A stretch of DNA of 64,000 nucleotides, taken from the NCBI GenBank assembly GCA_964568985.1, contig CAZMSP010000001.1, positions 11,179 to 75,178 on the forward strand, in the 5' to 3' direction. Every line of letters starts with the position of its first letter. Within the stretch, counting starts at the first letter, position 1. Position numbers and translations under genes: made by a program. Origin of the DNA: an uncultured Pirellulales bacterium (GTDB lineage Bacteria > Planctomycetota > Phycisphaerae > Sedimentisphaerales > Anaerobacaceae). Below are positions 1 through 64,000 of this stretch, in pieces. Below the pieces are notes generated by a model. The model saw only the letters and a list, made by a program, of their open reading frames with translations. It was not told the origin of the DNA and searched no databases.

Positions 1-96
1 GATGAAGAAGCCACGGCTGAGCTGAAGGTCGGAACGGTAAAATATTTCAAAGACATAGAGTCAGCCAACCTTGACCCGGCAACGCTCTCTCGTTAG
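1..96 (+). CDS. 3' end of an unidentified CDS running off the window start
   Basis: Frame 1 is open from base 1 to TAG at 94-96 (...DPATLSR*). Only 31 codons are visible and there is no diagnostic motif. Confidence 0.25.
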   Translation, partial: DEEATAELKVGTVKYFKDIESANLDPATLSR

Positions 97-133
97 GGCG
101 AAAGCTTAGCCCGATGATATTTTGGTGTATCTA

Positions 134-1327
134 CTATTCTTCAACCGCAGTTTCATCCTGAGGCTCAGCAGGTTTTACCGGACGAGGAGGTGGCATTGGT
201 CGGGTTTGAGGCATTCTCATTGTAGGTTCTTTGCCGGGTGGATAAACAATGTCGGCCTCGGCCTTGAGCGAGTCGATAAATTGTCCAGCCAGTTCGCGCT
301 GCTTTCTTTGCGTTAGCTGTTGTATTATCTCGTCTTTGACCTGCTCAAACGTTTTAGTCTCGGCGTCTTTGTGGTCGGTAACTTTTATTATGTGATATCC
401 AAATTGGGTTTCCACAATGTCGCTGACCTGTCCGGTTTCTAATTCAAACGCAGCTTTCTCAAAAGGCGGTACCATCTGACCCCTGCCGAAAGAACCCAAG
501 TCGCCGCCTTTTGCCGCTGACGGACAGGCAGAATTGGCTTTGGCCAACTCAGCGAAATCAGCACCGGCTTTGATTTGTTTAAGCAGTTCCTCGGTTTTTT
601 CTTTAGCCTCTGCCTTGGCCTCGTTCGGGTCGGTGTTAGGGTCGGTAGTGTCGGACTTTATAAGAATATGGCTTGCTTTGACTTGCTCGGGCACGTCGTA
701 CCGGCTTCGGTTTTGTTCATAATACTGATTGGCGTCTTCTACGGTAACGTTTATCTTGTCGGCAAGTTGGGCTTGCATAATTTTCTGAAACAGAAGTGCT
801 TTTCGAACATGTTGTTTTATTTCGTCAAAGTTTTGACCGAGTCCTTCCATTTTTTCCTTGAAATCCTCCATAGATATGGGCGGCCTCTGCATAGATGCTA
901 TTTCTCTAATTTGGCTATCCACTTCTTCGTCAGTAACCGCTATATTGGTTTGTCTCGCTTTTTCACCGAGTAGACGTTCGATAATTATTCTCTCCACGGC
1001 CTGTTGTCTGAGTACCTTTTTCATTTGCTCCATATATTCCGGCGGGCGATCTTGAACCTGTCTGGCCATTACAGCGAGCTGCGGCTCGAGCATTTTATCT
1101 ATCTCGCCCTCGGTAATCTCGACGCCATTGATGATAACGGCTACGCTGTCAGGACCTGTTTCAGTGACAGGGGCAGGTTTAACCAAATCGACATCGGTTT
1201 TGACCTTTGTTTCGTTAGGTTCGGGCGGAGATACCTCTGCTGTCTTACGCCGGCAGGAAAAGCAGCAGATAACACCGATTATCAAAAGACATACTAAAAG
1301 TTTTAAGCTGGTAAGATTGCTTTTCAT
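134..1327 (-). CDS. secreted/lipoprotein PpiC (parvulin)-type peptidyl-prolyl isomerase, SurA/PrsA/PpiD-like
   Basis: 397-aa ORF. Hydrophobic N-terminus with Cys (LLIIGVICCFSC). C-terminal parvulin signature ASHILIK...GGDLGSFGRGQMVPPFEKAAF...FGYHIIKV. Confidence 0.85.
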   Translation of the reverse strand: MKSNLTSLKLLVCLLIIGVICCFSCRRKTAEVSPPEPNETKVKTDVDLVKPAPVTETGPDSVAVIINGVEITEGEIDKMLEPQLAVMARQVQDRPPEYMEQMKKVLRQQAVERIIIERLLGEKARQTNIAVTDEEVDSQIREIASMQRPPISMEDFKEKMEGLGQNFDEIKQHVRKALLFQKIMQAQLADKINVTVEDANQYYEQNRSRYDVPEQVKASHILIKSDTTDPNTDPNEAKAEAKEKTEELLKQIKAGADFAELAKANSACPSAAKGGDLGSFGRGQMVPPFEKAAFELETGQVSDIVETQFGYHIIKVTDHKDAETKTFEQVKDEIIQQLTQRKQRELAGQFIDSLKAEADIVYPPGKEPTMRMPQTRPMPPPRPVKPAEPQDETAVEE

Positions 1328-1430
1328 AATTTGTCCTTTCTCGGATCAAAAGTATTAAAAACACTTCATAATAGGTGGTTTATTGTTTCACGAAAAGCTG
1401 AAACTGTCAAGAAAATTTTCTATTTTCAAC

Positions 1431-1500
1431 CACGGATTTCACAGATTTCACGGATTTTAGTCTTTGACTTTCTATTTTATCTGTGTAATCCGTGTAATCC
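1431..1500. repeat. inverted short-word array (GGATTTCAC / GTGTAATCC words)
   Basis: cacggatttcacagatttcacggatttt ... atctgtgtaatccgtgtaatcc. The two arms are approximate reverse complements. A related word occurs at 38150-38175. Confidence 0.7.
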
Positions 1501-1656
1501 TTCGACTACGCTCAGGACAGCGTCTGTGGTTAATTTTCCTTGATTTTCATACAGCATAGAATGAGGAACTCTTTGTAATAATTAGTGTTAAGTGATAAAA
1601 TTTCGACGTTGTAGAGCTCCTGCTTTCGCAGGGGCAAGCTTCAAAAAGGCTGTTTT

Positions 1657-2988
1657 ATGAATACAAATTTCGGCGATGATGCCAAAACAAAAGCTGCTTT
1701 GACCGGCAGAGAGCGAGTGCTGCGGGCGCTTGAATACAAAGAAGTGGACTGTGTTGCCCTGGATTTTGGAGGCACATTCGGCACAGGAGCCCACGTTAGT
1801 TTCATAGCGAAGTTGCGCCAAGTGCTTGGTATGCATAAAAAAGATGAGCCGGTAAAAATCATCGAGCCATATCAAATGCTCGGCGAAGTAGCTTCTGACC
1901 TGCAGGAAGTGCTCGGCATCGATATTGTTAATCTGCCCCGGCCTAAAAGCATTTTTGGCTTTAAGAATTCCGATTTTAAGCCATGGCGAACATTCGACGG
2001 AACAGATGTGCTGGTGCCGGGCAAGTTCAACACTGAGCCGGAACCGAATGGCGATATTTTGCAGTATCCGGAAGGAGACAAGTCGGCACCTGCTTCGGCG
2101 CGGATGCCCAAAGACGGATGCTATTTTGAGTTGATTATCCGACAGAAGCCGGTTGATGAGGCCAAGCTTAATCCGGCTGATAATCTTGAGGAGTTTTCTT
2201 TTATTAGCGATGAAGATTTGAAAATCTATGAGCAGCAGGCAAACGAACTTTATCAAAACACCGACCTTGCGATAGTAGCAGGATTTCCGGGCACGGCCTT
2301 TGGGGATATTACATTAGTTCCGGCACCGGCTTTGAGGCGTCCAAAAGGAATTCGTGACATTGAAGAATGGTACATCAGCACGGTTACACGGAAAGAATAT
2401 ATTAAAGAGGTCTTTGCGGGCCAGGCAGAAATCGCGATTAAAAATCTCGAAAGGATTTATGATGCGGTGGGCAATAAAGTACATGTTGTCCTGCTGGATA
2501 CTACAGACCTGGCGGCGCAGGATACGCTATTTTGCAGTCCTCAGGGTTATCGCGAACTTTATCTGCCGTTCAGCAAGAAACTCAACGACTGGATTCACTC
2601 TCATACCGAATGGAAAGCGATGAAACATTGCTGCGGCTGCTGCGAGCCATTGATAGAGTGCTTTATAGAAGCCGGTTTCGATATTTTAAGTCCTGTGCAA
2701 ACCTCCGCCAAAGGTATGGACCCGAAACATCTAATTGATAAATACGGCGGCAGAATCGTCTTCTGGGGAGGCGTGGATGCACAAAAGGCTCTGCAATTCG
2801 GAAAGCCTGACGAAGTACGCCGGCAGGTTGCTGAACAGCTGCGAATATTCAATCCTTTGACGGTAAGCTCAGGACAGTCGAACCGAAAAACCAATGGATT
2901 TGTTTTCGGTACGGTTCATAATATCCAGTGCAATACGCCGGTTGAAAATGTACTGACAGTGTTTGAGGCACTTGGACGAAGGCTATAA
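1657..2988 (+). CDS. uroporphyrinogen decarboxylase (URO-D) family protein
   Basis: 443-aa ORF with overall URO-D/MtaA-like sequence character (GFPGTAFG, GGRIVFWGGVD, FGTVHNIQ). Specific activity is not inferable. Confidence 0.6.
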   Translation: MNTNFGDDAKTKAALTGRERVLRALEYKEVDCVALDFGGTFGTGAHVSFIAKLRQVLGMHKKDEPVKIIEPYQMLGEVASDLQEVLGIDIVNLPRPKSIFGFKNSDFKPWRTFDGTDVLVPGKFNTEPEPNGDILQYPEGDKSAPASARMPKDGCYFELIIRQKPVDEAKLNPADNLEEFSFISDEDLKIYEQQANELYQNTDLAIVAGFPGTAFGDITLVPAPALRRPKGIRDIEEWYISTVTRKEYIKEVFAGQAEIAIKNLERIYDAVGNKVHVVLLDTTDLAAQDTLFCSPQGYRELYLPFSKKLNDWIHSHTEWKAMKHCCGCCEPLIECFIEAGFDILSPVQTSAKGMDPKHLIDKYGGRIVFWGGVDAQKALQFGKPDEVRRQVAEQLRIFNPLTVSSGQSNRKTNGFVFGTVHNIQCNTPVENVLTVFEALGRRL

Positions 2989-3018
2989 GGGACAAAACTG
3001 TGAAGACCGGAGTTTAAG

Positions 3019-3438
3019 ATGGATTTTCCCAAACGAGCAATTATCCAAAGTCATACGATAACCATTGTGCCACGATATGCAGAAACCGACAAGGCCGGCG
3101 TGGTGCATCATAGTGTCTATCCGGTGTGGTTCGAGATGGGTAGAACCGAGCTGCTGCGGGCCAACGGCTTAGCATACAAAGACCTCGAAGAAACAGGTGT
3201 ATTCTTTGTTGTGGCTGAATTAAATATAAAGTATCGTAGAGCTGCCTTCTACGATGAAAAGCTGCTGTTGCATACGAGCTGTACAGGCGTAACTGCCAGC
3301 AGGGTTGAGCACAGCTATGAACTCACCCGCGAAGATAACGGACTGGTCTTAGCCGAAGGCACAAGTATCCTTGCCTGCGTGGATTCCGATGGAAAGGTCC
3401 GACGAATACCTGAATTTATGTATCCTCAAGAAGATTAG
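3019..3438 (+). CDS. 4HBT/YbgC-type acyl-CoA thioesterase
   Basis: 139 aa. Hotdog-fold N-terminal signature VPRYAETDKAGVVHHSVYPVWFEMGRTELLR. Confidence 0.8.
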   Translation: MDFPKRAIIQSHTITIVPRYAETDKAGVVHHSVYPVWFEMGRTELLRANGLAYKDLEETGVFFVVAELNIKYRRAAFYDEKLLLHTSCTGVTASRVEHSYELTREDNGLVLAEGTSILACVDSDGKVRRIPEFMYPQED

Positions 3439-3456
3439 TCCCACCAAGAGTTTAAT

Positions 3457-4212
3457 ATGATAGTGTTATTAACAGACTTTGGCTAAGGTGAATATGTGGG
3501 TGTGATGAAAGGGGTCATTTACAGTATCGACCCGGATGCAAAAATCGTTGACTTATGTCACGATATTTCGCCTCAAAATATCATCGAGGCATCGTGGGTT
3601 CTAAAAAATAATTACAAATACTTTCCCAAAGGAGCTGTCTTTTGCTGTGTGGTTGACCCAGGCGTAGGGACAGAAAGAAAAGCATTGGCGGTAAAAGCGG
3701 AAAATTTCTATTTTGTAGCACCGGACAACGGCCTGCTCTGGGAAACGCTTGGCTCGCCTAGTCCATCCGAGATGCTTGGTGAGCAGAAAGTTCTGGATAT
3801 AAGGCAAATTCCCGTCCCGCCTGAGGCCAGCAGAACATTTCACGGCAGAGATGTATTTGCAAAAGCGGCTGCAAACGTCGATCAAGGCAAGTTCGATACC
3901 ATAGGCGAAAGAACAGAAAAAATCGAAAAACTGGAGCTTTATCTTGATGGCAGAACAGGGATAGTGGTGAGAATCGACAGGTTCGGAAACATCGTAACCA
4001 ATTTAGTCAGACATAAAAGGGGCAAATATGCCGTAGAAATAGGCGATAATAAGAAGTATACGATGAGATACTATCCTAATTATGACTCATCCAAAGAGGG
4101 TGAGCTTTTTCTGATAGTCGGTTCAAACAACACGCTGGAGATTAGCTTGAAAAATGCAAGTGCAAATGATAAACTCCACATCAAAGTTGGACAGAGGATA
4201 ATAATATCATAA
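3457..4212 (+). pseudogene. SAM hydroxide adenosyltransferase family (DUF62) gene interrupted by an in-frame TAA at 3484-3486
   Basis: ATG 3457 encodes MIVLLTDFG, then TAA, then in the same frame GEYVGVMKGVIYSIDPDAKIVDLCHDI...VVDPGVGTERK. Together this reconstitutes the conserved family N-terminus. The ORF track starts only at GTG 3496. Confidence 0.7.
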
Positions 4213-4289
4213 AAGGTTCTTTTTTGAACGCAACATTATCTGATACTATGCTGGATTCCGCCTCTGGCGGATAAACCTCGATAGAACTG

Positions 4290-5525
4290 TCAGTGTGCTG
4301 GTCCGCTGGTTAGCGCGAATATATAAGCTGAGCCGGAGTTCTTTCCCTTGTCATCATCAAATATCGCCCCCACGATTGTCTTATCGCCGTTTATGAAAAC
4401 AGACCTGCCAAACCAGTCTTTGGCAGCACCATCTAAGGCGGTGAGCTTTTGCTGCTGAACCCAGTTCGTGCCGTCCCACCTGAATATATAAGCCGAGCCG
4501 GAGTCATTTCCTTTGTCATTGTCGCCCCACGCCCCCACAATTGCCAAATCGCCGCTGATAGAAACAGAGAAGCCAAAGTGGTCGCTCTCAGCACCATCTA
4601 TGGCCAACAGTTTTGCCTGCTGGACCCAGCCAGTGTCATCCCATCTGAATATGTAAGCCGAGCCGGAGTTAGTTCCCAAATCGTCATCCCAATACGCCCC
4701 CACGATTATCTTATCGCTGCATATAGAGACAGAAATGCCAAACGAGTCTCCGAGGACACTATCTGCGGCGGTAATCTTTTGTTGCCGTACCCAGCGAGTG
4801 CCATACAACAACCTGTATATATAAGCTGAGCCAGACTCAGCTCCCCCATCGTCATCGCCATGAGCCCCCACAATTATCTTATCTCCGCTTATAGAGACAG
4901 ATTTGCCAAACCCGTCACCAGGTTCCCCATCGGCAGCGGTGAGCTTTTGCTGCTGGCTCCAGTTAGTACCATCCCGCTTGAATATATAAGCCGAGCCTCT
5001 GTTGTCGTCGCAAAACGCCCCCACGACGGCATAACCGCCGCTTATAGAAACGATACCAAAGCAGTCGCCGAGAACGCCATCCGAGGCGATGAGCTTTGCC
5101 TGTTGAACCCAGTTGGTGCCATTCCGCCGGAATATATAAGCCGCGCCGCTGTTATTAAAATTGCCATCGCCATGACGTGCCCCCACAATGGCATAATCGC
5201 CGCTTATAGAAACAGAATTGCCAAACCAATGGCCATCATTAGCATCTGCGGCAGTGAGCTTTTGCTGCTGAATCCAGCCAGTGCCATCCCACCTGAATAT
5301 ATAAGCCGCGCCGGAGTCGACCCCCTTGTCATTATCGTTAGCTGCCCCCATGATGGCATAATCGCCACTTATAGAAACAGAGATACCAAAATGATCATTG
5401 ACCTGCCCGTCTGTGGCGGTGAGCTTGGCCTTTTGCAGCCAGGCGGTATCAGCCCTTGCCGACTCCAAAAGCACAAGAGAGCACAAAATCACTACTCCGC
5501 TAAGGAGATGGCGGATAGGTATCAT
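4290..5525 (-). CDS. secreted FG-GAP-like beta-propeller repeat protein
   Basis: At least 7 tandem ~50-aa repeats (FGxSVSISGDYAIVGA..DD..G..SGSAYIFRWDGTxWxQQQKLTAxDG). Signal peptide MIPIRHLLSGVVILCSLVLLESARA from ATG 5525. The ORF is open upstream to 5588. Confidence 0.8.
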   Translation of the reverse strand: MIPIRHLLSGVVILCSLVLLESARADTAWLQKAKLTATDGQVNDHFGISVSISGDYAIMGAANDNDKGVDSGAAYIFRWDGTGWIQQQKLTAADANDGHWFGNSVSISGDYAIVGARHGDGNFNNSGAAYIFRRNGTNWVQQAKLIASDGVLGDCFGIVSISGGYAVVGAFCDDNRGSAYIFKRDGTNWSQQQKLTAADGEPGDGFGKSVSISGDKIIVGAHGDDDGGAESGSAYIYRLLYGTRWVRQQKITAADSVLGDSFGISVSICSDKIIVGAYWDDDLGTNSGSAYIFRWDDTGWVQQAKLLAIDGAESDHFGFSVSISGDLAIVGAWGDNDKGNDSGSAYIFRWDGTNWVQQQKLTALDGAAKDWFGRSVFINGDKTIVGAIFDDDKGKNSGSAYIFALTSGPAH

Positions 5526-5810
5526 ACACAACCATATTTTCTTTCTCTCGCCATTCAACACAACTAAACTCCCTTTCATCTTCACCAAGCTATTGTTTAA
5601 TTATTATACCACAAAAAGCCTAAAGAATTCAAGTAAAAAAGATGCTTGACTGGCAATAATAGATGCTGGATACTGAATACTCGATGCTTGATGTTATGTT
5701 TAGTCCGGTAAAAAAGGGAGAAACATCTGGATATCGAAGGGAAATTTAGCTTGTTAGGTTAGATTATTCGCTCAGCTCAGGATGACAAGCATCGAGAAGC
5801 GAGAAACGAG

Positions 5811-7238
5811 ATGAAAGAAAGTTGTGGTCTTTTCGGTATATTTGGCGACCCGGAAGCTGTTGAAAAGACTTACTTCGGCTTACATAGTCTGCAACACCGC
5901 GGGCAGGAATCAGCAGGAATCGCCACCAGCGACGGTGAATTTATCCAGTGCTATACAGGTATGGGCACGGTAAGCAGGGTCTTCCGCAGCGGCTCAAACA
6001 TCCTTCAGAAGCTGCGTAATCCGATAGCGATCGGTCATGTGCGGTATTCGACAACCGGTGCCAGTAAAGCGGTGAACAGTCAGCCGCTCTTAGCAGAATA
6101 CTCCCGCGGGCAGGTTGCAGTAGCACATAACGGCAACCTTATAAATGCTGCGCTTATGCGTGACGAATACGAGGCCTATGGCAGCATATTCAAATCGACA
6201 TGCGATACGGAAGTTATTATTCACCTGCTTGCCAAGCCGACACACACCAATGATCCCGACCCAGTGGCGCATCTATTGAACCATCTGCAGGGGGCATATT
6301 GTCTTTTGTTTTTGTTTGACGACCACATTGAGGCGGCCCGCGACCCTTACGGTTTCAGGCCTTTGTGCATTGGCCAAACAGAAAACGGCAGCTATGTTTT
6401 CGCCAGCGAGAACTGCGCCTTCGACATTATAAACGTAAAGTTCATTCGTGAGGTTGAACCTGGCGAAATCATTCGGCTGGATGAGAAGGGTCTATCCAGC
6501 AGATTTTTTGTTCAGCCGGGTACTGTTACGCCGGCCCATTGCATCTTCGAGCACATCTATTTCGCCAAGCAAAATAGCACAATCTTCGGCGAAAACGTGC
6601 ATGAGTTTAGAAAAAAGCTTGGCAGACAACTGGCAATAGAACATCCTGTTGATGCAGATGTCGTAATACCCGTTCCGGACTCAGGTACCTCAGCGGCAAT
6701 CGGCTACGCAGAGCAGAGCAAAATACCATTCGATATGGGAATGGTTAGAAGCCATTACATAGGCAGAACATTTATCTCGCCGGACCAGAAATTAAGAGAG
6801 TTGCAGGTCAAACTCAAACTGGCAATGGTAAAAGAGGTCGTCGTCGGAAAACGCGTTGTAGTTGTAGATGATTCCATAGTTCGCGGCACAACTACCAGAG
6901 GCAAGATCAGAACGTTACGCCAGGCAGGCGCAAAAGAAATCCATATGCGGGTGAGCTGTCCGCCGCTGCGGTTTCCCTGCTTTTATGGCGTGGATTTTCC
7001 CACTAAAGAAGAACTGCTGGCGAATAATCGCAATCTGGAGCAAATCAGAGATTTTCTTGAGGTCGATAGTGTGGGCTACCTGTCACTTGAAGGAATGCTA
7101 TCCTGCGCAACGCTTGCGAAAGATCACTATTGCACTGCCTGCTGGACAGGTAAATACCCTGTCCAGCCTGATTGCACAGTCAATAAGTTTGCTATGGAAA
7201 GATACCAGATGCAGATGTTTGACGAAACCGATACTTGA
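5811..7238 (+). CDS. purF: amidophosphoribosyltransferase
   Basis: N-terminal CGLFGIFG Ntn-amidotransferase motif. PRTase motif VVVVDDSIVRGTT. C-terminal Cys ligands. 475 aa. Confidence 0.95.
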   Translation: MKESCGLFGIFGDPEAVEKTYFGLHSLQHRGQESAGIATSDGEFIQCYTGMGTVSRVFRSGSNILQKLRNPIAIGHVRYSTTGASKAVNSQPLLAEYSRGQVAVAHNGNLINAALMRDEYEAYGSIFKSTCDTEVIIHLLAKPTHTNDPDPVAHLLNHLQGAYCLLFLFDDHIEAARDPYGFRPLCIGQTENGSYVFASENCAFDIINVKFIREVEPGEIIRLDEKGLSSRFFVQPGTVTPAHCIFEHIYFAKQNSTIFGENVHEFRKKLGRQLAIEHPVDADVVIPVPDSGTSAAIGYAEQSKIPFDMGMVRSHYIGRTFISPDQKLRELQVKLKLAMVKEVVVGKRVVVVDDSIVRGTTTRGKIRTLRQAGAKEIHMRVSCPPLRFPCFYGVDFPTKEELLANNRNLEQIRDFLEVDSVGYLSLEGMLSCATLAKDHYCTACWTGKYPVQPDCTVNKFAMERYQMQMFDETDT

Positions 7239-7249
7239 TATGAGAACAA

Positions 7250-8320
7250 ATGAGTAAATATGTTACATATGAACAATCAGGTGTGGGCATCGATGCTAAC
7301 GACGAGATGGTCGAGAGAATCCATGAGCACGTTTTGAGCACCTTCGGGCCGAGGGTTATCGAATCCAAAAATGCCTTTGCAGGGATGTTTCGTCTGGACT
7401 ATGATGAACGGCTGTTCAAAAAAAACTATAAGAATCCAGTGCTGGTTGCCTGCACAGACGGCGTCGGCAGCAAGGTACAGCTCGCCAGCAAGATAAAAAA
7501 GTATGACACTGTGGGGATTGACCTTGTTGCGATGAACGTCAACGATATGCTTGTACAGGGAGCTGAACCGTTATTTTTTCTGGACTATCTGGCGGTACAC
7601 AAACTTGAGCCGAAGATAATAGCTGAGATGGTAAAAGGCATCGCATCTGGCTGCCGGCAGGCCGACTGTGCACTAATCGGCGGTGAAACTGCCGAGATGC
7701 CGGATACATACGCCAAAGGTGATTTAGATATGGCAGGATTTGCAGTTGGTGTAGTAGAACGCAAAAAAATCATTACGACAAACAACGTAAGAGTAGGTGA
7801 CATTATTTTAGGCCTGGCTTCGAGCGGGCTGCACTCCAACGGCTATGCGCTTGTTCGCAATATCTGCTTCAAGCAGAAAAATCTGAAGATGATGGATACT
7901 TTAGATGAGCTTGATGGTGCGGTGCTGGGCGACATACTGCTGGAGCCGACGCGGATTTACGTTCGGCCGATAGTGAGACTATTAAGCCAGTATAAGGTCA
8001 AGAAAATCGTCCACGGTATGGCACATATAACCGGCGGAGGACTGGTAGGAAATATTCCACGAGTGCTGCCGAAAAACTGCAATGCGGTGATTAAAAAAGA
8101 TAGCTGGCCAAAACATAAAATATTTACATTTCTGCAAAAGGCAGGTCCCATTGAAGAAGCCGAAATGTTCAGGGTATTTAATATGGGCATCGGTTTTGTG
8201 CTGATAGTGGCCGAGGACTTCGCAAATGCCATCGCTAGAAAATTGACCAGGTTCGGTGAGAAGGTCTATAAAATAGGCAGAATCACTACGGGGACAGGAA
8301 AGGTGGTTTATGGAAAATAG
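7250..8320 (+). CDS. purM: phosphoribosylformylglycinamidine cyclo-ligase (AIR synthetase)
   Basis: 356 aa with DGVGSKV, GIDLVAMNVNDMLVQGAEPLFFLDY and GGETAEMP motifs. Directly follows purF. Confidence 0.95.
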   Translation: MSKYVTYEQSGVGIDANDEMVERIHEHVLSTFGPRVIESKNAFAGMFRLDYDERLFKKNYKNPVLVACTDGVGSKVQLASKIKKYDTVGIDLVAMNVNDMLVQGAEPLFFLDYLAVHKLEPKIIAEMVKGIASGCRQADCALIGGETAEMPDTYAKGDLDMAGFAVGVVERKKIITTNNVRVGDIILGLASSGLHSNGYALVRNICFKQKNLKMMDTLDELDGAVLGDILLEPTRIYVRPIVRLLSQYKVKKIVHGMAHITGGGLVGNIPRVLPKNCNAVIKKDSWPKHKIFTFLQKAGPIEEAEMFRVFNMGIGFVLIVAEDFANAIARKLTRFGEKVYKIGRITTGTGKVVYGK

Positions 8321-8759
8321 AACCGTATTATTTGTGGATGATGACACAGTGATACGAATGGCGCTCCAAAGAGACCTTGAGGGTGAGCCATACAATAAAC
8401 TTTTCGCCAAAGGTGCCGACGAGGCGATGGAAATCCTGGCGAATAAGGAGGTGCACGTAATTGTAACAGATATGCGTATGCCAGGCATAGGGGGGCTGGA
8501 CCTTCTTCGAATAGTCAAGGAGGCATTTCCTAATATTATCCGGCTGGTTCTCTCGGGATATATGCAGCCGACGACTCTACTGACGGCAATCAATGACGGA
8601 GAGATTTTCAAGTACATCACCAAGCCGTGGAAAGAGGAAGGTCAGCTAAAGAGGATTATCCGGGATGCGATAGACCTCTATAACCTTCGGAATGACCGCG
8701 ATATGCTGATAGCGGAATTGAATAAGTACAAGAGCCAAAGCCATACAATCAGCAAGTAG
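8310..8759 (+). CDS. stand-alone response-regulator receiver protein
   Basis: 149 aa with VLFVDDD, TDMRMPGIGGLDLL, LSGY and KYITKPW receiver motifs. Overlaps the purM end by 11 nt. Confidence 0.85.
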   Translation: MENRTVLFVDDDTVIRMALQRDLEGEPYNKLFAKGADEAMEILANKEVHVIVTDMRMPGIGGLDLLRIVKEAFPNIIRLVLSGYMQPTTLLTAINDGEIFKYITKPWKEEGQLKRIIRDAIDLYNLRNDRDMLIAELNKYKSQSHTISK

Positions 8760-8777
8760 CTTGTGCCACAGGTAGCT

Positions 8778-8830
8778 CTTGCTGATGCTACTCTGCGAAG
8801 TCCCTTAGGGACGAAGCACGAGTCGCAAAG
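8778..8830. repeat. dispersed REP-like element CTTGCT..ACTCTGCGAAG-x-CGAAGCACGAGTCGCA (copy 1)
   Basis: The same core is found reverse-complemented at 38660-38697. Confidence 0.65.
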
Positions 8831-8858
8831 TAACGGGACGTAGAGAAAGGCACCGGCT

Positions 8859-9911
8859 ATGCGTGGTGTGGGCAAGTTCGTTATTGCAGCGGTCATTTAT
8901 GCGGGCTTTGCTGTATATTTATTTCTGCCGCATTTTAAGAACTTCGATAGATTACAATATTCCCTGCCGATTAACATTTGTCTTGGGTGTTTGGGCTGCT
9001 ACGTTTTGAGTCGGCGGTGGGTGGGTGCATTTGCCGGCTCGCTTTTTGCAGGAGCTATCTATGGCTTCGGGTCATATATACTTGGGCTGCTTGAATTCCA
9101 CCCGGCAGCAATACTTTTGGCTGCAGCTATACCATGGCTTTTCTGCCCCGCAGCATTTATCCTGTCCCGAGCATGGCCTGCACTGAGCATAGCCGAAGTG
9201 TCGAGGGAGCATAAGCGCAAGTGGCACTGGCTAAGTGTGCTGCTATCGACTTTGCCGTTTGTGATAATAATACTGTTCTTTCAGGCGGCCGCACACTGGC
9301 GTTTATTTCCAATTCCGACACAGGCCCAGGTCCATTTATCCGACCTGTCCGGCCTGTTAGCGCCACTGATTATGGTCGGCCGAAGCATAACTCAGGTTGG
9401 CTTTTATCATGTCCCTATAGCAGCGCTGATTATGGGATTCTTGATGCTGCTGTCAGCTCGGCGATACGGCATAATTATAATTTTCGCTCTCGGCACAATA
9501 TTGGCCTTTTGCGATTCTTTTTTAAGTGTCAGTCCAATTATATGGTTAAGCGTTCCCGTCCTATGTTGCTCGGTGCTTATAGGTGAAGGAATGCAGGGCC
9601 TCGCCCTGGCTGGTGGTGCCGACAGAAAATGGGTTCTGGCAATAGTTGTTTCTATGGGTATCCTTGCCATTGTGACACTGCTTCTGGCGACGAAAAACTT
9701 TGAAGTTTTTGCCGGCTTAGGTAAAGACGCTGCACGACTGTTCACCGATACCGCCAAGCTTTATATCCTCGGTGCCGTCGCAACCGCTATCATATTCTTT
9801 ATGGCCCGTGGGAAAAAACGCATGCTTATCCTGCGATGGATTGTCCTCTGTTCAGCTATGGCAGTCGATATTTTCCTCAGCGCAAGATTCATCGTTGATA
9901 GGACCTTTTGA
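8859..9911 (+). CDS. polytopic inner-membrane protein, function unknown
   Basis: 350 aa with about 10 hydrophobic segments and an ATG start. No catalytic motif recognised. Confidence 0.6.
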   Translation: MRGVGKFVIAAVIYAGFAVYLFLPHFKNFDRLQYSLPINICLGCLGCYVLSRRWVGAFAGSLFAGAIYGFGSYILGLLEFHPAAILLAAAIPWLFCPAAFILSRAWPALSIAEVSREHKRKWHWLSVLLSTLPFVIIILFFQAAAHWRLFPIPTQAQVHLSDLSGLLAPLIMVGRSITQVGFYHVPIAALIMGFLMLLSARRYGIIIIFALGTILAFCDSFLSVSPIIWLSVPVLCCSVLIGEGMQGLALAGGADRKWVLAIVVSMGILAIVTLLLATKNFEVFAGLGKDAARLFTDTAKLYILGAVATAIIFFMARGKKRMLILRWIVLCSAMAVDIFLSARFIVDRTF

Positions 9912-9924
9912 AGTAAAAATCAAA

Positions 9925-10212
9925 TTACGAGCTGAAGGTCTCTCGTTCGACTTGGCCGAGGTAGAATCGGCCATCGTTTTGCATAAACTTGATGATGGCG
10001 TCAAGCTGTTGATGAATGAAACTGTTATCATTCGATACTATTGCTATCGCAATTACCGCGGCTGTTTTGCTGTCTTGATGGTCAACCTCTGAAATGGAAA
10101 TATTGAATCTGCTTTTCAGCCGGCCGGTCAGGCCTTTGACTATGCTGCGCTTTTGCTTTAGCGAAGCTACGCCCTGCAAATTCAATTGGGCTTTCAAAAC
10201 GCCAATAATCAT
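9925..10212 (-). CDS. DUF503 (YlxP-like) small protein
   Basis: 95 aa. MIIGVLKAQLNLQGVASLKQKRSIVKGL..RLKSRFNISISEVDHQD pattern typical of DUF503. Confidence 0.7.
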   Translation of the reverse strand: MIIGVLKAQLNLQGVASLKQKRSIVKGLTGRLKSRFNISISEVDHQDSKTAAVIAIAIVSNDNSFIHQQLDAIIKFMQNDGRFYLGQVERETFSS

Positions 10213-10373
10213 ACAATTCTTTCTTGACTTGCTTTTTTGGTCTTATTTGATAATGTAATTATATGCTTTTTAGGCTGGAATTCAATTTTGTTATTTATCA
10301 TTCGGCCTTGCAAACAAAACAATAAATGCTTCGTAAAAAATAGTGACTTGAAATTTCGTGAAGGAGTCCGCCT

Positions 10374-11288
10374 ATGCACAGAGAAAAAATCACCCGTCGT
10401 GAATTTATCAAAGGCGCATCCGCCCTTGCAGGTGCGGCCTTTATATCCTGCTCACCCCTGAAATCCGCCGGACAAAATCCAAAGCTAACTGCTGTGGATC
10501 AGGTAACTTTAGGCAAGACGGGCCTGAAGCTGAGCCGGCTGGGAATCGGCACGGGTACCAGAGGCGGCAGTATCCAGCGAAATCTCGGCCACGAAGGATT
10601 CAACCGCCTTATACGATACGCCTACGATAAGGGAATTACATATATCGACGCCGCTGACTCATACAGGACCCACGAATGGATCCGCGAGGCAATTAAGGGA
10701 CTGCCGAGAGAAAAACTTTTTATCCAGTCGAAGATAGGTGGAAATCCCAAAGACCCGCTTGAAGTGCTGGAGCACTTTCGAGCGGAGTTGAACACCGATT
10801 ACATCGACAGTGTCCTTGTGCATTGCACTACCAACAGGAACTGGGACAAGGGGCGTAAACGAGTAACCGATGCGCTCGAACAGGCAAAGGATAAGAAAAT
10901 CATACTCGCACACGGTGTTTCCTGCCATAGTGTGCCGGCCTTATCTCTTGCCGCTCAGTTGGATTGGGTGGACGTGAACTTGGTGCGGATAAATCCACAG
11001 GGCGTGAAAATTGATACACCCTCGGAGGGATGGAATGCCCACAGCGATAACTCTGATGTCCCTGCGGTGATGGAGCAGATCAAGATTATGCGCAAAAATA
11101 ATCACGGCATCATCGGAATGAAAATTATGGGAGAGGGGGACTTCACTGGCCCAGAACAACGCGAAAAATCCATCCGCTTTGCGATGCAGCCCGGCCTGCT
11201 CGATGCAGTAGTAATCGGCTTTAAGAACACTGAGGAAATCGACGAGGCCATCGAACGAATCAACCGTGCCCTGTTAGAAACCACATAA
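10374..11288 (+). CDS. Tat-exported aldo/keto reductase
   Basis: Twin-arginine-like leader TRREFIKGASALAGAAF. AKR motifs LGIGTG, GITYIDAADSY and KIGG. Confidence 0.8.
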   Translation: MHREKITRREFIKGASALAGAAFISCSPLKSAGQNPKLTAVDQVTLGKTGLKLSRLGIGTGTRGGSIQRNLGHEGFNRLIRYAYDKGITYIDAADSYRTHEWIREAIKGLPREKLFIQSKIGGNPKDPLEVLEHFRAELNTDYIDSVLVHCTTNRNWDKGRKRVTDALEQAKDKKIILAHGVSCHSVPALSLAAQLDWVDVNLVRINPQGVKIDTPSEGWNAHSDNSDVPAVMEQIKIMRKNNHGIIGMKIMGEGDFTGPEQREKSIRFAMQPGLLDAVVIGFKNTEEIDEAIERINRALLETT

Positions 11289-11583
11289 ATCCTCGAATAA
11301 TAAATGCCGCTGAAATACCCTTCTAAGCAGATGGGTGATGAGGCAGTACGTCTATTATCATACAGAAGACCTCTTCTATATAACTTTTCCCCTCATTCAC
11401 GCATGGATTCTTTGTCTGCGTAAAGTCCACCTGCGTTAGATCCTGTGATTTTAACGATAAACAAAATTTGGGGGATATGCCGACATCAATATAGCCGGGT
11501 TATCTGCTCTCGTCCTGACATAAGCGCAAGCCGTAGCCAGATTGGCCACACACTACATACAGGTAACTCGGTATAACCAGAAA

Positions 11584-11628
11584 GGGGCTGGAGTTCCTCT
11601 CTCACAATCTCCTCCCTCCAGCCCTTTT
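11584..11628 (+). terminator. hairpin GGGCTGGAG-N22-CTCCAGCCC followed by TTTT (terminator-like)
   Basis: 9-bp GC stem at 11585-11593 / 11616-11624, then a T run at 11625-11628. It lies between convergent genes. A related hairpin is at 39337-39389. Confidence 0.4.
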
Positions 11629-11738
11629 CTCTTTGGCCTGAAAAATACCAATCGGCTAAATGATGCATGTCTTTTATCAACAATTTTTGGAGGCGACTTT
11701 GGCTGAAGATTCGATTGATTGTTATACGGAATAGCCGG

Positions 11739-12371
11739 TTACGCCTTCATTTCGGCGACGAGTGCTTTGGTTTCGGAGGACTGGTTCTGCTGGGCATCTT
11801 TGAAGGCAGCTACGGCCGATTCGTTCTGCTGCTTGAACAGCTCATTTCCTTCGATAATCTCTTTCAAGGCCTTTGATTTTGTCCGGGCATCATTTAAGAA
11901 CTTAACCGCCTTTGTGCCATAGACCCCGCCAAACAAAGCACTGATAGCGATGGCCAACTCTAAGGCAGAATCCGCTACCTGCCAGGTGTCAGGCCTGTCG
12001 CTCGATTCAATCAAAGCCGACCTTGCAAGCTGCCAGTTAGACTGTACGAGAATATCCTCTGCGGTCTCTGCCTGAGGAAACTCCTTCGGCAGGCCATTGT
12101 AAGAAACAAAGGATCTGCTCTGCAATTCTGACAATTCCGTCAATGCCTTTAGTTTTTCCGAGGTGTCCTCATCTCTGGCGGTCTCGGCTGCTACTAACGT
12201 AGTTCGGTTGTGCAGCCAGGCGTTTTGCTTCTGCTGCTCACTCGGTGCAAATCGCAAAGTTTCACAGCCGACACAAGAAAGTGCAAAAACAATAAGTGCA
12301 CATCCGGCTACGGCACGCTTCGCCGTGACAAGAATACAGAAATAACTTGCGTTCTTTTTTGTTTTTTTCAT
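11739..12371 (-). CDS. hypothetical lipoprotein
   Basis: 210 aa. Signal plus lipobox-like LIVFALSCVGC. No other motif. Confidence 0.55.
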   Translation of the reverse strand: MKKTKKNASYFCILVTAKRAVAGCALIVFALSCVGCETLRFAPSEQQKQNAWLHNRTTLVAAETARDEDTSEKLKALTELSELQSRSFVSYNGLPKEFPQAETAEDILVQSNWQLARSALIESSDRPDTWQVADSALELAIAISALFGGVYGTKAVKFLNDARTKSKALKEIIEGNELFKQQNESAVAAFKDAQQNQSSETKALVAEMKA

Positions 12372-12452
12372 CGTTTCACTCCTTAAATATATAAGTTGTC
12401 ATTTGTTTTTTTGTTATAATGCCGCTTTGTTAAAATTAACGGAAACAGACTC

Positions 12453-13547
12453 GTGGACACCGCAAAGAAATTTAAACCAAAGACCATATTGCTGTGGCAT
12501 AAAATATCTGAACATCCTGAAGCCCAGCGAATTGTGAAAATGTTTCCATCTGCAAATGTCCATATAGTAAAACATCAACGCAAACCCCCTTTTTTTGATA
12601 TGACTTCAGCTGAAGCTCTTTTGGCGGGAAAGAGAACATTAATGATAGGAGAAACTTCATCTTTTGTCGGACACTTTGACGGCCGGCTCGGTCCAAATGT
12701 CCGCTGCTGTCCTTATTATAAATTAGTCCCCATTTCAAATGGCTGTCCATATTATTGCACATATTGCTATTTGGCATACGTTTACCGCAAATTCAGCCCA
12801 TTTATTAAGGTCAACATCAATTACGATACGATGTTCAAGCAAATCCGAAAGGCCCTGTCCCGCTCTCGCGGCAAAGTAAGTTTCAATATGGGAGAAATGC
12901 TCGATAGTCTCGCCCTTGACCACATAACCAACCTTACAACCATGTTAGTTCCTTTCTTCTCCGGCTTTTCCAATGCATATCTAATGCTACTTACCAAAAG
13001 CAGCAACATTGATAATATTTTATTGCTTAAACCTAACGAACATACAATCATCTCATGGAGTCTCAATCCTCAACATATAATCGAGCAATACGAAGCGGGC
13101 ACCGCGAGTCTTGATGAACGTATCGAGGCAGCCAAGCTGTGCCAGGAAAAGGGCTGGCGAATACGAATCCGCATCGACCCCTGCATGCTGTATCCGGATT
13201 GGAAAGCCGGGTACTCTGATTTGATTCGAAAAACATTAACTGCCATCTGTCCTGAAAACATAACGCTTGGTATGTTAAGACTCCTGCCTGGTCATTTTCG
13301 ACTTGCCAAAGAAACTTACGGTAATCGTGCTGGAAAGCTTCTTAATCATAAGTTTGTTAGGGGAGCTTCGGATGGCAAGCTCCGTTACCCACCGAACCAA
13401 CGTGTCGAATTCTACAGTTTTCTTATTGATTCTATTCGCAGTTTTGATAAGGCCGTCTCTATCGGTCTTTGCCGAGAGACACCGGAAATCTGGAACGCTA
13501 TGAAAGAACGCTGTGAACCTGAGAAATGCAATTGCCTCGTCTGGTAA
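12453..13547 (+). CDS. radical SAM protein, spore-photoproduct-lyase (SplB)-like family
   Basis: CPYYCTYC (CX3CX2C) cluster motif. 364 aa, with overall SPL-family character. Confidence 0.7.
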   Translation: MDTAKKFKPKTILLWHKISEHPEAQRIVKMFPSANVHIVKHQRKPPFFDMTSAEALLAGKRTLMIGETSSFVGHFDGRLGPNVRCCPYYKLVPISNGCPYYCTYCYLAYVYRKFSPFIKVNINYDTMFKQIRKALSRSRGKVSFNMGEMLDSLALDHITNLTTMLVPFFSGFSNAYLMLLTKSSNIDNILLLKPNEHTIISWSLNPQHIIEQYEAGTASLDERIEAAKLCQEKGWRIRIRIDPCMLYPDWKAGYSDLIRKTLTAICPENITLGMLRLLPGHFRLAKETYGNRAGKLLNHKFVRGASDGKLRYPPNQRVEFYSFLIDSIRSFDKAVSIGLCRETPEIWNAMKERCEPEKCNCLVW

Positions 13548-13550
13548 CAA

Positions 13551-14486
13551 TCAGGCAACATAACTGCGTCCGGCTACTCCCTTATTATCTGGATTATACA
13601 AACAGCTATAATAAGAATATTCGTGTGTTTCACTTGTATTTCTATCCGGATAAATCTGCTGCGCCATTTCTTCTTTGTGAGTTGAAACGCCTATAGCCTT
13701 GCCAATTCGTCTTATCAACGATTCCCTAAACCTATCTTGCAGAATCAGTATCACTCCATTACGGCTACAAAATTCCTCTATACTTAACAATCCGCTAATT
13801 AAATTATTGAATCCATTATCTTCATTCAACGGTATTACAACATAAGAGAAGGTTATTATGTCAAATGCGCCAATATTATTTTTAATACGTTGAAGTTGGC
13901 GCATATTGTCAGGAAAAGCATTATTAATACTCATTGTTTGACCGTTAACAATCCTGCCTTGATGCGCATTTTTAATTTTGAAATAGTGTGATAACATATG
14001 TCTACCTGTTCCAAGGCATATCGTTGCTGTATCATTGAGCACATATGTTATTTTGAGTGAGCGGTGCTTTGGATATTTCCCAATATGTACAAGGTAGTCG
14101 ATAATACAAGAAAGTAACTCTGTAATCGCCAAAGAGGCAACTGCTGGCCCCGAACCTATGTCAAGAATTTGAATGCTACCGGAACTAACGATGTCAAGAA
14201 AATCCAAAGAGACTATATAGTTAATTAAACTATTCTGAATCTGCAAAAAGTGCCGAGCAAAGAAAACATCTAAAAATGCTCGCATGCTTGAGGGTGTAGT
14301 TGGATAACGCGTCTCGTCTTCAGAGACTTTCCTTTGTGGTAATTGTAATATCTGCCGTTTCAGCACCGATTTCACAACATCGGTTAATTGCCATACTCCG
14401 TCAGGACATAGCTCTTCTATAATTAGATTTTTCAGTGTTTCATTCATAAGTAATAAAAAATCAAAATATTTCGTGTTCCGTGTCAT
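13551..14486 (-). CDS. class I SAM-methyltransferase-fold protein (substrate unknown)
   Basis: Motif I ILDIGSGPAVASLAI. Visibly AT-rich and rich in I/N/K. An alternative start at ATG 14447 avoids overlap with the upstream gene. Confidence 0.5.
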   Translation of the reverse strand: MTRNTKYFDFLLLMNETLKNLIIEELCPDGVWQLTDVVKSVLKRQILQLPQRKVSEDETRYPTTPSSMRAFLDVFFARHFLQIQNSLINYIVSLDFLDIVSSGSIQILDIGSGPAVASLAITELLSCIIDYLVHIGKYPKHRSLKITYVLNDTATICLGTGRHMLSHYFKIKNAHQGRIVNGQTMSINNAFPDNMRQLQRIKNNIGAFDIITFSYVVIPLNEDNGFNNLISGLLSIEEFCSRNGVILILQDRFRESLIRRIGKAIGVSTHKEEMAQQIYPDRNTSETHEYSYYSCLYNPDNKGVAGRSYVA

Positions 14487-14850
14487 TTTTCCGAATTTGT
14501 CTCTCGATCGCTCGAAGGCGGTATTCGTATGAGATACTCTTGGCAGAAAGTGTCTCGAGCTTGTTGGTAAAATCCTTCTGGCATTGAAGCAGCATCGTTA
14601 CATCGCGCTGCAAAAGGTCCAACTGTCTTTGTAAATTGACCCAGCTTCCCACAATCAATGAAGCCAGAAATACCAACTGGACAAGCACAGAGACATTTAT
14701 CTGGCGATTAAACTGCCAGCTTTTATTGTTCTGACTTTTTGTTTCGCTCATCTTATCTCTCACATCTACTCGTTTTTCAATATCTTCCATCACCACTGGA
14801 AAAATTTGTCCTAATCGTTTCGGCTCAGATTTTCTTTGTTTTTCGTCCAT
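14461..14850 (-). CDS. single-pass membrane coiled-coil protein (hypothetical)
   Basis: 129 aa. One TM segment (VSVLVQLVFLASLIVGSWV) followed by a coiled-coil-like region. Confidence 0.4.
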   Translation of the reverse strand: MDEKQRKSEPKRLGQIFPVVMEDIEKRVDVRDKMSETKSQNNKSWQFNRQINVSVLVQLVFLASLIVGSWVNLQRQLDLLQRDVTMLLQCQKDFTNKLETLSAKSISYEYRLRAIERQIRKNDTEHEIF

Positions 14851-14865
14851 CGCCTCCCTGGCGTT

Positions 14866-15129
14866 TTAAGGTATTGCGTAAAAGACGTTCTTATCGCCGA
14901 CTCTAGACATTAGCGCGTACGTCCCTGATGGAAGTGTCCCCTGCTCATGAAATGGCTCAGCCAGATTAACTGCCTGTGTTTGCTTACCTATTTCGACCGG
15001 CAACGAGCCGGGGCTGCCTATTACTACAACGATGACATTATAGGCGTTGTATGAGCTATGACTTTTAACTTTAATTGCCCAGTCAGCTGCTCTGGCGCCA
15101 GGTGATATAACTGTTGCTATCTCCTGCAT
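14866..15129 (-). CDS. hypothetical small virion-module protein
   Basis: 87-aa ORF tightly spaced within the structural operon (10-15 nt gaps). Confidence 0.4.
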   Translation of the reverse strand: MQEIATVISPGARAADWAIKVKSHSSYNAYNVIVVVIGSPGSLPVEIGKQTQAVNLAEPFHEQGTLPSGTYALMSRVGDKNVFYAIP

Positions 15130-15139
15130 AATCGCTTCC

Positions 15140-16972
15140 CTACATATTACGCTTGCGAATAATTTTCAGGTTTGTGCACTGCTTTACAAAATCCATCTTC
15201 ACTCGCTCGATATAACTTATGCTTCGGTTATCGCCTCTTGTGCCGAGTAAGTCCCTGCTTTCAGGGTTGGTATTGACCCCGTCACCGACCTCATAATCAA
15301 ACGATAGAGTCGGCGTCTGAACATCGACTGTCTCAATAGCCGAAGATAAGACATTCGCCCTGTGGCGGATATATTCATATAACGAAACAGAATCATCAAA
15401 CTCATCAGCAACACCCAGAGCTTCATCGGATGAATTTGCAAAAATACTTTTACCCGACACCTTTTGATACTTGAACCCCCTAAGGGGAGTAATTAAATGC
15501 TCAACCACAGGGATAGTTGAATTTACAGGTCCATCAGCAATCTCGCAGCTTAATCTTTCATCACTGATTACCGATGCGGTTATTCTGAATTTCAATACGC
15601 CTTTTAATGCCGCTACCCAAGTATTAACATCAAGCCGGTCGCTGCTGAGCCATATCCCACACTCATCCAGCAGATTATTAAAAGCATAAAGGTACTGCCA
15701 CCAATGCAGGCCGTCATCGAATGAAACCTGCAGAAAGTAACCCATCGACTTTCCCTGTTTGTCGGTGGTTAGGGCAGGCCAGAAGCGCCTGCGACGGGCA
15801 GCATAATTGCTGCTCTCGAATATCTTTGAAAAATCAAACGCATCACCCCGATTGTACGGCTGACCGCTGTAATCGCCTGCTTCATTGAGACACCATTTGC
15901 GATATACATCCTTTACCTTATAGAAATCAGGATTCGTCGAAGGTGAAAATTTATCATAATCAATATCCTCATCAGCTGGGTCCCAACCCTTGACCAGGTC
16001 AAACGTCGCTTCATAAACCTTAAAATCACCCTGGCCAATGTATTTGCGTGTTACCGGCCAGAAATTTTTCCTGCTGCTTAGTGTTGCTATATTTGTTTTT
16101 GATATGCTAAACTGCTCACCGTGCAGCTGACAGCTTAATTCAACTTCCCTGCCTGCTCCTTTCTTATAAAACACAATTGCCTGACTCGGCCCGGTCTCTG
16201 CGAGGCGCGGTACGAATTTAAACTCCAGGGCAATTCTTTCACAACATCGATGCAGCGCTTCTATAAGATTTAATCCCGTAACATCAAGGTCACGAACTAT
16301 CTGGTTCTCTGTCAGGCTAAATATCCGCTTAATATCGGGTCTCTGCAATTGTCCGGCCAGCAAATACTCACAGAGAAGATAGTCAATCACTTCTGCATAG
16401 CTGAAGAGCTTACTTCGCGATGGCTCAGCACAAAAGGTCGTGAAACTGCTGCCGTTAATTTCTGTCGGCGTTGGACTTGCATTGGCCTTGCCACTAGGAT
16501 TAAATGCAGTATCAAGGCCAGCCAGAAACACGGTCGAACCATCTGAGCTACCCATCCGCTGGCCATATACGGTGATACGTTTCATTATCGTGCTAAAATC
16601 TCTCGCTATAATTTCCACGCTTTCGCCATCGGCGCCAAGTTTTGTCTCGACGCCTTCTATTTGACCTTCGAAGACAGGATGGCTAAAAGCCGCCGCCGCT
16701 GGCGGCATACCGTTAAAGTATCGTCGAATGCTGATAGACCTTCCCATAGCAAATTCCGACTCAATCTCTTCAGCAGTTCTTAGTTCGGCAGCCGGATACG
16801 CTGCTGGATTGTAAACCAATTTAGCCCAGCTAAACTCCGGCCAGCCGTCACGCACAATCTCTACCAGCTCAAGATTCGGACACAATGTCCCATCAAGCAG
16901 AATCGAGACAGTGACACCTGATAGTGCTAACTCGTTTTGAACCGGCTGGAAAAAATCAATTCTATTAGACAT
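15140..16972 (-). CDS. large virion protein (tail/hub-like, unassigned)
   Basis: 610-aa ORF in the structural operon. Assigned by position only. Confidence 0.5.
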   Translation of the reverse strand: MSNRIDFFQPVQNELALSGVTVSILLDGTLCPNLELVEIVRDGWPEFSWAKLVYNPAAYPAAELRTAEEIESEFAMGRSISIRRYFNGMPPAAAAFSHPVFEGQIEGVETKLGADGESVEIIARDFSTIMKRITVYGQRMGSSDGSTVFLAGLDTAFNPSGKANASPTPTEINGSSFTTFCAEPSRSKLFSYAEVIDYLLCEYLLAGQLQRPDIKRIFSLTENQIVRDLDVTGLNLIEALHRCCERIALEFKFVPRLAETGPSQAIVFYKKGAGREVELSCQLHGEQFSISKTNIATLSSRKNFWPVTRKYIGQGDFKVYEATFDLVKGWDPADEDIDYDKFSPSTNPDFYKVKDVYRKWCLNEAGDYSGQPYNRGDAFDFSKIFESSNYAARRRRFWPALTTDKQGKSMGYFLQVSFDDGLHWWQYLYAFNNLLDECGIWLSSDRLDVNTWVAALKGVLKFRITASVISDERLSCEIADGPVNSTIPVVEHLITPLRGFKYQKVSGKSIFANSSDEALGVADEFDDSVSLYEYIRHRANVLSSAIETVDVQTPTLSFDYEVGDGVNTNPESRDLLGTRGDNRSISYIERVKMDFVKQCTNLKIIRKRNM

Positions 16973-17032
16973 ATCTTATCTCGCTTCTCGATATTTGAGG
17001 CTCGACGAGAGTCCAGTATCGAGTATCAAGCA

Positions 17033-17722
17033 TCAGACAGCTTCAACATTCAAAATGTCGATTGCATCCGGATTTATCGTATTAAGCTGGATTCTTAACG
17101 AAGCTTTTGTACTATTCGATACGCCGCTGGTATATTCGGCCCTTATAGCAAACAGGTATTTATCCGCGTCAAGTGCGTTAGTTAAATAGCTGTAAAATCT
17201 CCGTCCCTCATAATCCATCGTTGCAATAGGGCTTTCATAGTCGATTTGACCCGTTCCACCATCATAATAAATCCTGAAATACTTTGGCCCGGACTTTTGT
17301 CCGACAGGGCAATAATACCAGAGCAGCTGTACCTTATCGCTGTCCACCTGTCTGGCATACCGGCTGAAAATCTTATTTGGCTGCGGCTTTATCAGGTTGC
17401 CATCGGCATCTATTGAGACTTTAATCGCGGCAGATAATGTATGTTCCTGGTACCCGCATCTATTGACCCGACGAACAACATAGAAATATGTCGAGCTGTT
17501 ATCATGCGCAAGATAGCTCGGCGGCGAGATTGTGTCGGCATTTAAGTCGGCCACCGCCAATAGATTATCAAAATCTATTCTTTCCATACTGGGCCCGCGA
17601 TGAAGCACTGAGCAGCCGGCAATGCGCATCCAGAACCAGCCCAAACTAAGCACAGTTCCGAGCTTGAAGGCATTGGCTGTCATGCCGGAGAATAAAGCAT
17701 CTTTTTGCCACTTGGATTCCAT
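17033..17722 (-). CDS. virion protein with GTGQIDY motif domain
   Basis: 229 aa. RIYYDGGTGQIDYESPIA is paralogous to IYFDAGTGQIDYDAPLN in ORF 20825-21601. ATGA stop/start overlap with the upstream gene at 17720-17724. Confidence 0.5.
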   Translation of the reverse strand: MESKWQKDALFSGMTANAFKLGTVLSLGWFWMRIAGCSVLHRGPSMERIDFDNLLAVADLNADTISPPSYLAHDNSSTYFYVVRRVNRCGYQEHTLSAAIKVSIDADGNLIKPQPNKIFSRYARQVDSDKVQLLWYYCPVGQKSGPKYFRIYYDGGTGQIDYESPIATMDYEGRRFYSYLTNALDADKYLFAIRAEYTSGVSNSTKASLRIQLNTINPDAIDILNVEAV

Positions 17723-18177
17723 CAGTTGGGCGTCCTGGTTAGAGTGGATTCTCCATCGGTTGGAGTATGAGTCAAGATAACAGTCTCACCATCGTCATCG
17801 TAGTAATCAATTTTGCCGGTCGATTTCTCTTGGACAGCTTTATTAGCAAGCATCTTATCAGCAGTCAGCTCACCACTGACCGTCCAGATTATTTCGCCGC
17901 TTCCTACAAGGTCATCGCTGTCCGCAGGATTAGCTCCTGTCTGTAAGAATACTTGAATCGTATATCGCCCAGAAGAAATGTTGGTATCTAAATCGCCAAC
18001 ATATCTATCACCATCTTTATTAGTCAGGGATATATCATAATCATCAGCATCCCGACCGCTTGTGCCCCAGCTCTCGAAGACCTGCCCTGCCACATACCAT
18101 ACCTGTCCTACACTATTACGGACAACTGCATAAAGCGTGTTGCCTGATTCATAATCTACATGAATTTCATTTGCCAT
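17722..18177 (-). CDS. hypothetical virion protein
   Basis: 151-aa ORF, translationally coupled to the downstream gene. Confidence 0.45.
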   Translation of the reverse strand: MANEIHVDYESGNTLYAVVRNSVGQVWYVAGQVFESWGTSGRDADDYDISLTNKDGDRYVGDLDTNISSGRYTIQVFLQTGANPADSDDLVGSGEIIWTVSGELTADKMLANKAVQEKSTGKIDYYDDDGETVILTHTPTDGESTLTRTPN

Positions 18178-18198
18178 AAATTATGTCCCTCTTGGTTA

Positions 18199-19974
18199 TT
18201 ATGCCTCTGCCGTCCATGTTCCAAGTGCATCAAATTGCTCCCATTGACCAGCTTTTACACATTTTAATAAACAGCTTTCACCCGCCGCATCTGCCCAAAT
18301 GTGCTTACCAGCATCCTGCTGCGTGCCGTTAATTGCAATAGTTTCCGAACCATAAGGGTCGATACGCAATTGGTAAGTGGCCATAACGATAAATCTATAT
18401 TCAAAACCAGGAATCGCAGGGGGCAATGATAGCGTAATATCTCCGGTCGCTTCTTCGTTCGTATAACTATGGCCATTGTCGAAGGCGTAAACTGTTGTAT
18501 CTGCTGTACATTTAGCTGGCATAATTGGATGGTTTCCTTTGATTTGTGGTCTATCTGCCCCGCCCTCAAAAAACTTTTCTGAGTGTATATCATCAATGTA
18601 ACCTGAACCGTCCCCTATCTGCGTAACTGTTATTAAAGCTGCAACATCCCCATTCCCTTCTAATAAGGCTTGAAGCTCAGTTGCTGTTTTTTGCAGTCCA
18701 GTGGTCTTTTTTACAGAGATTTGTTTTCCAGACAAACTGACCGACCATCCTGGTGGTACATTAAATACCTTAAATGAAATCTGATTTCCATCCTTCCCAA
18801 TTGTTTTTGCAGTCATAGTTATGTTTGAATTATCCCCTCCTGTAAAAGCTGTTGTATGTGTAGCCTGCTCTCCATCTATTGCTATTAAATTACTACAAGC
18901 TTTTGAAATACCACGAGCATACTCAGAATCGTATCCATACCTGCAATTTATAATTTTCGCATTACCGCAAATACCTTTAGAAGAACCGCCCCCCATACCA
19001 AGGGATTTATAATTCTCTCCTAAATACTTATCAAGTCCATCGACACCCTTCCCAGAAACAACACAGTCTATACATTGGCCAGCAAACTTAGCATTGACTC
19101 CATCATAGGTACTACCCGCAGCGAAGCTTTGGAGGCCTGCTATACATCTAATTGCAAGTCCGGTAAATTGTCTTTGCAACGCCCAGGAATTACTACCACT
19201 CATACAATCAATAAAAGTACCGCTACAGTTACAGCCCCAGGTTCCGCAACCTCCGAACCCCCCATACCCTGTTATACAGCGGACAAATAATCCGCTACAG
19301 TCAGCACCAGCAGTATCGCCTCCAAAAGATTGATAACCATACCAAGTACTAAACGCACTACTATATTGTCCAATTTCATCAAACCAAGATATACAATCGA
19401 ACATCTTAGCTTTTAATTTTTTATTTGCTGCTACACGCCAAGCCCAACCGGTCGCGTGGCAATTTATCCAGGTACCACCTAAATCATTGGTACCAAATAC
19501 AGGAAATCCCTTTTTTGCGCTTGTGGAAGTTCCTATAAAGTGCATATTTTGATAGAAACTTGGGGTATTGTCTGATGCCGTGATTTCAAATCCAAAATCC
19601 GTTCCAGAACCTTCACCTGTCGTCTCTATAGTAAAGTTGCTTAATTTTACATCACTGGCACTTTGATTTACCGCAGAACCTCCTGTGCCTCTCGTTATGA
19701 TGCTATCTGTTGCATGACCTGATACTCCAGTAATATCCACATAATCTGTATCAAGTTCTAATTCTGCCGTAAGAATATATTTCCCTGGAGTAAGAATTAA
19801 TGTTCTACGATTCGTTGCCGATAAAGCCCCCATTTGACCATCGCGGTTAGATGATTTCAGCCAGTTATATTTAGTAATCAAATTATCACCAGGATTCATA
19901 CAAACAGCATTTTTGAATCCTATTGATGATGGCAAAACACCGCGTGCAGGAGGTCTAATTGTTGGAATAAGCAT
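18199..19974 (-). CDS. tailspike/fibre-like protein with beta-helix-like Gly/Cys-rich repeats
   Basis: 591 aa. N-terminal TLILTPGKYILTAELELDTDYVDITGV pattern typical of right-handed beta-helix proteins. C-terminal ~70 aa is paralogous to ORF 20018-20806, and both end in GTWTxEA. Confidence 0.55.
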   Translation of the reverse strand: MLIPTIRPPARGVLPSSIGFKNAVCMNPGDNLITKYNWLKSSNRDGQMGALSATNRRTLILTPGKYILTAELELDTDYVDITGVSGHATDSIITRGTGGSAVNQSASDVKLSNFTIETTGEGSGTDFGFEITASDNTPSFYQNMHFIGTSTSAKKGFPVFGTNDLGGTWINCHATGWAWRVAANKKLKAKMFDCISWFDEIGQYSSAFSTWYGYQSFGGDTAGADCSGLFVRCITGYGGFGGCGTWGCNCSGTFIDCMSGSNSWALQRQFTGLAIRCIAGLQSFAAGSTYDGVNAKFAGQCIDCVVSGKGVDGLDKYLGENYKSLGMGGGSSKGICGNAKIINCRYGYDSEYARGISKACSNLIAIDGEQATHTTAFTGGDNSNITMTAKTIGKDGNQISFKVFNVPPGWSVSLSGKQISVKKTTGLQKTATELQALLEGNGDVAALITVTQIGDGSGYIDDIHSEKFFEGGADRPQIKGNHPIMPAKCTADTTVYAFDNGHSYTNEEATGDITLSLPPAIPGFEYRFIVMATYQLRIDPYGSETIAINGTQQDAGKHIWADAAGESCLLKCVKAGQWEQFDALGTWTAEA

Positions 19975-20017
19975 TTTTATTTCCCTTCATCCCGCTCTTC
20001 GCAAGGGCGGGGTTCAT

Positions 20018-20806
20018 TTACGCTTCTTCGGTCCAGGTTCCATTCTTGGCTATCGTTGTCCAGTTGCCGTTAGAATCGGCTACTAAAGTAATGCAAGCGC
20101 CTATGGTATTGGCTGATTTGTATTTATCAGCAGTTTGACCACTATCATCCCGAATAGTCACTGTGCCGGGATCAACCCGCAGCTCTTGTGTTGATTGAAC
20201 CGCAAATGTAAACACTGTTCCTGCAGGAGCTGATGCGGGTAATGTGATGGTAATTACACCGGTGGCGCCGAGATTTGTATGAACACTACCAGATTGTGCC
20301 GCTGTAAGTGTATCGTCTGTGGTATACACCTCGATTTTCTTCTTCACTCCACCGGCTCCATACGGCATAACGATATTATGACCAGCCCGACAGTCGGTTA
20401 TCGAATCTATATCACCACTTGACGTACTTACTATCGCCAAGCGGATATGAGGCGTGATCGCCATATCCGGGAAGCTGCTGTATTCGTCGGTGATAAGATT
20501 GCCAACTGGGTCCAGATAGACATAAATATTCGCTTTATCATCCGCTAAGGTATTGCCCGACGAGCCGGGGAAACTAACCAGCTCCGTACCAAGCCAGAAT
20601 GCCCCTGCCTTGACGCCTATATTCAGTCCACCCTCGTCATAGACCCGTAAATCATTCGCACGCCGCACAGCGAGCAATAACCGATACAATAATTTTCTAA
20701 AGTGCAGATAATAGGGTGCTGTACCGGTCGGTATATACTCAACACCGGTTTCGCCGTCAGATTGTATATTTAACAGTTCGTTGTCGGATGGATATACTTC
20801 AGCCAT
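20018..20806 (-). CDS. fibre/receptor-binding-like virion protein
   Basis: 262 aa. Shares the C-terminal domain (..LRVDPG..TI..G..A.KY....G.C..L.....G.W.....GTWTEEA) with ORF 18199-19974. Confidence 0.5.
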   Translation of the reverse strand: MAEVYPSDNELLNIQSDGETGVEYIPTGTAPYYLHFRKLLYRLLLAVRRANDLRVYDEGGLNIGVKAGAFWLGTELVSFPGSSGNTLADDKANIYVYLDPVGNLITDEYSSFPDMAITPHIRLAIVSTSSGDIDSITDCRAGHNIVMPYGAGGVKKKIEVYTTDDTLTAAQSGSVHTNLGATGVITITLPASAPAGTVFTFAVQSTQELRVDPGTVTIRDDSGQTADKYKSANTIGACITLVADSNGNWTTIAKNGTWTEEA

Positions 20807-20824
20807 AATTTTCCCCTTGTTATT

Positions 20825-21601
20825 CTATGAAATACTCAGTACCAATTGATTCATCTGTTTATCGAATGAACAAATGCTTATCTGCTCCGCCGGTTTCGGC
20901 AGCGGCGTTACCGTAATCGGCCCCGTTTCTATGGGACCGCTTTGATTGCCCGCTTCATCGGTTACTTTGACGGCGAATTTGTAAACACCCGCAGCTAATG
21001 ACGGACTTATCCACTGAAGCGAATCAGCATCAAGGCCGAAGTCTCCGCAACCGAAGCCGCCCTTTCCAAACCCGACAGCCGCCGACGAATCGTAACCAAA
21101 ATCACTTTTGCCAAAGCTGCTCATCCCAAAGCCCGCTTTATCCTGCCAGGCCGGCCAGATTCTTATCGGCGAATCATTAAGCGGAGCGTCGTAATCAATT
21201 TGCCCCGTGCCCGCGTCAAAGTAGATTTGACAGGTTGCGCCAACCGGTAAACTCTGGCTGCGCTGCACAGCGATTCTTACTCGGCCGCCCAGGCCCGCGG
21301 GCCAATTTTGCTCATCACTAAAATCAGTGTCCGCCTGCCCGGCCTCAACGGCGAAAACTTTAATCCTGACCGGCGCCTCCAAAGATACGGGCAGCGGAAC
21401 GAGCATCCGTCTTTGCTGACTGTCAACCGTTACCCCCGCATACCGGCCGTTGACATAAACCTGATAAAACCTGTCATTGAAGCTCGACCGCCACTTCACC
21501 AGCGCTGTCCGGGTGCTCGCTATATATCCCCCGCCCGCCCAGATACCGCAGGGCAGCTCAAAAACCATTACACTTTCAATGCCAATGCTGCTCAGTCCCA
21601 T
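20825..21601 (-). CDS. virion protein with GTGQIDY motif domain
   Basis: 258 aa. Paralogous motif with ORF 17033-17722. Confidence 0.5.
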   Translation of the reverse strand: MGLSSIGIESVMVFELPCGIWAGGGYIASTRTALVKWRSSFNDRFYQVYVNGRYAGVTVDSQQRRMLVPLPVSLEAPVRIKVFAVEAGQADTDFSDEQNWPAGLGGRVRIAVQRSQSLPVGATCQIYFDAGTGQIDYDAPLNDSPIRIWPAWQDKAGFGMSSFGKSDFGYDSSAAVGFGKGGFGCGDFGLDADSLQWISPSLAAGVYKFAVKVTDEAGNQSGPIETGPITVTPLPKPAEQISICSFDKQMNQLVLSIS

Positions 21602-21606
21602 TGCCT

Positions 21607-21987
21607 CTAAATCCTTAGCTGTGTATAAACGACTTCATAATCGACAGCTACGCCGCTGCCGCCGGCTCGCTCATTACTGACCTTGAAAACATCCATTCTC
21701 AGATTGTCAAAACTTTGGCCATCGCCTCTTGTCAGCGTGTGCGTCTCGCCATCCATATAAGCTGATATTGCGCCGATTCTGGTATCCATTTGTGCTTTGC
21801 TTCTCGTACGCAGTACACCTTTTTGTGTTACCTGCCTGCTGCGTTGGCCCAGGTCGATGCTAAGCACGCCGTCCAATCCTGGCATTGCCTTTTCTACAGA
21901 AGCTCGCTTTATACTTGACGCCTCAATCTCTAATCCGCCTGCGGCGGACTCATCGAACAAATCTTGTCCATCCAGAGTTACGCTCAT
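21607..21987 (-). CDS. hypothetical virion protein
   Basis: 126-aa ORF, 5 nt from the next gene. Confidence 0.45.
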   Translation of the reverse strand: MSVTLDGQDLFDESAAGGLEIEASSIKRASVEKAMPGLDGVLSIDLGQRSRQVTQKGVLRTRSKAQMDTRIGAISAYMDGETHTLTRGDGQSFDNLRMDVFKVSNERAGGSGVAVDYEVVYTQLRI

Positions 21988-22003
21988 AATTTGTCCTTCT
22001 GCA

Positions 22004-22660
22004 CTAATCCCGCACCAGCCTTACAGAGGCGCCGACTTTGGTAACGTCAGCCACTCCATCGCTGCCGAGGTCGATACCAAACCGACACCGCTGCCTTGCC
22101 TTTTCAAAAAGCTTCTGGTAGTATAAACTCTTGGTCCAGAAATTCTCGTCTTCGGCTTTACTGGCCAACATCGCATATACACCTGAGATGACCGCAAAAA
22201 CCGACGCCGCCCTTAAGACATCCGTATTGAGAATATCCTCGGCAGAATAATCGCTGGTAGGATTACCCGGCGCAATACCGAAGTATTCAGTCAGTTGAAA
22301 TCCGGCTTCGGCTGTCTGCGGTCCGAAGGTACTGATGCGCCAGGATGCGTCTGTCGCAGCCGGCGGCGCTATCGACTCATCATCGCAGTATGTCCTGATT
22401 ACCGAAACAGCAAGCTGCGTCGCCGAATCCACGGAAACGATTTCGTACGCCCCATCAAGCGAGCCATCAGCAGACTTTAGGTATATAACTCCGCCGCTAC
22501 AGACCTGCGCGTTTACAAAATCTGCACCGCTTGCGGTAAATATCGTCCCTGTAAGTATCCCGCCTGTCCCTGCTGTTAGTACTTGTCCCGGCAGATAAAG
22601 CTGCGTGAAAAGTATCGGCTCATATTTCAAAATGTCCGCATCATTTGAGAAACTAACCAT
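22004..22660 (-). CDS. hypothetical head-proximal virion protein
   Basis: 218-aa ORF immediately downstream of the capsid gene. Confidence 0.45.
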   Translation of the reverse strand: MVSFSNDADILKYEPILFTQLYLPGQVLTAGTGGILTGTIFTASGADFVNAQVCSGGVIYLKSADGSLDGAYEIVSVDSATQLAVSVIRTYCDDESIAPPAATDASWRISTFGPQTAEAGFQLTEYFGIAPGNPTSDYSAEDILNTDVLRAASVFAVISGVYAMLASKAEDENFWTKSLYYQKLFEKARQRCRFGIDLGSDGVADVTKVGASVRLVRD

Positions 22661-22680
22661 TTTTAACCCTCTTTCACAGC

Positions 22681-22750
22681 GATTAGCGTATAGTGTTTAG
22701 TGTTCAGGCACTATGCACTGTTTGCTATCTGCTATACGCTGTTCGCTAAT
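22681..22750. repeat. palindromic heptamer word array between capsid gene and next ORF
   Basis: gattagcg tatagtg tttagtg ... gctatct gctatac gctgttc gctaatt. 7-nt period, with arms roughly reverse-complementary. Confidence 0.65.
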
Positions 22751-22751
22751 T

Positions 22752-23906
22752 TCAACTGGTAGCCAGATCACGAATAAGCCCATGTGCTACTTCGTTTTTA
22801 GGCTCCAGGGTATATTCGCCAATCAGTTCACCGCACTCGTAGTCACCGCCGCTTGCCAACGGCTTGAAATGAAAGCTCCGCCCTGCCAAAGGCAGCACGC
22901 TGATGCGGGACGAATCCAGCATTAGCACTGCATCTTGCGGAATCCATCGCGAAGTAACAATTCTGCAAACACCGAAATCACTTTCATAAATGCTAATCAT
23001 ATCGGTGAAAGTAGTATCGCTGGCCGTGTAGGTTCGGCTATCGGAGCTGAAAGTGTTTATCTTTCGCTTCTGAAAACCGCCGACCACAATCAGGTTCACG
23101 TTGCCGGAGCTGCTTTCCCAAATCTTTCTGAGCACATAATTAATCTTGGCCTCATTAAGGTCACTGCCTGTCGGAAAGCCGTTGTCACCGGTATGAAATA
23201 CGTTTGTTGAAAGGTGTTGAATAATTCCCTTCATTGACCTTCGTGCTGAGCCGCTGCCTTGGGGATTGCTCGTCGGCTGGCCTCCGTTGATAACGGTATT
23301 TTCCAGGTCACGAAGAAGCTCACGCAGACGTTGCTGTTTCTGGTAATCCATCTCGTCAGCTATACCTAACTGGCTCGCAGCCACATCTGTTCCGCTGACC
23401 TCCACTGCAGCAGTAAATATCTGCGTGTAGTTACCACACCGGCTGCGGTTGGTAAATCTGACGCCGGGTTTGTCCGCCCCTTCAAGAGCAGCGTTTCCGA
23501 GAATGTTGATTACCTGATTATCAGCCAGATTTTCTGGTATTGTCCCCGCATATCCGCGAACTACCGTCAGTGTATCGCCGTTAATATTGGTTATGAGCAT
23601 CAGTTCCTTGCTGCTTTCGACCTGAATCTGGTCACCTATGCGGAACCTGCTGCCATGGTCAACATCAAACTCCGTATCGGAACTCGGGTCGGTCCAGGTA
23701 CTGTCGTTGATAGCATCCTTATTAGGCAAAAGCTCATCCTCAAGCCATTCATGATGTGTGCTCGTTGCCTCTCTCATCGGGTCGCCCAAAGCATCCAGCA
23801 ATGGTGTCTCATAAGGCGAAATTATCCCGATTAAATCTGATACATCCTCTGCAAGCTCCGGCAGAGTCGTTCCCGTTGAATAAGTTGCTTTTCCTGTAAA
23901 AGCCAT
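22752..23906 (-). CDS. major capsid protein (HK97-fold, SU10/P22-like class)
   Basis: 384 aa. N-terminal ISPYETPLLDALG motif. Positioned directly after the scaffold and portal genes. Confidence 0.7.
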   Translation of the reverse strand: MAFTGKATYSTGTTLPELAEDVSDLIGIISPYETPLLDALGDPMREATSTHHEWLEDELLPNKDAINDSTWTDPSSDTEFDVDHGSRFRIGDQIQVESSKELMLITNINGDTLTVVRGYAGTIPENLADNQVINILGNAALEGADKPGVRFTNRSRCGNYTQIFTAAVEVSGTDVAASQLGIADEMDYQKQQRLRELLRDLENTVINGGQPTSNPQGSGSARRSMKGIIQHLSTNVFHTGDNGFPTGSDLNEAKINYVLRKIWESSSGNVNLIVVGGFQKRKINTFSSDSRTYTASDTTFTDMISIYESDFGVCRIVTSRWIPQDAVLMLDSSRISVLPLAGRSFHFKPLASGGDYECGELIGEYTLEPKNEVAHGLIRDLATS

Positions 23907-23923
23907 CTTCTAATTCTCCTTTC

Positions 23924-23990
23924 GATTAGTGATTGGTTAAATGGTAACCGGTTAAATTGTTACTGATTACCGATTACCAGTTACCATAAT
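23924..23990. repeat. palindromic word array (GATTNGT / GTTACCA words) centred on TAACCGGTTA
   Basis: Fills the scaffold-capsid spacer. Related words recur at 49127-49293. Confidence 0.65.
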
Positions 23991-24523
23991 CATAAAAAAT
24001 TTCTTCGCAGTCTCAGATACTCCTGCAAATCTGTTCGATTACCTGTGGTTGCCGCTTTTTTGGCTGCTCTTTCGAGAGTCGCCTGACTGCTTGTCACTCG
24101 CTGCCTTGCCCCTGCGGTTTTAGTAATCTTCATCGTCGAACTTTCTCCAGGTTGGGCGAACAGATATTGCTTTTCCTTTTTCAACTGCTCAACAACACTT
24201 TCCAGATCCGCTTCTGTTTCGCCGTTTAGTCTTGCTTTGGCAATTAACACAGCTGTTTCCACATCAGCTGCTCCGGCAGCAGCAAGTCTGCGCGCCAGTT
24301 TCTGTTCGGTCCGAATGTCACTTAGTTGCTCAGACAGCTTTGTTAGCTGCGACTTGGCTTGTGCCAATTGTTCAGATAGAACCTCGGCCTTTTTCTCGGC
24401 ACTCTGTGCCCTCTTGCGATAGCGGATTGATTCGGCCACCGGAACAAGCTTTAAGTTATCGCTGTCACCGGCTGACTCTTCTGCCTCTGACAGAACATTT
24501 GCTTCTGTGTCAATCTGACTCAT
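23990..24523 (-). CDS. phage scaffolding protein
   Basis: 177 aa, charged alpha-helical coiled-coil (AEKKAEVLSEQLAQAKSQLTKLSEQLSDIRTEQ). Lies between the portal and capsid genes. Confidence 0.65.
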   Translation of the reverse strand: MSQIDTEANVLSEAEESAGDSDNLKLVPVAESIRYRKRAQSAEKKAEVLSEQLAQAKSQLTKLSEQLSDIRTEQKLARRLAAAGAADVETAVLIAKARLNGETEADLESVVEQLKKEKQYLFAQPGESSTMKITKTAGARQRVTSSQATLERAAKKAATTGNRTDLQEYLRLRRNFL

Positions 24524-24536
24524 AAAAACTCCTTTA

Positions 24537-24584
24537 CGTTCATAGTTTTGAGTTCATAGTTCATCGGTGAACAACGAACTATGG
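24537..24584. repeat. AGTTCAT heptamer array with inverted arm
   Basis: cgttcat agttttg agttcat agttcat cggtgaa caacgaa ctatgg. Spans the portal stop codon at 24579-24581. Confidence 0.65.
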
Positions 24585-26159
24585 ACTCTCATATCCTAAC
24601 TCTCTGAGCACCTGTTCAGTTGGCACGCCCAGCTCTTTTTTAATTTGGGCCTCTTTTAGTTTTTCCGTCATATCTTCCGGCAGCGGGCTGGGGAAAATAA
24701 CATCAATCTCTCTTTGGCACTCAGAGGTCTTGTAGATGTCAGCCTTATCGAGTATTGCCAGAACAAACCGGCAGATTTTTTTCAGCCCTTCGCTGTATGT
24801 AAATTTCTTCCGTTCGGTTTTGGACAGCATTCCCATAAGCGTTAGTCGAAGAGCAACCGCACTTGTCAGGTTGCCGAGCTTGCTCTTGAGAACCCCAGCT
24901 ACAAGAGGCGTTACACCACTTGCTTTGTCCATCGCCTCCCTGATTTCAGCAATGTGTAAACTCTCACTTGGCGCCGCAGCATCTCCTCCAAACTCCTCAA
25001 TAGCCGCATCTGGATTATCCGTGTACCACATCCTGCCTGGAGAGATGGGCCTGTCCTCAAAGCCCTCTATGCCTTTTCCAAGATACATCTTGAACGACTG
25101 GAACGTAATCCTGCTTGCCCTGTCGCTTAATCTCGTATTAAGCTCATCCTGCAGCGGTATCAGCGGCTCGGCATCACTTAGCCCCTCGTAATAATATGGC
25201 TGAGCGATATTCTGGATATGCACCACCGGCAGAAATCCCCACGGTAATTCACCTTCCGCAACGAGCTGTTTGTCTTCATATCTCTGCCAGGCCGAGTCCG
25301 ATGTAACCTCTGTTACCACTACCACCTGCCGAGTATCGCCGCTTTGCCTGCCCCACGTAAACAGGTTGGAAAGAAAAGAGTTCTTCTTGGTCATCGCATT
25401 TCTTTTCTGGTAGAAGTGCTGCACGTAGAACCTTGTTTTTTTGTAGTCGTTTTCATCCAGAACAGGCAGTGCTCTCGGTGCTTCAATCAGCTCAAGGCCG
25501 ATTGTCCGTGCCAATTGCAGCACATCTTCGAACGAAGTTTTTTTAGAGGGTGAGGAGGAAGAGAAGGAAGACGAAGTGCGTTCTAAGATATCTGTGCCAG
25601 GCCTGATTAGGCAGTCGACAAAACCGTAAACACCTCCGAGCACCGCCATATCCTGGAAAAATCCGATTCCGCCGTTAGCCACAAAAACCGCCTTTAATAT
25701 GGTTTCAATCTCTGAGCGTTTTTGGCTATCCGGCGACCTCGAAACAAAACTAATTGGTTTGCCGAACAAAAAGTCAACCGCTGCGTTTATTCGCCAGGCA
25801 ATATCATTTTCAACAACTACTTCTTTTCGCTGCACATCTTTGACTGCCCGGCCGCCAAATACTCCAGCATCACTGCAATGCGCCAGGCCCGTTATCCTCG
25901 CAGGCAGACCATACTCCTGCGCCTGCACATAACACCTGCCTGATTCGCTCGTCCTTTTGTCGTAGCCGCTTATGCCATTTAGCTCATACGTCGGATTTGC
26001 ATAATATTCCCACAGCTTTGTAAAGTGCTTCTGTATATCAACCGAGTGCTCATCAACAAGCCATTCGAGGAAATCCGCATCAAGCTCGTCAGGGCGAAGG
26101 CCCTGCTGTGGTTCCGACTCGCACTCAGCCGAGTTAAAAATATCAAGCTCAAATCCCAT
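24579..26159 (-). CDS. phage portal protein
   Basis: About 526 aa from ATG 26159 (GGAG 8 nt upstream). Size and position fit a portal. The ORF-track extension to 26312 reads through REP-like elements and is probably not coding. Confidence 0.7.
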   Translation of the reverse strand: MGFELDIFNSAECESEPQQGLRPDELDADFLEWLVDEHSVDIQKHFTKLWEYYANPTYELNGISGYDKRTSESGRCYVQAQEYGLPARITGLAHCSDAGVFGGRAVKDVQRKEVVVENDIAWRINAAVDFLFGKPISFVSRSPDSQKRSEIETILKAVFVANGGIGFFQDMAVLGGVYGFVDCLIRPGTDILERTSSSFSSSSPSKKTSFEDVLQLARTIGLELIEAPRALPVLDENDYKKTRFYVQHFYQKRNAMTKKNSFLSNLFTWGRQSGDTRQVVVVTEVTSDSAWQRYEDKQLVAEGELPWGFLPVVHIQNIAQPYYYEGLSDAEPLIPLQDELNTRLSDRASRITFQSFKMYLGKGIEGFEDRPISPGRMWYTDNPDAAIEEFGGDAAAPSESLHIAEIREAMDKASGVTPLVAGVLKSKLGNLTSAVALRLTLMGMLSKTERKKFTYSEGLKKICRFVLAILDKADIYKTSECQREIDVIFPSPLPEDMTEKLKEAQIKKELGVPTEQVLRELGYESP

Positions 26160-26190
26160 ATCTATCTCCACTTTCGAGTATCCAACTATC

Positions 26191-26273
26191 GTCATTGCGA
26201 GCGTTAGCGAAGCAATCTCACTCGTCCACTCACTTGAGATTGCCACGGCCTGCAAGGCAGGCCTCGCAATGAT
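26191..26273. repeat. REP/MITE-like hairpin element GTCATTGCGAGCG...GAAGCAATCTC...GAGATTGCC...CTCGCAATGAT
   Basis: Self-complementary termini. Partial or related copies at 41680-41706 and 43458-43547. Confidence 0.7.
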
Positions 26274-26289
26274 ACACGAGCATCGAGCT

Positions 26290-26309
26290 TTATCCGCCGA
26301 AGGCGGAAT
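26290..26309. repeat. small hairpin repeat TTATCCGCC-GAAG-GCGGAAT
   Basis: Near-identical copies at 4255-4274 (inverted), 27635-27654, 44666-44683 (inverted), 45443-45462 and 63067-63089. Confidence 0.75.
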
Positions 26310-26332
26310 CAAAGCTCTCTGTAATTGGATGA

Positions 26333-26355
26333 ACCTGCGTATTTGGTCGAAAATT
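26333..26355. repeat. 23-bp perfect direct repeat ACCTGCGTATTTGGTCGAAAATT, copy 1
   Basis: An identical 23-mer recurs at 26445-26467, 112 bp apart, upstream of the portal gene. Confidence 0.85.
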
Positions 26356-26444
26356 GGCTAATTTTTTAAGGTGGGATTTTGCGTAAGTGTTTGTAAGAGA
26401 AGGAATAAAAATTTTTTTGAAAAATTCGATTTTTGCGCGCAACT

Positions 26445-26467
26445 ACCTGCGTATTTGGTCGAAAATT
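26445..26467. repeat. 23-bp perfect direct repeat, copy 2
   Basis: Identical to 26333-26355. Confidence 0.85.
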
Positions 26468-26534
26468 TTTTATATGTCTATATATAGCGGCTACTTATAG
26501 CAGATTCTTTTGTAATCCCTTGTGGTTTAAGGAC

Positions 26535-27338
26535 TTAGAACCAAGAGCCGGAAATCAGATATCGAGAATCAAGCATCGAGTGCCAAGATCTGCGTCTTTT
26601 CCTCAACACCAATCCGCCTATGCCGAGCAGCAAGAGAGTTGTAGGTTCCGGAATAAGAACAATTCTGGCATCGTTGCCGATATAAAAATCATTATCAAAT
26701 AGTTCACCGCTTAAAAGCGTGCCCGTCAGGTGCCTAAGGGGTTCATAGTCAGGCAAGCCACCATAGATACTGGTAAGTTCTCCGTAACCTAATGGCTGAC
26801 CATCGACGGCAAAATCATAGCCGAATATTCGTATCTTACTCTGCCCCCATAGTCTCAAGTCACCGCTTATTGTTCCGCCGAAGACATTTATTTGGCCGGA
26901 GCTAGAGCTGACAAGGTCTCCTATTGATCCGCCGGAGATATCTGCGTGGCTGGATTCCCAACTGACAAGACCATATATAAAGCCGCCGGAGATATTTAGC
27001 TGGCTGGAACCCCAACTGTCAAGCCGATCTTCTATTGAACCGCCGGAGATATCTACCTGGCTAAAATCCCAGCTTTCAAGAAAGCCTACTGAGCCGCCGA
27101 GGATATTTATTCTGCTGTGTTCACATCCAATAAGGGCTCTGGCGTGCGCACCAGCCAGCCAGTTTACTGTGGTGTACATATATGGTGTCTGAGAGTCCAC
27201 GTAGACATAGTCGATGATTTGATAGTCGATGTCGTGTGTCAGGCCATCTTTGAATTCTATTAACGCATGTGCCGGGCAAGCGCACAGTAACAATACGACC
27301 GCTGCAATAAATATTGTCTTTATACCCTTCACCTTCAC
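26535..27338 (-). CDS. PEP-CTERM-anchored secreted repeat protein
   Basis: GTG start with GAGGAGG RBS. Signal peptide. About five 22-aa repeats (ISGGSIxxxLxSWxxSQxx). C-terminal PEPTTLLLLGIGGLVLRKRRR sorting signal. Confidence 0.8.
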   Translation of the reverse strand: MKVKGIKTIFIAAVVLLLCACPAHALIEFKDGLTHDIDYQIIDYVYVDSQTPYMYTTVNWLAGAHARALIGCEHSRINILGGSVGFLESWDFSQVDISGGSIEDRLDSWGSSQLNISGGFIYGLVSWESSHADISGGSIGDLVSSSSGQINVFGGTISGDLRLWGQSKIRIFGYDFAVDGQPLGYGELTSIYGGLPDYEPLRHLTGTLLSGELFDNDFYIGNDARIVLIPEPTTLLLLGIGGLVLRKRRRSWHSMLDSRYLISGSWF

Positions 27339-27492
27339 ACCTCCTCAAACTTCCTGCCACAAAGGCACTAATTGCCTGATTTCCTGATATCCTGCTTTTC
27401 CGTCCGTGTGAAATTAAGAAATGCTCGCCTCGGCATAGCCAAAGGCGAAGCGGGGCCGCTCCTCCTCTGAACGACTAAAATATCTAATATTT

Positions 27493-27520
27493 ATTGTAGA
27501 CTATCCCTGAGAAATGTCAA
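27493..27520 (-). promoter_or_regulatory. sigma70-type promoter TTGACA-16-TACAAT for the PEP-CTERM gene, carried on a dispersed ~85-bp element
   Basis: On the minus strand, -35 is at 27515-27520 and -10 at 27493-27498. The element 27455-27538 is about 75% identical to 46776-46862. Confidence 0.5.
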
Positions 27521-27530
27521 GAAAAAATTT

Positions 27531-27690
27531 CTCGATTCTCGATCCCCGATTCTCGTCAAGTATCGAGCATCCAGCATCGCTTGTCCGCCGAAGCTTTAGC
27601 GAAGGGGGAAGCATCGAGTATCCAGTATCCAGCTTTATCCGCCGAAGGTGGAATCCAGTATCCAGCATCGAGAATCAAGCATCGAGGTCA
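27531..27690. repeat. heptamer word arrays (CTCGATN facing NATCNAG) plus TTATCCGCC hairpin
   Basis: ctcgatt ctcgatc cccgatt ctcgtca | agtatcg agcatcc agcatcg ... aatccag tatccag catcgag aatcaag catcgag. Confidence 0.75.
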
Positions 27691-28677
27691 TCACTCCGGC
27701 TCTTGTTTTTGCAATAGCTCGATAATCTCCGCTTTAGTTGGCATCGCCTCAATCGAGCCGAACTTCGTGCAGGCAAGCGCCCCTGCCGCAGATGCAAATT
27801 TTACCGCACCTCTTACATCATCCTTTACCGCACAATAGGCAGCCAGAGCACCGGCGAATGCATTGCCTCTGCCCGTTTGGTCAACAAGGTCAACCTCAAA
27901 GGCCGGAATATGGTCGGCGCCAGCCCTGTCAACAACCATACAGCCGCGCTTGCCCATCGTTATGACGGCACAGCCCACTCCACGAGCTACAAGGTCGGAG
28001 CCAATCATCTTGGCGGTTCGCATACTTGCGTCAGACTGGTCGGTAATCTCGGCTGCTTCGTAAAGATTCGGGATGAGGATATCGACCGAGAAATACTCGC
28101 TTGGCGAATCGTGAGTTTCCTGGCTGACCCCGCCCTTGCTAAGGGCGAGGCTGGGCTGTTCTATCGGCCTAACAGGGTCGAAAATAACCTTTGTGCCGTG
28201 AACTTCCGCGCAGCGAATGGCCCTTACAATCGCATCTTGCGGCAATCGGCCATGTATCAGACACACATCAGCTTCAAAGATAAGCTGCTCGGCAAAGTCG
28301 ATATCCTTTGGTTGTAGAGCGCTGTTTGCTCCTGTGTAGTAACAGACAGCGTTTTCACCTTCGGCATTAACCAGCGTTACAACAACGCCGGTGTTTTTGG
28401 CCTCAGCGGTAAAAACAAAGTCGGTATTGACGTTGAACTCAGCCAGACTTGTCTTGGCCATTTGGGCAAATGCATCGCCGCCGACCTTGCTGATAAGATG
28501 CACTTCGCAGCCGCACAGAGCTGCTTGTACCGCCTGATTAGGTCCCGGGCCGGTAGCTGTATAGGAAAGTGACGAGCCGGAAACGCTCTGTCCTGGCGAT
28601 GGGATTTGGCTGCACTTTATCGCCATATCCACGTAGGTGGCGCCAACCACTACTGCTTTGGGAGTCCTTCCCGACAT
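27691..28677 (-). CDS. PfkB/ribokinase-family carbohydrate kinase homologue with atypical active-site motifs
   Basis: 328 aa with PfkB-family architecture. The GAGD anion-hole/catalytic motif reads DQTGRGNAF (Asn codon at 27862-27864). The N-terminal GG motif reads TGPGPNQA. Confidence 0.8.
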   Translation of the reverse strand: MSGRTPKAVVVGATYVDMAIKCSQIPSPGQSVSGSSLSYTATGPGPNQAVQAALCGCEVHLISKVGGDAFAQMAKTSLAEFNVNTDFVFTAEAKNTGVVVTLVNAEGENAVCYYTGANSALQPKDIDFAEQLIFEADVCLIHGRLPQDAIVRAIRCAEVHGTKVIFDPVRPIEQPSLALSKGGVSQETHDSPSEYFSVDILIPNLYEAAEITDQSDASMRTAKMIGSDLVARGVGCAVITMGKRGCMVVDRAGADHIPAFEVDLVDQTGRGNAFAGALAAYCAVKDDVRGAVKFASAAGALACTKFGSIEAMPTKAEIIELLQKQEPE

Positions 28678-28690
28678 CTTTTATATCCAC

Positions 28691-28724
28691 TCGTCAGGGC
28701 GAAGCCCACCGTAGCCCGAGGCCC
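28691..28724. repeat. REP-like element TCGTCAGGGCGAAGCCCACCGTAGCCCGAGGCCC
   Basis: Related copies lie inside ORFs at 61610-61643 (dinG-like) and 26087-26112 (portal, short form). Confidence 0.7.
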
Positions 28725-28909
28725 TGCCGTAGTATTGAAAATCTGTTCGATTTCTACCCTTAGTATAACCTCCCACTTAGCAATCGTCAAGATGGCTTAT
28801 GCCGATGTAAAATCTTTTCCTTTTACTTGCTTTGTGTTTTCGTGCCCCGTGAGAACTTGACGTCTTGTTTCTAACGGGGCGTGGCTGAAGTTCACTTTGA
28901 AAAAACGGG

Positions 28910-29653
28910 TTAATATTCGTTATTCAAAAATTTGATTAGCTCATCGGGAACATAGTCGTTGGCAAATACAAGGATGTCATTTATATCAGCCTTCGTTAGA
29001 TTGTCCTTGGTTTGCCGGTTGTTAATATCGACGTTTACAATCAGGCCGAACCTCATATCTCCGTCATATTCTATAGCTTTTTTACCTTTTTGTTCTGCAT
29101 GGGTTGGCCTTATTTCCAGATTGACATTTTTGTCTTGGGTAGGTGTCTGAAGGCGAATAGTTAGATTTTGTATCTTCTCTCTCCAGACGTCATTTTTCAG
29201 GTTGCTGGCGAGAATCTGGGCGGAATTGACTTCGCCTGTGTCGAAAACCAATTCGTTAATCACACCAACACGCGGCACTTTTTTGTTTGCAAATGCATTT
29301 CTTAATTCATCGAGGGCTTTACGAAATATTTTATCTTTTTCTGGGATATCTATATTCTGCACTTCGTTAATGAACAGTCGCTGTGGAAATGTGAAAAAAG
29401 GCCCTCGTGCGGTTAATAGAAATGTTGGCAGTTCGATTTGCTTATCGCCGGATAAGACGAAAGTTTTTTGCACTCGAAGCTGACTGGGTCCTGACACTAT
29501 GGTCTCAAACGCCTGTGGGAACTGCTCAATGAGCCGGTTGCAGAAGTCCTGCAGTTCTGTTTTGTCGCCCTTGACGGATATGGCGGGCCGAATATCCACG
29601 CCATATTTGACCACATGCTGTGATATTTTGTCTTTGTCAAACTGATAGTTCAT
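28910..29653 (-). CDS. hypothetical protein
   Basis: 247-aa ORF, AT-rich, no recognisable catalytic motif. Confidence 0.5.
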   Translation of the reverse strand: MNYQFDKDKISQHVVKYGVDIRPAISVKGDKTELQDFCNRLIEQFPQAFETIVSGPSQLRVQKTFVLSGDKQIELPTFLLTARGPFFTFPQRLFINEVQNIDIPEKDKIFRKALDELRNAFANKKVPRVGVINELVFDTGEVNSAQILASNLKNDVWREKIQNLTIRLQTPTQDKNVNLEIRPTHAEQKGKKAIEYDGDMRFGLIVNVDINNRQTKDNLTKADINDILVFANDYVPDELIKFLNNEY

Positions 29654-29862
29654 ATTTTTGCCACCAAAGGTTTTGACCTTTTACAGTGTATAAGAGATTT
29701 TATCAAAAGTCAAAGAAAACAAAAGGCGGCAAATTTATTGCTGGTTTTCATCATGAAAAAATAATCTGCAACTTTGGGCATTTCACGCTTTCAGTTTGCT
29801 TATGCCGGTATAAAATAGCTGGATAGTGGTTGAAATCGGATGCCAGAGAAAGGAGACTAATT

Positions 29863-30165
29863 ATGGCTACATTCATATCTCTTGTAAATTTCACCGAGCA
29901 GGGTGTGCGGAATTTCGATGCTACCGCCGACAGGGCGGCTAAATTCGGAGCTATGGCCGAGGGCGTGGGTGTAAAAATGAAAGAGATCTATTGGACAATA
30001 GGGGCTCACGATGCGGTGATGATTTTGGAGGCCCCTGATGATAAGGCGGTCGCTGCGGCATTACTTGGGCTTGCATCGCTTGGAAATGTGAGGACGCAGA
30101 CCCTGCCAGCCTTTAGTTCGACAGAAGTAAAAGAGATTATTTCCAAGGTGCCAAAAGCTAATTGA
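29863..30165 (+). CDS. GYD-domain protein
   Basis: MATFISLVNFTEQG...YWTIGAHDAVMILEAPDDKAVAAALL pattern. AGGAGA RBS 7 nt upstream of ATG 29863. Confidence 0.75.
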   Translation: MATFISLVNFTEQGVRNFDATADRAAKFGAMAEGVGVKMKEIYWTIGAHDAVMILEAPDDKAVAAALLGLASLGNVRTQTLPAFSSTEVKEIISKVPKAN

Positions 30166-30232
30166 TAGAAAGACTTTGTTTGGTTTCAGACATTTCAGAC
30201 TTGCAGATGGGAATTGCCGGCAAAGTATCGCC

Positions 30233-30889
30233 TTATTTGCGGCGACGCAGGGGAAGTCCGCCGAGGCAAAAAAGAAGTACAGTTGCCGGCTCAGGAATGG
30301 ATGTTATTGTTAAATCAGCCGCTGGCGGAAATTCCAAAGAATTAAAAGACAAATATGGGCCATTTACCGCAATTGTAGAGGGAATTGCAAATTGGAAATT
30401 AAATCCGGCAAAATCATCGCCGTTAGCATATAAATCCTTTATGACATCTGTAACATCCAAGGTGATAAATGGTTCCAGCGAATACTCAAATGAGGTAAAA
30501 AAAGAACCTGCGTTAAAGTCATCCAGTGACAATAAGCCATCGCCTGTATAGGTAAATACGTCAATCGTAAAAGGATAGGGCTGTTCTGAGCTATGGACGT
30601 TTAATGATAGTTGTGCCTGCACTATAGGCACCGGTATTGCGGGAAGAGCGAACTCGATAATTCCGCGGTCTTCAAACGGCAACGAAGGACGTTCAACATC
30701 TAGTACTTGAACGGCAACGCCATCTCCAATATAGTCTGGAATACCGTCTTTGAGTGAGTATAGTCCATCCCGAATAGATCCATCTACATTAGGCATTAAT
30801 GAGACCGCGATAGCCGGCTGACTTTCAGTAAGTACCGAAAAAGCCAATATAATCGCAAATGTGAGCGCTTTAATCAGTCGTGTTTTCAT
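30233..30889 (-). CDS. PEP-CTERM-anchored secreted protein
   Basis: Signal peptide MKTRLIKALTFAIILAFSVLTESQPAIA from ATG 30889. C-terminal PEPATVLLFCLGGLPLRRRK. Confidence 0.8.
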   Translation of the reverse strand: MKTRLIKALTFAIILAFSVLTESQPAIAVSLMPNVDGSIRDGLYSLKDGIPDYIGDGVAVQVLDVERPSLPFEDRGIIEFALPAIPVPIVQAQLSLNVHSSEQPYPFTIDVFTYTGDGLLSLDDFNAGSFFTSFEYSLEPFITLDVTDVIKDLYANGDDFAGFNFQFAIPSTIAVNGPYLSFNSLEFPPAADLTITSIPEPATVLLFCLGGLPLRRRK

Positions 30890-30998
30890 CGTTATGACCC
30901 TTTCTACTCCGTTCTTGGGCATTAAACAGCGATTTTGTGTGTAAAGCTTGGAATGGCCTTTGCCGAGCTTCCATACCCAGCCTTCCTTGGTAAGCATA

Positions 30999-31028
30999 TA
31001 TCTAAAAGGATAAAGTAGAAAATGTCAA
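30999..31028 (-). promoter_or_regulatory. candidate promoter TTGACA-18-TAGATA for PEP-CTERM gene 30233-30889
   Basis: On the minus strand, -35 is at 31023-31028 and -10 at 30999-31004. Confidence 0.35.
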
Positions 31029-31112
31029 GGGAAAAATCGGCGGATGGAATTAATATCTTCTGGATGTGGTTTTGGCTGTTTGGGTGTAATTAACGAAGGA
31101 ATAGGTAGAGAG

Positions 31113-31646
31113 CTAAATGAAGCCCTTGTTTTGGATAGAGTCTGTCTGGCCCTTATGAATCCATATCTCGCGAAATTTTTTGGTGTATTGCCGACCTAAT
31201 CTGCTTTGAGTCAGGCCAATTTGGTCTAAAATCTCCTCTAATGAAATGCTTTGTTCGCCTTTTCCGAGTAAGCCGAGAACTTGGTAAACTGCTTTATCGC
31301 CAGAACATAAAAGGTACTGCTCGGAAGAGTTACATAGAAATGCCAAGGTTTCTTTTTCTCCAGCGTGAATTATAGCTTTGTACAATTCATTAAACTTATC
31401 AAGAAATGATTTTGCTGTAGAAGGTTCGATATCAAAAATGTTAACTTTGTCTTTGTATGATTCAAGATCTATTCTGACATCTTCGAATTCTTGGCTAGCC
31501 CATTTAGCTTCATTCGCTACTGTTTGCGAAATTGAAACATCACATCTTTTAAGAAACTCGTCCCAAATACCCAATTCAAAGAGCGTGATAATCGGCCCAG
31601 CGTCAAGTAACAGAAATTGAAATTTTTTTATCCTTGAAATCCTCAT
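31113..31646 (-). CDS. PIN-like (DUF4411-type) nuclease-fold protein
   Basis: Acidic PIN-like motifs LLLDAGPII, NEA, GEKETLAF and CSGDKAV. ATG 31646 overlaps the upstream ImmA gene by 44 nt. Confidence 0.55.
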   Translation of the reverse strand: MRISRIKKFQFLLLDAGPIITLFELGIWDEFLKRCDVSISQTVANEAKWASQEFEDVRIDLESYKDKVNIFDIEPSTAKSFLDKFNELYKAIIHAGEKETLAFLCNSSEQYLLCSGDKAVYQVLGLLGKGEQSISLEEILDQIGLTQSRLGRQYTKKFREIWIHKGQTDSIQNKGFI

Positions 31647-32703
31647 CTTCCGCAAGATATTCCTGGGCCTTTTTATAACTTATTCCCATGTATTTAGCAA
31701 ACTGCATAAGAGATAGTTTTCCTTCATTAAGAGCTCGCTGAGCCAAATCGCAATATCTTTCAGGCAATCTAGCCGGCTCATATGATGGCCTTGGCTTATG
31801 CGTTTGTGCAAGTCTTTTAGCAGCATCAAGGTATTTATCAGTCTCATCCTTTTGAATCTTGAAAAGTCGGGCTATTCGATAAACAAGCGCATCCAAAGAA
31901 ACGTCAAATTCCCTTGCTATGTCGTCCAGTTTATCCAAGCTTGTCTGGCCTTCATCGTTCAGGCTCTGTTTAACTCTATCTTTAATAGATTCTTCCGGCA
32001 TTAGAAGTCGACTTGCAAATGCATTAGCAAGTTTATCCTCATCAATATCTGCGATTGTATTCTTGCCTCTAAAAATATTCCACGTCAAAATATGAAATAG
32101 TTCATGAGCGAGGTCATAACTTCGTCGCCATTGTTTGTTCTTGGCATTAAGAAGGATAGAAGGACCGAATTCTTTAGATACTACCGATATAGCACTTCCA
32201 GAGAAATCCAGATAGAATATTTTTATATAGTAGACTTCTTCCAGTCTACGTTTAAGAGATGCAATAGGTACGTCACCAAGACGGAATATATCCTGCACCT
32301 TCTTCGCGAATAATTCAGCTTGGTCATAATCAAATTTTTCAATTTCATTAATATCTGGCGCTGATAACCTAGGCTCTTTGACTTCGTCCATAAGTATCTC
32401 AAGATTGTGATATTGTTGGCAGAGTTGCTTAAATTCTACCTCAGTTTTCTTCCTTTCTTCATCGGTGCCCGGCTCGTCACGCCAGAGCATTATTTCTTCT
32501 GGCAGTAATTTATCAGTCAAAAAGAATTCTATCGTTTTTCTATAAACCTCGGCTAACTTGCTAAGATGCGAAAATTTTGGCTCTCGCTTGTTGTTTTCGA
32601 ATTCACTAAGAGATGACTGGCCGATACCGCTTTCCTGAGAAGCTTTCTCTAATGTGTAACCGATAGATTCTCTCGCATTTTTTAACCTTTTGCCGATTTC
32701 CAT
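31603..32703 (-). CDS. XRE-family HTH fused to ImmA/IrrE (COG2856) zinc metallopeptidase
   Basis: N-terminal HTH LKNARESIGYTLEKASQESGIGQSSLSEFENNKR. HExxH site HELFHILTW. 366 aa. Confidence 0.85.
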   Translation of the reverse strand: MEIGKRLKNARESIGYTLEKASQESGIGQSSLSEFENNKREPKFSHLSKLAEVYRKTIEFFLTDKLLPEEIMLWRDEPGTDEERKKTEVEFKQLCQQYHNLEILMDEVKEPRLSAPDINEIEKFDYDQAELFAKKVQDIFRLGDVPIASLKRRLEEVYYIKIFYLDFSGSAISVVSKEFGPSILLNAKNKQWRRSYDLAHELFHILTWNIFRGKNTIADIDEDKLANAFASRLLMPEESIKDRVKQSLNDEGQTSLDKLDDIAREFDVSLDALVYRIARLFKIQKDETDKYLDAAKRLAQTHKPRPSYEPARLPERYCDLAQRALNEGKLSLMQFAKYMGISYKKAQEYLAEDEDFKDKKISISVT

Positions 32704-32717
32704 ATTTGACCTCCAAA

Positions 32718-32732
32718 TTCTGTTTCCCAGAA
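32718..32732. promoter_or_regulatory. palindromic operator candidate TTCTG-N5-CAGAA (site 1)
   Basis: ttctgtttcccagaa lies between a TATAAT box (minus strand, 32734-32739) and the XRE-ImmA start codon. Confidence 0.5.
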
Positions 32733-32770
32733 TATTATACGATATTTTGATCGTAATCCTTTAAGAAATT

Positions 32771-32785
32771 TTCTGAAATACAGAA
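32771..32785. promoter_or_regulatory. palindromic operator candidate TTCTG-N5-CAGAA (site 2)
   Basis: ttctgaaatacagaa, centre 53 bp from site 1. Confidence 0.5.
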
Positions 32786-32833
32786 AATTTTAAACATTTC
32801 CGCGTTTTTAGGCGGATTTCTAAGCTTTTTCTT

Positions 32834-34348
32834 TCAATACCTTCTTGATACGGTTTTGGCTGGTTGGGTGTAATTAACGAAGAAATAGCGTAAGGCGTCG
32901 ATGGGATGGTCGTATAGGCCGTCTTTCAACGGCAGCTCATTATCAGCAGTACCCGAATCCGGATAATGATAACAACGCAGGGCCTCTATCAAGCGGGGGC
33001 ATCTGGGTAAGATAATAAGCGAGTTTTTGCCGTCGCCACGGCGGATGGCCCTTCGAATAAGCTCGATGCCCTCAAGGATAGTGCTTTTGCGATAGCGAAC
33101 CTGTATGCCGAGCGAACGCAGTTCGCGAACGGTACTCGTGCCGGTGACATCATTCACACCGGCACCGGCTGGGTCGCAAAAGGTTGCTGCCACTTTTTCT
33201 TCACTGCAGGGCGTTCTGGTTTTCAACTCATCGGCATGGACATCAACCGTAGCCCTTGTGCGGACATACTCATCTATCACCCGCACGACGCCGGTACTAT
33301 CGACCTGAATCCATAAGCATACAAACGGATTGACAAAGCCGAAATCGAGCGAGCGATACAAAGGCAGATTCGGGTCATAATCGATAGACTTAACATGCGG
33401 GTCAGGGTCGAACTCGTTAAAAACGATGTTTTCCAGCGAAGGTCTTTTGCATAGCATCTCCGCCTCGAAAGCCGCCCTGCTTGCACGGCGCATCTGCGTA
33501 ATACAATCATCAATTTTCAGATAGCCGTTTGCCCGTTTTGCCTTGCCCTGGCAATCGCTCCATAAGGGACACTGCGAGCAGTTTCTGTCGGTGCATTTTT
33601 CGATTACCTCCCAGACACACCATTTGAAGACCGGCGTGTCAAGCTTTTGTGCATCTGAGACGATTTTTTGCATCAGGCCGTATGGGCGGTGCATCGTGCT
33701 GATGGTCTCCATCGCAGCGATGATATTGTCCGTGCTTTGTGTTGTGAACTTCGCAGCAGAAAAGACATCTTCATCAAAAAGCTCGACCTCATCGCAGCGG
33801 AGCTTCTGGATGTGCTGGCCTCGAACACTTGTCGCCGACTGCGTCAGGACCTCTATGGATGAGCCATTTATAAATCGGCATTTTGTTTTTAGAGCCGGAC
33901 TGGAGAGAAACTCGTCAAAGCCATTGTTTAGGAAGCTGGTCATATATTCGTACATCCTGCCGGATTGTTCGCCCGAGCCGCCGAGGATTCTGATGCGGCA
34001 GTCGGGCTTAAAGATACAGTCTAAAAGCGTTGCGACGGCAGCTAATTCGGTCTTGCCGCCGGCCCGGTTGGCCCAGACAACGCAATCTGCGTTTTTTGTC
34101 CCTCGTCTCTCGTCCCTCGTCCCTCGTATATGTGCAAGGTCTGCAGTGAAGCTGTGCCAGAGATAGTCCATAGGTGCATTATGCTCTGGGCAGATTCTTT
34201 CGTTCGGGATGTCGATGCCCAGAAAAACCTTGGCGTAATTTTTTAGATCGTGTCTTGTCGCTGGCAGAGTCCGTCTTAATTGGTGATAAGTATGTGCGGC
34301 CTTGTCGAGGCCTGCAGACATCGGTTCAAATAGCGTCAGATTTGACAT
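32834..34348 (-). CDS. terminase large subunit
   Basis: Walker A-like ANRAGGKTE and Walker B-like LRCDEVELFDE. About 500 aa. GGAGG 9 nt upstream of ATG 34348. The ORF is open to GTG 34399. Confidence 0.8.
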   Translation of the reverse strand: MSNLTLFEPMSAGLDKAAHTYHQLRRTLPATRHDLKNYAKVFLGIDIPNERICPEHNAPMDYLWHSFTADLAHIRGTRDERRGTKNADCVVWANRAGGKTELAAVATLLDCIFKPDCRIRILGGSGEQSGRMYEYMTSFLNNGFDEFLSSPALKTKCRFINGSSIEVLTQSATSVRGQHIQKLRCDEVELFDEDVFSAAKFTTQSTDNIIAAMETISTMHRPYGLMQKIVSDAQKLDTPVFKWCVWEVIEKCTDRNCSQCPLWSDCQGKAKRANGYLKIDDCITQMRRASRAAFEAEMLCKRPSLENIVFNEFDPDPHVKSIDYDPNLPLYRSLDFGFVNPFVCLWIQVDSTGVVRVIDEYVRTRATVDVHADELKTRTPCSEEKVAATFCDPAGAGVNDVTGTSTVRELRSLGIQVRYRKSTILEGIELIRRAIRRGDGKNSLIILPRCPRLIEALRCYHYPDSGTADNELPLKDGLYDHPIDALRYFFVNYTQPAKTVSRRY

Positions 34349-34612
34349 TGCTGTCACCCTCCATTGATAAGGCAAATTTTTTTGCTTTTTTTCCAACACA
34401 CTTCTATAAACTGCGTATACTTTATACAGATAGACTTATATGAGACTGTGCTTCATGGGCTGGCGCTGCTGTGGGCCTTGGAGGCACAGATGATGATACA
34501 AGAGAGACGAGTCTGGACAGATATAAAGAAAAAATATAAAGAACGGACCACCGTCTCTCTTTTTTTGCATCTCTATTGATTTGCGCAACATCCCTCATCC
34601 ACAGAACTACAT

Positions 34613-34629
34613 CACTATTTGGCAAAAGG
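34613..34629. repeat. 17-bp direct repeat CACTATTTGGCAAAAGG flanking the MTase cassette (copy 1)
   Basis: Matches 35313-35329 at 16 of 17 positions, exactly 700 bp away. Confidence 0.75.
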
Positions 34630-34663
34630 ATTATCTCATCAATAGCGGCTAATCTTTGCGTTT

Positions 34664-35296
34664 TCATCTTTTCTCCATAAAAGCATAGTTTGCAAGGTGG
34701 GAAACAGATTTACCTTTTATTTCTATTGTCTTTAATTCATCTATTTTGAAGTGCGGACTGAAGAGGTCTCTCAGTTCATCCTCAGATGAGAAATACAAAA
34801 CAGTTCCCAGTGAAGTATTTCTGTATTTTCCTTGGCCTCCAAATTGGGTGCCCTTATCGCTGAAACAAACAGAAAGGTACTTTCCTCCAGGATTAAGCAT
34901 TCTATAGACGCTTTGAACGTATTTGTCCCTTGTCTGGGGGAAAATATGATGCAGCAACTCCCACTCATAAGCAAAGTCAAAGGCCTCGTTAACTTTATCC
35001 AAATCACTAAGAACGTCAGCTACAAGAAAGTGGCACTTTACTCCCTTGACCTTGGCTTTTTCCTCGGCAATTTTTATCGCCGTCGGGGCAATATCTACTG
35101 CTGTGACATCAAATCCCATGCTCGCAAGGTAAATAGCGTGATTGCCAGCACCACAGCCTAAATCAACAGTTTTGTAGGGTTTCACTTTTCCACTCTCTAC
35201 TAACCGGACCAGAGCGTCTGGAGGGACCTCCATATTCCAGGGAATCTCTTCAGGAGGCAGTTCTCTGTAAATTCTGTCCATTTCTTCCTGCTGCAT
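34664..35296 (-). CDS. class I SAM-dependent methyltransferase (TehB/Methyltransf_11-like)
   Basis: Motif I VDLGCGAGNHAIYLA. 210 aa. Confidence 0.8.
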   Translation of the reverse strand: MQQEEMDRIYRELPPEEIPWNMEVPPDALVRLVESGKVKPYKTVDLGCGAGNHAIYLASMGFDVTAVDIAPTAIKIAEEKAKVKGVKCHFLVADVLSDLDKVNEAFDFAYEWELLHHIFPQTRDKYVQSVYRMLNPGGKYLSVCFSDKGTQFGGQGKYRNTSLGTVLYFSSEDELRDLFSPHFKIDELKTIEIKGKSVSHLANYAFMEKR

Positions 35297-35312
35297 AGTA
35301 CGGTAGGCACTC

Positions 35313-35329
35313 CACTATTTAGCAAAAGG
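35313..35329. repeat. 17-bp direct repeat CACTATTTAGCAAAAGG (copy 2)
   Basis: See 34613-34629. Confidence 0.75.
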
Positions 35330-35451
35330 TTCGTTTTTATGAAATCTTATTAAACATAAGTTTAATTAGCGAATTTTTATTAAAGATTTTGGGCAAAAAG
35401 TTTAATAAAGGCGTCGGATTTAGCCCGTTATCCTGATATCCGGTTCTCCTG

Positions 35452-35925
35452 CTACCTGATTTCCTGATCATCTGTCTTCTGCTCCTGTGCTAAGACTTCC
35501 AGAATTTTGCTTGCGGTTTCCGGCGATAGGCCGCCTGCGGCGGATTCGTCCATCGTCCCTCGTCTATCGTCACTCGTCTCCCCTCGCACAACCGGCTGCA
35601 TAGAAATAATATCAAGGCAGGCCTTGCGGGCGGTCTCTTGATTTTCCGATTCAGTAAGCTGAACGAGCTTCGCCGCAGCTAAGGTGGCGTACCTCGCAAC
35701 CAAAGCGGCGCTCTGTCGATAAGCAGCGGCGATGCGTCGGTCAAACTGCTCAGCGAAACAATCATCGGTAAGCCATTTGTAATATTGGTTTCGACTCACA
35801 TTATATTTTTCCAGCACGGCCTGCTCATCCAGCTCGCCGCTAAATATCTCATCGAGCATTGCTTGCTGCTTCTTTGTAAGGCTTGTCCGCCGTCTTTTTG
35901 GCGGATTCTTTGTTTTAGCCATCAA
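35452..35925 (-). CDS. small DNA-binding protein, terminase-small-subunit-like by position
   Basis: 157 aa. Basic N-terminus plus HTH-like EKYNVSRNQYYKWL. Lies upstream of TerL. Contains an in-frame NTCGTCN heptamer array at 35545-35586. Confidence 0.4.
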   Translation of the reverse strand: MMAKTKNPPKRRRTSLTKKQQAMLDEIFSGELDEQAVLEKYNVSRNQYYKWLTDDCFAEQFDRRIAAAYRQSAALVARYATLAAAKLVQLTESENQETARKACLDIISMQPVVRGETSDDRRGTMDESAAGGLSPETASKILEVLAQEQKTDDQEIR

Positions 35926-35941
35926 TGATTACTCCTTCTCG

Positions 35942-36682
35942 TCAAGGCGTAGGCCTTGACGTAACCTGAAATCCCAAAAGGGCCTTGATTTGTGCCTGTT
36001 TGTGGTCGAGGTAATATTGGCAGATAGCCGACAGTGCTGATGCTCTTTTGGTTGCTTTTGTCCGCCTGTCGTTTGGTGGGTTGGTATATGAATAGTCAAG
36101 AACCCCAGTCCTGTCCCTGATAGGGGCGGGATTGTCCTGCAGAGCAAAATTAAGCGCGGCTTCAATGACCTGTTGCTGCTCGTCACTTACGAAAAAGACC
36201 AGCGGATTTGAAAAACTTAATGCTCGATACTCGATGCTCGATACTTGTTGGGAGTCGAGCTTGATTAGTTTTTCGAGCTGGGCTTTTGTCTGCGGCAGCA
36301 GCTTTGCAAGTTCACTTGTTTGCATTCGCTCGTTGAGCCGTTTTAGAAGTGCGAGTTTTTTCTCAAGCACATCTTGTCCACAGAGCCGGTTAAGCGTTGC
36401 AAGCAGTATGTCTGCCTGCTCATCGTCAATGTCCCAGACGATTGCATCTGCCTCTTTTCTGCCAAGCTTTTTTAAGGCCAGCCAGCGATGATGGCCGTTG
36501 ATAATCTGAAAACAATCTGGATGCTCGATACCGGATACTGGACGGACAATCAAGGGCTCATATCGGCCGGTCCGCTCGATGTTGCGAACGAGCTTTGCAA
36601 AATTTGCCTTGCTCATTCGGTTAGGATTAGCAGGATGTGGGGCGAGTTTGTCTAAGGGTATTGACTGAATCTGATTTGTCAT
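35942..36682 (-). CDS. ParB N-terminal-domain (ParB-like nuclease/CTPase fold) protein
   Basis: IPLDKLAPHPANPNRMS ... GRYEPLIVRP ... INGHHRWLALKKLG motifs. Confidence 0.8.
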   Translation of the reverse strand: MTNQIQSIPLDKLAPHPANPNRMSKANFAKLVRNIERTGRYEPLIVRPVSGIEHPDCFQIINGHHRWLALKKLGRKEADAIVWDIDDEQADILLATLNRLCGQDVLEKKLALLKRLNERMQTSELAKLLPQTKAQLEKLIKLDSQQVSSIEYRALSFSNPLVFFVSDEQQQVIEAALNFALQDNPAPIRDRTGVLDYSYTNPPNDRRTKATKRASALSAICQYYLDHKQAQIKALLGFQVTSRPTP

Positions 36683-36718
36683 ATTTCTTAATTCTAAATT
36701 CTCAATTCTAAATTCTTA
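36683..36718. repeat. ATTCTNA heptamer array spanning the GNAT stop codon
   Basis: atttctta attctaa attctca attctaa attctta. Confidence 0.7.
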
Positions 36719-37446
36719 CTGAGCCATATGTAATAGACCGGCCTGTCGGTCAGTTTGCTCAGTATGTATCTTGTCCTTTCTGGGCCCGGCGGCATCATTC
36801 TACGTTTGCCGTAGCTTTGCAGAAAGCGTCTTATTTCAAGCTCGATAAATTCAGATTGTTCTTTTGGGAGCTTGTCAAGTTTTCGCTGTACATACTCGGC
36901 ATCGATGAGTTGATGTCCTTCTATGCCGGCGAGGTTGAACGCCTCGATGAGTCGTGAGCATCTTGCGGGAGTTTTTGCATTGTATGGCTTCATTCCGGCT
37001 TTTTCAAAGAACGGATTTATCAGTCCCATCACCGCCATCGCCTCGATGATGGGGACATTGAGCAGGGGCATTGTCTCGCTGACTAATCGAGTGGCCAGGC
37101 CGAGCGAGCGGAATCTCGGCTCAACGATAACCCTGCTTATTCTGCGGATATTTTTATTGATAAGCGCCAGCTGAGTGCTTCTATCCAGGCCGACGAATAA
37201 ATCGCCGGTAGCAATATTGCGAAGCTCAAGCGCAGGAGTCGGCATTGTATAAGCGATAACACCGATAGTTTTTATGCCTGCTCGCTGAGCCAGCACAGAA
37301 TCGCCCCTAAGCGCAAAGATGACGGCAAACGGCCCCAGCCGAGAGTCACGGTAGTGGTAATGTGACAGCGATTCGTAATCCTCGATGTTGCCCGGGACAA
37401 CCTGCAGTCTTTTACATATTGAGCAGCTTTTTCGTCGTACGTCCAT
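36694..37446 (-). CDS. GNAT-like acetyltransferase-fold protein
   Basis: Motif A-like ISRVIVEPRFRSLGLATRLV (R-x-x-G-x-A). 250 aa. Fold assignment is tentative. Confidence 0.5.
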   Translation of the reverse strand: MDVRRKSCSICKRLQVVPGNIEDYESLSHYHYRDSRLGPFAVIFALRGDSVLAQRAGIKTIGVIAYTMPTPALELRNIATGDLFVGLDRSTQLALINKNIRRISRVIVEPRFRSLGLATRLVSETMPLLNVPIIEAMAVMGLINPFFEKAGMKPYNAKTPARCSRLIEAFNLAGIEGHQLIDAEYVQRKLDKLPKEQSEFIELEIRRFLQSYGKRRMMPPGPERTRYILSKLTDRPVYYIWLSKNLELRI

Positions 37447-37497
37447 CGTCTATCGTCCATCGTCCATCGTCTGTCTTCTGACCTCTGACTTCTTATA
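37431..37497. repeat. ATCGTCN heptamer array spanning the ATPase stop and GNAT start
   Basis: ttcgtcg tacgtcc atcgtct atcgtcc atcgtcc atcgtct gtcttct gacctct gacttct. Confidence 0.75.
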
Positions 37498-38124
37498 GAT
37501 AACCTGCGTCTCGCCTGACAGCTCTTGTACGACCAGAACATCAGGTATCAGGTCGAGAAGTATGTCATCGTGGCTTGCCGCCAAGACAAATGTCACGCCT
37601 TTTCGTTTTGCAAATTTGTGTATATTGTGCGAAATCACAGCAGCGGTAATGCGGTCGAGGTTTGAGCAAAACTCATCTGCGAAAATAAATTTTTTACCCT
37701 CTGCAAGTGCCATCGCTATGCGGAACCGGTATTGTTGGCCTTCGCTGAGATTGGCCGGCTGATTGAGAATGCGGAAGACGTCGTTGAGACCTGCTGTGCT
37801 GAGTGTTCTAAGGCAGGAGAGAAAGTCACCATCAATACAATCGATGAGGGTTTTGTCTCTCGGAAGTTTTATTCGAGCGAGGTTCACTCTGTCTGATGCA
37901 GGGATTGATTTTTCCAGCTCACCCAACAGTACGCTTTTACCTGCACCCGATGGGCCGGTGATATAAACGATGTCACCATCGTTGATTTGAAGTCGGCAGT
38001 TAAAATTGATATGATTATTCTTGAGCCGGTCCACTGTCAGGCCGAACATCCTGCAAACCTGAGCGACCTTGTCGCTAATCCGTCCATTCCATTGAAAGCT
38101 TTTTGATATACTGTATGTCGGCAT
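37450..38124 (-). CDS. soluble ABC-type ATPase (no permease partner)
   Basis: Walker A GPSGAGKS, ABC signature LSEGQQ, Walker B FIFADEF. ATG 38124, with the ORF open to TTG 38148. Confidence 0.8.
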   Translation of the reverse strand: MPTYSISKSFQWNGRISDKVAQVCRMFGLTVDRLKNNHINFNCRLQINDGDIVYITGPSGAGKSVLLGELEKSIPASDRVNLARIKLPRDKTLIDCIDGDFLSCLRTLSTAGLNDVFRILNQPANLSEGQQYRFRIAMALAEGKKFIFADEFCSNLDRITAAVISHNIHKFAKRKGVTFVLAASHDDILLDLIPDVLVVQELSGETQVIYKKSEVRRQTMDDGR

Positions 38125-38174
38125 AGCTCCTACTTCATTATTTTTCAATCACGAAATATACAGATTTCACCGAT

Positions 38175-38717
38175 TTATTTTTTATTTTCTGCGGTTTCTT
38201 TTTTCTGGTCTTCTTTGTGGCTTTGTGTCTTCATGGCTAATATATGTTGTTGGATTTTTTTTATGATTTGTCGAGTTCGATGGTACGTCCATTGTCGTTT
38301 TGCTGCGATTTTTCTTATTGACAGGCCCAGCAGAAAGTACTCTTTTGCGATAATCATTTCGTTGGCGGTTAATTTGTCGCGGTTTCGTAGACAGGCGATA
38401 TATTTCCCATCTATCAGCCGTTCGATAATCCCGTTTATTCTTCGAGAGATGCTTGTCTCATCCATTCCAGCCAGCCGACCCATCTGACGAAAGCTATTGC
38501 TGTTGTCCAGATACATTGTCATCAGCAGTTTATCTTTTCCTTTGAGCAGATTCACCCTGTTGTGCAAAAGTTCGATTCTGTCGCGATAATCGGCCTTTGT
38601 TTTAAGCGTCTTTTGCGAGAGGTTATCGTGAATTTTTTCCGTCCCATTCTCTGTAGCACTGCGACTCGTGCTTCGCAGCGCTTCGCAGAGTAGCAAGGGT
38701 GAATTACGAACCATCAC
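38175..38717 (-). CDS. sigma-70 region-4/LuxR-like HTH regulator (two HTH segments)
   Basis: SFRQMGRLAGMDETSISRRINGIIERL and LSIRKIAAKRQWTYHRTRQIIKKI. GGAGG RBS. The N-terminal 25 codons are encoded by REP-like copy 38660-38697. Confidence 0.5.
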   Translation of the reverse strand: MMVRNSPLLLCEALRSTSRSATENGTEKIHDNLSQKTLKTKADYRDRIELLHNRVNLLKGKDKLLMTMYLDNSNSFRQMGRLAGMDETSISRRINGIIERLIDGKYIACLRNRDKLTANEMIIAKEYFLLGLSIRKIAAKRQWTYHRTRQIIKKIQQHILAMKTQSHKEDQKKETAENKK

Positions 38718-39025
38718 ACCTCAAATCCCCTCCCTTCTTGGCTGATTACCAACCCACAGTTTTCTTGCTCCTGCTTTTGCAGGGTTAAACCTGCCATGCT
38801 TATGGCGGGTAAACTTATCTCTGCAGAAGTGGGGAAGAAGGGGTGGTAGGTTTGTCTCGTCCAGTTCCGCCACTCGTCTCGGCGGAGGCTCGCCGCATCG
38901 GAGCGGGATAGGCTTCGTTGTAGGCGAGAGGTCTTCAAATGAGCTGGCGAAAGCTGTTTTGAAAAAAGCTGCATTTTTGACCTTCAATGCTATTGTTTGT
39001 TAAGTAATTACTAAACACCGATGAA

Positions 39026-39054
39026 ATATTAACATATTTTAGAACTTTGTCAAG
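39026..39054 (-). promoter_or_regulatory. sigma70-type promoter TTGACA-17-TAATAT facing the regulator/packaging operon
   Basis: On the minus strand, -35 is at 39049-39054 and -10 at 39026-39031. This implies a ~300-nt leader. Confidence 0.45.
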
Positions 39055-39068
39055 TATTTTGTAAGATT

Positions 39069-39098
39069 TTTTACAAATTTTTTTTAAAATTTGTAAAA
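39069..39098. promoter_or_regulatory. 13-bp perfect inverted repeat TTTTACAAATTTT-N4-AAAATTTGTAAAA
   Basis: Arms at 39069-39081 and 39086-39098, just upstream of the -35 box. It is AT-rich, so significance is modest. Confidence 0.35.
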
Positions 39099-39336
39099 TA
39101 GTGAATCTTTCGTTGATTTTTAGAGTTCTGTGTGATTTTTCAGCAGATATTTGGGTGTTTTAATGTTGGAGTTAAATAGAGAGTGGATAAGATGGTGCAA
39201 AAGCATCTTATAGTTGACAGGAGCAAAAACAGAGGGCAGATACGGCACTTCAATCTCAAGCTTTTTAATAGCTTAGCACAGTGGTGGCAAAAACTACAAA
39301 CCCCAGAAAACTCTGCGGCTGGGTATATAAAAGGAG

Positions 39337-39389
39337 AACAGGGCTGGGTGCGGAGGGAGAGGAAAAAGCGAGATATCCCCAGCCCTGTT
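39337..39389. repeat. hairpin AACAGGGCTGGG-N29-CCCAGCCCTGTT, related to 11584-11628
   Basis: 12-bp perfect stem. Its reverse complement aligns with the 11.6-kb hairpin (GAGAANAGGGCTGGNG..GGAGG). Confidence 0.5.
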
Positions 39390-39742
39390 GAATGCTTAAA
39401 AAATGGGTTTTATCAAATAACTCTTTTCAAATATACTAATTTTCAAAAGAATTTGTTCGTACCGGCGGAGATAATATTCATTGTAAATGACTAACTTAAA
39501 ACGTTTCCATTGAATACTCTCGCCATTATATAAAATAATTTTTACCTTATATCTTGTCAAGTATTATATCAAAAATATTTCACACAAAGTTCTTGTTGTC
39601 TGCAGAAAATCCGACAAGCCTAATTCCGGCCTATACTTACATTTCTGTAGCGATGTCTTACAAAAATTACAAAAAGCCGCTGACTCAGTCTTATCGGCAG
39701 AATCAGCAACTTTGCCGAAGGCTGGATATCAAAAACCCATTA

Positions 39743-39771
39743 TTGACGAAATAACTGCAGTGCACTATCAT
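39743..39771 (+). promoter_or_regulatory. candidate aspS promoter TTGACG-17-TATCAT
   Basis: -35 at 39743-39748 and -10 at 39766-39771. Confidence 0.3.
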
Positions 39772-39852
39772 AAAGACGCGTATAATATATGCTTATAAAG
39801 AACCTTAATTAGTAGATTCAAACACAGGGTACGGATTAAGAGAGATTTTACG

Positions 39853-41667
39853 ATGCTAAAAAGAACACATAATTGTGGACAGCTTCGGCTGGACGATGCC
39901 GGCAAAAAAGTAACACTGGCTGGCTGGGCTCAATCCTATCGCGACCACGGCAATCTGGTTTTCATTGATTTACGCGATAGATATGGCCTGACCCAACTTG
40001 TCTTTAATCCTGAGAGACATCCCGGTGCACACAAACCAGCGAGAGCAGTTCGTTGCGAGTGGGTAATAGCCGCTAAAGGCATTGTTCAGCTGAGAAGCGA
40101 AGGTATGGCAAATCCTAAGCTGCCAACAGGCCAAATCGAGGTGGCTGTCGAGCAACTGGAAATTCTAAATATCTCCAAAACACCGCCCTTTGAAATCGAT
40201 AGCGCCGAAAAAACGTCCGAGGAGCTTCGGCTGAAAAATCGCTACATTGACCTTCGTCGAACAGAAATGCAGCACAAACTGCACCTACGACATCGCGTAA
40301 CCAAAATTACGCGGGGCTATTTCGATGCGCTGGGCTTCTGGGAGATTGAAACGCCGATGCTGGCAAAAAGCACACCAGAAGGCGCAAGGGATTTCCTCGT
40401 ACCAAGCCGGTTGTTTCAGAACTGTTTCTATGCACTGCCTCAATCGCCGCAATTGTTTAAGCAAATCCTGATGGTAAGCGGCATCGATAAATACTTCCAG
40501 ATAGTTCGCTGCTTCCGCGATGAAGACCCACGGGCCGACAGGCAGGCAGAATTTACGCAGATTGACGTCGAGATGAGCTTTGTCGACAGTGACGATGTCA
40601 TCGGCGTACACGAAAATCTTGTAGCAAAAATTTGGAAACAGATTCTTGACGTGGATGTAAAGGTACCTATGCGGAGAGTATCTTACAAAGACGCAATGGC
40701 CGATTACGGCACCGATAGGCCAGACTTACGCTTCGATATGAAGCTAAAAGATATATCCGATATTGTAAAACAAAGTACATTCAAAGTATTTACAACGGTG
40801 GTTGAACAGGGCGGAGTCGTAAAGGGCCTTTGTGCACCCGGTGAAAAATACTCCAGAAGTGATATCGAAAAAACATTAACCAATTTTGTAGCCGATTACG
40901 GCGCTAAAGGCCTGGCTTGGACAAAGGTCAAAAGTGAAAACAACGGACTTTCACTTGCCGGCGGTTCCGCCAAGTTCTTTAGTCCCGAACAGCAACAGAA
41001 GATTATCGAACGCTTTGGCGCAAAAGACGGCGATATGCTTTTGTTCGTTGCAGATGAGTATGCAGCCGCCAACAAAGCCCTGGCGCCTCTGCGATGCAGG
41101 CTGGCGAGAGACCTGAAACTCTACGATGAGAATAAATTTGAATTTCTTTGGGTGGTGGACTTTCCACTGTTTGAATGGAATGAGGATGAAAAACGATATG
41201 ATTCTCTACATCATCCGTTTACCTCGCCGGTGCCCGAGGATATTGAAAAGCTCGATACAGATCCTGCCAATATCTGCTCCCAGGCATACGATATTATCGT
41301 CAATGGCTGCGAGATTGGCGGCGGCAGTATTCGTATCCACGACCCAGAGGTTCAGCAGAAGGTCTTTGGTCTGCTCAAAATCTCAAAACAGCAGGCTCGG
41401 CAGCGGTTTGGGTTCTTTTTGAAGGCTCTGGAATATGGCGCTCCACCGCACGGCGGCATTGCTCTCGGCCTGGACCGATTGATTATGCTGCTAACCGGCA
41501 CGGAAAATATAAGAGACGTAATTGCATTTCCAAAGACCCAGCGAGGTCAATGCCTTTTAACTGATGCGCCAAGTGAAGTGGACCAAAAACAGCTTGACGA
41601 GCTTAGCCTGCGAACGCAAAGGCACTCACACAAACCAGAGCAAAAAACTGACGAGCAAAAGCAATAA
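39853..41667 (+). CDS. aspS: aspartyl-tRNA synthetase
   Basis: 604 aa. Class II motifs (FRDEDPRADRQAEFTQID, GGGSIRIH, GIALGLDRL). OB-fold N-terminus. Confidence 0.95.
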   Translation: MLKRTHNCGQLRLDDAGKKVTLAGWAQSYRDHGNLVFIDLRDRYGLTQLVFNPERHPGAHKPARAVRCEWVIAAKGIVQLRSEGMANPKLPTGQIEVAVEQLEILNISKTPPFEIDSAEKTSEELRLKNRYIDLRRTEMQHKLHLRHRVTKITRGYFDALGFWEIETPMLAKSTPEGARDFLVPSRLFQNCFYALPQSPQLFKQILMVSGIDKYFQIVRCFRDEDPRADRQAEFTQIDVEMSFVDSDDVIGVHENLVAKIWKQILDVDVKVPMRRVSYKDAMADYGTDRPDLRFDMKLKDISDIVKQSTFKVFTTVVEQGGVVKGLCAPGEKYSRSDIEKTLTNFVADYGAKGLAWTKVKSENNGLSLAGGSAKFFSPEQQQKIIERFGAKDGDMLLFVADEYAAANKALAPLRCRLARDLKLYDENKFEFLWVVDFPLFEWNEDEKRYDSLHHPFTSPVPEDIEKLDTDPANICSQAYDIIVNGCEIGGGSIRIHDPEVQQKVFGLLKISKQQARQRFGFFLKALEYGAPPHGGIALGLDRLIMLLTGTENIRDVIAFPKTQRGQCLLTDAPSEVDQKQLDELSLRTQRHSHKPEQKTDEQKQ

Positions 41668-41679
41668 ATTGCGAAGGTT

Positions 41680-41759
41680 GTCATTGCGAGCGAAGCAAAG
41701 CAATCTATATTTAGCCCCACGTTTGGGACACCGCCTTGCGGGAACCCTTGAGCGGGGTT
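41680..41759. repeat. composite REP-like element: GTCATTGCGAGCGAAGCAAAGCAATCT + CCCCACGTTTGGGAC...GGGAACCCT..GGGGTT
   Basis: The second half recurs at 44693-44767 and the first half at 26191-26217. Confidence 0.7.
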
Positions 41760-41784
41760 TTGACCGTTTTTAAGCGTTGATACG

Positions 41785-43416
41785 ATGCGTCTTAATTTGA
41801 AACGTATTTGGCTGCGGATTTTGAAGTTACTGCGGTTATCGCCTCTTTCGCTGGCGAGAAAGTGTCAGCTGGCATTTGGGGCAGCGGTGGTCTTTGTCTT
41901 GGCTCTTGTTCTTCTTTTACTTTACATCTGGATGAATCAGCTTACAAAAAAGGCCACTCTGGACGCAGGGCGGGCTTCATCACAGATACTATTACGTCGA
42001 CATTTCCAGAGACAGCAAGTCGGCGAAACAACACTGCCGGTACTTGGTAATACCGGTGCCGTACTCGATGTAAACGATTTTGATTTGCTATGGATTTGCT
42101 TCACTAGCCAACAGGATAATAAGCAGCTTCAGACCCTGGCTGATGTGCAAAAGAAAATGGTCGACCTCTTAAAAGCTGACCAGAGCAGAGACGATAATGT
42201 TACTTTCGCCAGATATGATGGCCTGCTGTACAGTAATTACGTAAGAATTTTCAGAGCCACCGATAGCTGTATAAGCTGTCATAATCCGCAGGGTTCTGCC
42301 AGCCCTTTTAGCAAAAATGAGCCGATTGGCGCCGCGATTGTTCAGCGACCAGCCGATGAAATCAGCAAAACAACACTTATGAATCTTATCTGGATAATTG
42401 TCGCAGGTCTGATTGGCGGCACAGGGGCCATTGTCGCCTTTTATATGATAACCCAGCGGGTAATCCTTAGGCCAATCCGGCAGCTACGGGCGCTGGCCAA
42501 CAACGTCGCAGAAGGAAATCTCGATACAAGAAGCGCAATAAAAACTGGTGACGAATACGAGAAACTTGCCAACGCCTTTAACCATATGCTCGATGGCCTG
42601 CAGGTTGTCCAGGAGAAACTACGGCAGACAAACAAACAGCTTGATGACAAAATAGTCGAGCTTTCCGAGCGAAATATAGAACTTTTCAAGGCCAATAAAT
42701 TAAAGAGTGAATTTTTAGCAAATATCTCTCACGAGTTCAAAACGCCCTTAAATGCAATACTTGGCTTTGCACAAGTTCTGCGAGACAAAACCGGTTTTTT
42801 ACAAAAGGATAAAAACAAGAGGTACGCTGAAAATGTCATCTCCAGTGGCAATCGCCTGTTAAATATGATTAACGACCTGCTGGACTTGGCGAAGACCGAA
42901 GCCGGGAAAATCCAGCTAAATATTGAACAAACATTTATACGAGAGCTTATTAAAGATATCATCGCACAATTCTCTTTGCAGACCAAGAAAAAGAAAATCA
43001 AAGTCAAACTTGTTGTCGATGATGATATTCCAACACTCTTAACAGATGCCGGCAAGGTCCAGCAGATACTTTACAACTTTTTCAGCAACGCTGTTAAATT
43101 CACGCCAGAGCGGGGTAGAATTGAAGTTCGAGCCCGCCTGCGGCGGGAAGAAAACATGGTTCGCATTGCGGTTACCGATACCGGCTGTGGTATCGCCGAG
43201 TCCGACAAGGAAAAAATCTTTGAAAAGTTTCGGCAGGTTGACGGCTCTTTAACTCGCCAAACGGACGGCAGTGGCTTGGGCCTTACCATCAGCAGGGAAT
43301 TGGCAACTATGTTGGCTGGAAGTATCAGCCTGGAAAGCGAGCCGGGCAAGGGCTCAACCTTCTGGCTCGATATCCCCATTACACTTACCAAAGAACAAGA
43401 AACGCAGACCACCTAA
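41785..43416 (+). CDS. sensor histidine kinase with periplasmic CxxCH motif
   Basis: Two TM segments, a HAMP-like region, H-box SHEFKTPLNAILGF and HATPase boxes (NAVKFT, DTGCGI, GSGLGLTIS). CISCH is encoded at 42268-42282. Confidence 0.85.
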   Translation: MRLNLKRIWLRILKLLRLSPLSLARKCQLAFGAAVVFVLALVLLLLYIWMNQLTKKATLDAGRASSQILLRRHFQRQQVGETTLPVLGNTGAVLDVNDFDLLWICFTSQQDNKQLQTLADVQKKMVDLLKADQSRDDNVTFARYDGLLYSNYVRIFRATDSCISCHNPQGSASPFSKNEPIGAAIVQRPADEISKTTLMNLIWIIVAGLIGGTGAIVAFYMITQRVILRPIRQLRALANNVAEGNLDTRSAIKTGDEYEKLANAFNHMLDGLQVVQEKLRQTNKQLDDKIVELSERNIELFKANKLKSEFLANISHEFKTPLNAILGFAQVLRDKTGFLQKDKNKRYAENVISSGNRLLNMINDLLDLAKTEAGKIQLNIEQTFIRELIKDIIAQFSLQTKKKKIKVKLVVDDDIPTLLTDAGKVQQILYNFFSNAVKFTPERGRIEVRARLRREENMVRIAVTDTGCGIAESDKEKIFEKFRQVDGSLTRQTDGSGLGLTISRELATMLAGSISLESEPGKGSTFWLDIPITLTKEQETQTT

Positions 43417-43457
43417 CACCATAGAAATCAAAGAATTATAGTTAGCTATCTACCATT

Positions 43458-43547
43458 GTCATTATGAGGGAGCAAAGCGACCGAAGCAATCTCAATTTTT
43501 GAGCTTTTAAGATTGCCCGGCCTACATACGGCGGATATCGTGATGAC
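43458..43547. repeat. REP/MITE-like hairpin element (GTCATTATGAGGG...GAAGCAATCTC...GATTGCC...TCGTGATGAC)
   Basis: Same family as 26191-26273. Confidence 0.6.
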
Positions 43548-43712
43548 ACATAGACGCAATTTATACTATCTGAACGGTTAAAAGGATAAATCTTTGATTG
43601 TTTCTACCAAACCAGTATAATAATTCCGTACTAATTAGGCTTAGAAACAGTCGCAATCCGAGGGTAAGTGAGCATTTTTTGCTGAAGGAACAATTAGTAC
43701 GGGAGTGTGCTG

Positions 43713-44222
43713 ATGGGTAAAAAATTTGTAAGGGCGGTTTTCCCCGGCTCGTTTGACCCGATTACGAACGGCCATCTTGATGTTATCGAGCGTGGTATGA
43801 AGCTCTTCGATGAGCTTATAATCGCGGTTGGCAAAAGCCCTGTTAAAAACCAGCTCTTTACCCCCCAGGAACGGGTGGAAATGATAGAAGAAATCATTCG
43901 TCAAAGGCGGATGACCGGCGTCTCGGTCGAGAGTTTCGAGGGGCTGACGGTCGAATACGCCGCCAGAAAAAAGGCGGACGTCATTCTCAGAGGCCTGCGT
44001 TCCCTTACCGACGTTCAGTACGAGTTCCAGCTTGCTATGACCAATCGGGCTGTGGCTGGCATCGAAACTGTATTTATTATGACCAGTGAGCAGTATGGCT
44101 TTACAAGTTCGACATTGATACGTGAAGTGGCATCTCTGGGTGGTGACCTATCGAACCTCATTCCAGAAAACGTTCATAAGCATCTGAAACAGCGACTAAA
44201 AAAAGTCGCTCGTGACCCGTGA
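43713..44222 (+). CDS. coaD: phosphopantetheine adenylyltransferase
   Basis: FPGSFDPITNGHLD nucleotidyltransferase motif. About 170 aa. Confidence 0.9.
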   Translation: MGKKFVRAVFPGSFDPITNGHLDVIERGMKLFDELIIAVGKSPVKNQLFTPQERVEMIEEIIRQRRMTGVSVESFEGLTVEYAARKKADVILRGLRSLTDVQYEFQLAMTNRAVAGIETVFIMTSEQYGFTSSTLIREVASLGGDLSNLIPENVHKHLKQRLKKVARDP

Positions 44223-44259
44223 CTCAGGGGCATGAATTACAAGGGGCCAGTTACGAGAG

Positions 44260-44646
44260 ATGTTTACTATTAGTGTTGAAACGCACTTTTGGGCATCGCA
44301 TCGATTGACATCGCCAGATGGCTCGAAAGAACCTGAGCACCATCATAGCTGGTCGGTTACAGTTGATGTCAGCAGCAAAAAGCTTAACAGTATGGGGCTT
44401 GTGATGGATTTCGGCCAGCTTAAGGAGCTGATTTGCAACATCGTGGCCGAGTTTGATAATACGACGTTAGACAGCAATGATTATTTTCAGAAGAACAGTT
44501 CATCAGCTGAGAATGTAGCCAGATATATATATGAAAAACTGCGAGCCAAACTGCCTAAAGTTGTCATACTTCAAAGCGTCGAAGTTGTCGAAGAGCCGGG
44601 CTGTTCAGCAATATTCTCCAAGGATAAATCGGTCGAACAAAAATAA
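44260..44646 (+). CDS. queD: 6-carboxytetrahydropterin synthase / PTPS-family protein
   Basis: 128 aa. FWASHRL...EHHHSWSV PTPS-type motifs. Confidence 0.75.
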   Translation: MFTISVETHFWASHRLTSPDGSKEPEHHHSWSVTVDVSSKKLNSMGLVMDFGQLKELICNIVAEFDNTTLDSNDYFQKNSSSAENVARYIYEKLRAKLPKVVILQSVEVVEEPGCSAIFSKDKSVEQK

Positions 44647-44692
44647 AGTTTTTACGGCAGGCTAAATCTGCCGAAGGCGGATAAATATTTGA

Positions 44693-44767
44693 CCCCACGT
44701 TTGGGACTCCGACTTGCCTGTATCAGCTTGGCTGAGCCAAGACGGGCGGGAACCCTCACGTGGGGTT
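44693..44767. repeat. REP-like inverted element CCCCACGTTTGGGAC...GGGAACCCTCACGTGGGGTT
   Basis: The arms are imperfect reverse complements. A paralogue is at 41715-41759. Confidence 0.7.
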
Positions 44768-44889
44768 CTGCTCGCTCATAATTTTGCCGATATTTTTGAA
44801 AAACGATACAATAGTTTGCAGTTCCATCTTGCTTTTGATATAATAAGACTTTGGAGCCGAGTGCTCGTTTATCTCTGCGAGGATTTAGT

Positions 44890-45387
44890 ATGCAATGTCA
44901 GATTTGTAAAAAAAATGATGCGACTATTCATCTAACTGAGATTACCGACGGCAATCGAGAAGAAATGCACATTTGCGAGCAGTGTGCTGTCGAGCAGGGA
45001 ATAGCTGTCAAGAGTCATATTCCTATAAATGAGCTGCTCGGTGGCTTGCTTGCTGCCCAGCCATCAGACGATGATTTATCTGGCCAGCCGGGCCAGCAGG
45101 TTCAATGCCCATGCTGTGGCATAACGTTAGCTCAATTTCGCAAAGAGGCGGTCTTAGGATGCCCCTACGATTATGAGGTTTTTGAGAAATCGCTGCTACC
45201 ACTTATCAAGAAAGCACACAGTGGCAAGACAACCCACAGTGGCAAGCTCCCCTCAAAAACTCCGAAGGATACAAAAAAGCAGGTAGAACTTTTCAACCTT
45301 CGTAAACAGCTCGAAGCTGCTGTGCAAAGCGAGGACTACGAACTGGCAGCCAAATTGCGGGACAAAATAAACAAAATGGAATCTTGA
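44890..45387 (+). CDS. mcsA: McsA-like zinc-finger / UVR-motif protein
   Basis: Four CxxC pairs (CQIC, CEQC, CPCC ...). C-terminal UVR motif EDYELAAKLRDKI. Precedes mcsB. Confidence 0.75.
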   Translation: MQCQICKKNDATIHLTEITDGNREEMHICEQCAVEQGIAVKSHIPINELLGGLLAAQPSDDDLSGQPGQQVQCPCCGITLAQFRKEAVLGCPYDYEVFEKSLLPLIKKAHSGKTTHSGKLPSKTPKDTKKQVELFNLRKQLEAAVQSEDYELAAKLRDKINKMES

Positions 45388-45482
45388 TACTTGATTCTCC
45401 GCCGATAGGCATCCTGTGGAGATACTCGGCGAGCATCGAGGTTTATCCGCCGCAGGCGGAATCCAGCATTGAGAGACGAGAG
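45384..45482. repeat. intercistronic repeat cassette starting on the mcsA stop codon
   Basis: TGATACTTGATTCTC (45385-45399, identical to 55537-55551), then a TTATCCGCC hairpin, then NATCNAG words ending in gagagacgagagATG. Confidence 0.75.
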
Positions 45483-46595
45483 ATGAAGTTAACCGATATA
45501 AGTAATGATATAAACGAGTGGTTTGGCGGCTCCGGGCCGATGTCGGATATTGTTATATCCTCACGGATTCGCTTGGCCAGAAACATCGCTGGCTATAAAT
45601 TCCTCAGTCACTGCTCAACTTCTGAAAAGTCCGAAATTCTCAATAAGCTAAAAGATGTTTTGATGTCGCTTGACCTTGGCGACAAAGTATTTTATATCAG
45701 CGTGGACAAGGCCCCAACCTTAAATCGTCATTTGCTCGTGGAAAGGCACCTTATCAGCCATAACCACGCATTTGGCAAAGGCCCGCGAGGTGCTGTTATC
45801 GCTCAGCGGGAATTCTTCACTGCTATGATTAATGAAGAGGACCACCTGAGGTTGCAGGTGTTAAAGGCCGGTTGTCAACTCTTCCAATGTCTCGAGCAGA
45901 TAAACAATATCGATGATACAGTAGAGCAAAAGGTCGACTACGCCTTTAGTCCTCGTTATGGATATTTAACGGCCTGTCCCACAAACCTCGGTACCGCAAT
46001 TCGGGTCTCGGTAATGTTGCACTTACCGGCCCTTAAGATGACAGGCCAGATAGAAAAGTTCCTTCGTGCCACAAGGGATATGAGCTTGGCGGTACGCGGC
46101 CTGTTCGGCGAAGGCACCGAGGCTGCAAGCGATTTTTATCAGCTCTCAAACCAGGTAACGCTTGGAATTTCAGAGAAGGATATCGTCTCCCAATTTGAAA
46201 ACTCCATTATCCCTGAAATAGTCGAATATGAAAATGCTGCCAGAAAACGGCTGCTCTCGGAGGATGCTGACCTTCTCAACGACAAAATCTCTCGCGCGAT
46301 GGCACTGTTACGAGGCGCCCATTTGATAAGTTCGCAGGAGGCATTATACTTATTGAGTCACTTACGGCTGGGCTTAAATATGCACGAACATATGGGGGCC
46401 TCAACTCCTGCGATAGACCGGCTCTCCCGGCTCAGCGATGCAGATGGCAAAGGTAGTCTTTCTATCGCCACTATCAATCGGCTGTTTTTGTTGACTTTGC
46501 CGGCGCATCTGCAGTTAAATTATGGAAAGCCGCTCGATTCCACGCACAGAGATGCACTTCGCGCACAAATCATCCGCTCCGCACTAAATGGTTAG
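45483..46595 (+). CDS. mcsB: protein arginine kinase (McsB, phosphagen-kinase fold)
   Basis: RIRLARNI, EEDHLRLQ, CPTNLGT and NQVTLG motifs. ATG 45483. The ORF-track extension to 45384 is repeat-encoded. Confidence 0.85.
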   Translation: MKLTDISNDINEWFGGSGPMSDIVISSRIRLARNIAGYKFLSHCSTSEKSEILNKLKDVLMSLDLGDKVFYISVDKAPTLNRHLLVERHLISHNHAFGKGPRGAVIAQREFFTAMINEEDHLRLQVLKAGCQLFQCLEQINNIDDTVEQKVDYAFSPRYGYLTACPTNLGTAIRVSVMLHLPALKMTGQIEKFLRATRDMSLAVRGLFGEGTEAASDFYQLSNQVTLGISEKDIVSQFENSIIPEIVEYENAARKRLLSEDADLLNDKISRAMALLRGAHLISSQEALYLLSHLRLGLNMHEHMGASTPAIDRLSRLSDADGKGSLSIATINRLFLLTLPAHLQLNYGKPLDSTHRDALRAQIIRSALNG

Positions 46596-46689
46596 GAGAT
46601 ATTTTTCACCGCTGAGAACGCCGGGGTCACAGAGAATTTTGCCACCAAGACCTTAAGAAGTGTAAAGTGCCTAAAGTTGCGGATTATTT

Positions 46690-46765
46690 TCTCGCTTTAG
46701 TACCTGATAACCTGATTCCTGATATCCTATGCCTTGATTTCCTAATAACCTGCCTGATACCTAAG
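46690..46765. repeat. CCTGATN heptamer/octamer word array
   Basis: tacctga taacctga ttcctga tatccta tgccttga tttccta ataacctg cctgatacc. Confidence 0.7.
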
Positions 46766-46813
46766 ATAAAGTCGTGCCGCTCCTCCTATGAACGACTTGC
46801 AAATCTAACATCT

Positions 46814-46841
46814 ATTGTAGGCAAATGTCCCCAAATGTCAA
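46814..46841 (-). promoter_or_regulatory. orphan copy of the promoter-bearing element: TTGACA-16-TACAAT with no downstream minus-strand gene
   Basis: On the minus strand, -35 is at 46836-46841 and -10 at 46814-46819. The element 46776-46862 is paralogous to 27455-27538. Confidence 0.45.
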
Positions 46842-47173
46842 GCAAAAAACAATGCTCGATTCCACTCATAGAGATGTGGCCCCGCACCTACTTTTAAGAT
46901 TTAGCTCCCGAATATATATTTCAGTCCAGATTGTAAAAAAACCTTCATTTTACTTTGATTGTGTATTCTCAAAGTAGCTGCGGGGCTGCCAAAATGGCAC
47001 TATTAACAAGAAGATAGAAGACGGAAAACAGAAGTCAGAAGCCATAACTTCCTGAAATAAAAGATGTTAGTTGCTCAAAACAGATTGTGCTTGACTTTTG
47101 GCACGGCTTTTGCGAATAAATAACCACAGATTAAATATAAATAAAATCTCTGTGGCAAAAAAAGGAGATGATT

Positions 47174-49126
47174 ATGGCTAAAATCATTGGCATAGATTTG
47201 GGAACGACAAATTCCGTGGTCGCCGTTATGGAAGGTTCGGCGCCGAAGGTATTGATAAATTCTTCCGGCTCCCGGCTGACGCCTTCGGTGGTCGGCTTCA
47301 CGGACAAGGGCGAGCGGCTCGTCGGACAGATTGCGCGCCATCAGCAGGTAACAAATCCCGAAAACACCGTATTTTCAATCAAGCGTTTTATGGGCAGACG
47401 CCATAGCGAAGTTTCATCGGAAGAAAAAATTGTTCCTTACAAAATTACCGGCGGACCGGAGGAGCTGGTCAAAGTCCGGGTCCGCGGGAAAGAATACACC
47501 CCGCCGGAAATCTCAGCTATGGTCCTGCAGGATTTGAAAAAAACCGCTGAGGATTATCTGGGCGAAAAAGTAACCGATGCCGTTATTACCGTCCCAGCAT
47601 ATTTTAACGACTCCCAGCGACAGGCCACAAAAGACGCAGGCAAAATCGCAGGCCTCAATGTCCGCAGGATTATTAACGAACCGACTGCCGCGGCCCTTGC
47701 CTACGGCGTCGAGAAGAAAAAGGACCAGAAAGTGGCCGTCTTTGACTTCGGCGGCGGCACATTCGATATCTCCATCCTTGATATCGGCGGCTTTGGCGAG
47801 GAAGGCGGTGTTCTTGAAGTCCTCAGCACAAACGGTGACACCCATCTCGGCGGCGATGACCTTGATGCCGTCTTGATAAACCATATCGCCGATGAGTTCA
47901 AACAGAAAGAGGGCATCGACCTGCGCGAAGACCCGATGGCACATCAACGGCTCAAAGAGGCTGCTGAAAAGGCAAAGTGCGAACTGAGCTCGCAGGTCGA
48001 AGCGACCATTAATCTGCCCTTTATCACCGCTGACGCAAAAGGCCCGAAGCACCTGCAGATGACCGTCACCAGAAGCAAGTTCGAATCGCTGGTTGAGCAC
48101 GTTTTTGAACGTCTAAAACAACCGTGCTACAAAGCAATGGAGGATGCAAAGCTGGAACTTAAGGACATCACCGAAGTCCTGCTGGTAGGCGGCTCGACAA
48201 GGACTCCAAAGGTTCAGGAAATAGTCAAAGAAATCTTCGGTAAAGAACCGAACAAGAGCATCAATCCTGATGAGGTAGTTGCATTGGGCGCCGCCATTCA
48301 GGGCGCTGTCCTGGCCGGCGATGCGGGCGTAAAGGATATTCTGCTGCTGGACGTAACGCCTCTTTCCCTTGGTGTCGAGACGCTCGGCGGTGTTATGACA
48401 AAACTGATTGAGCGCAACACAACCATCCCTACCAGCAAGAAGGAGATTTTCTCGACCGCTGCGGACAATCAGACCACCGTTGATATCCATGTGCTTCAGG
48501 GCGAGCGTGAATTTGCGCGGGACAACCGAACGCTCGGCAGATTCCAGCTTGCTGATATTCCGCCGGCCCCGCGAGGTATTCCGCAGATTGAGGTTGCATT
48601 TGACATTGATGCCAACGGCATTTTGAACGTCTCAGCAAAAGACCTCGGCACCGGCAAGCAACAATCAATTGAAATTAAATCCAGTTCAGGCCTCAGTGAC
48701 GATGAGGTTAAAAAGATGACAAAGGACGCTGAGGCACACGCCGCAGATGACAAAAAGAAAAGAGAGGTGGTGGACCTGAAGAACCAGGCCGACCAGCTGA
48801 TTTACTCCACTGAAAAAACTCTCAAAGAGCATGGCGATAAGGTCTCTGGTGAAATCCGGGGAAAAATCGAAAGCGCCACTAACAACCTCAAAAATGCTAT
48901 AAAAGGCGATAACGCCGACGCAATAAAAAAAGCCATCGAAAACCTCGGCACTGCCAGCCAGGAATTGGGTAAGGTTCTCTATGAAGAAGCCGCCAAAAAG
49001 CAGGCCGCTTCAGCAGCTTCGGGCACAGCTGAGCAAAAACCACCTCCGCCACCCGAAGGCGAGGTTAAAAGAAAAGACGGTAACGATGATGTAATCGACG
49101 CTGAATTCGAGGCAAAAGACAAATAA
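47174..49126 (+). CDS. dnaK: molecular chaperone DnaK (Hsp70)
   Basis: [33 protein letters not shown] 7 nt upstream of ATG 47174. An in-frame ATG also occurs at 47168. Confidence 0.97.
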
Positions 49127-49293
49127 CAACTAATGAGTGGTTATTGGTAACTGGTTACAGGATATTAAAAATCAAATATCGAAATGTAAAATTAAGGAAG
49201 TCGTTGCCGCTTTGCGGCAACTCCATAATTTTGATTTTTAATCTTTGATTTTTGCATTCTTTTTACCAGTTACTATTTAACTAATAACTATCT
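49127..49293. repeat. nested palindromic spacer between convergent dnaK and mnmE
   Basis: Outer arms use GGTAAC/GTTACC words and middle arms use AAATCAAA/TTTGATTT words. The core hairpin is at 49203-49221. Confidence 0.75.
49203..49221. terminator. GC core hairpin GTTGCCGC-TTT-GCGGCAAC (candidate bidirectional terminator)
   Basis: 8-bp perfect stem with A/T-rich flanks on both sides, placed between convergent genes. Confidence 0.5.
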
Positions 49294-50745
49294 TTATTTT
49301 CCTATACAGAATTGGCTGAATATCCTGTCCAGAATCTCTTCGTCGATATGCTGCTGCTCGATATCGCTCATCGCCTTGTACGCTGCCCGCAGCATCATTG
49401 CAGTTACCTCATCATTGCTGGCTTTCAACTCAATCATGGCTTCGCTGACGTTTTCAATCGCATCTGTGACGGCCTGTCTGTGCCGGGCCATAAGAGCAAC
49501 CCCCGACGCTTGCTCAGAAAGCCCCTCGCTACCTGTACCAAGTACCAGCTCGATTAATTTCTTATCAATTGTATTTCGCAACTGTTCCACACCAACGCTG
49601 GTTACTGCAGAAGTTGGTAAAAACTTGGCGGCAAATAACTTATTTAACTCGGCAAGTCGATTAGCTAACATCTCCTCTGAGACGAGGTCAGATTTTGTTG
49701 CAACCAGTATCGCCGGTACAGACCCAAGACCACAGACCAAAGACCATAGACTAATCTCATCGGCCCACATTCCAAGCTCTGGAGCATTATATCTTGTGTC
49801 TTGTGTCTTGAGTCTGGGGTCTTTTGAAACATCCACGCAAAATACAACCACAGAGCTGTTGCGCAGCGCCTCGACTGCTGCTTGCTGCGCCAATTCATCA
49901 AGAATATTCTCTGCTGTAGCCAACAATCCTGCACAGTCGAACAGCACACATCTACAATGCGTCAGAGATAGTAGTCCCGTCAGGACATCCCTTGTGGTTT
50001 TGTGCCTGTCTGATATGATACTTCTTTCTTCGCCGAGCAACTTATTCAACAGACTGCTTTTGCCGGCATTGGTTGCTCCTGCTATGCCCACCGCTGGCAA
50101 ATCGATTAATGATTCATTCCTGATGCTGCCAGAAAGCAACTGCTCAAGCTCCATCTTTATCCAGGTAAGTTTTTCAACCGCCTGCGGTCGAGTTATAAAT
50201 TCGATATCTTCGCTGCTGAAATCCAGACCCGCTTCGATTAAGCTGAGACAATCCATCAGCTCTGACTGTATTTTTGCTGTAGCTTCAGCTAATCGCCCGC
50301 TCAGAAGTTTCTCAGCAGCAGCTAATTGAAAGGTATTGGAGCTTACCACGACTTCATTCACTGCCTCCGCCTGTGTTAAATCAATCTTGCCGGCTAGGTA
50401 TGCGCGCGCCGTGAACTCACCGGGCCCTGCCATTCGAAGGCCTTGGCTAAACATCTTGCCCATTAAGGTTTCTACAACAGCAGCGTTAGTATAGGTGTGA
50501 AATTCGGCAACGTCCTCACCGGTATAAGAGCGCGGGCCAAAAGACAGGTACAGTTTCGCTTCAACCTTAAGCTCGTCATCTACCGTTATACTTCCGGTAA
50601 TCAGACCGTTTGTTTTGATAGAGATAGGCGGCCTGAAAATCTGCTGACAGATTTCGACCATCTTAGGGCCGGTTATGCGAATAATCACCCTCTCCTGTGA
50701 ACTCGGAGAGCTAACCGCCACAATAGTATCGCTCAGGTCATACAT
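49294..50745 (-). CDS. mnmE: tRNA modification GTPase MnmE with a repeat-encoded ~36-aa insertion
   Basis: G-domain GATNAGKSSLLN, TTRD and TKSDL. C-terminal FCIGK. Insertion at 49718-49825. Confidence 0.9.
   Translation of the reverse strand: MYDLSDTIVAVSSPSSQERVIIRITGPKMVEICQQIFRPPISIKTNGLITGSITVDDELKVEAKLYLSFGPRSYTGEDVAEFHTYTNAAVVETLMGKMFSQGLRMAGPGEFTARAYLAGKIDLTQAEAVNEVVVSSNTFQLAAAEKLLSGRLAEATAKIQSELMDCLSLIEAGLDFSSEDIEFITRPQAVEKLTWIKMELEQLLSGSIRNESLIDLPAVGIAGATNAGKSSLLNKLLGEERSIISDRHKTTRDVLTGLLSLTHCRCVLFDCAGLLATAENILDELAQQAAVEALRNSSVVVFCVDVSKDPRLKTQDTRYNAPELGMWADEISLWSLVCGLGSVPAILVATKSDLVSEEMLANRLAELNKLFAAKFLPTSAVTSVGVEQLRNTIDKKLIELVLGTGSEGLSEQASGVALMARHRQAVTDAIENVSEAMIELKASNDEVTAMMLRAAYKAMSDIEQQHIDEEILDRIFSQFCIGK
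49718..49825. repeat. inverted heptamer arrays (AGACCNN)x5 ... (GTCTTGN)x5 lying in frame inside mnmE
   Basis: agaccca agaccac agaccaa agaccat agactaa ... atcttgt gtcttgt gtcttga gtctggg gtctttt. 108 nt, equal to 36 codons. Confidence 0.8.
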
Positions 50746-50752
50746 AAGAGAT

Positions 50753-50827
50753 TACAGAAGCCAGAAATCAGAAGCCAGATGTCAGAAGTCAGATTTTTCT
50801 GTCGTCTGTCCTCTGACTTCTGTCCTC
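50753..50827. repeat. inverted heptamer arrays (NCAGAAG)x6 / (TCTGNCN)x4 between yidC and mnmE
   Basis: acagaag ccagaaa tcagaag ccagatg tcagaag tcagatt ttt tctgtcg tctgtcc tctgact tctgtcc. The right arm runs into the yidC stop codon at 50826-50828. Confidence 0.8.
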
Positions 50828-52886
50828 AAATCTTATAGAAGGGTTTGGGCTTTTTCTTTTTGACTTTTCCGCCGGTCTTACTCGTTACGGCAACCAGGCC
50901 TTTCGATTCTGTCTGTTCTTTTTCACGAATGTGTTTGCGAATGACATACTGCTCAAAAACACCAGCAAAGGTACTGGCCATAATATACAGATTCACCCCT
51001 GACGGCGCCTTGTATAACATCAGCGGAAACATCAACGGCAGCATTATCATCATCATTTTCTGCTGCTGAGCCATTTGGGGACTTGCCGATGCTGACGCCT
51101 GCGACGGCATAAGTTTTTGCTGCAGAAAGAAAGCCACGCCCATCATAATAGGCAGCAGGTTCAGCGACTCTATCCTCCAGCCAAGCAGCGGCAGTGTTAT
51201 CGTTGAAAATCTGACCAGGGCGTCGGGCACCGAAAGGTCGGTAATCCAGAACGGCAAAAACGCTGCTCCACGCAAATCAATACTGGCATACACGGCGCTC
51301 CACAACGCAATCCAGATGGGCATCTGCACGAACATCGGTAGAAAGCCAAAAATCGGAGAAGCCCCCTGCTCTTTATAAAGAGCCATTATTTGCTTGTTCA
51401 TTTCGGCCTTGTTATTGGCGAATTTTTTCTTTATTTCCTCGGCCTTCGGACCGAGCTTACCCATCTTGCTCATCGAGACTTGGCTCTTTTTGGTAATCGG
51501 ATGCATAATCAGACGCATCAAAAACACCAGTATGATAATGACCACACCGTAGTTGCCGATTATGCCGTACATCCATTTCATTATTGCTAGTATCCCAAAG
51601 GCCAGTGGGCTTATAATGCTCGCCGGGCAACAACAGGCCATAAAATCTATCGTTTGAACAAAGCCAAGCGTTCGATAGAGATCGTTTTTATCGAAGAGAC
51701 TTTTATCCTTGGGTCCCACATACACATGGAAGTTATATATTTTTGTGCTGTTCGCCTGGTCCGCCGGAGCCAGTTTGCTTGTGGCAATTTTCAAATCCAA
51801 CCCTACCGTTTCATCGCCGCTGTCGGCCTTATCGTCCCCATCGGGATTATAGAACCGACCTGTCCTCTCTGTCACCCAGTCGCAGTACTCTTTGCCCTCA
51901 TCCGGAACGGGCACCACTATGGCCGCAAAATACTTGTTGACCGCAGCGGCCCAGAGAAAGTTGTCCCCACTTTTTATCAACCGCCTGTCATCAGGGGTCT
52001 TTGCCTTGAGTAGTTTTTTCCTGTCAAGTCTTACACTGGTAATCCGGCCCTGCGAATCTCTAAAGCCGGCAACGACCTTCCTCATATCGGCCCTGAAAGC
52101 CTCTCTGCCGAGTCCTAATGGACCGGCCATATTGAATTGATACTTTAGCTCTCTGTCGGCAAGATTTTCAACCGCTACGCTGCAATCCAAAAGATAGCTG
52201 TCAGGGCTGACTTTGTATGTTTTTAATAGTTTCACTACCGGCTTACCGGCTGACGTTTTGATAATCGCTTCGAACCGAGCCGTTTGAGAGCCGTCCTCTG
52301 CCGTTTCTTTGCCGAGACTCCTGAATTGCAAACCCTGTAGCGGCAATTGCAGCTTCTCCTGAACAAACACAAACTCTCTGTTTGCCATCGACAAAACTTC
52401 ATCACCACCGGCCAGCTCCACAGGAGAAAGAATCACCAACGGCTGAGGATTTTTATAATCACGGTCATCAAATCCGCTAAAGGTAGCTCTCTTTATCGCT
52501 GCTCCTTTGGTGCTCAATTCCAACTCGTACATAAACCAGCTCTTTGGGTCGATTGAGCCGAGTTTAACAGTCTCAGCTGAACCTCCATAGGCCTCGAAAG
52601 TTGTAACAGCAGCCATTTCCTGATGGCTTTTGCCTGTCCTGGGTGAACCTGTCCCGAGCGTGGTCGAGGGAGTCGAAGGGCTGCCAGCAGGAGATTCATC
52701 GGCCTGCGGATTTTCGTTAGCCGTTGTTTGCTGCAAAAGAATACAGGGTTTTCCGACACCTTCTTTGTCATTCCCGCGCAACCTGTCCTGAGCAAAGTCG
52801 AAGGAGCGGGAATCTATACCGGATTCAATAACAAGCCACCCGCAGAAAACAATAAATCCAGCTATAAATAAAGTTAAATATCGCAT
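50826..52886 (-). CDS. yidC: membrane protein insertase YidC
   Basis: N-terminal TM, a large periplasmic domain and a C-terminal conserved 5-TM core with a basic tail (KVKKKKPKPFYKI). ATG 52886. The ORF is open to 52919 through a repeat. Confidence 0.85.
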   Translation of the reverse strand: MRYLTLFIAGFIVFCGWLVIESGIDSRSFDFAQDRLRGNDKEGVGKPCILLQQTTANENPQADESPAGSPSTPSTTLGTGSPRTGKSHQEMAAVTTFEAYGGSAETVKLGSIDPKSWFMYELELSTKGAAIKRATFSGFDDRDYKNPQPLVILSPVELAGGDEVLSMANREFVFVQEKLQLPLQGLQFRSLGKETAEDGSQTARFEAIIKTSAGKPVVKLLKTYKVSPDSYLLDCSVAVENLADRELKYQFNMAGPLGLGREAFRADMRKVVAGFRDSQGRITSVRLDRKKLLKAKTPDDRRLIKSGDNFLWAAAVNKYFAAIVVPVPDEGKEYCDWVTERTGRFYNPDGDDKADSGDETVGLDLKIATSKLAPADQANSTKIYNFHVYVGPKDKSLFDKNDLYRTLGFVQTIDFMACCCPASIISPLAFGILAIMKWMYGIIGNYGVVIIILVFLMRLIMHPITKKSQVSMSKMGKLGPKAEEIKKKFANNKAEMNKQIMALYKEQGASPIFGFLPMFVQMPIWIALWSAVYASIDLRGAAFLPFWITDLSVPDALVRFSTITLPLLGWRIESLNLLPIMMGVAFFLQQKLMPSQASASASPQMAQQQKMMMIMLPLMFPLMLYKAPSGVNLYIMASTFAGVFEQYVIRKHIREKEQTESKGLVAVTSKTGGKVKKKKPKPFYKI

Positions 52887-53020
52887 CTTATCTATCGTCC
52901 TTCGTCCCTCATCTCTCATGACTGTCCTCTCGTGTATTGCTTGTCCGCCGTCCCCACTCTTGTCTTCGACAAGAAGACGTCGGGAGCGAAGGTGGAAGCA
53001 TCGAGTCGCGAGAAACGATT

Positions 53021-53797
53021 TTATCTCCCATCGAGCAGTCTGTCGGCGTGGAAGGTATCCAGTTGGTCGATTGCTTTTATCTTTTTCATAGTAGTTTCAA
53101 TATCGTACTGAAGCCGGACAAAGTGCACCTCATTTTCATCTACATACACATAGCTTGCCCGATTGTTTTTGTCTCTCGGTTGTCCTACAGAGCCGATATT
53201 AATAATTGCTTTCTCGCCATCGATAATCGGATAGAAATTGCCAAGCTCATCCGGCGGATAGAAATCTGGCTCATTGAGAAATACACCAGGCATATGCGTA
53301 TGGCCGACAAAGCATATATGCTTGACCCGCTCGAAGAGCAGCCGAACCTTTAGCGGATTGCTGTAAACATCATCAGGAAAGATATATTCATTAATCGGCT
53401 TTCTGGGTGAAGCATGAACAAAATCCATTATTGCTGTAGTTGGCCCCAGCCTGCTTTTGAGTGTCCGTCGCATCGGCAGCTCGCCCAAGAAGCGCCAGCG
53501 CCTGTCACAGCCTGGCTTATATTCCTCTGTTTCCAGAACCTCACGTGTCCAAAAACTTGCCTGCTCCGCGGCGTAGTTGAAATTTGTCGGCTCATAGAAG
53601 ACCGCATAATCGTGATTGCCCAGAATGCACCACCTGGCTTTCTCTATAATCAAGTCAAGACACTCCCTTGGGTTTGGACCGTAACCGACCACATCGCCAA
53701 GACAATAAATTATCTCTATGCCTCTTTTTTCAATATCAGCCAGAACCGTGGTTAAGGCCTCGAGGTTGGAATGTATATCGCTCAGAACCGCAAACAT
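53021..53797 (-). CDS. calcineurin-like metallophosphoesterase
   Basis: Motifs LSDIHSN, GDVVGYG, GNHD and GHTH. ATG 53797. The upstream ORF extension is repeat-encoded. Confidence 0.8.
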   Translation of the reverse strand: MFAVLSDIHSNLEALTTVLADIEKRGIEIIYCLGDVVGYGPNPRECLDLIIEKARWCILGNHDYAVFYEPTNFNYAAEQASFWTREVLETEEYKPGCDRRWRFLGELPMRRTLKSRLGPTTAIMDFVHASPRKPINEYIFPDDVYSNPLKVRLLFERVKHICFVGHTHMPGVFLNEPDFYPPDELGNFYPIIDGEKAIINIGSVGQPRDKNNRASYVYVDENEVHFVRLQYDIETTMKKIKAIDQLDTFHADRLLDGR

Positions 53798-54212
53798 ACG
53801 CCTTCTCAAATTAATACGCCTATGGCGTGTAAATAAAACGATCCTTATATTATGTGGAGCCCATGGGCTCTGCCCGTCGTACCTCTCCATCCTCCGTGGC
53901 AGTAGTCCTGCTACTGCGGAGGACGGTCGTCTCCGGCGGAACCCGCCGAAGCACATCCGCCTACGCTAAAGCTACGGTGGATACCCTTTTCGCATTCATC
54001 CACGGGCAAAGCCCGTGGCTTTCTGCGAAGGCGGGTAAAAACCACCTTATAGCAGAAATGTTGCAAAAATGCCAGAATATTTATCAGCTTTTGGAAAAGC
54101 GTGTTTTTGCCCTGTTTAGCTCAATTGCCAAAAAAAAGACAATTGGCTTTAGCCGGTAATATGGGTATAATACCTCACACACAATATAAAAAACACAATA
54201 CAAGATACAGAG

Positions 54213-54974
54213 ATGATGGATATGACTCTTCTTGAAACTCGTGGGCTGGTAAAGAAGTATTCCGGCAGGGCTGTTGTCAACGAAATATCTATTGCAATTG
54301 GTCAGTGCAGTATAGTCGGACTTCTGGGCAGAAATGGAGCTGGCAAAACCACCACCTTTAGAATGATTATGGGAATGGTTACCCCTAACAGCGGCTCGGT
54401 CATCTTTGAAGGCCATGATATTACAAAGCTGCCAATGTACAAAAGAGCACGCCTCGGCATCGGCTATCTTTCACAGGAGCCGAGCATCTTTCAACGCCTC
54501 AGTGTCCGAGATAACTTATATGCTATTCTGGAAACAATGTCGTACACCCGAGCCGAGCGCAACCGCAAGGCAGCTATGCTCATTGAGCGTTTTGCGCTTG
54601 GAGAGGTTGCCGATAGCCAGGGCAGGTTTCTTTCCGGCGGTGAGCGAAGAAAACTTGAAATCGCTCGTGCTATGGTAACAGACCCCTCATTGGTTCTTTT
54701 GGATGAGCCCTTCAGCGGCGTTGACCCTATTGCTGTTGAGGATTTGCAGCACGAAATCCGCCGGCTCGTTGCTTCCGGCGTCAGTATTCTTGTTACCGAC
54801 CATAACGTCGAAAGAACGCTCGAGGTGGTTGATTACGCCTATATTATCGACCACGGCAAGGTGATTGGAGCCGGTACACCGCCAGAAATTGTCCGCAACG
54901 AGACCGTCAGAAAGCACTATCTCGGCAGCATCTTCACCGGCACAGAATTCGACGATAATAAACGCAAAGCGTAG
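54213..54974 (+). CDS. lptB: LPS export ABC transporter ATPase
   Basis: GRNGAGKTTTF, GIGYLSQEPSIFQRLSVRDNL, LSGGERRKLEIARA, LLDEPFSGVDP. Confidence 0.85.
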   Translation: MMDMTLLETRGLVKKYSGRAVVNEISIAIGQCSIVGLLGRNGAGKTTTFRMIMGMVTPNSGSVIFEGHDITKLPMYKRARLGIGYLSQEPSIFQRLSVRDNLYAILETMSYTRAERNRKAAMLIERFALGEVADSQGRFLSGGERRKLEIARAMVTDPSLVLLDEPFSGVDPIAVEDLQHEIRRLVASGVSILVTDHNVERTLEVVDYAYIIDHGKVIGAGTPPEIVRNETVRKHYLGSIFTGTEFDDNKRKA

Positions 54975-55005
54975 ATAGTGCGTAAGGCCGCAAAATAAAA
55001 GAAAT

Positions 55006-55539
55006 ATGAAAATAACAGATATTGACAAATGTCGAATTACGCATTATCCGGCTGAGGTTTTGGTTGGGCACGCCCAGCCGGTCGAAAAAATCGATGATAA
55101 TATACGCCGGCTTGTCGAGAAGATGACCGACATTATGCTGAAAAACAAAGGCATCGGCCTGGCTGCTCCGCAGGCGGGCGTGTCGTTGCGACTGTTTATT
55201 ATATCGCTCAATGCAACAAGAGAGGCCGTCAAAGTATATATCAATCCCATCGTTACTCCGGACGGACAGCTTACGGAATTTGACGAAGGTTGCCTGTCTG
55301 TTCCGGGTATTTACACAAAAATTCGTAGATACAAAAAGTGCAAAGTTACCGCTACCGACCTTGATGGCAACGAGTTTACAGAAGAGGCCGAAGGACTGTA
55401 CGCCAGGGCACTTCAGCACGAATACGACCACATCGAGGGAATGACCATCGTCAATCGAATGGGTCAGGTAGCCAAAATCGCACACCGAAAACAGCTTAAA
55501 AAACTTACAGAAGAGCACGAGCAATCGCGTGAGTCCTGA
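55006..55539 (+). CDS. def: peptide deformylase
   Basis: GIGLAAPQ, EGCLSVPG and HEYDHIEG motifs. Confidence 0.95.
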   Translation: MKITDIDKCRITHYPAEVLVGHAQPVEKIDDNIRRLVEKMTDIMLKNKGIGLAAPQAGVSLRLFIISLNATREAVKVYINPIVTPDGQLTEFDEGCLSVPGIYTKIRRYKKCKVTATDLDGNEFTEEAEGLYARALQHEYDHIEGMTIVNRMGQVAKIAHRKQLKKLTEEHEQSRES

Positions 55540-55579
55540 TACTTGATTCTCGACGAGCATCCGGCAGCGAGAAACGAAT
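55537..55579. repeat. def-fmt intercistronic repeat cassette
   Basis: TGATACTTGATTCTC (stop codon included) + GACGAGCATCCGGC + AGCGAGAAACGAAT, followed directly by ATG. It shares 15-mers with 45385-45399 and 59717-59731. Confidence 0.8.
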
Positions 55580-56545
55580 ATGAATATAGCTTACCTCGGC
55601 AGTGGTCAATTTGGTATTGAGTTTCTAAATGCTTTAGCTGACTCAAATCATGTTCTTCCGTTTATCGTCACTCAGCCTCCACGGCAAGCCGGCAGAGGCA
55701 GAAAATCAAAACCGACACCAGTGTCTCTCTGGGCAAAGAGCCATTCGATACCTTTTATAGAGACAGATAATGTAAATAAACCTGAGGAAATTGAAAAAAT
55801 CGAATCATATAAGCCGGATTTGATTGTGGTCGTTGCGTTCGGCCAGAAAATCGGCAACGAGCTGATAAACCTGCCGCCCAGGGGCTCTATCAACGTCCAC
55901 GCCTCTCTGCTCCCAAAGTATCGCGGAGCGGCGCCTATAAACTGGGCGATAATAAACGGCGAAAGCCGGACCGGCGTCAGCATAATCGCATTGGCTGAGA
56001 AAATGGACGCCGGTGACATTCTGGCCCGGGCCGAAACAGATATAAAACCTGACGAAACGGCTGGCGAGCTTCACGACCGGCTCGCAAAATTAGCAGCTCC
56101 ATTATTGTTGGAAACTCTCGATAAAATTGCAGATGGTACTGTAACGTACACAAAGCAGGACCACTCAAAAGCGACTCTTGCTCCAAAATTAAAAAAATCA
56201 GATGGTATTTTAGACCTTAGTGAATCAGCAGAGCAGATTCAAAGAAAGATACGTGGTCTTTACCCCTGGCCGGGTGCTTCAGTGACGTACCTGTCTAAAA
56301 AAACCGGCAAATCAACGTGCGTTACCATAGCTATGGCAGAAGTAGTCGTTATCTCAAATCCCACTGGTTTATCAGCAGGAACACTCGATGGAAACCTTAA
56401 CGTGATTTGCGGCCAGGATTCCCTCAAGATTACAAAAATCAAGCCTGCCGGCTCCGCCATTATGGACTTCAAGGCTTTCGTCAACGGCCAGCATACTCAG
56501 CCCGGTGATATGTTTGTCAAAATAGAAAACGAAAATGCCCAGTGA
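55580..56545 (+). CDS. fmt: methionyl-tRNA formyltransferase
   Basis: HASLLPKYRGAAPINWAI motif. 321 aa. Follows def. Confidence 0.95.
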   Translation: MNIAYLGSGQFGIEFLNALADSNHVLPFIVTQPPRQAGRGRKSKPTPVSLWAKSHSIPFIETDNVNKPEEIEKIESYKPDLIVVVAFGQKIGNELINLPPRGSINVHASLLPKYRGAAPINWAIINGESRTGVSIIALAEKMDAGDILARAETDIKPDETAGELHDRLAKLAAPLLLETLDKIADGTVTYTKQDHSKATLAPKLKKSDGILDLSESAEQIQRKIRGLYPWPGASVTYLSKKTGKSTCVTIAMAEVVVISNPTGLSAGTLDGNLNVICGQDSLKITKIKPAGSAIMDFKAFVNGQHTQPGDMFVKIENENAQ

Positions 56546-57905
56546 AAAACCAACATCCGCACGTGCAGTTGCGGCTGAGGTGTTAAATCAGTTCGACCCA
56601 AAGTTTGATTATGCCTCTGAACTTTTAAATAAGCTTCTACACAAAACCAGCGAGAGACAGCGGGCCACCGACCTTATCTTTGGAATTATAAGAAATCAGA
56701 CCGCAATAGATATGGTGATGGCCAGATTCACCGATTGTCCCATCGAGAGGATACAAGCTAAAGTTCTCAATATCATTCGCGTCGGAATGTTCGAGCTTAT
56801 CTACTCACCTGCAACGCCGGATTATTCAATCGTCAACGAAGCAGTTGAAAATGCCAAAGCCGTAGTTGGCAAAAAGCAGACTGGCTTTATAAATGCAGCC
56901 CTGCGGCAAATCACAAGGCATATAACCAGTCGCCAAATCCACCTTTCAAAAGCCAATTCACTAAGAACACTTCCGCAAACACCCACAACCGGCTGTGAAT
57001 TTGATACAGACATCCTGCCGGACCAAAAAACTTCACTGGCTGATTATCTAAGTGCTGCTTTTTCACTTCCAAAATGGCTTATCAAAGACTGGCTCGATGA
57101 ATATGGTGTAGAAATTACCCGGCAAGTCTGCTTTGCATCCAACCGCAGGCCGAGCATCTACATCAGGCCAAACACACTAAAAATAACGGCTCAAAAATTA
57201 GCCGAAAATCTTCACACAGCAAATATCGACGTCGAAGTAGTCCCCGATTCGGAAATGATAAAAATCAAAAGTCCAAAAGACATAACTCAGCTTCCTGGCT
57301 TTGAGCAAGGCCAATTTACTGTTCAGGATATATCAGCTTATCTGCCAGTACATATCTTAAAACCGAAACCGGACTGGAAAATCCTTGACCTCTGCGCTGC
57401 TCCGGGCACAAAAACCACGCAGTTAGCCCAAGCAACCGGCGACAAGGCCGAGATTGTAGCAACCGACATCAATACCGAGCGGCTAAAAAAGGTCGAAGAA
57501 AATACTACCCGCCTCAGCATAAAAAATATTAAAGTCATAGAATACAAACAGCTCTTTAATGATTCTCAATTCGACGCAGTATTATTGGACGTGCCGTGCT
57601 CGAATACCGGCGTGCTTGCAAAACGCATCGAGGCCCGCTACAGAATAACACCAAAGGCAATACAGGCCCTCTCCGAAATACAAGCCGACCTTTTGAAAAC
57701 CGCGGCATCAATAATAAAACCCAGCGGGAAAATCTGCTACAGCACCTGCAGCATTCAAAAACAGGAAAATAGCCGGCTTATCAAAGATTTTTTGCAGACA
57801 AACACCGGTTTTGAACTCGAATCCGAACAGCTCATCCTGCCGGCCGCTGACGATACGGCAGACCACGACGGCGGTTACACAGCAATAATTCTGAGAAAGC
57901 CCTGA
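56535..57905 (+). CDS. rsmB: 16S rRNA m5C methyltransferase RsmB/Sun
   Basis: NusB-like N-terminal domain. DLCAAPGTKT SAM motif. Catalytic PCSNTGV and YSTCS. Confidence 0.85.
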   Translation: MPSEKPTSARAVAAEVLNQFDPKFDYASELLNKLLHKTSERQRATDLIFGIIRNQTAIDMVMARFTDCPIERIQAKVLNIIRVGMFELIYSPATPDYSIVNEAVENAKAVVGKKQTGFINAALRQITRHITSRQIHLSKANSLRTLPQTPTTGCEFDTDILPDQKTSLADYLSAAFSLPKWLIKDWLDEYGVEITRQVCFASNRRPSIYIRPNTLKITAQKLAENLHTANIDVEVVPDSEMIKIKSPKDITQLPGFEQGQFTVQDISAYLPVHILKPKPDWKILDLCAAPGTKTTQLAQATGDKAEIVATDINTERLKKVEENTTRLSIKNIKVIEYKQLFNDSQFDAVLLDVPCSNTGVLAKRIEARYRITPKAIQALSEIQADLLKTAASIIKPSGKICYSTCSIQKQENSRLIKDFLQTNTGFELESEQLILPAADDTADHDGGYTAIILRKP

Positions 57906-58021
57906 TTTTTTCTCGCCTTAATAACTGAAAACGTTCTGTTGAAACGTCGTGAACGCTGGCGTTACCTTGCAGCAAAATAAAATTTACGGAAAAAAGGGGG
58001 CGTGAGCAAAATTAAGGTATA

Positions 58022-59089
58022 ATGAAAATACATTGCTATAGGGGTAATTTTATGGATTTCCCGGAATTTATTTCTTTTACCATTACAAACACCTGCAATC
58101 TTCGATGTAAGATGTGCGGTCAGTGGAGTGACGAAGGCTACATGCTCAATAAAAGTGCAGCTCTGAAACAAAAAATGGCATTATCAGACTGGAAAAGGCT
58201 AGTGGACGAAATTGCATGCCACAATATCCAGTCTCTTCTTCTGAGGGGTGGAGAGCCTTTTCTTTTCCCTGGAATTATTACTCTTTTAGAATACATTCAC
58301 AACAAAGGCATATTTATCTCCATAGATTCCAATGGTACAATGCTTTCAAAATTTGCTGCAGATGTTTTACGCATCGGAAACATTCATATCACTATTTCAA
58401 TCGACGGTCCGGAAGAAATTCATGACACAGTGCGAAGCGTTAAGGGTTGTTTTAAGAAAATAAAAGAGGGGGTAGAGCTTCTGAATGAACTTGAAAAAAA
58501 CAGTACTAATAAAATCAGCCGGTCTATCACTTTTACTATAAGTCCTTACTCTTACAGGGGACTTGGAGCTATGCCGAATGTGGCCCGCAGTCTCGGTATC
58601 CAGACAATCTGCATAGTACCCTATTACTATGTCCCCGAAGAAAACGGAAAGGCATATGAAAAAGAACTTAAAGAAAATCTCGATTGTCATGCCTTTTCTT
58701 GGTTTGGTTTCCACCGGGAAACTTCCGGTATTGATCTTAATATATTCAAAGATCAGTTAAATAAATACTTGCAGAACCTTAATGAAATCCAGAATTATCC
58801 TTATATGAAACTTACAGAAGACCAATACCGCACCTGGTTCAGCGATACCTTGACGCCTGTCGGGCCGGTAGCCTGTTCAAACGTAGAAGGGCTAATTGAC
58901 ATCCAGCCGAATGGAAATGCAAATTTCTGTGTTGATTTTGCAGATTATATAATCGGCAATGTGGAGAATTCAACCATTGAAGAGTTATGGAATAGCGAAA
59001 GGGCCTCCCGCTTCCGAAATTATCGGCGGAAAAAACCGCTTACTGTATGCTACCGATGTGGAGCCAAATATATGTCGGAAATCCATTGA
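58022..59089 (+). CDS. radical SAM protein with SPASM-like C-terminal Cys cluster
   Basis: CNLRCKMC (CX3CX2C). C-terminal C...C..C...CYRC. The start may be ATG 58052. Confidence 0.7.
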   Translation: MKIHCYRGNFMDFPEFISFTITNTCNLRCKMCGQWSDEGYMLNKSAALKQKMALSDWKRLVDEIACHNIQSLLLRGGEPFLFPGIITLLEYIHNKGIFISIDSNGTMLSKFAADVLRIGNIHITISIDGPEEIHDTVRSVKGCFKKIKEGVELLNELEKNSTNKISRSITFTISPYSYRGLGAMPNVARSLGIQTICIVPYYYVPEENGKAYEKELKENLDCHAFSWFGFHRETSGIDLNIFKDQLNKYLQNLNEIQNYPYMKLTEDQYRTWFSDTLTPVGPVACSNVEGLIDIQPNGNANFCVDFADYIIGNVENSTIEELWNSERASRFRNYRRKKPLTVCYRCGAKYMSEIH

Positions 59090-59145
59090 TAATACAGCAC
59101 AAATCAAAATAGGTTTTTCTAAAAATGTACATTGATTGATGAAAC

Positions 59146-59255
59146 CAATCCACAACTTTTCCACAAAACCGATTTGCGATGTGCAAAACCTGTTAACAAC
59201 AAAATTTTTTTGTGCGTAAAATCAATACTGTTAACATCCTCGATTATGTGGAAAA
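59146..59255. promoter_or_regulatory. cluster of DnaA-box-like 9-mers upstream of dnaA (oriC or dnaA autoregulatory region candidate)
   Basis: caatccaca at 59146-59154 (7/9 to TTATCCACA). ttttccaca at 59157-59165 (8/9). tgtggaaaa at 59247-59255 (8/9, inverted). Two weaker 7/9 sites lie between them. CTGTTAACA occurs twice. Confidence 0.5.
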
Positions 59256-59369
59256 GAAACCCGCCAAATTTGTCTTGATAGGACACGGTTAATGTTTGAT
59301 ACTTAACACTTAACGTGTTATCATAAGAGCATAATCAACCTTAGATTTAGGTAAACAGGAGTTGTACCA

Positions 59370-60836
59370 ATGCAGGGTACATTCACGGATGATAAGCTCC
59401 GCTCTGCCGAAAACCAGATAAGCGCTATTAACGAAGCTCTCGCCAGGAATATAGGCCCACAAAAGTTTCGTATCTGGTTTAATAACTCAACCAGGCTTGC
59501 CCTTACCGGCAGCTATCTAAAGGTTGGTGTGCCAAACCTTTTCATTGCAAGCTGGATTGAAAATCACTTTGCAAACGAAATCAGTAAGGCGGTCAAAGAA
59601 GTTACCGGAGCCCATCGAAAGATTACATTCGCTATCGACCCCGAGCTTTCAGGCAGCCAGAGACGGACGCAGCTGGACTCACAGGCACGACGCGCAGCTC
59701 GTTCATCTATCCCCGGTTCTCGACGAGCATCGAGCATCCAGCATAGAGCATCCGGAAAGCTGAAATATAATCTGGATACATTTGTTGTCGGCCGCTCAAA
59801 TGAGCTTGCTTACAATGCTGCAAAAGCAGTTGTAAATGAGCAAAGAAGCCCTTTCAATCCTCTCTTTATTCACGGAGGATATGGCGTCGGCAAAACACAC
59901 CTGCTGCAGGGAATTTGCAAGGCAGTTTCCAAAAAGCGACCTCAGGCCAATTGGCTTTATCTGTCAGCCGAGGATTTCGTTAACCAGTTTGTATTGGCCT
60001 TGAAAATAAAAAAGCTCGAGCACTTTCGACAAAAAATGAGACAAACAGACTTGTTAGCTATCGACGATATCCACTTTTTGGCAAGCAAGCCATCAACGCA
60101 GGAAGAATTTCTGCATACCTTCAACACCATCAATCTTGCAGGCAAACAGGTCGTGCTGGCCTCCGACGCACATCCAAAGATGATAGGGCAACTGTCCGAA
60201 AAGCTAATTAACCGCTTCATCTCTGGCATGGTCGTCAAAATCAATAGCCCTGATTTCCAGACCCGCTGTGAAATCTGCCAGCAATACGCTGCTGCTATGA
60301 TGGGAGCAAACTTTGGCGCAGCCCATAAGAGGCTGGCCCAAAAGCAAATCCCCGAAAATGTAATAAGATATGTTGCCGAAAATCTGCGCTCCAACGTACG
60401 GGAGCTGGAAGGGGCAATGATGAAATTAGTTGCTTATTCGGCTCTGCAAAATGAGAAGGTTAATCTGTCTATGGCCCAGGAGGTTCTGGCTGAACACCTT
60501 GCCAGGACTGACCCCATTGTGCACATATCGGATATCGAATCAGCCGTCGCTACATATTTCGGCTTAACACCGGCCAATATACATTCATCCAAGAAGGATA
60601 GAACCATAGCCCTCGCCCGGCATTTTAGTATGTATCTGACGAGAAAACACACAAAGATGTCGTTCTCTGAGATTGGCAGATTTATGGGCAATAAAAATCA
60701 CGCCACCGTACTTCTGGCCTGCAGAAAGGTTGAAGACTTTATCAACAGAAATGTGGAGCTTCACTGGCTTTCGCCTGTCGGCAATAAAATCGCAAAGGCA
60801 AAAACCATTCTCGCCGAGCTTGAAGCAAGCATATAA
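59370..60836 (+). CDS. dnaA: chromosomal replication initiator DnaA
   Basis: Walker A GGYGVGKTHLL, Walker B DDIHFL and a C-terminal DNA-binding HTH (ALARHFSMYLTRKHT..FSEIGRFMGNKNHATV). The domain II linker carries a heptamer array. Confidence 0.95.
   Translation: MQGTFTDDKLRSAENQISAINEALARNIGPQKFRIWFNNSTRLALTGSYLKVGVPNLFIASWIENHFANEISKAVKEVTGAHRKITFAIDPELSGSQRRTQLDSQARRAARSSIPGSRRASSIQHRASGKLKYNLDTFVVGRSNELAYNAAKAVVNEQRSPFNPLFIHGGYGVGKTHLLQGICKAVSKKRPQANWLYLSAEDFVNQFVLALKIKKLEHFRQKMRQTDLLAIDDIHFLASKPSTQEEFLHTFNTINLAGKQVVLASDAHPKMIGQLSEKLINRFISGMVVKINSPDFQTRCEICQQYAAAMMGANFGAAHKRLAQKQIPENVIRYVAENLRSNVRELEGAMMKLVAYSALQNEKVNLSMAQEVLAEHLARTDPIVHISDIESAVATYFGLTPANIHSSKKDRTIALARHFSMYLTRKHTKMSFSEIGRFMGNKNHATVLLACRKVEDFINRNVELHWLSPVGNKIAKAKTILAELEASI
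59715..59756. repeat. heptamer array (ATNNAGC words) in frame within the dnaA linker
   Basis: ggttctc gacgagc atcgagc atccagc atagagc atccgga. The 15-mer TTCTCGACGAGCATC (59717-59731) is identical to 55547-55561. Confidence 0.8.
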
Positions 60837-60957
60837 ACTTGACGCTCGATGCCGGATGCTCGATACCCTGATGTCCTGCTACCTGATTACCTGATACTCC
60901 AGTCCTCATATATTCCATCGTCCTTCGTCTCTCCTCCATCGTCCCGCCGTCCCCATG
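60837..60957. repeat. concatenated word arrays (GCTCGAT, CCTGATN, CCATCGT/CCTTCGT) filling the dnaA / dinG-like convergent spacer
   Basis: The whole 121-nt spacer is made of three successive 7-nt word families. Confidence 0.75.
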
Positions 60958-62973
60958 TCACGAGCCACAGGCGACGATTTTTGTTTTACATTTCGGTATC
61001 GCATCCAGGAATCTCTGACCGTATGGCTTATTGACGATTCGGCTGTCCAGAATAACCACGATGCCGGTATCGCTCTTGGCGCGAATCAGCCGGCCGAAGC
61101 CCTGCTTGAATTTTAGTATCGCCGACGGCAATTGATAATCATAAAAGGGATTTCCACCCTGTTGCCTTATCTGCTCGATTCTACCTGCAATCAATGGCTT
61201 GTCAGGCACCGCAAATGGCAGCCGAACAATAATAACATTACTCAACGCTTCGCCCGGCACATCTACTCCCTGCCAGAAACTATCCGTCCCGAATAAAACT
61301 GATGCGTCCTCTTCTTTGAAACGTCCCAAAAGCACAGTCCTGTCAAGTCCCGCCCCTTGCTGCAAAAGCTCAATTTTATTTTCAGTCAGCCAATCAGACA
61401 TCTTCTCAGCCATTTCATCAAGCATCTCGTAGCTGGTAAAAAGAACAAACGCTTTGCCTTTGGTTTGAAGGATATATTTTTTCAAGGCATCTATTGCCTT
61501 TTCGATAAATTCCGGCTCATTCGGGTCAGGCAGGTTCTTTTCGATATAGATAGTAACCTGCCTCTCATAATCGAAAGGCGAACCCAGCTTAAAGGCATCA
61601 AAATCCTCCTCGTCGGGGCGAAGCCCGCCGTAGCCCGACAGCCCAATCCTGCTGGCAAAGAACTCGAATCCGCCCTTTTCGGATATCGCTTCGCTGCTCA
61701 GCGTTGCGCTGGTCATAATCACAGATTCATATTTATCCAACAGACAGCGTTTCACATCCTGTCCGACATTTATGGCCGCACTTTTTAAGCGAATAGTCGT
61801 TTTTCTTTCCGTATCAACCTCCACCCAATAGACGTAATTTTTTGCTTTCTGCAGCAAAAAACCGTCAATATCCTCAGCTAAAACTGCGCACCTGTCTACA
61901 AAACGCAGAATCTCAAATTTCTCATCTACATCTTCGGTATTCTTCGCAAGTTTACTCAGTTCCGACCGCAGATTGTTAAGATGTCCCGACAGATTGTTAT
62001 CGATAAAAGTTGCATAACATCTGCCGTTGGTTTCGTTTTTATTGCTTTCATACCAGTTCCTTACCTTCTTAAAGAAGCTGCTTGCCTCTTTAGTTATTCT
62101 GCCGAGGATATCAATCACCTTATCTACCTTGGTGAAAGCCAAAAGTCCTTTATGAGTTCTCGGATTGTAAAGGCCGTTAAGCAGAAATTGAACTCTGTGA
62201 TTGCTGATATCGATTCCGAAATGCTCTTCCGCTACATGCTCGATATTCTGCGCCTCATCGATGATGATGTATCTGTAATCCGGCAGCACCGATGCACCCT
62301 GTTCTTTGAGCACAAGGTCGCTAAATAATAGTGCATGGTTGGTCACAATTATATCAGCGCTGTCCAGTTGCCGTCGTGCCCGCCAGTAGAAGCAGTCGCG
62401 AAAGTATTTGCACTTTCTGCTGCGACAATTGCCGTGTTCGCTGCTGACCGCATCCCACACCGTCGGACGCGGAACAAAACCGAGGTCGCTCAGCGAGCCG
62501 TCTTCTGTATGCTTAACCCAGTCGTTTATCACCGCAAGCTGCGAAGCTGCTCTGTCAAATAATAAGCTCTGCCTTTGCAGGGCAAACTCCAGCCGGCGTT
62601 TGCATATATAATTACCTCTTCCCTTTGCCAATGCCGCCGTGAAATTATACGGCAGACAATCAGCCAGAAATGGAATGTCTTTATTGGTTAGCTGCTCCTG
62701 CAGCGTAATGGTAAAGGTGCTGATTAAAACTTTTGTTTTTGCTCTGTTGACCAGTCCGCCGTACGTCTGGCGGGCAAGCTCAATAGCAGGGACAAGATAT
62801 GCGAAGCTTTTGCCGACGCCAGTGCCTGCCTCGACGACCAAATGACGGCCCTGCGAAAGCCCTTGTTGTACCGCACAGGCCATCTGCAATTGCTGGGGCC
62901 TGTCCTCAAAACTCACTAAGGATTGCGATAAAAGACCTCCCGCCGCAAATACCTCTTGTAGAGCTGCCTCCAT
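60958..62973 (-). CDS. dinG: DinG/XPD-family Fe-S ATP-dependent helicase
   Basis: Walker A AGTGVGKSFAYL. DEAQ box (IIIDEAQNIE). Cys cluster (C..C, CRSRKCKYFRDC). 671 aa. Confidence 0.85.
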   Translation of the reverse strand: MEAALQEVFAAGGLLSQSLVSFEDRPQQLQMACAVQQGLSQGRHLVVEAGTGVGKSFAYLVPAIELARQTYGGLVNRAKTKVLISTFTITLQEQLTNKDIPFLADCLPYNFTAALAKGRGNYICKRRLEFALQRQSLLFDRAASQLAVINDWVKHTEDGSLSDLGFVPRPTVWDAVSSEHGNCRSRKCKYFRDCFYWRARRQLDSADIIVTNHALLFSDLVLKEQGASVLPDYRYIIIDEAQNIEHVAEEHFGIDISNHRVQFLLNGLYNPRTHKGLLAFTKVDKVIDILGRITKEASSFFKKVRNWYESNKNETNGRCYATFIDNNLSGHLNNLRSELSKLAKNTEDVDEKFEILRFVDRCAVLAEDIDGFLLQKAKNYVYWVEVDTERKTTIRLKSAAINVGQDVKRCLLDKYESVIMTSATLSSEAISEKGGFEFFASRIGLSGYGGLRPDEEDFDAFKLGSPFDYERQVTIYIEKNLPDPNEPEFIEKAIDALKKYILQTKGKAFVLFTSYEMLDEMAEKMSDWLTENKIELLQQGAGLDRTVLLGRFKEEDASVLFGTDSFWQGVDVPGEALSNVIIVRLPFAVPDKPLIAGRIEQIRQQGGNPFYDYQLPSAILKFKQGFGRLIRAKSDTGIVVILDSRIVNKPYGQRFLDAIPKCKTKIVACGS

Positions 62974-63086
62974 GCAGGGTCCTTCTAAATTACCTTTATC
63001 CTGTTTTTTTCAAAACTAGGAACGCCGGATAACAAATTTCAATTATGCATCCAGGGCACTGCGGGATTTATCCGCCTACGGTGGAT

Positions 63087-63968
63087 TTATTTTTTCCCGA
63101 TTACCTCTCTCAGTGTATCAACAGCCGGCGAATCTGGCATTCTACTGTGAGCTGTATCGATCGCTTCTTTGGCCTTGTCGAGTTCACCCGCCTGGTAATA
63201 AATATAGCCAAGTAAAAATTGTAAATTAGCTTCGTCGCTCCTTTTATACCACTGCTCAATCTCAGCTATTCGGCTGTCAAGCTTTTCCTTGTCATCGGTT
63301 CCCAATATAGCCAAAAGGTCGACCTTAACTTTTGCATACTCGGGAGAAATCTCAAGCGCTCTGGAGAGATACAGGGCGCTACTCATATATTCACCAGCGG
63401 CAAATAACGCATGGCTCCTGCCGGCGTGTGCAAGCGCTTCGCCCGGCTTGTAAATTGATGCCAGAGTATAAGCGCTTATAGCTCTATAGTGCCTGCCCTG
63501 TTTTTGATATATCTCAGCAGCCTTCATATACTCGTTGAACTTATCTTCCGAAAAAGCGGGAAGACTCTTACCGCCCAAAATGCGTTTAGCTTGTGCGGAT
63601 ACATCAGCGGCGGTAAATTCATCCTTTCGTTCAGGGCGAAGCTGAAGGGCCGTGCGGTCGAGCGGTCGAAGGGCTTGTCTTTTATCTGATGACAAACGCT
63701 CGATATTTTTTCTAAAAGACTCCAGTTGTGTCTTAATATCAGGATATCGAAGATCAAACTGGCCTGATTCCTCTTCAGCACCAGCGGTTTTCCTGAGTTC
63801 TGAAACGCTTTTTGTAGCTGAGGCCGCTTCAGCATCTTTGCCAGCCCTTAATTGCTTAAGAGCTTCCTGCAAATTATCTATTTGCTGCTTTACCTGTTTA
63901 TAAGTTTCAAACAAATCTTGTTGTTCGCCATCTATGCCAGTCGACACTTGCCTGCCTCTAACAGGCAC
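63087..63968 (-). CDS. TPR-repeat protein (start uncertain, may lie at or beyond the window edge)
   Basis: C-terminal half has TPR-like repeats (AISAYTLASIYKPGEALAHAGRSHALFAAGEYMSSALYLSRALEISP...). The N-terminal half is coiled-coil-like. Confidence 0.6.
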   Translation of the reverse strand: MPVRGRQVSTGIDGEQQDLFETYKQVKQQIDNLQEALKQLRAGKDAEAASATKSVSELRKTAGAEEESGQFDLRYPDIKTQLESFRKNIERLSSDKRQALRPLDRTALQLRPERKDEFTAADVSAQAKRILGGKSLPAFSEDKFNEYMKAAEIYQKQGRHYRAISAYTLASIYKPGEALAHAGRSHALFAAGEYMSSALYLSRALEISPEYAKVKVDLLAILGTDDKEKLDSRIAEIEQWYKRSDEANLQFLLGYIYYQAGELDKAKEAIDTAHSRMPDSPAVDTLREVIGKK

Positions 63969-64000
63969 ATCTGTGGTTCGGCTGAGCGACTTGTCTGAAC

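Follow-up and report, generated by a model that had tools for sequence, protein, structure and literature searches.

The mnmE gene and the element inside it

The window, the whole 64-kb stretch of DNA analyzed here, contains an mnmE (trmE) gene at positions 49294 to 50745 of the minus strand, which was identified by Pfam, PDB and Foldseek matches of its 483-aa open reading frame and by the length distribution of its homologues. Pfam domains TrmE_N (PF10396, 5e-24), MnmE_helical (PF12631, 1e-34) and MMR_HSR1 (PF01926, 4.5e-18) were found in the protein, which has the three-domain MnmE/TrmE architecture with an N-terminal TrmE_N domain, a helical domain and an inserted Ras-like G domain. MnmE chains in the PDB match at 1e-41 to 3e-45 (1xzp, 3e-45), with full-length alignments to 1xzp, 3geh, 3gee and 9hip, and the top Foldseek matches are likewise MnmE proteins (best folds 3geh, 1xzp and 9hip). 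The protein ends in FCIGK, an instance of the C-terminal C-I/V-G-K motif, and contains the nucleotide-binding motifs GATNAGKSS (G1), TTRD (G2) and ATKSD (G4), the last being a T-for-N variant of NKxD that is common to the whole clade. With 483 aa it is 19 aa longer than the clade baseline of 464-465 aa.

An earlier note had described a palindromic heptamer element in this gene at positions 49718-49825. Re-reading of the window showed that the sequence matches this description and that the element peptide quoted is its exact translation. TRF detected two arrays of period 7, one at 49720-49751 (4.6 copies, AGACCAA) and one at 49792-49823 (4.6 copies, TCTTGTG), and an inverted-repeat search found arms of 26 nt at 49726-49751 and 49798-49823 that are 77% complementary. 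Together with the list of open reading frames, these searches bear out that the arrays exist, that they are reverse complements of each other and that they lie in frame. The sequence AGACCNNAGACCNNAGAC (up to two mismatches allowed) has six matches in the window, five of them inside the element, against 0.12 expected from shuffled sequences, and it was confirmed that the inverted heptamer arrays at 49718-49752 and 49789-49823 lie far above chance.

On the coding strand the element follows one unbroken 7-nt register: (AAGACNC)n, two GGT-type units, AAGAGAT and (GGTCTNN)5. TRF and a comparison of heptamer registers place the 5' arm at 49789-49823 (minus strand), where five well-formed heptamers (AAGACCC, CAGACTC, AAGACAC, AAGACAC, AAGATAT) start at the second base of the K308 codon and encode K-DPRLKTQDTR(Y). 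Two decayed units, AATGCTC and CAGAGCT (49775-49788, minus strand), encode (Y)NAPE(L); comparing the register of 12 alleles showed that they correspond to AAGAGTC and AAGACTT of other alleles. The palindrome centre (49753-49774, minus strand; TGGAATG, TGGGCCG, ATGAGAT, T) was delimited by register and protein alignment; it corresponds to a consensus of [CT]GGT[TC]TG, TGGNCCG, AAGAGAT and T, and encodes (L)GMWADEI. The 3' arm (49718-49752, minus strand), detected by TRF and as the inverted repeat of the 5' arm, consists of the five heptamers AGTCTAT, GGTCTTT, GGTCTGT, GGTCTTG and GGTCTGT; it encodes SLWSLVCGLGSV, including GLWSLVCGLGS from (GGTCTNN)5. At least three open reading frames run across the element and its units hold no stop triplets, so that the open mnmE frame alone is no evidence of coding. 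The MnmE peptides predicted across the element are VDVSK-DPRLK and GLGSVPAILVATK.

Replacement of the native connector and variation between alleles

The segment between strands beta4 and beta5 that holds helix alpha3 is 17 aa long in about 62 of 78 Sedimentisphaerales loci, and carriers of the element have 29 or 36 aa at this place. The earlier note had assumed only a short loop at this site and had counted the element as a 108-nt insertion. The first assumption is at odds with the baseline orthologues, in which the 17-residue connector with alpha3 is strictly conserved; the second has to be revised, since a 36-residue segment stands for the 17-residue connector, a net gain of 19 aa and 57 nt. 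What had been taken for a spacer of about 39 nt between the arms continues their 7-nt register and corresponds to the N-terminal half of alpha3 (W-x-E/D-E-I), which it replaces. Alignment with baseline orthologues puts the palindrome centre where the native helix starts with W-S-E-D-V, and the product of the 3' arm, which replaces the native S-I-R-E-L-V-E-P-K, at the C-terminal half of alpha3 and the turn between alpha3 and beta5. Close pairs of loci with and without the element (L204 and L210, 92% aa identity outside the region; L202 and L211) confirm that the whole native segment of about 60 nt is swapped and not interrupted: the flanks are about 90% identical right up to TCAAAAGA and GATA, there is no duplication, and native sequence is not left intact on both sides.

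To assess the protein product, an AF2 model of the window MnmE was used, which is of moderate overall confidence (mean pLDDT 73, pTM 0.44). Strands beta4 and beta5 are predicted at residues 299-305 and 345-350. The product of the 5' arm, residues 312-324, has a pLDDT below 50 and is predicted to form a disordered loop. A helix at residues 328-339, in a block with a pLDDT of about 86, comes from the centre and 3' arm. The element is most probably translated into a disordered surface loop and half of a helix. The 5' arm would be read as a hydrophilic 7-aa repeat, K/R-T/S-Q-D-x-R-x (KTQDPR-type), after strand beta4, and the centre together with the 3' arm as W-x-E-E-I-G-L-W-S-L-V-C/W-G/S-L-G-S, which would stand in for alpha3 and the turn before beta5 (G4 motif TKSD).

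The same element is present at the same site in 38 of the 120 closest MnmE clusters. All of these are open-reading and their lengths differ by steps of 7 aa (21 nt), which favours translation over excision or bypass. When the connector is counted from after FCVDxSK to before ATK, the 120 homologues fall into a baseline of 21 aa and carrier classes of 33, 40, 47 and 61 aa, and loss of the central 21 nt leaves a connector of 26 aa in one allele. In all twelve sequenced carrier alleles the 7-nt register is the same, with 4, 7, 10 or 16 units in the 5' arm and a constant 3' arm of five units, which is nearly invariant at the nucleotide level; the palindrome centre is absent from allele L204. P0099 and P0117, two proteins with 97.7% identity in the remainder of the sequence, differ by 14 aa within the element. 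Slipped-strand mispairing probably accounts for the gain and loss of units in the 5' arm. Since a single unit of 7 nt shifts the reading frame, it takes changes of three units (21 nt, 7 aa) at a time to preserve the MnmE frame, and all alleles recovered are in frame. Sampling of alleles from protein databases is biased towards intact open reading frames; three carriers (L004, L008, L015) came from a genome scan that was independent of the motif and did not depend on an intact frame, and their mnmE genes are intact as well. Between carriers, identity at third codon positions is 0.83 in the element and 0.62 in the rest of the gene, which hints at constraint on the nucleotide level (structure or repeat homogenisation) or at a younger age of the element.

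Judged from the sequences, the distribution of the element is reticulate: three carriers have nearest relatives that lack it, and the borders at which the segment is swapped are the same. In 500 of 500 bootstraps, P0001, P0064 and P0039 have nearest neighbours without the element. P0002, a sister of the window MnmE, is likewise free of it. In the window the flanks of mnmE are L001-like (0.82-0.85), and the element is 0.69-0.82 identical to that of other carriers. Element-bearing and native segments behave like alternative cassettes that lineages have probably exchanged; homologous recombination ending in the conserved flanks VVVFCVD.SK and (I)PVATK.DL would be the simplest route. Independent growth in situ in each lineage was considered as the cause of the scatter; non-repeat details shared by scattered alleles, such as GGGTCG.CGGCAGTGATA in L202 and L204 or the positions at which the 3' arm varies, speak against it, as does the replacement of the whole segment in close pairs. 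The native codons for K-E-D-W-S-E-D already hold AAGAGGA, TGGTCTG and AAGACGT, and growth from such native seeds is possible as a single original event.

Arrays in the lineage and readings of the element

Period-7 arrays are frequent in this lineage, with 104 arrays in 919 kb compared to at most nine for each of the periods 5, 6 and 8-11. A stricter scan of the window found 13 such arrays against 0.15 in shuffled sequences. The inverted intergenic arrays of the window share the build of the mnmE element, in agreement with the earlier note, and arrays of this build lie between cistrons and adjoin start codons. Further in-frame heptamer arrays were found in dnaA, in other genes and, at several positions, in the mnmE gene of L015, which contains at least five in-frame palindromes. 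Units are very diverse across arrays. Families other than AAGACNC/GGTCTNN are dispersed; of the latter, no second palindrome was found in the 64-kb window, nor outside mnmE in 80 related loci. A metagenome scan for GGTCTNN arrays yielded at least 120 loci, and AGACC partner arrays lie beside them in 24 of 126 among the matches listed. GGTCTNN arrays, often with AGACC partners, are thus widespread in metagenomes; a motif check of the flanking translations revealed no mnmE context among the matches listed. Open frames proved an unreliable guide to the coding status of arrays in GC-rich contigs of this kind and were left aside. A HMMER search with the 37-aa element peptide against 1.84 billion representative proteins returned one chance match, a repetitive protein of 788 aa (P0121), and missed even the known MnmE carriers. 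Literature searches gave no report of heptanucleotide repeats for Planctomycetes or Phycisphaerae.

Taken together, these data indicate that the element is probably a translated, in-frame palindromic heptanucleotide-repeat element that belongs to the lineage-wide period-7 arrays of Sedimentisphaerales (Planctomycetota). It is most likely a selfish or neutral by-product of whatever makes and spreads heptamer palindromes in these genomes, and it would persist because its units are free of stop triplets and its translation is structurally tolerated. The earlier suggestion of a translated, tolerated surface segment fits the data.

A more far-reaching version, which we regard as doubtful, is that heptamer-armed palindromes propagate themselves in Sedimentisphaerales, colonise spacers, enter essential genes in frame, overwrite secondary structure and pass between species as short cassettes with fixed borders. 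If true, they would be an undescribed class that, judging from the metagenome scan, would occur in many other environmental bacteria too and that replaces a native secondary-structure element by a repeat-encoded mimic. Transfer with fixed borders would then imply a dedicated mechanism (homing-like or by template switch) beyond ordinary recombination and slippage.

It is unlikely that the element acts primarily as nucleic acid, with an imperfect hairpin of about 100 nt in the mnmE mRNA or a DNA cruciform modulating translation, mRNA stability or processing, a role that would extend to the inverted heptamer arrays filling many intercistronic spacers of the genome. The RNA hairpin predicted for the window allele has -38.8 kcal/mol (z = -2.5), and most alleles fold well (z -2.4 to -6.5). 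The higher silent-site conservation in the element and the position of similar arrays between cistrons and beside start codons are in line with such a role, and regulatory roles have been proposed for upstream TAACTGA heptamer repeats (PMC4679880). However, the arms are only about 77% complementary and in many alleles unbalanced, with 16 versus 5 units in L206 and 10 versus 5 in L209; these unbalanced alleles (z = -0.3 and -1.0), like L204 (-0.6), fold no better than shuffled sequences. Folding was evaluated per allele, since pair columns are undefined for a 5' arm of changing unit number and a 3' arm with hardly any variation; with an almost invariant 3' arm there is no covariation in support of pairing. 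No Rfam family matches the element, and most orthologues, the closest included, are without it. The RNA/DNA hairpin potential is probably a legacy of the palindromic make-up.

We consider it very unlikely that the arrays form a contingency switch, in which slippage of one or two units would put MnmE out of frame and switch it off, so that part of the population would differ in wobble-uridine modification and in translation fidelity. Phase variation based on simple sequence repeats is well established in other bacteria (PMC4679880). The arrays are prone to slippage and change quickly in unit number (a 42-nt difference at 97.7% protein identity), and most slips would be frameshifts, as 7 is not a multiple of 3. 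Nevertheless, the alleles recovered are in frame throughout, including the three from the scan independent of open reading frames, the arrays, at 4-16 units, are short and broken up by variant units, and arrays of the same kind lie in dnaA, where switching off would be lethal.

Quite improbable, too, is an adaptive protein segment, for instance a charged loop near the nucleotide-binding face that tunes G-domain dimerisation or MnmG binding. In Ras-like folds the C-terminal end of beta4, which the loop follows, is on the side of the nucleotide; the element persists through a large clade (38 of the 120 nearest clusters) and the peptide of the 3' arm is strongly conserved. Against this, the loop varies freely in sequence and in length (4 to 16 units) and is predicted to be disordered, allele L204 has lost the central 7 aa, and sister lineages function with the native 17-aa connector.

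It is hardly conceivable that the element drops out by the time the protein is made, as an intron, an intein or through translational bypass, the second option of the earlier note, or that it is an assembly artefact: only its palindromic, hairpin-forming nature speaks for it, whereas no RNA family in Rfam matches, inteins and self-splicing introns are far larger than 36 aa or 108 nt, the in-frame 21-nt steps kept across the alleles are a constraint that precise excision would not create, and the G domain would be left incomplete, lacking the alpha3 that the centre and 3' arm supply. The element is no assembly artefact, because the identical 483-aa protein is encoded on three contigs that differ in source, one of them from an independent Logan assembly of SRR9707468, and homologous elements are present in dozens of independently assembled MnmE orthologues.

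The best reading is that of a tolerated, slippage-prone element resembling the palindromic elements of Rickettsia (RPEs). It would extend the reach of selfish palindromic DNA in coding genes from obligate intracellular Rickettsia to free-living Planctomycetota and suggests that simple heptanucleotide repeats can build such palindromes despite the mismatch between a 7-nt period and 3-nt codons. The locus offers a natural experiment in an essential, highly conserved GTPase, whose alpha3 connector is native in some closely related genomes and replaced by a repeat-encoded surrogate in others. A MnmE loop growing in 7-residue steps may be useful for studying how segments are tolerated and acquired and how the reading frame filters repeats. 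For annotation, the element accounts for the variation from 464 to 631 residues among the MnmE proteins (and DnaA and others) of these MAGs, such variants being real and not assembly errors.

Relation to known repeat elements

RPEs are palindromes of about 100-150 nt that lie in frame in conserved housekeeping genes (Ogata et al., 2000; PMC10969869). They are translated as extra peptide segments, were judged compatible with the protein fold and are regarded as selfish DNA of coding sequences (PMC10969869). As an in-frame palindrome of 106-108 nt in a conserved gene, the mnmE element resembles them, and the L015 mnmE gene has an RPE-like load of such palindromes. In contrast, RPEs are defined Rickettsia sequence families and not tandem heptamers, whereas the arms of the mnmE element are period-7 arrays of variable unit number. 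An RPE simply interrupts its gene, whereas the mnmE element replaces a native helix-coding segment; its host is a free-living sediment planctomycete, and a second AAGACNC/GGTCTNN copy is missing from the window and the 80 related loci. Given the heptamer make-up and the unrelated host, similarity to the RPE-1 to RPE-10 consensus is unlikely.

MITEs and REP-type palindromes (BIME, ERIC, Correia) are short, non-autonomous, hairpin-forming and intercistronic, with occasional in-frame gene fusions (PMC10969869). The mnmE element is likewise a short hairpin-forming repeat in frame in a gene, but it has no target-site duplication and no classical terminal inverted repeats, and neither an associated transposase nor dispersed identical copies were found.

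The mnmE arrays are long simple-sequence repeats (LSSRs) in the sense of tandem units of 5-11 nt that are longer than expected by chance. Canonical STRRs are heptamer tandem units of heterocystous cyanobacteria; the mnmE arrays have the same period, but their units are AAGACNC/GGTCTNN and their host belongs to the Sedimentisphaerales. Heptanucleotide LSSRs are a slippage-prone class (Mrazek et al., 2007, summarised in PMC4679880). With LSSRs, STRRs and the TAACTGA repeats of Beggiatoaceae (PMC4679880), the Sedimentisphaerales arrays share tandem 7-nt units that are strongly over-represented compared to other periods, a mostly intergenic location near gene ends, occasional presence inside open reading frames if the unit is free of stops, and unit numbers that vary by slippage. 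These repeats have been described as direct arrays of one or few fixed units, whereas the units in Sedimentisphaerales are very diverse and typically form inverted pairs that make up a palindrome. The mnmE element, moreover, is located in the middle of a conserved catalytic domain and not at the protein periphery.

A period-7 palindrome within mnmE

The open reading frame at 49294-50745 (minus strand, 483 aa) is MnmE: it matches Pfam TrmE_N, MMR_HSR1 and MnmE_helical, aligns full length to solved MnmE structures (1xzp, 3e-45), and MnmE is the top structural match for its predicted model. In the G domain of this protein and all clade members, G3 reads DCAG instead of the usual DTAG and G4 reads TKxD instead of NKxD. 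The gene hosts two arrays, located at 49718-49752 (plus-strand reading ACAGACC CAAGACC ACAGACC AAAGACC ATAGACT) and 49789-49823 (ATATCTT GTGTCTT GTGTCTT GAGTCTG GGGTCTT). Both were assigned period 7 and 4.6 copies by Tandem Repeats Finder, an inverted-repeat search paired them as arms (26 nt, 77% complementary), and a three-unit heptamer pattern matched six times in the window, with 0.12 expected by chance. The in-frame inverted arrays described in the earlier note are thus real. The identical protein was found on three contigs that do not share a source, among them a Logan assembly made independently, which rules out an assembly error. Since these heptamer units cannot make stop codons, the element (49718-49823) leaves three or more reading frames open, and an open frame by itself proves nothing about coding.

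Twelve carrier alleles were compared as DNA, with base 2 of the Lys/Gln codon as the starting point. All share a single unbroken 7-nt register with the consensus (AAGACNC)n, [CT]GGT[TC]TG, TGGNCCG, AAGAGAT, T, GGTCTGT GGTCTTT GGTCTG[TG] [GA]GTCTTG GGTC..., in which the 5' arm has 4, 7, 10 or 16 units (n) and the 3' arm always five. The window carries an n=7 allele that has decayed somewhat; its coding strand reads AAGACCC CAGACTC AAGACAC AAGACAC AAGATAT AATGCTC CAGAGCT in the 5' arm, TGGAATG TGGGCCG, ATGAGAT, T in the centre and AGTCTAT GGTCTTT GGTCTGT GGTCTTG GGTCTGT in the 3' arm. Because this register is unbroken, the presumed spacer belongs to the repeat and is not separate from the arms. 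At the related locus L015 the palindrome is uninterrupted at its centre, its 47-nt arms (70% complementary) meeting without a gap. In allele L204 the central 21 nt are missing, and with them the whole of W-x-E-E-I.

Replacement of the native connector and probable translation

The nearest proteins and loci come from Sedimentisphaerales/Phycisphaerae MAGs (Planctomycetota). In about 62 of 78 aligned loci, beta4 (VVVFCVDxSK) is separated from beta5 and the G4 motif (xPVATKxDL) by 17 residues of the pattern x-D-W-S-E-D-[VI]-S-I-R-x-L-[IV]-E-P-K-x, which form helix alpha3; the short loop said to be normal at this site is therefore wrong. Nor did clean insertion hold, as 36 residues stand where the native 17 were, which lengthens the protein by 19 aa (57 nt) net and not by 36 aa. 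Window W327-A-D-E-I aligns with native W-S-E-D-V, and S-L-W-S-L-V with S-I-R-E-L-V. An AlphaFold2 model (69-sequence alignment, mean pLDDT 73) places beta4 at residues 299-305, a loop with pLDDT <50 at 312-324, helix ADEISLWSLVCG at 328-339 (block pLDDT ~86) and beta5 at 345-350. By these positions the 5' arm is predicted to encode a disordered loop and the centre and 3' arm to supply alpha3.

The element is present in 38 of the 120 closest protein clusters. Counted after FCVDxSK up to before ATK (baseline 21 aa), carrier connectors measure 33, 40, 47 or 61 aa, with 26 aa in the allele without the central 21 nt; the carrier length classes differ by multiples of 7 aa, corresponding to three heptamers. 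Protein clusters P0099 and P0117, 97.7% identical elsewhere, have 5' arms whose lengths are 14 aa apart, and the close pairs P0033/P0035 and P0058/P0110 differ by 7 aa and P0009/P0060 by 14 aa. Such steps are what heptamer slippage filtered by the reading frame would predict, and they argue against splicing from RNA or protein, which escapes the frame filter. The three carriers recovered by scanning for conserved peptides far from the element (L004, L008 and L015) are intact, an Rfam search of the element gave no family match, and inteins and introns are far larger than 36 aa. Removal or bypass was rejected on the length steps, the Rfam result and size; the frame-kept steps, intact carriers and the model favor the other option of the earlier note, translation of a tolerated segment.

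It is less probable that arm pairing is itself under selection. For the mRNA strand a long, imperfect stem is predicted at -38.8 kcal/mol (z = -2.5); folded as DNA, z is -1.2. In the per-allele folds z spans -6.5 to -0.3, with stability lost where the 5' arm is expanded, and these folds, with a 3' arm that barely varies, gave no positive sign of such selection.

Distribution among close relatives

With the connector masked (500 bootstrap resamplings), one large clade holds most carriers. The nearest neighbours of P0001 (the window's MnmE), P0064 and P0039 lack the element in 500/500 bootstraps, those of P0036 in 415/500. In the related loci L204 and L210 (92% protein identity), the flanks match at ~90% of positions as far as TCAAAAGA on the left side and GATA on the right side; the stretches so enclosed, a 66-nt element and a 60-nt native segment, have nothing in common, and L202/L211 show the same whole-segment difference. 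Both states thus occur in close relatives, and the close pairs show segment replacement, not simple insertion. The window mnmE flanks are L001-like (identity 0.82-0.85), and its element is 0.69-0.82 identical to those of other carriers. Scattered alleles have non-repeat details and a C-G variant of the 3' arm in common, which argues that they are homologous and rules out convergent origin. The simplest account of this distribution would be that element and native segment are alternative cassettes exchanged by recombination, with end points in conserved flanking codons. Third-position identity between carriers (0.83 in the element vs 0.62 in other parts of mnmE) would fit an element that is somewhat younger, homogenised by its repeats or constrained at the nucleotide level.

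Heptamer arrays beyond mnmE and known systems

Period-7 arrays characterise this lineage: the window and 80 loci (919 kb) contain 104, with very diverse units, compared with at most 9 for periods 5, 6 and 8-11, and under stricter settings the window has 13 vs 0.15 in shuffles. Inverted pairs built like that of mnmE largely fill the intercistronic spacers at 22676-22750, 23938-23983, 24538-24586, 27529-27686 and 50754-50827, and inverted heptamer arrays likewise take up most of 49226-49254, each spacer with its own unit (TAGTGTT, GATTACC, GTTCATA, TTCTCGA/ATCGAGN, CAGAAGN/TCTGNCN and TTTTGAT), which hints that such arrays have a general role, or arise, at gene junctions. In orthologous spacers flanking mnmE the array families differ between genomes, one lying upstream in L001/L002 and downstream in L202. 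The yidC-mnmE spacer of L004, L008, L014, L015 and L209 contains, ~130 nt upstream of mnmE, a MITE-like palindromic element of another type, TGTCATTCTGAG...CTCAG[CG]ATGACA. In a metagenome scan, GGTCTNN arrays, often with AGACC partners, occurred in many unrelated contigs; among the matches listed (L081-L200), contig GC content spanned 0.27-0.72, and for 24 of 126 GGTCTNN arrays, AGACC arrays lay no more than 200 nt away. Inverted heptamer arrays thus also occur outside Sedimentisphaerales.

A second essential gene with a translated array is dnaA (59370-60836, plus strand), where an in-frame array of CGAGCAT x4 at 59724-59753 specifies RASSIQHRAS, part of the linker that joins DnaA_N (residues 19-76) to the ATPase domain (132-289). 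In a prophage-like block (32834-38148; Terminase_6C, ParB_N, ABC-type ATPase), in-frame arrays occur in the terminase and the ParB-like gene; arrays lie inside ORFs at 34098-34127 (IRGTRDERRGT), 35546-35579 and 36223-36245 and span gene junctions at 36685-36716 and 37440-37493. A 165-nt tandem repeat (4317-5390, 6.6 copies, 68% matches) lies inside long ORFs on both strands and may represent a repeat-domain protein. Five or more palindromic inserts lie in frame in the L015 mnmE (6001-7893 of that locus, 631 aa). Close to the N-terminus are ACGACGG and GGACAGA arrays; the others are a perfect hairpin of 10 bp, CCCATTTTGC/GCAAAATGGG, which encodes LGPHFAKNSQNGNP, a GC-rich palindrome after CAGLT (-62 kcal/mol), the KTQD/GLWSLV element and a CTCGATA pair in inverted orientation. 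The CTCGATA family is found again immediately downstream of this mnmE. A similar peptide, GTPFCNKAQNGNP, occurs in P0078, P0080 and P0103 within the loop between beta4 and alpha3; a second element family therefore occupies two different sites.

A literature search found no paper that connects heptamer repeats with Planctomycetes or Phycisphaerae; that heptamer palindromes form a dedicated mobile class is a possibility. The RPE is a palindromic repeat that lies in frame in a housekeeping gene and is translated and structurally tolerated (PMC10969869), and the mnmE element would work likewise. Its build is that of the heptanucleotide LSSR/STRR (Mrazek 2007, as given in PMC4679880). It differs from both in its inverted heptamer arms, in being a repeat-encoded surrogate in place of a native helix, in its cassette-like distribution and in its planctomycete host.

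Follow-up and report, generated by a model that had tools for sequence, protein, structure and literature searches.

A REP-like repeat family, probably a short non-autonomous mobile element, is inserted in a DinG-like helicase gene, a phage portal gene and intergenic DNA of an uncultured planctomycete

Results

The window analysed here, a stretch of 64,000 nucleotides, belongs to a metagenome-assembled genome (MAG) of 203 contigs, 2.17 Mb and 45% G+C, and every genome compared with it was likewise a MAG of many contigs. The window carries genes for an SPP1-type phage portal protein and for a DinG/XPD-like helicase, and a short palindromic repeat lies within each of them (sites C and B, respectively) as well as in the intergenic DNA upstream of a PfkB kinase gene (site A; Table 1). 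The kinase ATG (28677) is 13 nt away from site A, which is also downstream of the preceding ORF, whose end is about 170 nt off. An initial annotation had described the intergenic element as recurring inside the dinG-like ORF and, in a short form, inside the portal gene. All three sites were found to be present and to read as described there. Sites A (28691-28724) and B (61610-61643) were identical at 27 of 29 core bases and at 29 of 34 over the full stretch, and when the window was searched at up to three mismatches, these two sites alone matched, against 0.00 expected from shuffles; the recurrence was thus confirmed. The limits of the units had to be corrected to those of Table 1, and two further copies were added to the three already noted, one of which is located within the lipoprotein-like signal-peptide region of an ORF at 11739..12371 (minus strand).

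Table 1. Repeat units in the window and the genes that carry sites B and C
Feature	Coordinates	Strand	Description
Degenerate copy	11509..11541	+	33 nt, between convergent ORFs; both boxes intact, stem decayed
Further copy	12303..12332	-	30 nt, CTTGTCACGGCGAAGCGTGCCGTAGCCGGA; in frame, LVTAKRAVAG
SPP1-type portal gene (host gene of site C)	24579..26165	-	Pfam SPP1_portal 3e-17
Site C unit, in portal gene	26085..26117	+	33 nt, CTCGTCAGGGCGAAGGCCCTGCTGTGGTTCCGA; 6-bp stem, GAAG loop, mutated GTAG box
Site A compound copy	28690..28738	+	intergenic, 49 nt; 30-nt unit at 28690-28719, then 3' half of a 33-nt unit (GGCCCTGCCGTAGT...)
DinG/XPD-like helicase gene (host gene of site B)	60958..62973	-	671 aa; Pfam Helicase_C_2 1e-47, DEAD, DEAD_2
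Site B unit, in helicase gene	61609..61638	+	30 nt, CTCGTCGGGGCGAAGCCCGCCGTAGCCCGA; boundary ambiguous by 1 nt

The element of site B reads on the plus strand, and its minus-strand translation, SGYGGLRPDE, constitutes residues 446-455 of the helicase. Of 31 relatives, 29 yielded a DinG orthologue, and SGYGGLRPDE was missing in all 26 other proteins of the alignment, among them those of congeners with 80-86% identity. In the DNA, the sequences ...GGGCT and GGAGGA... are separated in the window by exactly 30 additional bases, the boundary being ambiguous by 1 nt, and seven congeners show the exact gap. The segment is therefore a lineage-specific insertion, as had been proposed, and neither it nor the portal segment falls within a conserved helicase or portal motif. 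The DinG genes of two congeners, G002 and G007, contain a 30-nt unit of the same family about 20 codons upstream, reading GYGGLRPDE and GYGALGPDE; since the unit occupies different sites in these genes and in the window, it must have entered the gene at least twice.

An AF2 model of the helicase had a pTM of 0.85, and pLDDT values below 50 were confined to residues 71-78, 429-433 and 448-455, a pattern that partly mirrors the alignment gaps at these places. The last of the three segments corresponds to the insert of the window and 429-433 to the loop where congeners have their insert, and 71-78 overlaps the insert of a second family. The DinG peptide is located in a variable linker and is modelled as a disordered loop.

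The second family is a separate hairpin repeat, (R)YCCGCC-AGACGTAC-GGCGG(R)Y, with at least 38 copies in the genome. In the helicase gene it has a 24-nt in-frame copy, which encodes residues 66-73 and which one congener shares. Still other palindromic inserts were seen in frame in DinG and DnaE of congeners, and carrying short repeats in frame within genes appears to be a trait of this lineage in general.

The site C unit is translated on the minus strand as SEPQQGLRPDE, and the portal ORF reads ...SEPQQGLRPDEL close to its N-terminus. Its DNA fold had a z-score of -2.25. The initial annotation had taken this copy for site A with its inner bases deleted; it is instead a separate member of a 33-nt subfamily, CTCGTCAGGGCGAAGGCCCTGCCGTAGTCCCGA, which also occurs at C113, C37 and C67. 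The portal unit matches the subfamily sequence at 30 of 33 positions, all three differences being transitions in the GTAG box, and site A corresponds to the same subfamily sequence plus 16 extra loop bases. An identical compound of 46 nt was found with different flanks at G000:C67:11306. As anticipated, the portal segment is lineage-specific: the N-terminus of the protein is variable, SEPQQGLRPDE occurs in the window alone, the extra 27-33 nt are missing in six congeners, and the insertion, which is specific to the window, measures 33 nt. Of 31 genomes of the order, 25 had the portal gene itself, at 52-91% identity, and these identities track those of DinG, which indicates a vertically inherited gene of phage derivation. 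The proposed contrast between a host gene and a phage-derived gene is thus weaker than it sounds: the phage-derived cluster to which the portal belongs has been inherited vertically.

A genome-wide census established that the three sites belong to a dispersed, REP-like repeat family, as the initial annotation had supposed, with the core recurring on many contigs. The unit has the layout 5'-CT-CGTC-[stem, GCGRAG or GAAG loop, stem]-CC-GTAG-CC-SGR-3', with a 3' box CCGTAGCC-SGR, and is 30, 33 or 36 nt long as set by its hairpin. The 5' CTCGTC was nearly invariant in the unit alignment; the GTAG box is conserved and stands inside the 3' tail rather than at its end. Stems are G/C-rich and of 4-8 bp, loops measure 3-6 nt and the tail 11 nt; the hairpins are mainly of 14, 17 or 20 nt, a 16-nt class occurring too. 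When strict copies were required to have a stem of 4 bp or more and no more than one mismatch across the two boxes, the genome contained at least 55 copies as compared with 6 for reversed-box controls. A fuzzy search for the commonest class, that with the 14-nt hairpin, gave 52 matches against 0 in the control and added 28 copies. Loosely counted, there are about 81 copies in the 2.17-Mb MAG. Anchors with two mismatches were left out of this census, as the control then matched as many as the real ones.

Stem pairs 7-18 (AU/GC/UA) and 8-17 (GC/CG/AU) covaried among 43 distinct 30-mers, with none of 500 shuffles reaching the score, and the covariation collapsed for pairings of slid controls. Position 8 covaried with position 28 as well, in support of an alternative helix 8-11/25-28. 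Hairpin energies were modest (-5.5 to -6.8 kcal/mol), and the fold z-scores of the 30-mers, from -0.1 to -0.9, were not significant against G+C-rich shuffles, so that the evidence for structure rests on the covariation, a signal that could be inflated by subfamily descent. No Rfam family was matched in the window at the gathering threshold, and the hairpin was followed by no T-run. A resemblance of CUGACGAG to the hammerhead core was considered and dropped: the DinG copy has CCGACGAG, and the other core elements were absent.

Filled and empty alleles were compared, and every insertion measured at its exact site was of 30, 33 or 36 nt. In dnaE, the gene of the replicative polymerase, a 30-nt insert was present in G000, G001 and G007 and exactly those 30 nt were missing in G002, G004, G006 and G008; a G005 contig that was 100% identical to the dnaE query and of filled length was left out of the alignment. 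The filled alleles have diverged from each other, which implies that the insert persisted through speciation in an essential gene. Different repeats were seen to land at the same position in DnaE and in DinG, which marks these positions as hot spots.

The family inserts not only into genes and intergenic DNA but also into the loops of its own copies. In at least 12 cases, a nested copy of 30, 33 or 36 nt splits the loop of a host copy exactly, always at GCG^RAG and in the same orientation, and its removal restores the host exactly. The base 5' of the unit equalled the last base of the unit in 41 of 59 copies (0 of 20,000 permutations reached this count, p < 5e-5), and in 14 of the 59 AAG came directly after it, where about 1 was expected. 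Comparison of filled with empty alleles revealed a repeat of at most 1 nt at the junction and no longer duplication. The target bias can be written ..GCR^AAGG, a form to which the DinG sites of the window and of G002 do not conform. CTCGTC and CCSGR, the two ends, do not form an inverted repeat, and no terminal inverted repeats were found. There were no inverted doublets within 300 nt; three pairs of neighbouring copies were found, all in the same orientation.

Twenty-four of the 81 copies lay inside open frames 180 codons or more in length, with all orientations and phases represented. In eight genes, the copy lay inside a single Pfam envelope (PilM_2, NTPase_1, Rce1-like, Maf, DnaE HHH_6, Aminotran_1_2, YjeF_N and Acyl_transf_1), and the genes with in-frame copies include FabD, among others. 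That the same peptide is contributed to helicase and portal, as first proposed, is right in that (G)LRPDE is common to both, and the same frame is used in the DinG of the window, G002 and G007, in a FabD-like ORF and at C3. This reading is, on the other hand, one of several that the element gives in translation, with LV.AEPAVAR, TR.GGARRSP, PATA.SA.T and the like in other genes. Translation of the copies is deduced here from intact frames and conservation. We also considered whether stop-free frames might be an adaptation and set the idea aside: five of the six frames are open, but a G+C-rich 30-mer should be largely stop-free anyway (by our estimate, about 1.5% stops per codon).

Every one of the nine species of the genus carried the family, at 3-42 copies per genome; copies with exact anchors numbered 39, 26, 14, 15, 2, 27, 3, 42 and 14, as opposed to 0-4 in 22 other genomes of the family and order. 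The ten sister genera and another eleven genomes from the order were at background level. A scan of the genomes of about 186,000 species revealed further carriers, patchily spread in other Planctomycetota and in a few distant MAGs. Family-level relatives, with DinG 64-73% identical, had 7-17 copies, and distant carriers, with DinG 36-45% identical, had 4-6 true copies; the former are labelled Phycisphaerae, Sedimentisphaerales and Planctomycetota, the latter Cloacimonadota, Sumerlaeota and Planctomycetales, though record labels of MAGs are unreliable and the congeners of the window are labelled Pirellulales. Agromyces, Chloroflexia, Gemmatimonadaceae and a Clostridiales MAG gave single hits, which appear to be chance matches.

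A search for a mobilising enzyme did not find a dedicated transposase. The only Y1_Tnp-like ORF of this genome (G000:C65) was a marginal match of 23 bits and was flanked by a different repeat. Y1_Tnp genes were present in 28 of 31 genomes of the order, without correlation with the element load. In another MAG, with four copies within 7 kb, the neighbouring genes encoded a permease, a DUF3617 protein and a methyltransferase, and no transposase was among them.

Discussion

Short palindromic repeats of this type have been sorted into GTAG-tagged and CGTC-tagged super-families of REPs by Di Nocera, De Gregorio and Rocco (2013; BMC Genomics 14:522; PMC3733652), whose survey reports both types in Planctomycetes. 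The present family resembles these REPs in being a dispersed palindrome of 20-40 bp in tens to hundreds of copies, with an unpaired CGTC at one end and a short tail at the other. Stems are heterogeneous within the family, no transposase is linked, and copies occur in replication and repair genes, here DinG and DnaE; in the survey's account, many of the genes with internal REPs are of this kind (DnaE, UvrA/B, RecBCD, helicases) (PMC3733652). CGTC REPs are characterised there as having no dedicated transposase gene flanked by them and as sometimes lying inside other palindromes (PMC3733652). The differences from CGTC families 1-4 are several: those families have stems of 8-9 bp starting with A/T, loops of 4-5 nt and a 3-bp CCA tail, and are mostly arranged as head-to-head dimers, whereas the stems here are of 4-8 bp and G/C-rich, the loops are of 3-6 nt, the 11-nt tail has a GTAG box of its own (CC-GTAG-CC-SGR), and copies stand alone or nest in the same orientation, 0 inverted pairs having been counted within 300 nt. 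We have filed the family as a new one of the CGTC/GTAG-tagged REP or RPE kind; it is set apart from families 1-4 by their published descriptions, and identity with one of them is possible.

The Rickettsia palindromic elements provide the second parallel. RPE-4 and RPE-6, which end in CGTC, are counted among the CGTC REPs (PMC3733652), and in-frame RPEs (Ogata et al. 2000) are summarised in a review of MITEs (PMC10969869) and in the survey just mentioned. RPEs too are selfish palindromic repeats that lie in frame in unrelated housekeeping genes, are missing in orthologues and are translated as an extra peptide compatible with the fold; the dnaE of R. conorii carries one, as does the dnaE described here. 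The two are set apart by size and host phylum, RPE-1 being about 150 bp (45-50 aa) and the present unit 30-36 nt (10-12 aa). Furthermore, an RPE family yields one conserved peptide, whereas several frames are read here.

With REPIN-RAYT systems (Bertels and Rainey 2011, PMC3116915; Nunvar et al. 2010, PMC2817692), which are thought to move as single-stranded DNA by means of a Y1/HUH transposase acting in trans, the family shares short hairpin repeats with a GTAG box. REPINs, however, form inverted doublets with GTAG at the head of the hairpin, and RAYT genes are flanked by REPs; here there are no doublets, GTAG is 3' of the hairpin, and no such RAYT was found. Palindromic elements derived from IS200/IS605 and MITEs are similar in lacking a long target duplication and perhaps in orientation-specific insertion beside a preferred short target. 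Unlike them, the present element has one hairpin and no terminal inverted repeats, and no parent IS was identified. As to MITEs in particular, which are defined by a target-site duplication of at least 2 bp, the junctions show a repeat of 1 nt at most, and 30-36 nt is far below usual MITE sizes.

In our judgement, the three sites are probably copies of a REP-like mobile DNA element that is short and non-autonomous. The way in which it inserts suggests that the mechanism is strand-specific and recognises the hairpin. In view of the lack of a long target duplication, the fixed orientation of nested copies and the ..GCR^AAGG bias, the element may spread through a single-stranded hairpin intermediate, which would be handled in trans by an HUH/Y1 enzyme of the IS200 or RAYT kind or by a host replication or repair enzyme. 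Copies in genes keep the frame, since the length of the unit is a multiple of three and its sequence is G+C-rich, with few stop codons; they would be read through as a peptide of 10-12 residues, whose sequence depends on the orientation and phase of the copy. The encoded peptides would be neutral passengers that survive only in permissive loops.

A bolder version of the mobile-element reading, which we consider doubtful, is that the family has become adapted to life inside genes. The unit would have been selected to be frame-neutral, its lengths being 30, 33 or 36 nt even in nested non-coding copies and its hairpins 14, 17 or 20 nt; it would use hairpin loops and GCR^AAGG-like sites as targets with a 1-nt duplication, and would have spread across phyla (Planctomycetota and the MAGs labelled Cloacimonadota and Sumerlaeota) by a ubiquitous host or HUH enzyme rather than a transposase of its own. 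If this were true, no mobile unit described so far that routinely remodels essential proteins of replication and repair would be smaller.

Copies could also arise without any transposase, from templated repair or replication errors (hairpin template switching, microhomology patching or gene conversion) at GCR^AAGG-like sites, and the 1-nt junction identity in 41 of 59 copies, the likeness of the target to the element's own loop, the failure to find a linked transposase and the DnaE and DinG hot spots that take different repeats at the same position are all in keeping with this. We nevertheless regard such an origin as improbable, since the boundaries are exact and constant across unrelated sites and the same boxes recur in MAGs whose DinG is 36-45% identical, which fits better with an agent that recognises the boxes.

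Conservation of the boxes TCGTC and CCGTAGCC even in distant MAGs, together with a covarying stem and the support for the second helix 8-11/25-28, might also be expected of a structured DNA or RNA signal that is mainly useful to the host, such as a 3' stabiliser, an attenuator or a gyrase-/IHF-like binding site, the copies in genes being tolerated by-products or expression tuners. Roles of this sort are credited to REPs in the 2013 survey (PMC3733652), site A lies 13 nt upstream of a start codon, and mobility would be compatible with them. This is nonetheless quite improbable as the main account: the window gave no Rfam match, the hairpin is not followed by a T-run and has a stem of just 4-8 bp, copies run with or against the genes and occupy every frame, congeners vary in presence or absence at the same locus, and sister genera are at background level.

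That GYGGLRPDE is a functional short peptide motif, for example a docking site, selected independently in helicase and portal with nucleotide similarity as a secondary effect, would account for the one frame common to the three DinG proteins, the portal, the FabD-like ORF and C3; it is very improbable, since most copies are non-coding or in other frames, identity extends to synonymous positions, the DNA itself shows a covarying stem, and the peptide is missing in 26 DinG orthologues and modelled as disordered. An assembly or binning artefact, to which MAGs of many contigs might be prone, can practically be dismissed, because insertions recur with substitutions at orthologous sites in independently assembled MAGs (DnaE of G000, G001 and G007), frames stay open and the family is carried by MAGs of different studies.

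As a probable mobile element, the family adds to the poorly understood CGTC/GTAG class of REPs a case from an uncultured planctomycete lineage that is well resolved, in that boundaries are exact and alleles are known both filled and empty. The case demonstrates that a unit of 30 nt can insert precisely, nest in its own loop and be retained in frame through speciation by essential genes (DnaE, the DinG-like helicase). Its exact junctions, 1-nt identity and target bias provide testable constraints on how REPs without a transposase move, a question left open by the 2013 survey. For annotation, inserts of 10-12 residues of this origin explain lineage-specific 'indels' in conserved proteins of the clade.

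In-frame inserts in the DinG-like helicase and its orthologues

The DinG-like helicase gene of the window was found to carry a 24-nt in-frame insert, which encodes the peptide LARQTYGG (aa 66-73) and belongs to a second hairpin family with the layout (R)YCCGCC-AGACGTAC-GGCGG(R)Y. At least 38 copies of this family are present in the source genome G000, and this particular insert is common only to the window and the congener G008. In the AF2 model, the pLDDT drops under 50 at residues 71-78, which overlap the inserted peptide.

Further in-frame inserts of 16-33 codons were seen in the DinG orthologues of congeners (loci L003:1710-1795, L006, L007, L013 and L005), one of them being a palindromic unit of 81 nt in G001 (CCCCATTAGAAATTTC...GAAAGATTTCTAACGGGG). 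Inserts of ~90-100 nt were observed following aa 556 in G006 and G008. In the family-level relatives G036 (C37) and G037 (C227), ~90-100 additional in-frame bases interrupted the helicase match at query residue 431/432, and this break is the variable loop which holds the 30-nt unit in the congeners G002 and G007.

Genomic surroundings

Coordinates of features in the window and on contig C65 of G000
Feature	Location	Strand	Remark
In-frame insert, 24 nt	window 62752-62775	-	GCCCGCCAGACGTACGGCGGACTG
dnaA	window 59370-60836	+	
SPP1-type portal	window 24579-26165	-	
Scaffold-protein match	window 23990-24523		weak; adjoins portal
ORF, PEP-CTERM-like sorting signal at end	window 26535-27338	-	IPEPTTLLLLGIGGLVLRKRRR
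ORF, PEP-CTERM-like sorting signal at end	window 30233-30997	-	IPEPATVLLFCLGGLPLRRRK
Small Y1_Tnp-like ORF	G000:C65:3909-4475	-	23 bits; HxH motif SNHVHLL

Since 120 nt separate dnaA from the point where the DinG-like gene ends, the window covers the probable replication origin region. The portal was kept in 25 of the 31 genomes of the order with 52-91% identity, parallel to the divergence of DinG; together with its neighbours, it looks like a phage-derived particle cluster under vertical inheritance. On C65, the Y1_Tnp-like ORF (with its flanks, locus L001) is followed by a different repeat family with many GTAGC and CTGCGGAGGACAGG words, and these words are present on C19 and C30 as well.

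A shared insertion position in dnaE

In the dnaE gene of the congener G005 (C183, locus L201), another in-frame insert, 69 nt long and different from the element, occupied the exact position of the 30-nt element in G000, G001 and G007. This position could be a hot spot for insertions, or just a permissive loop.
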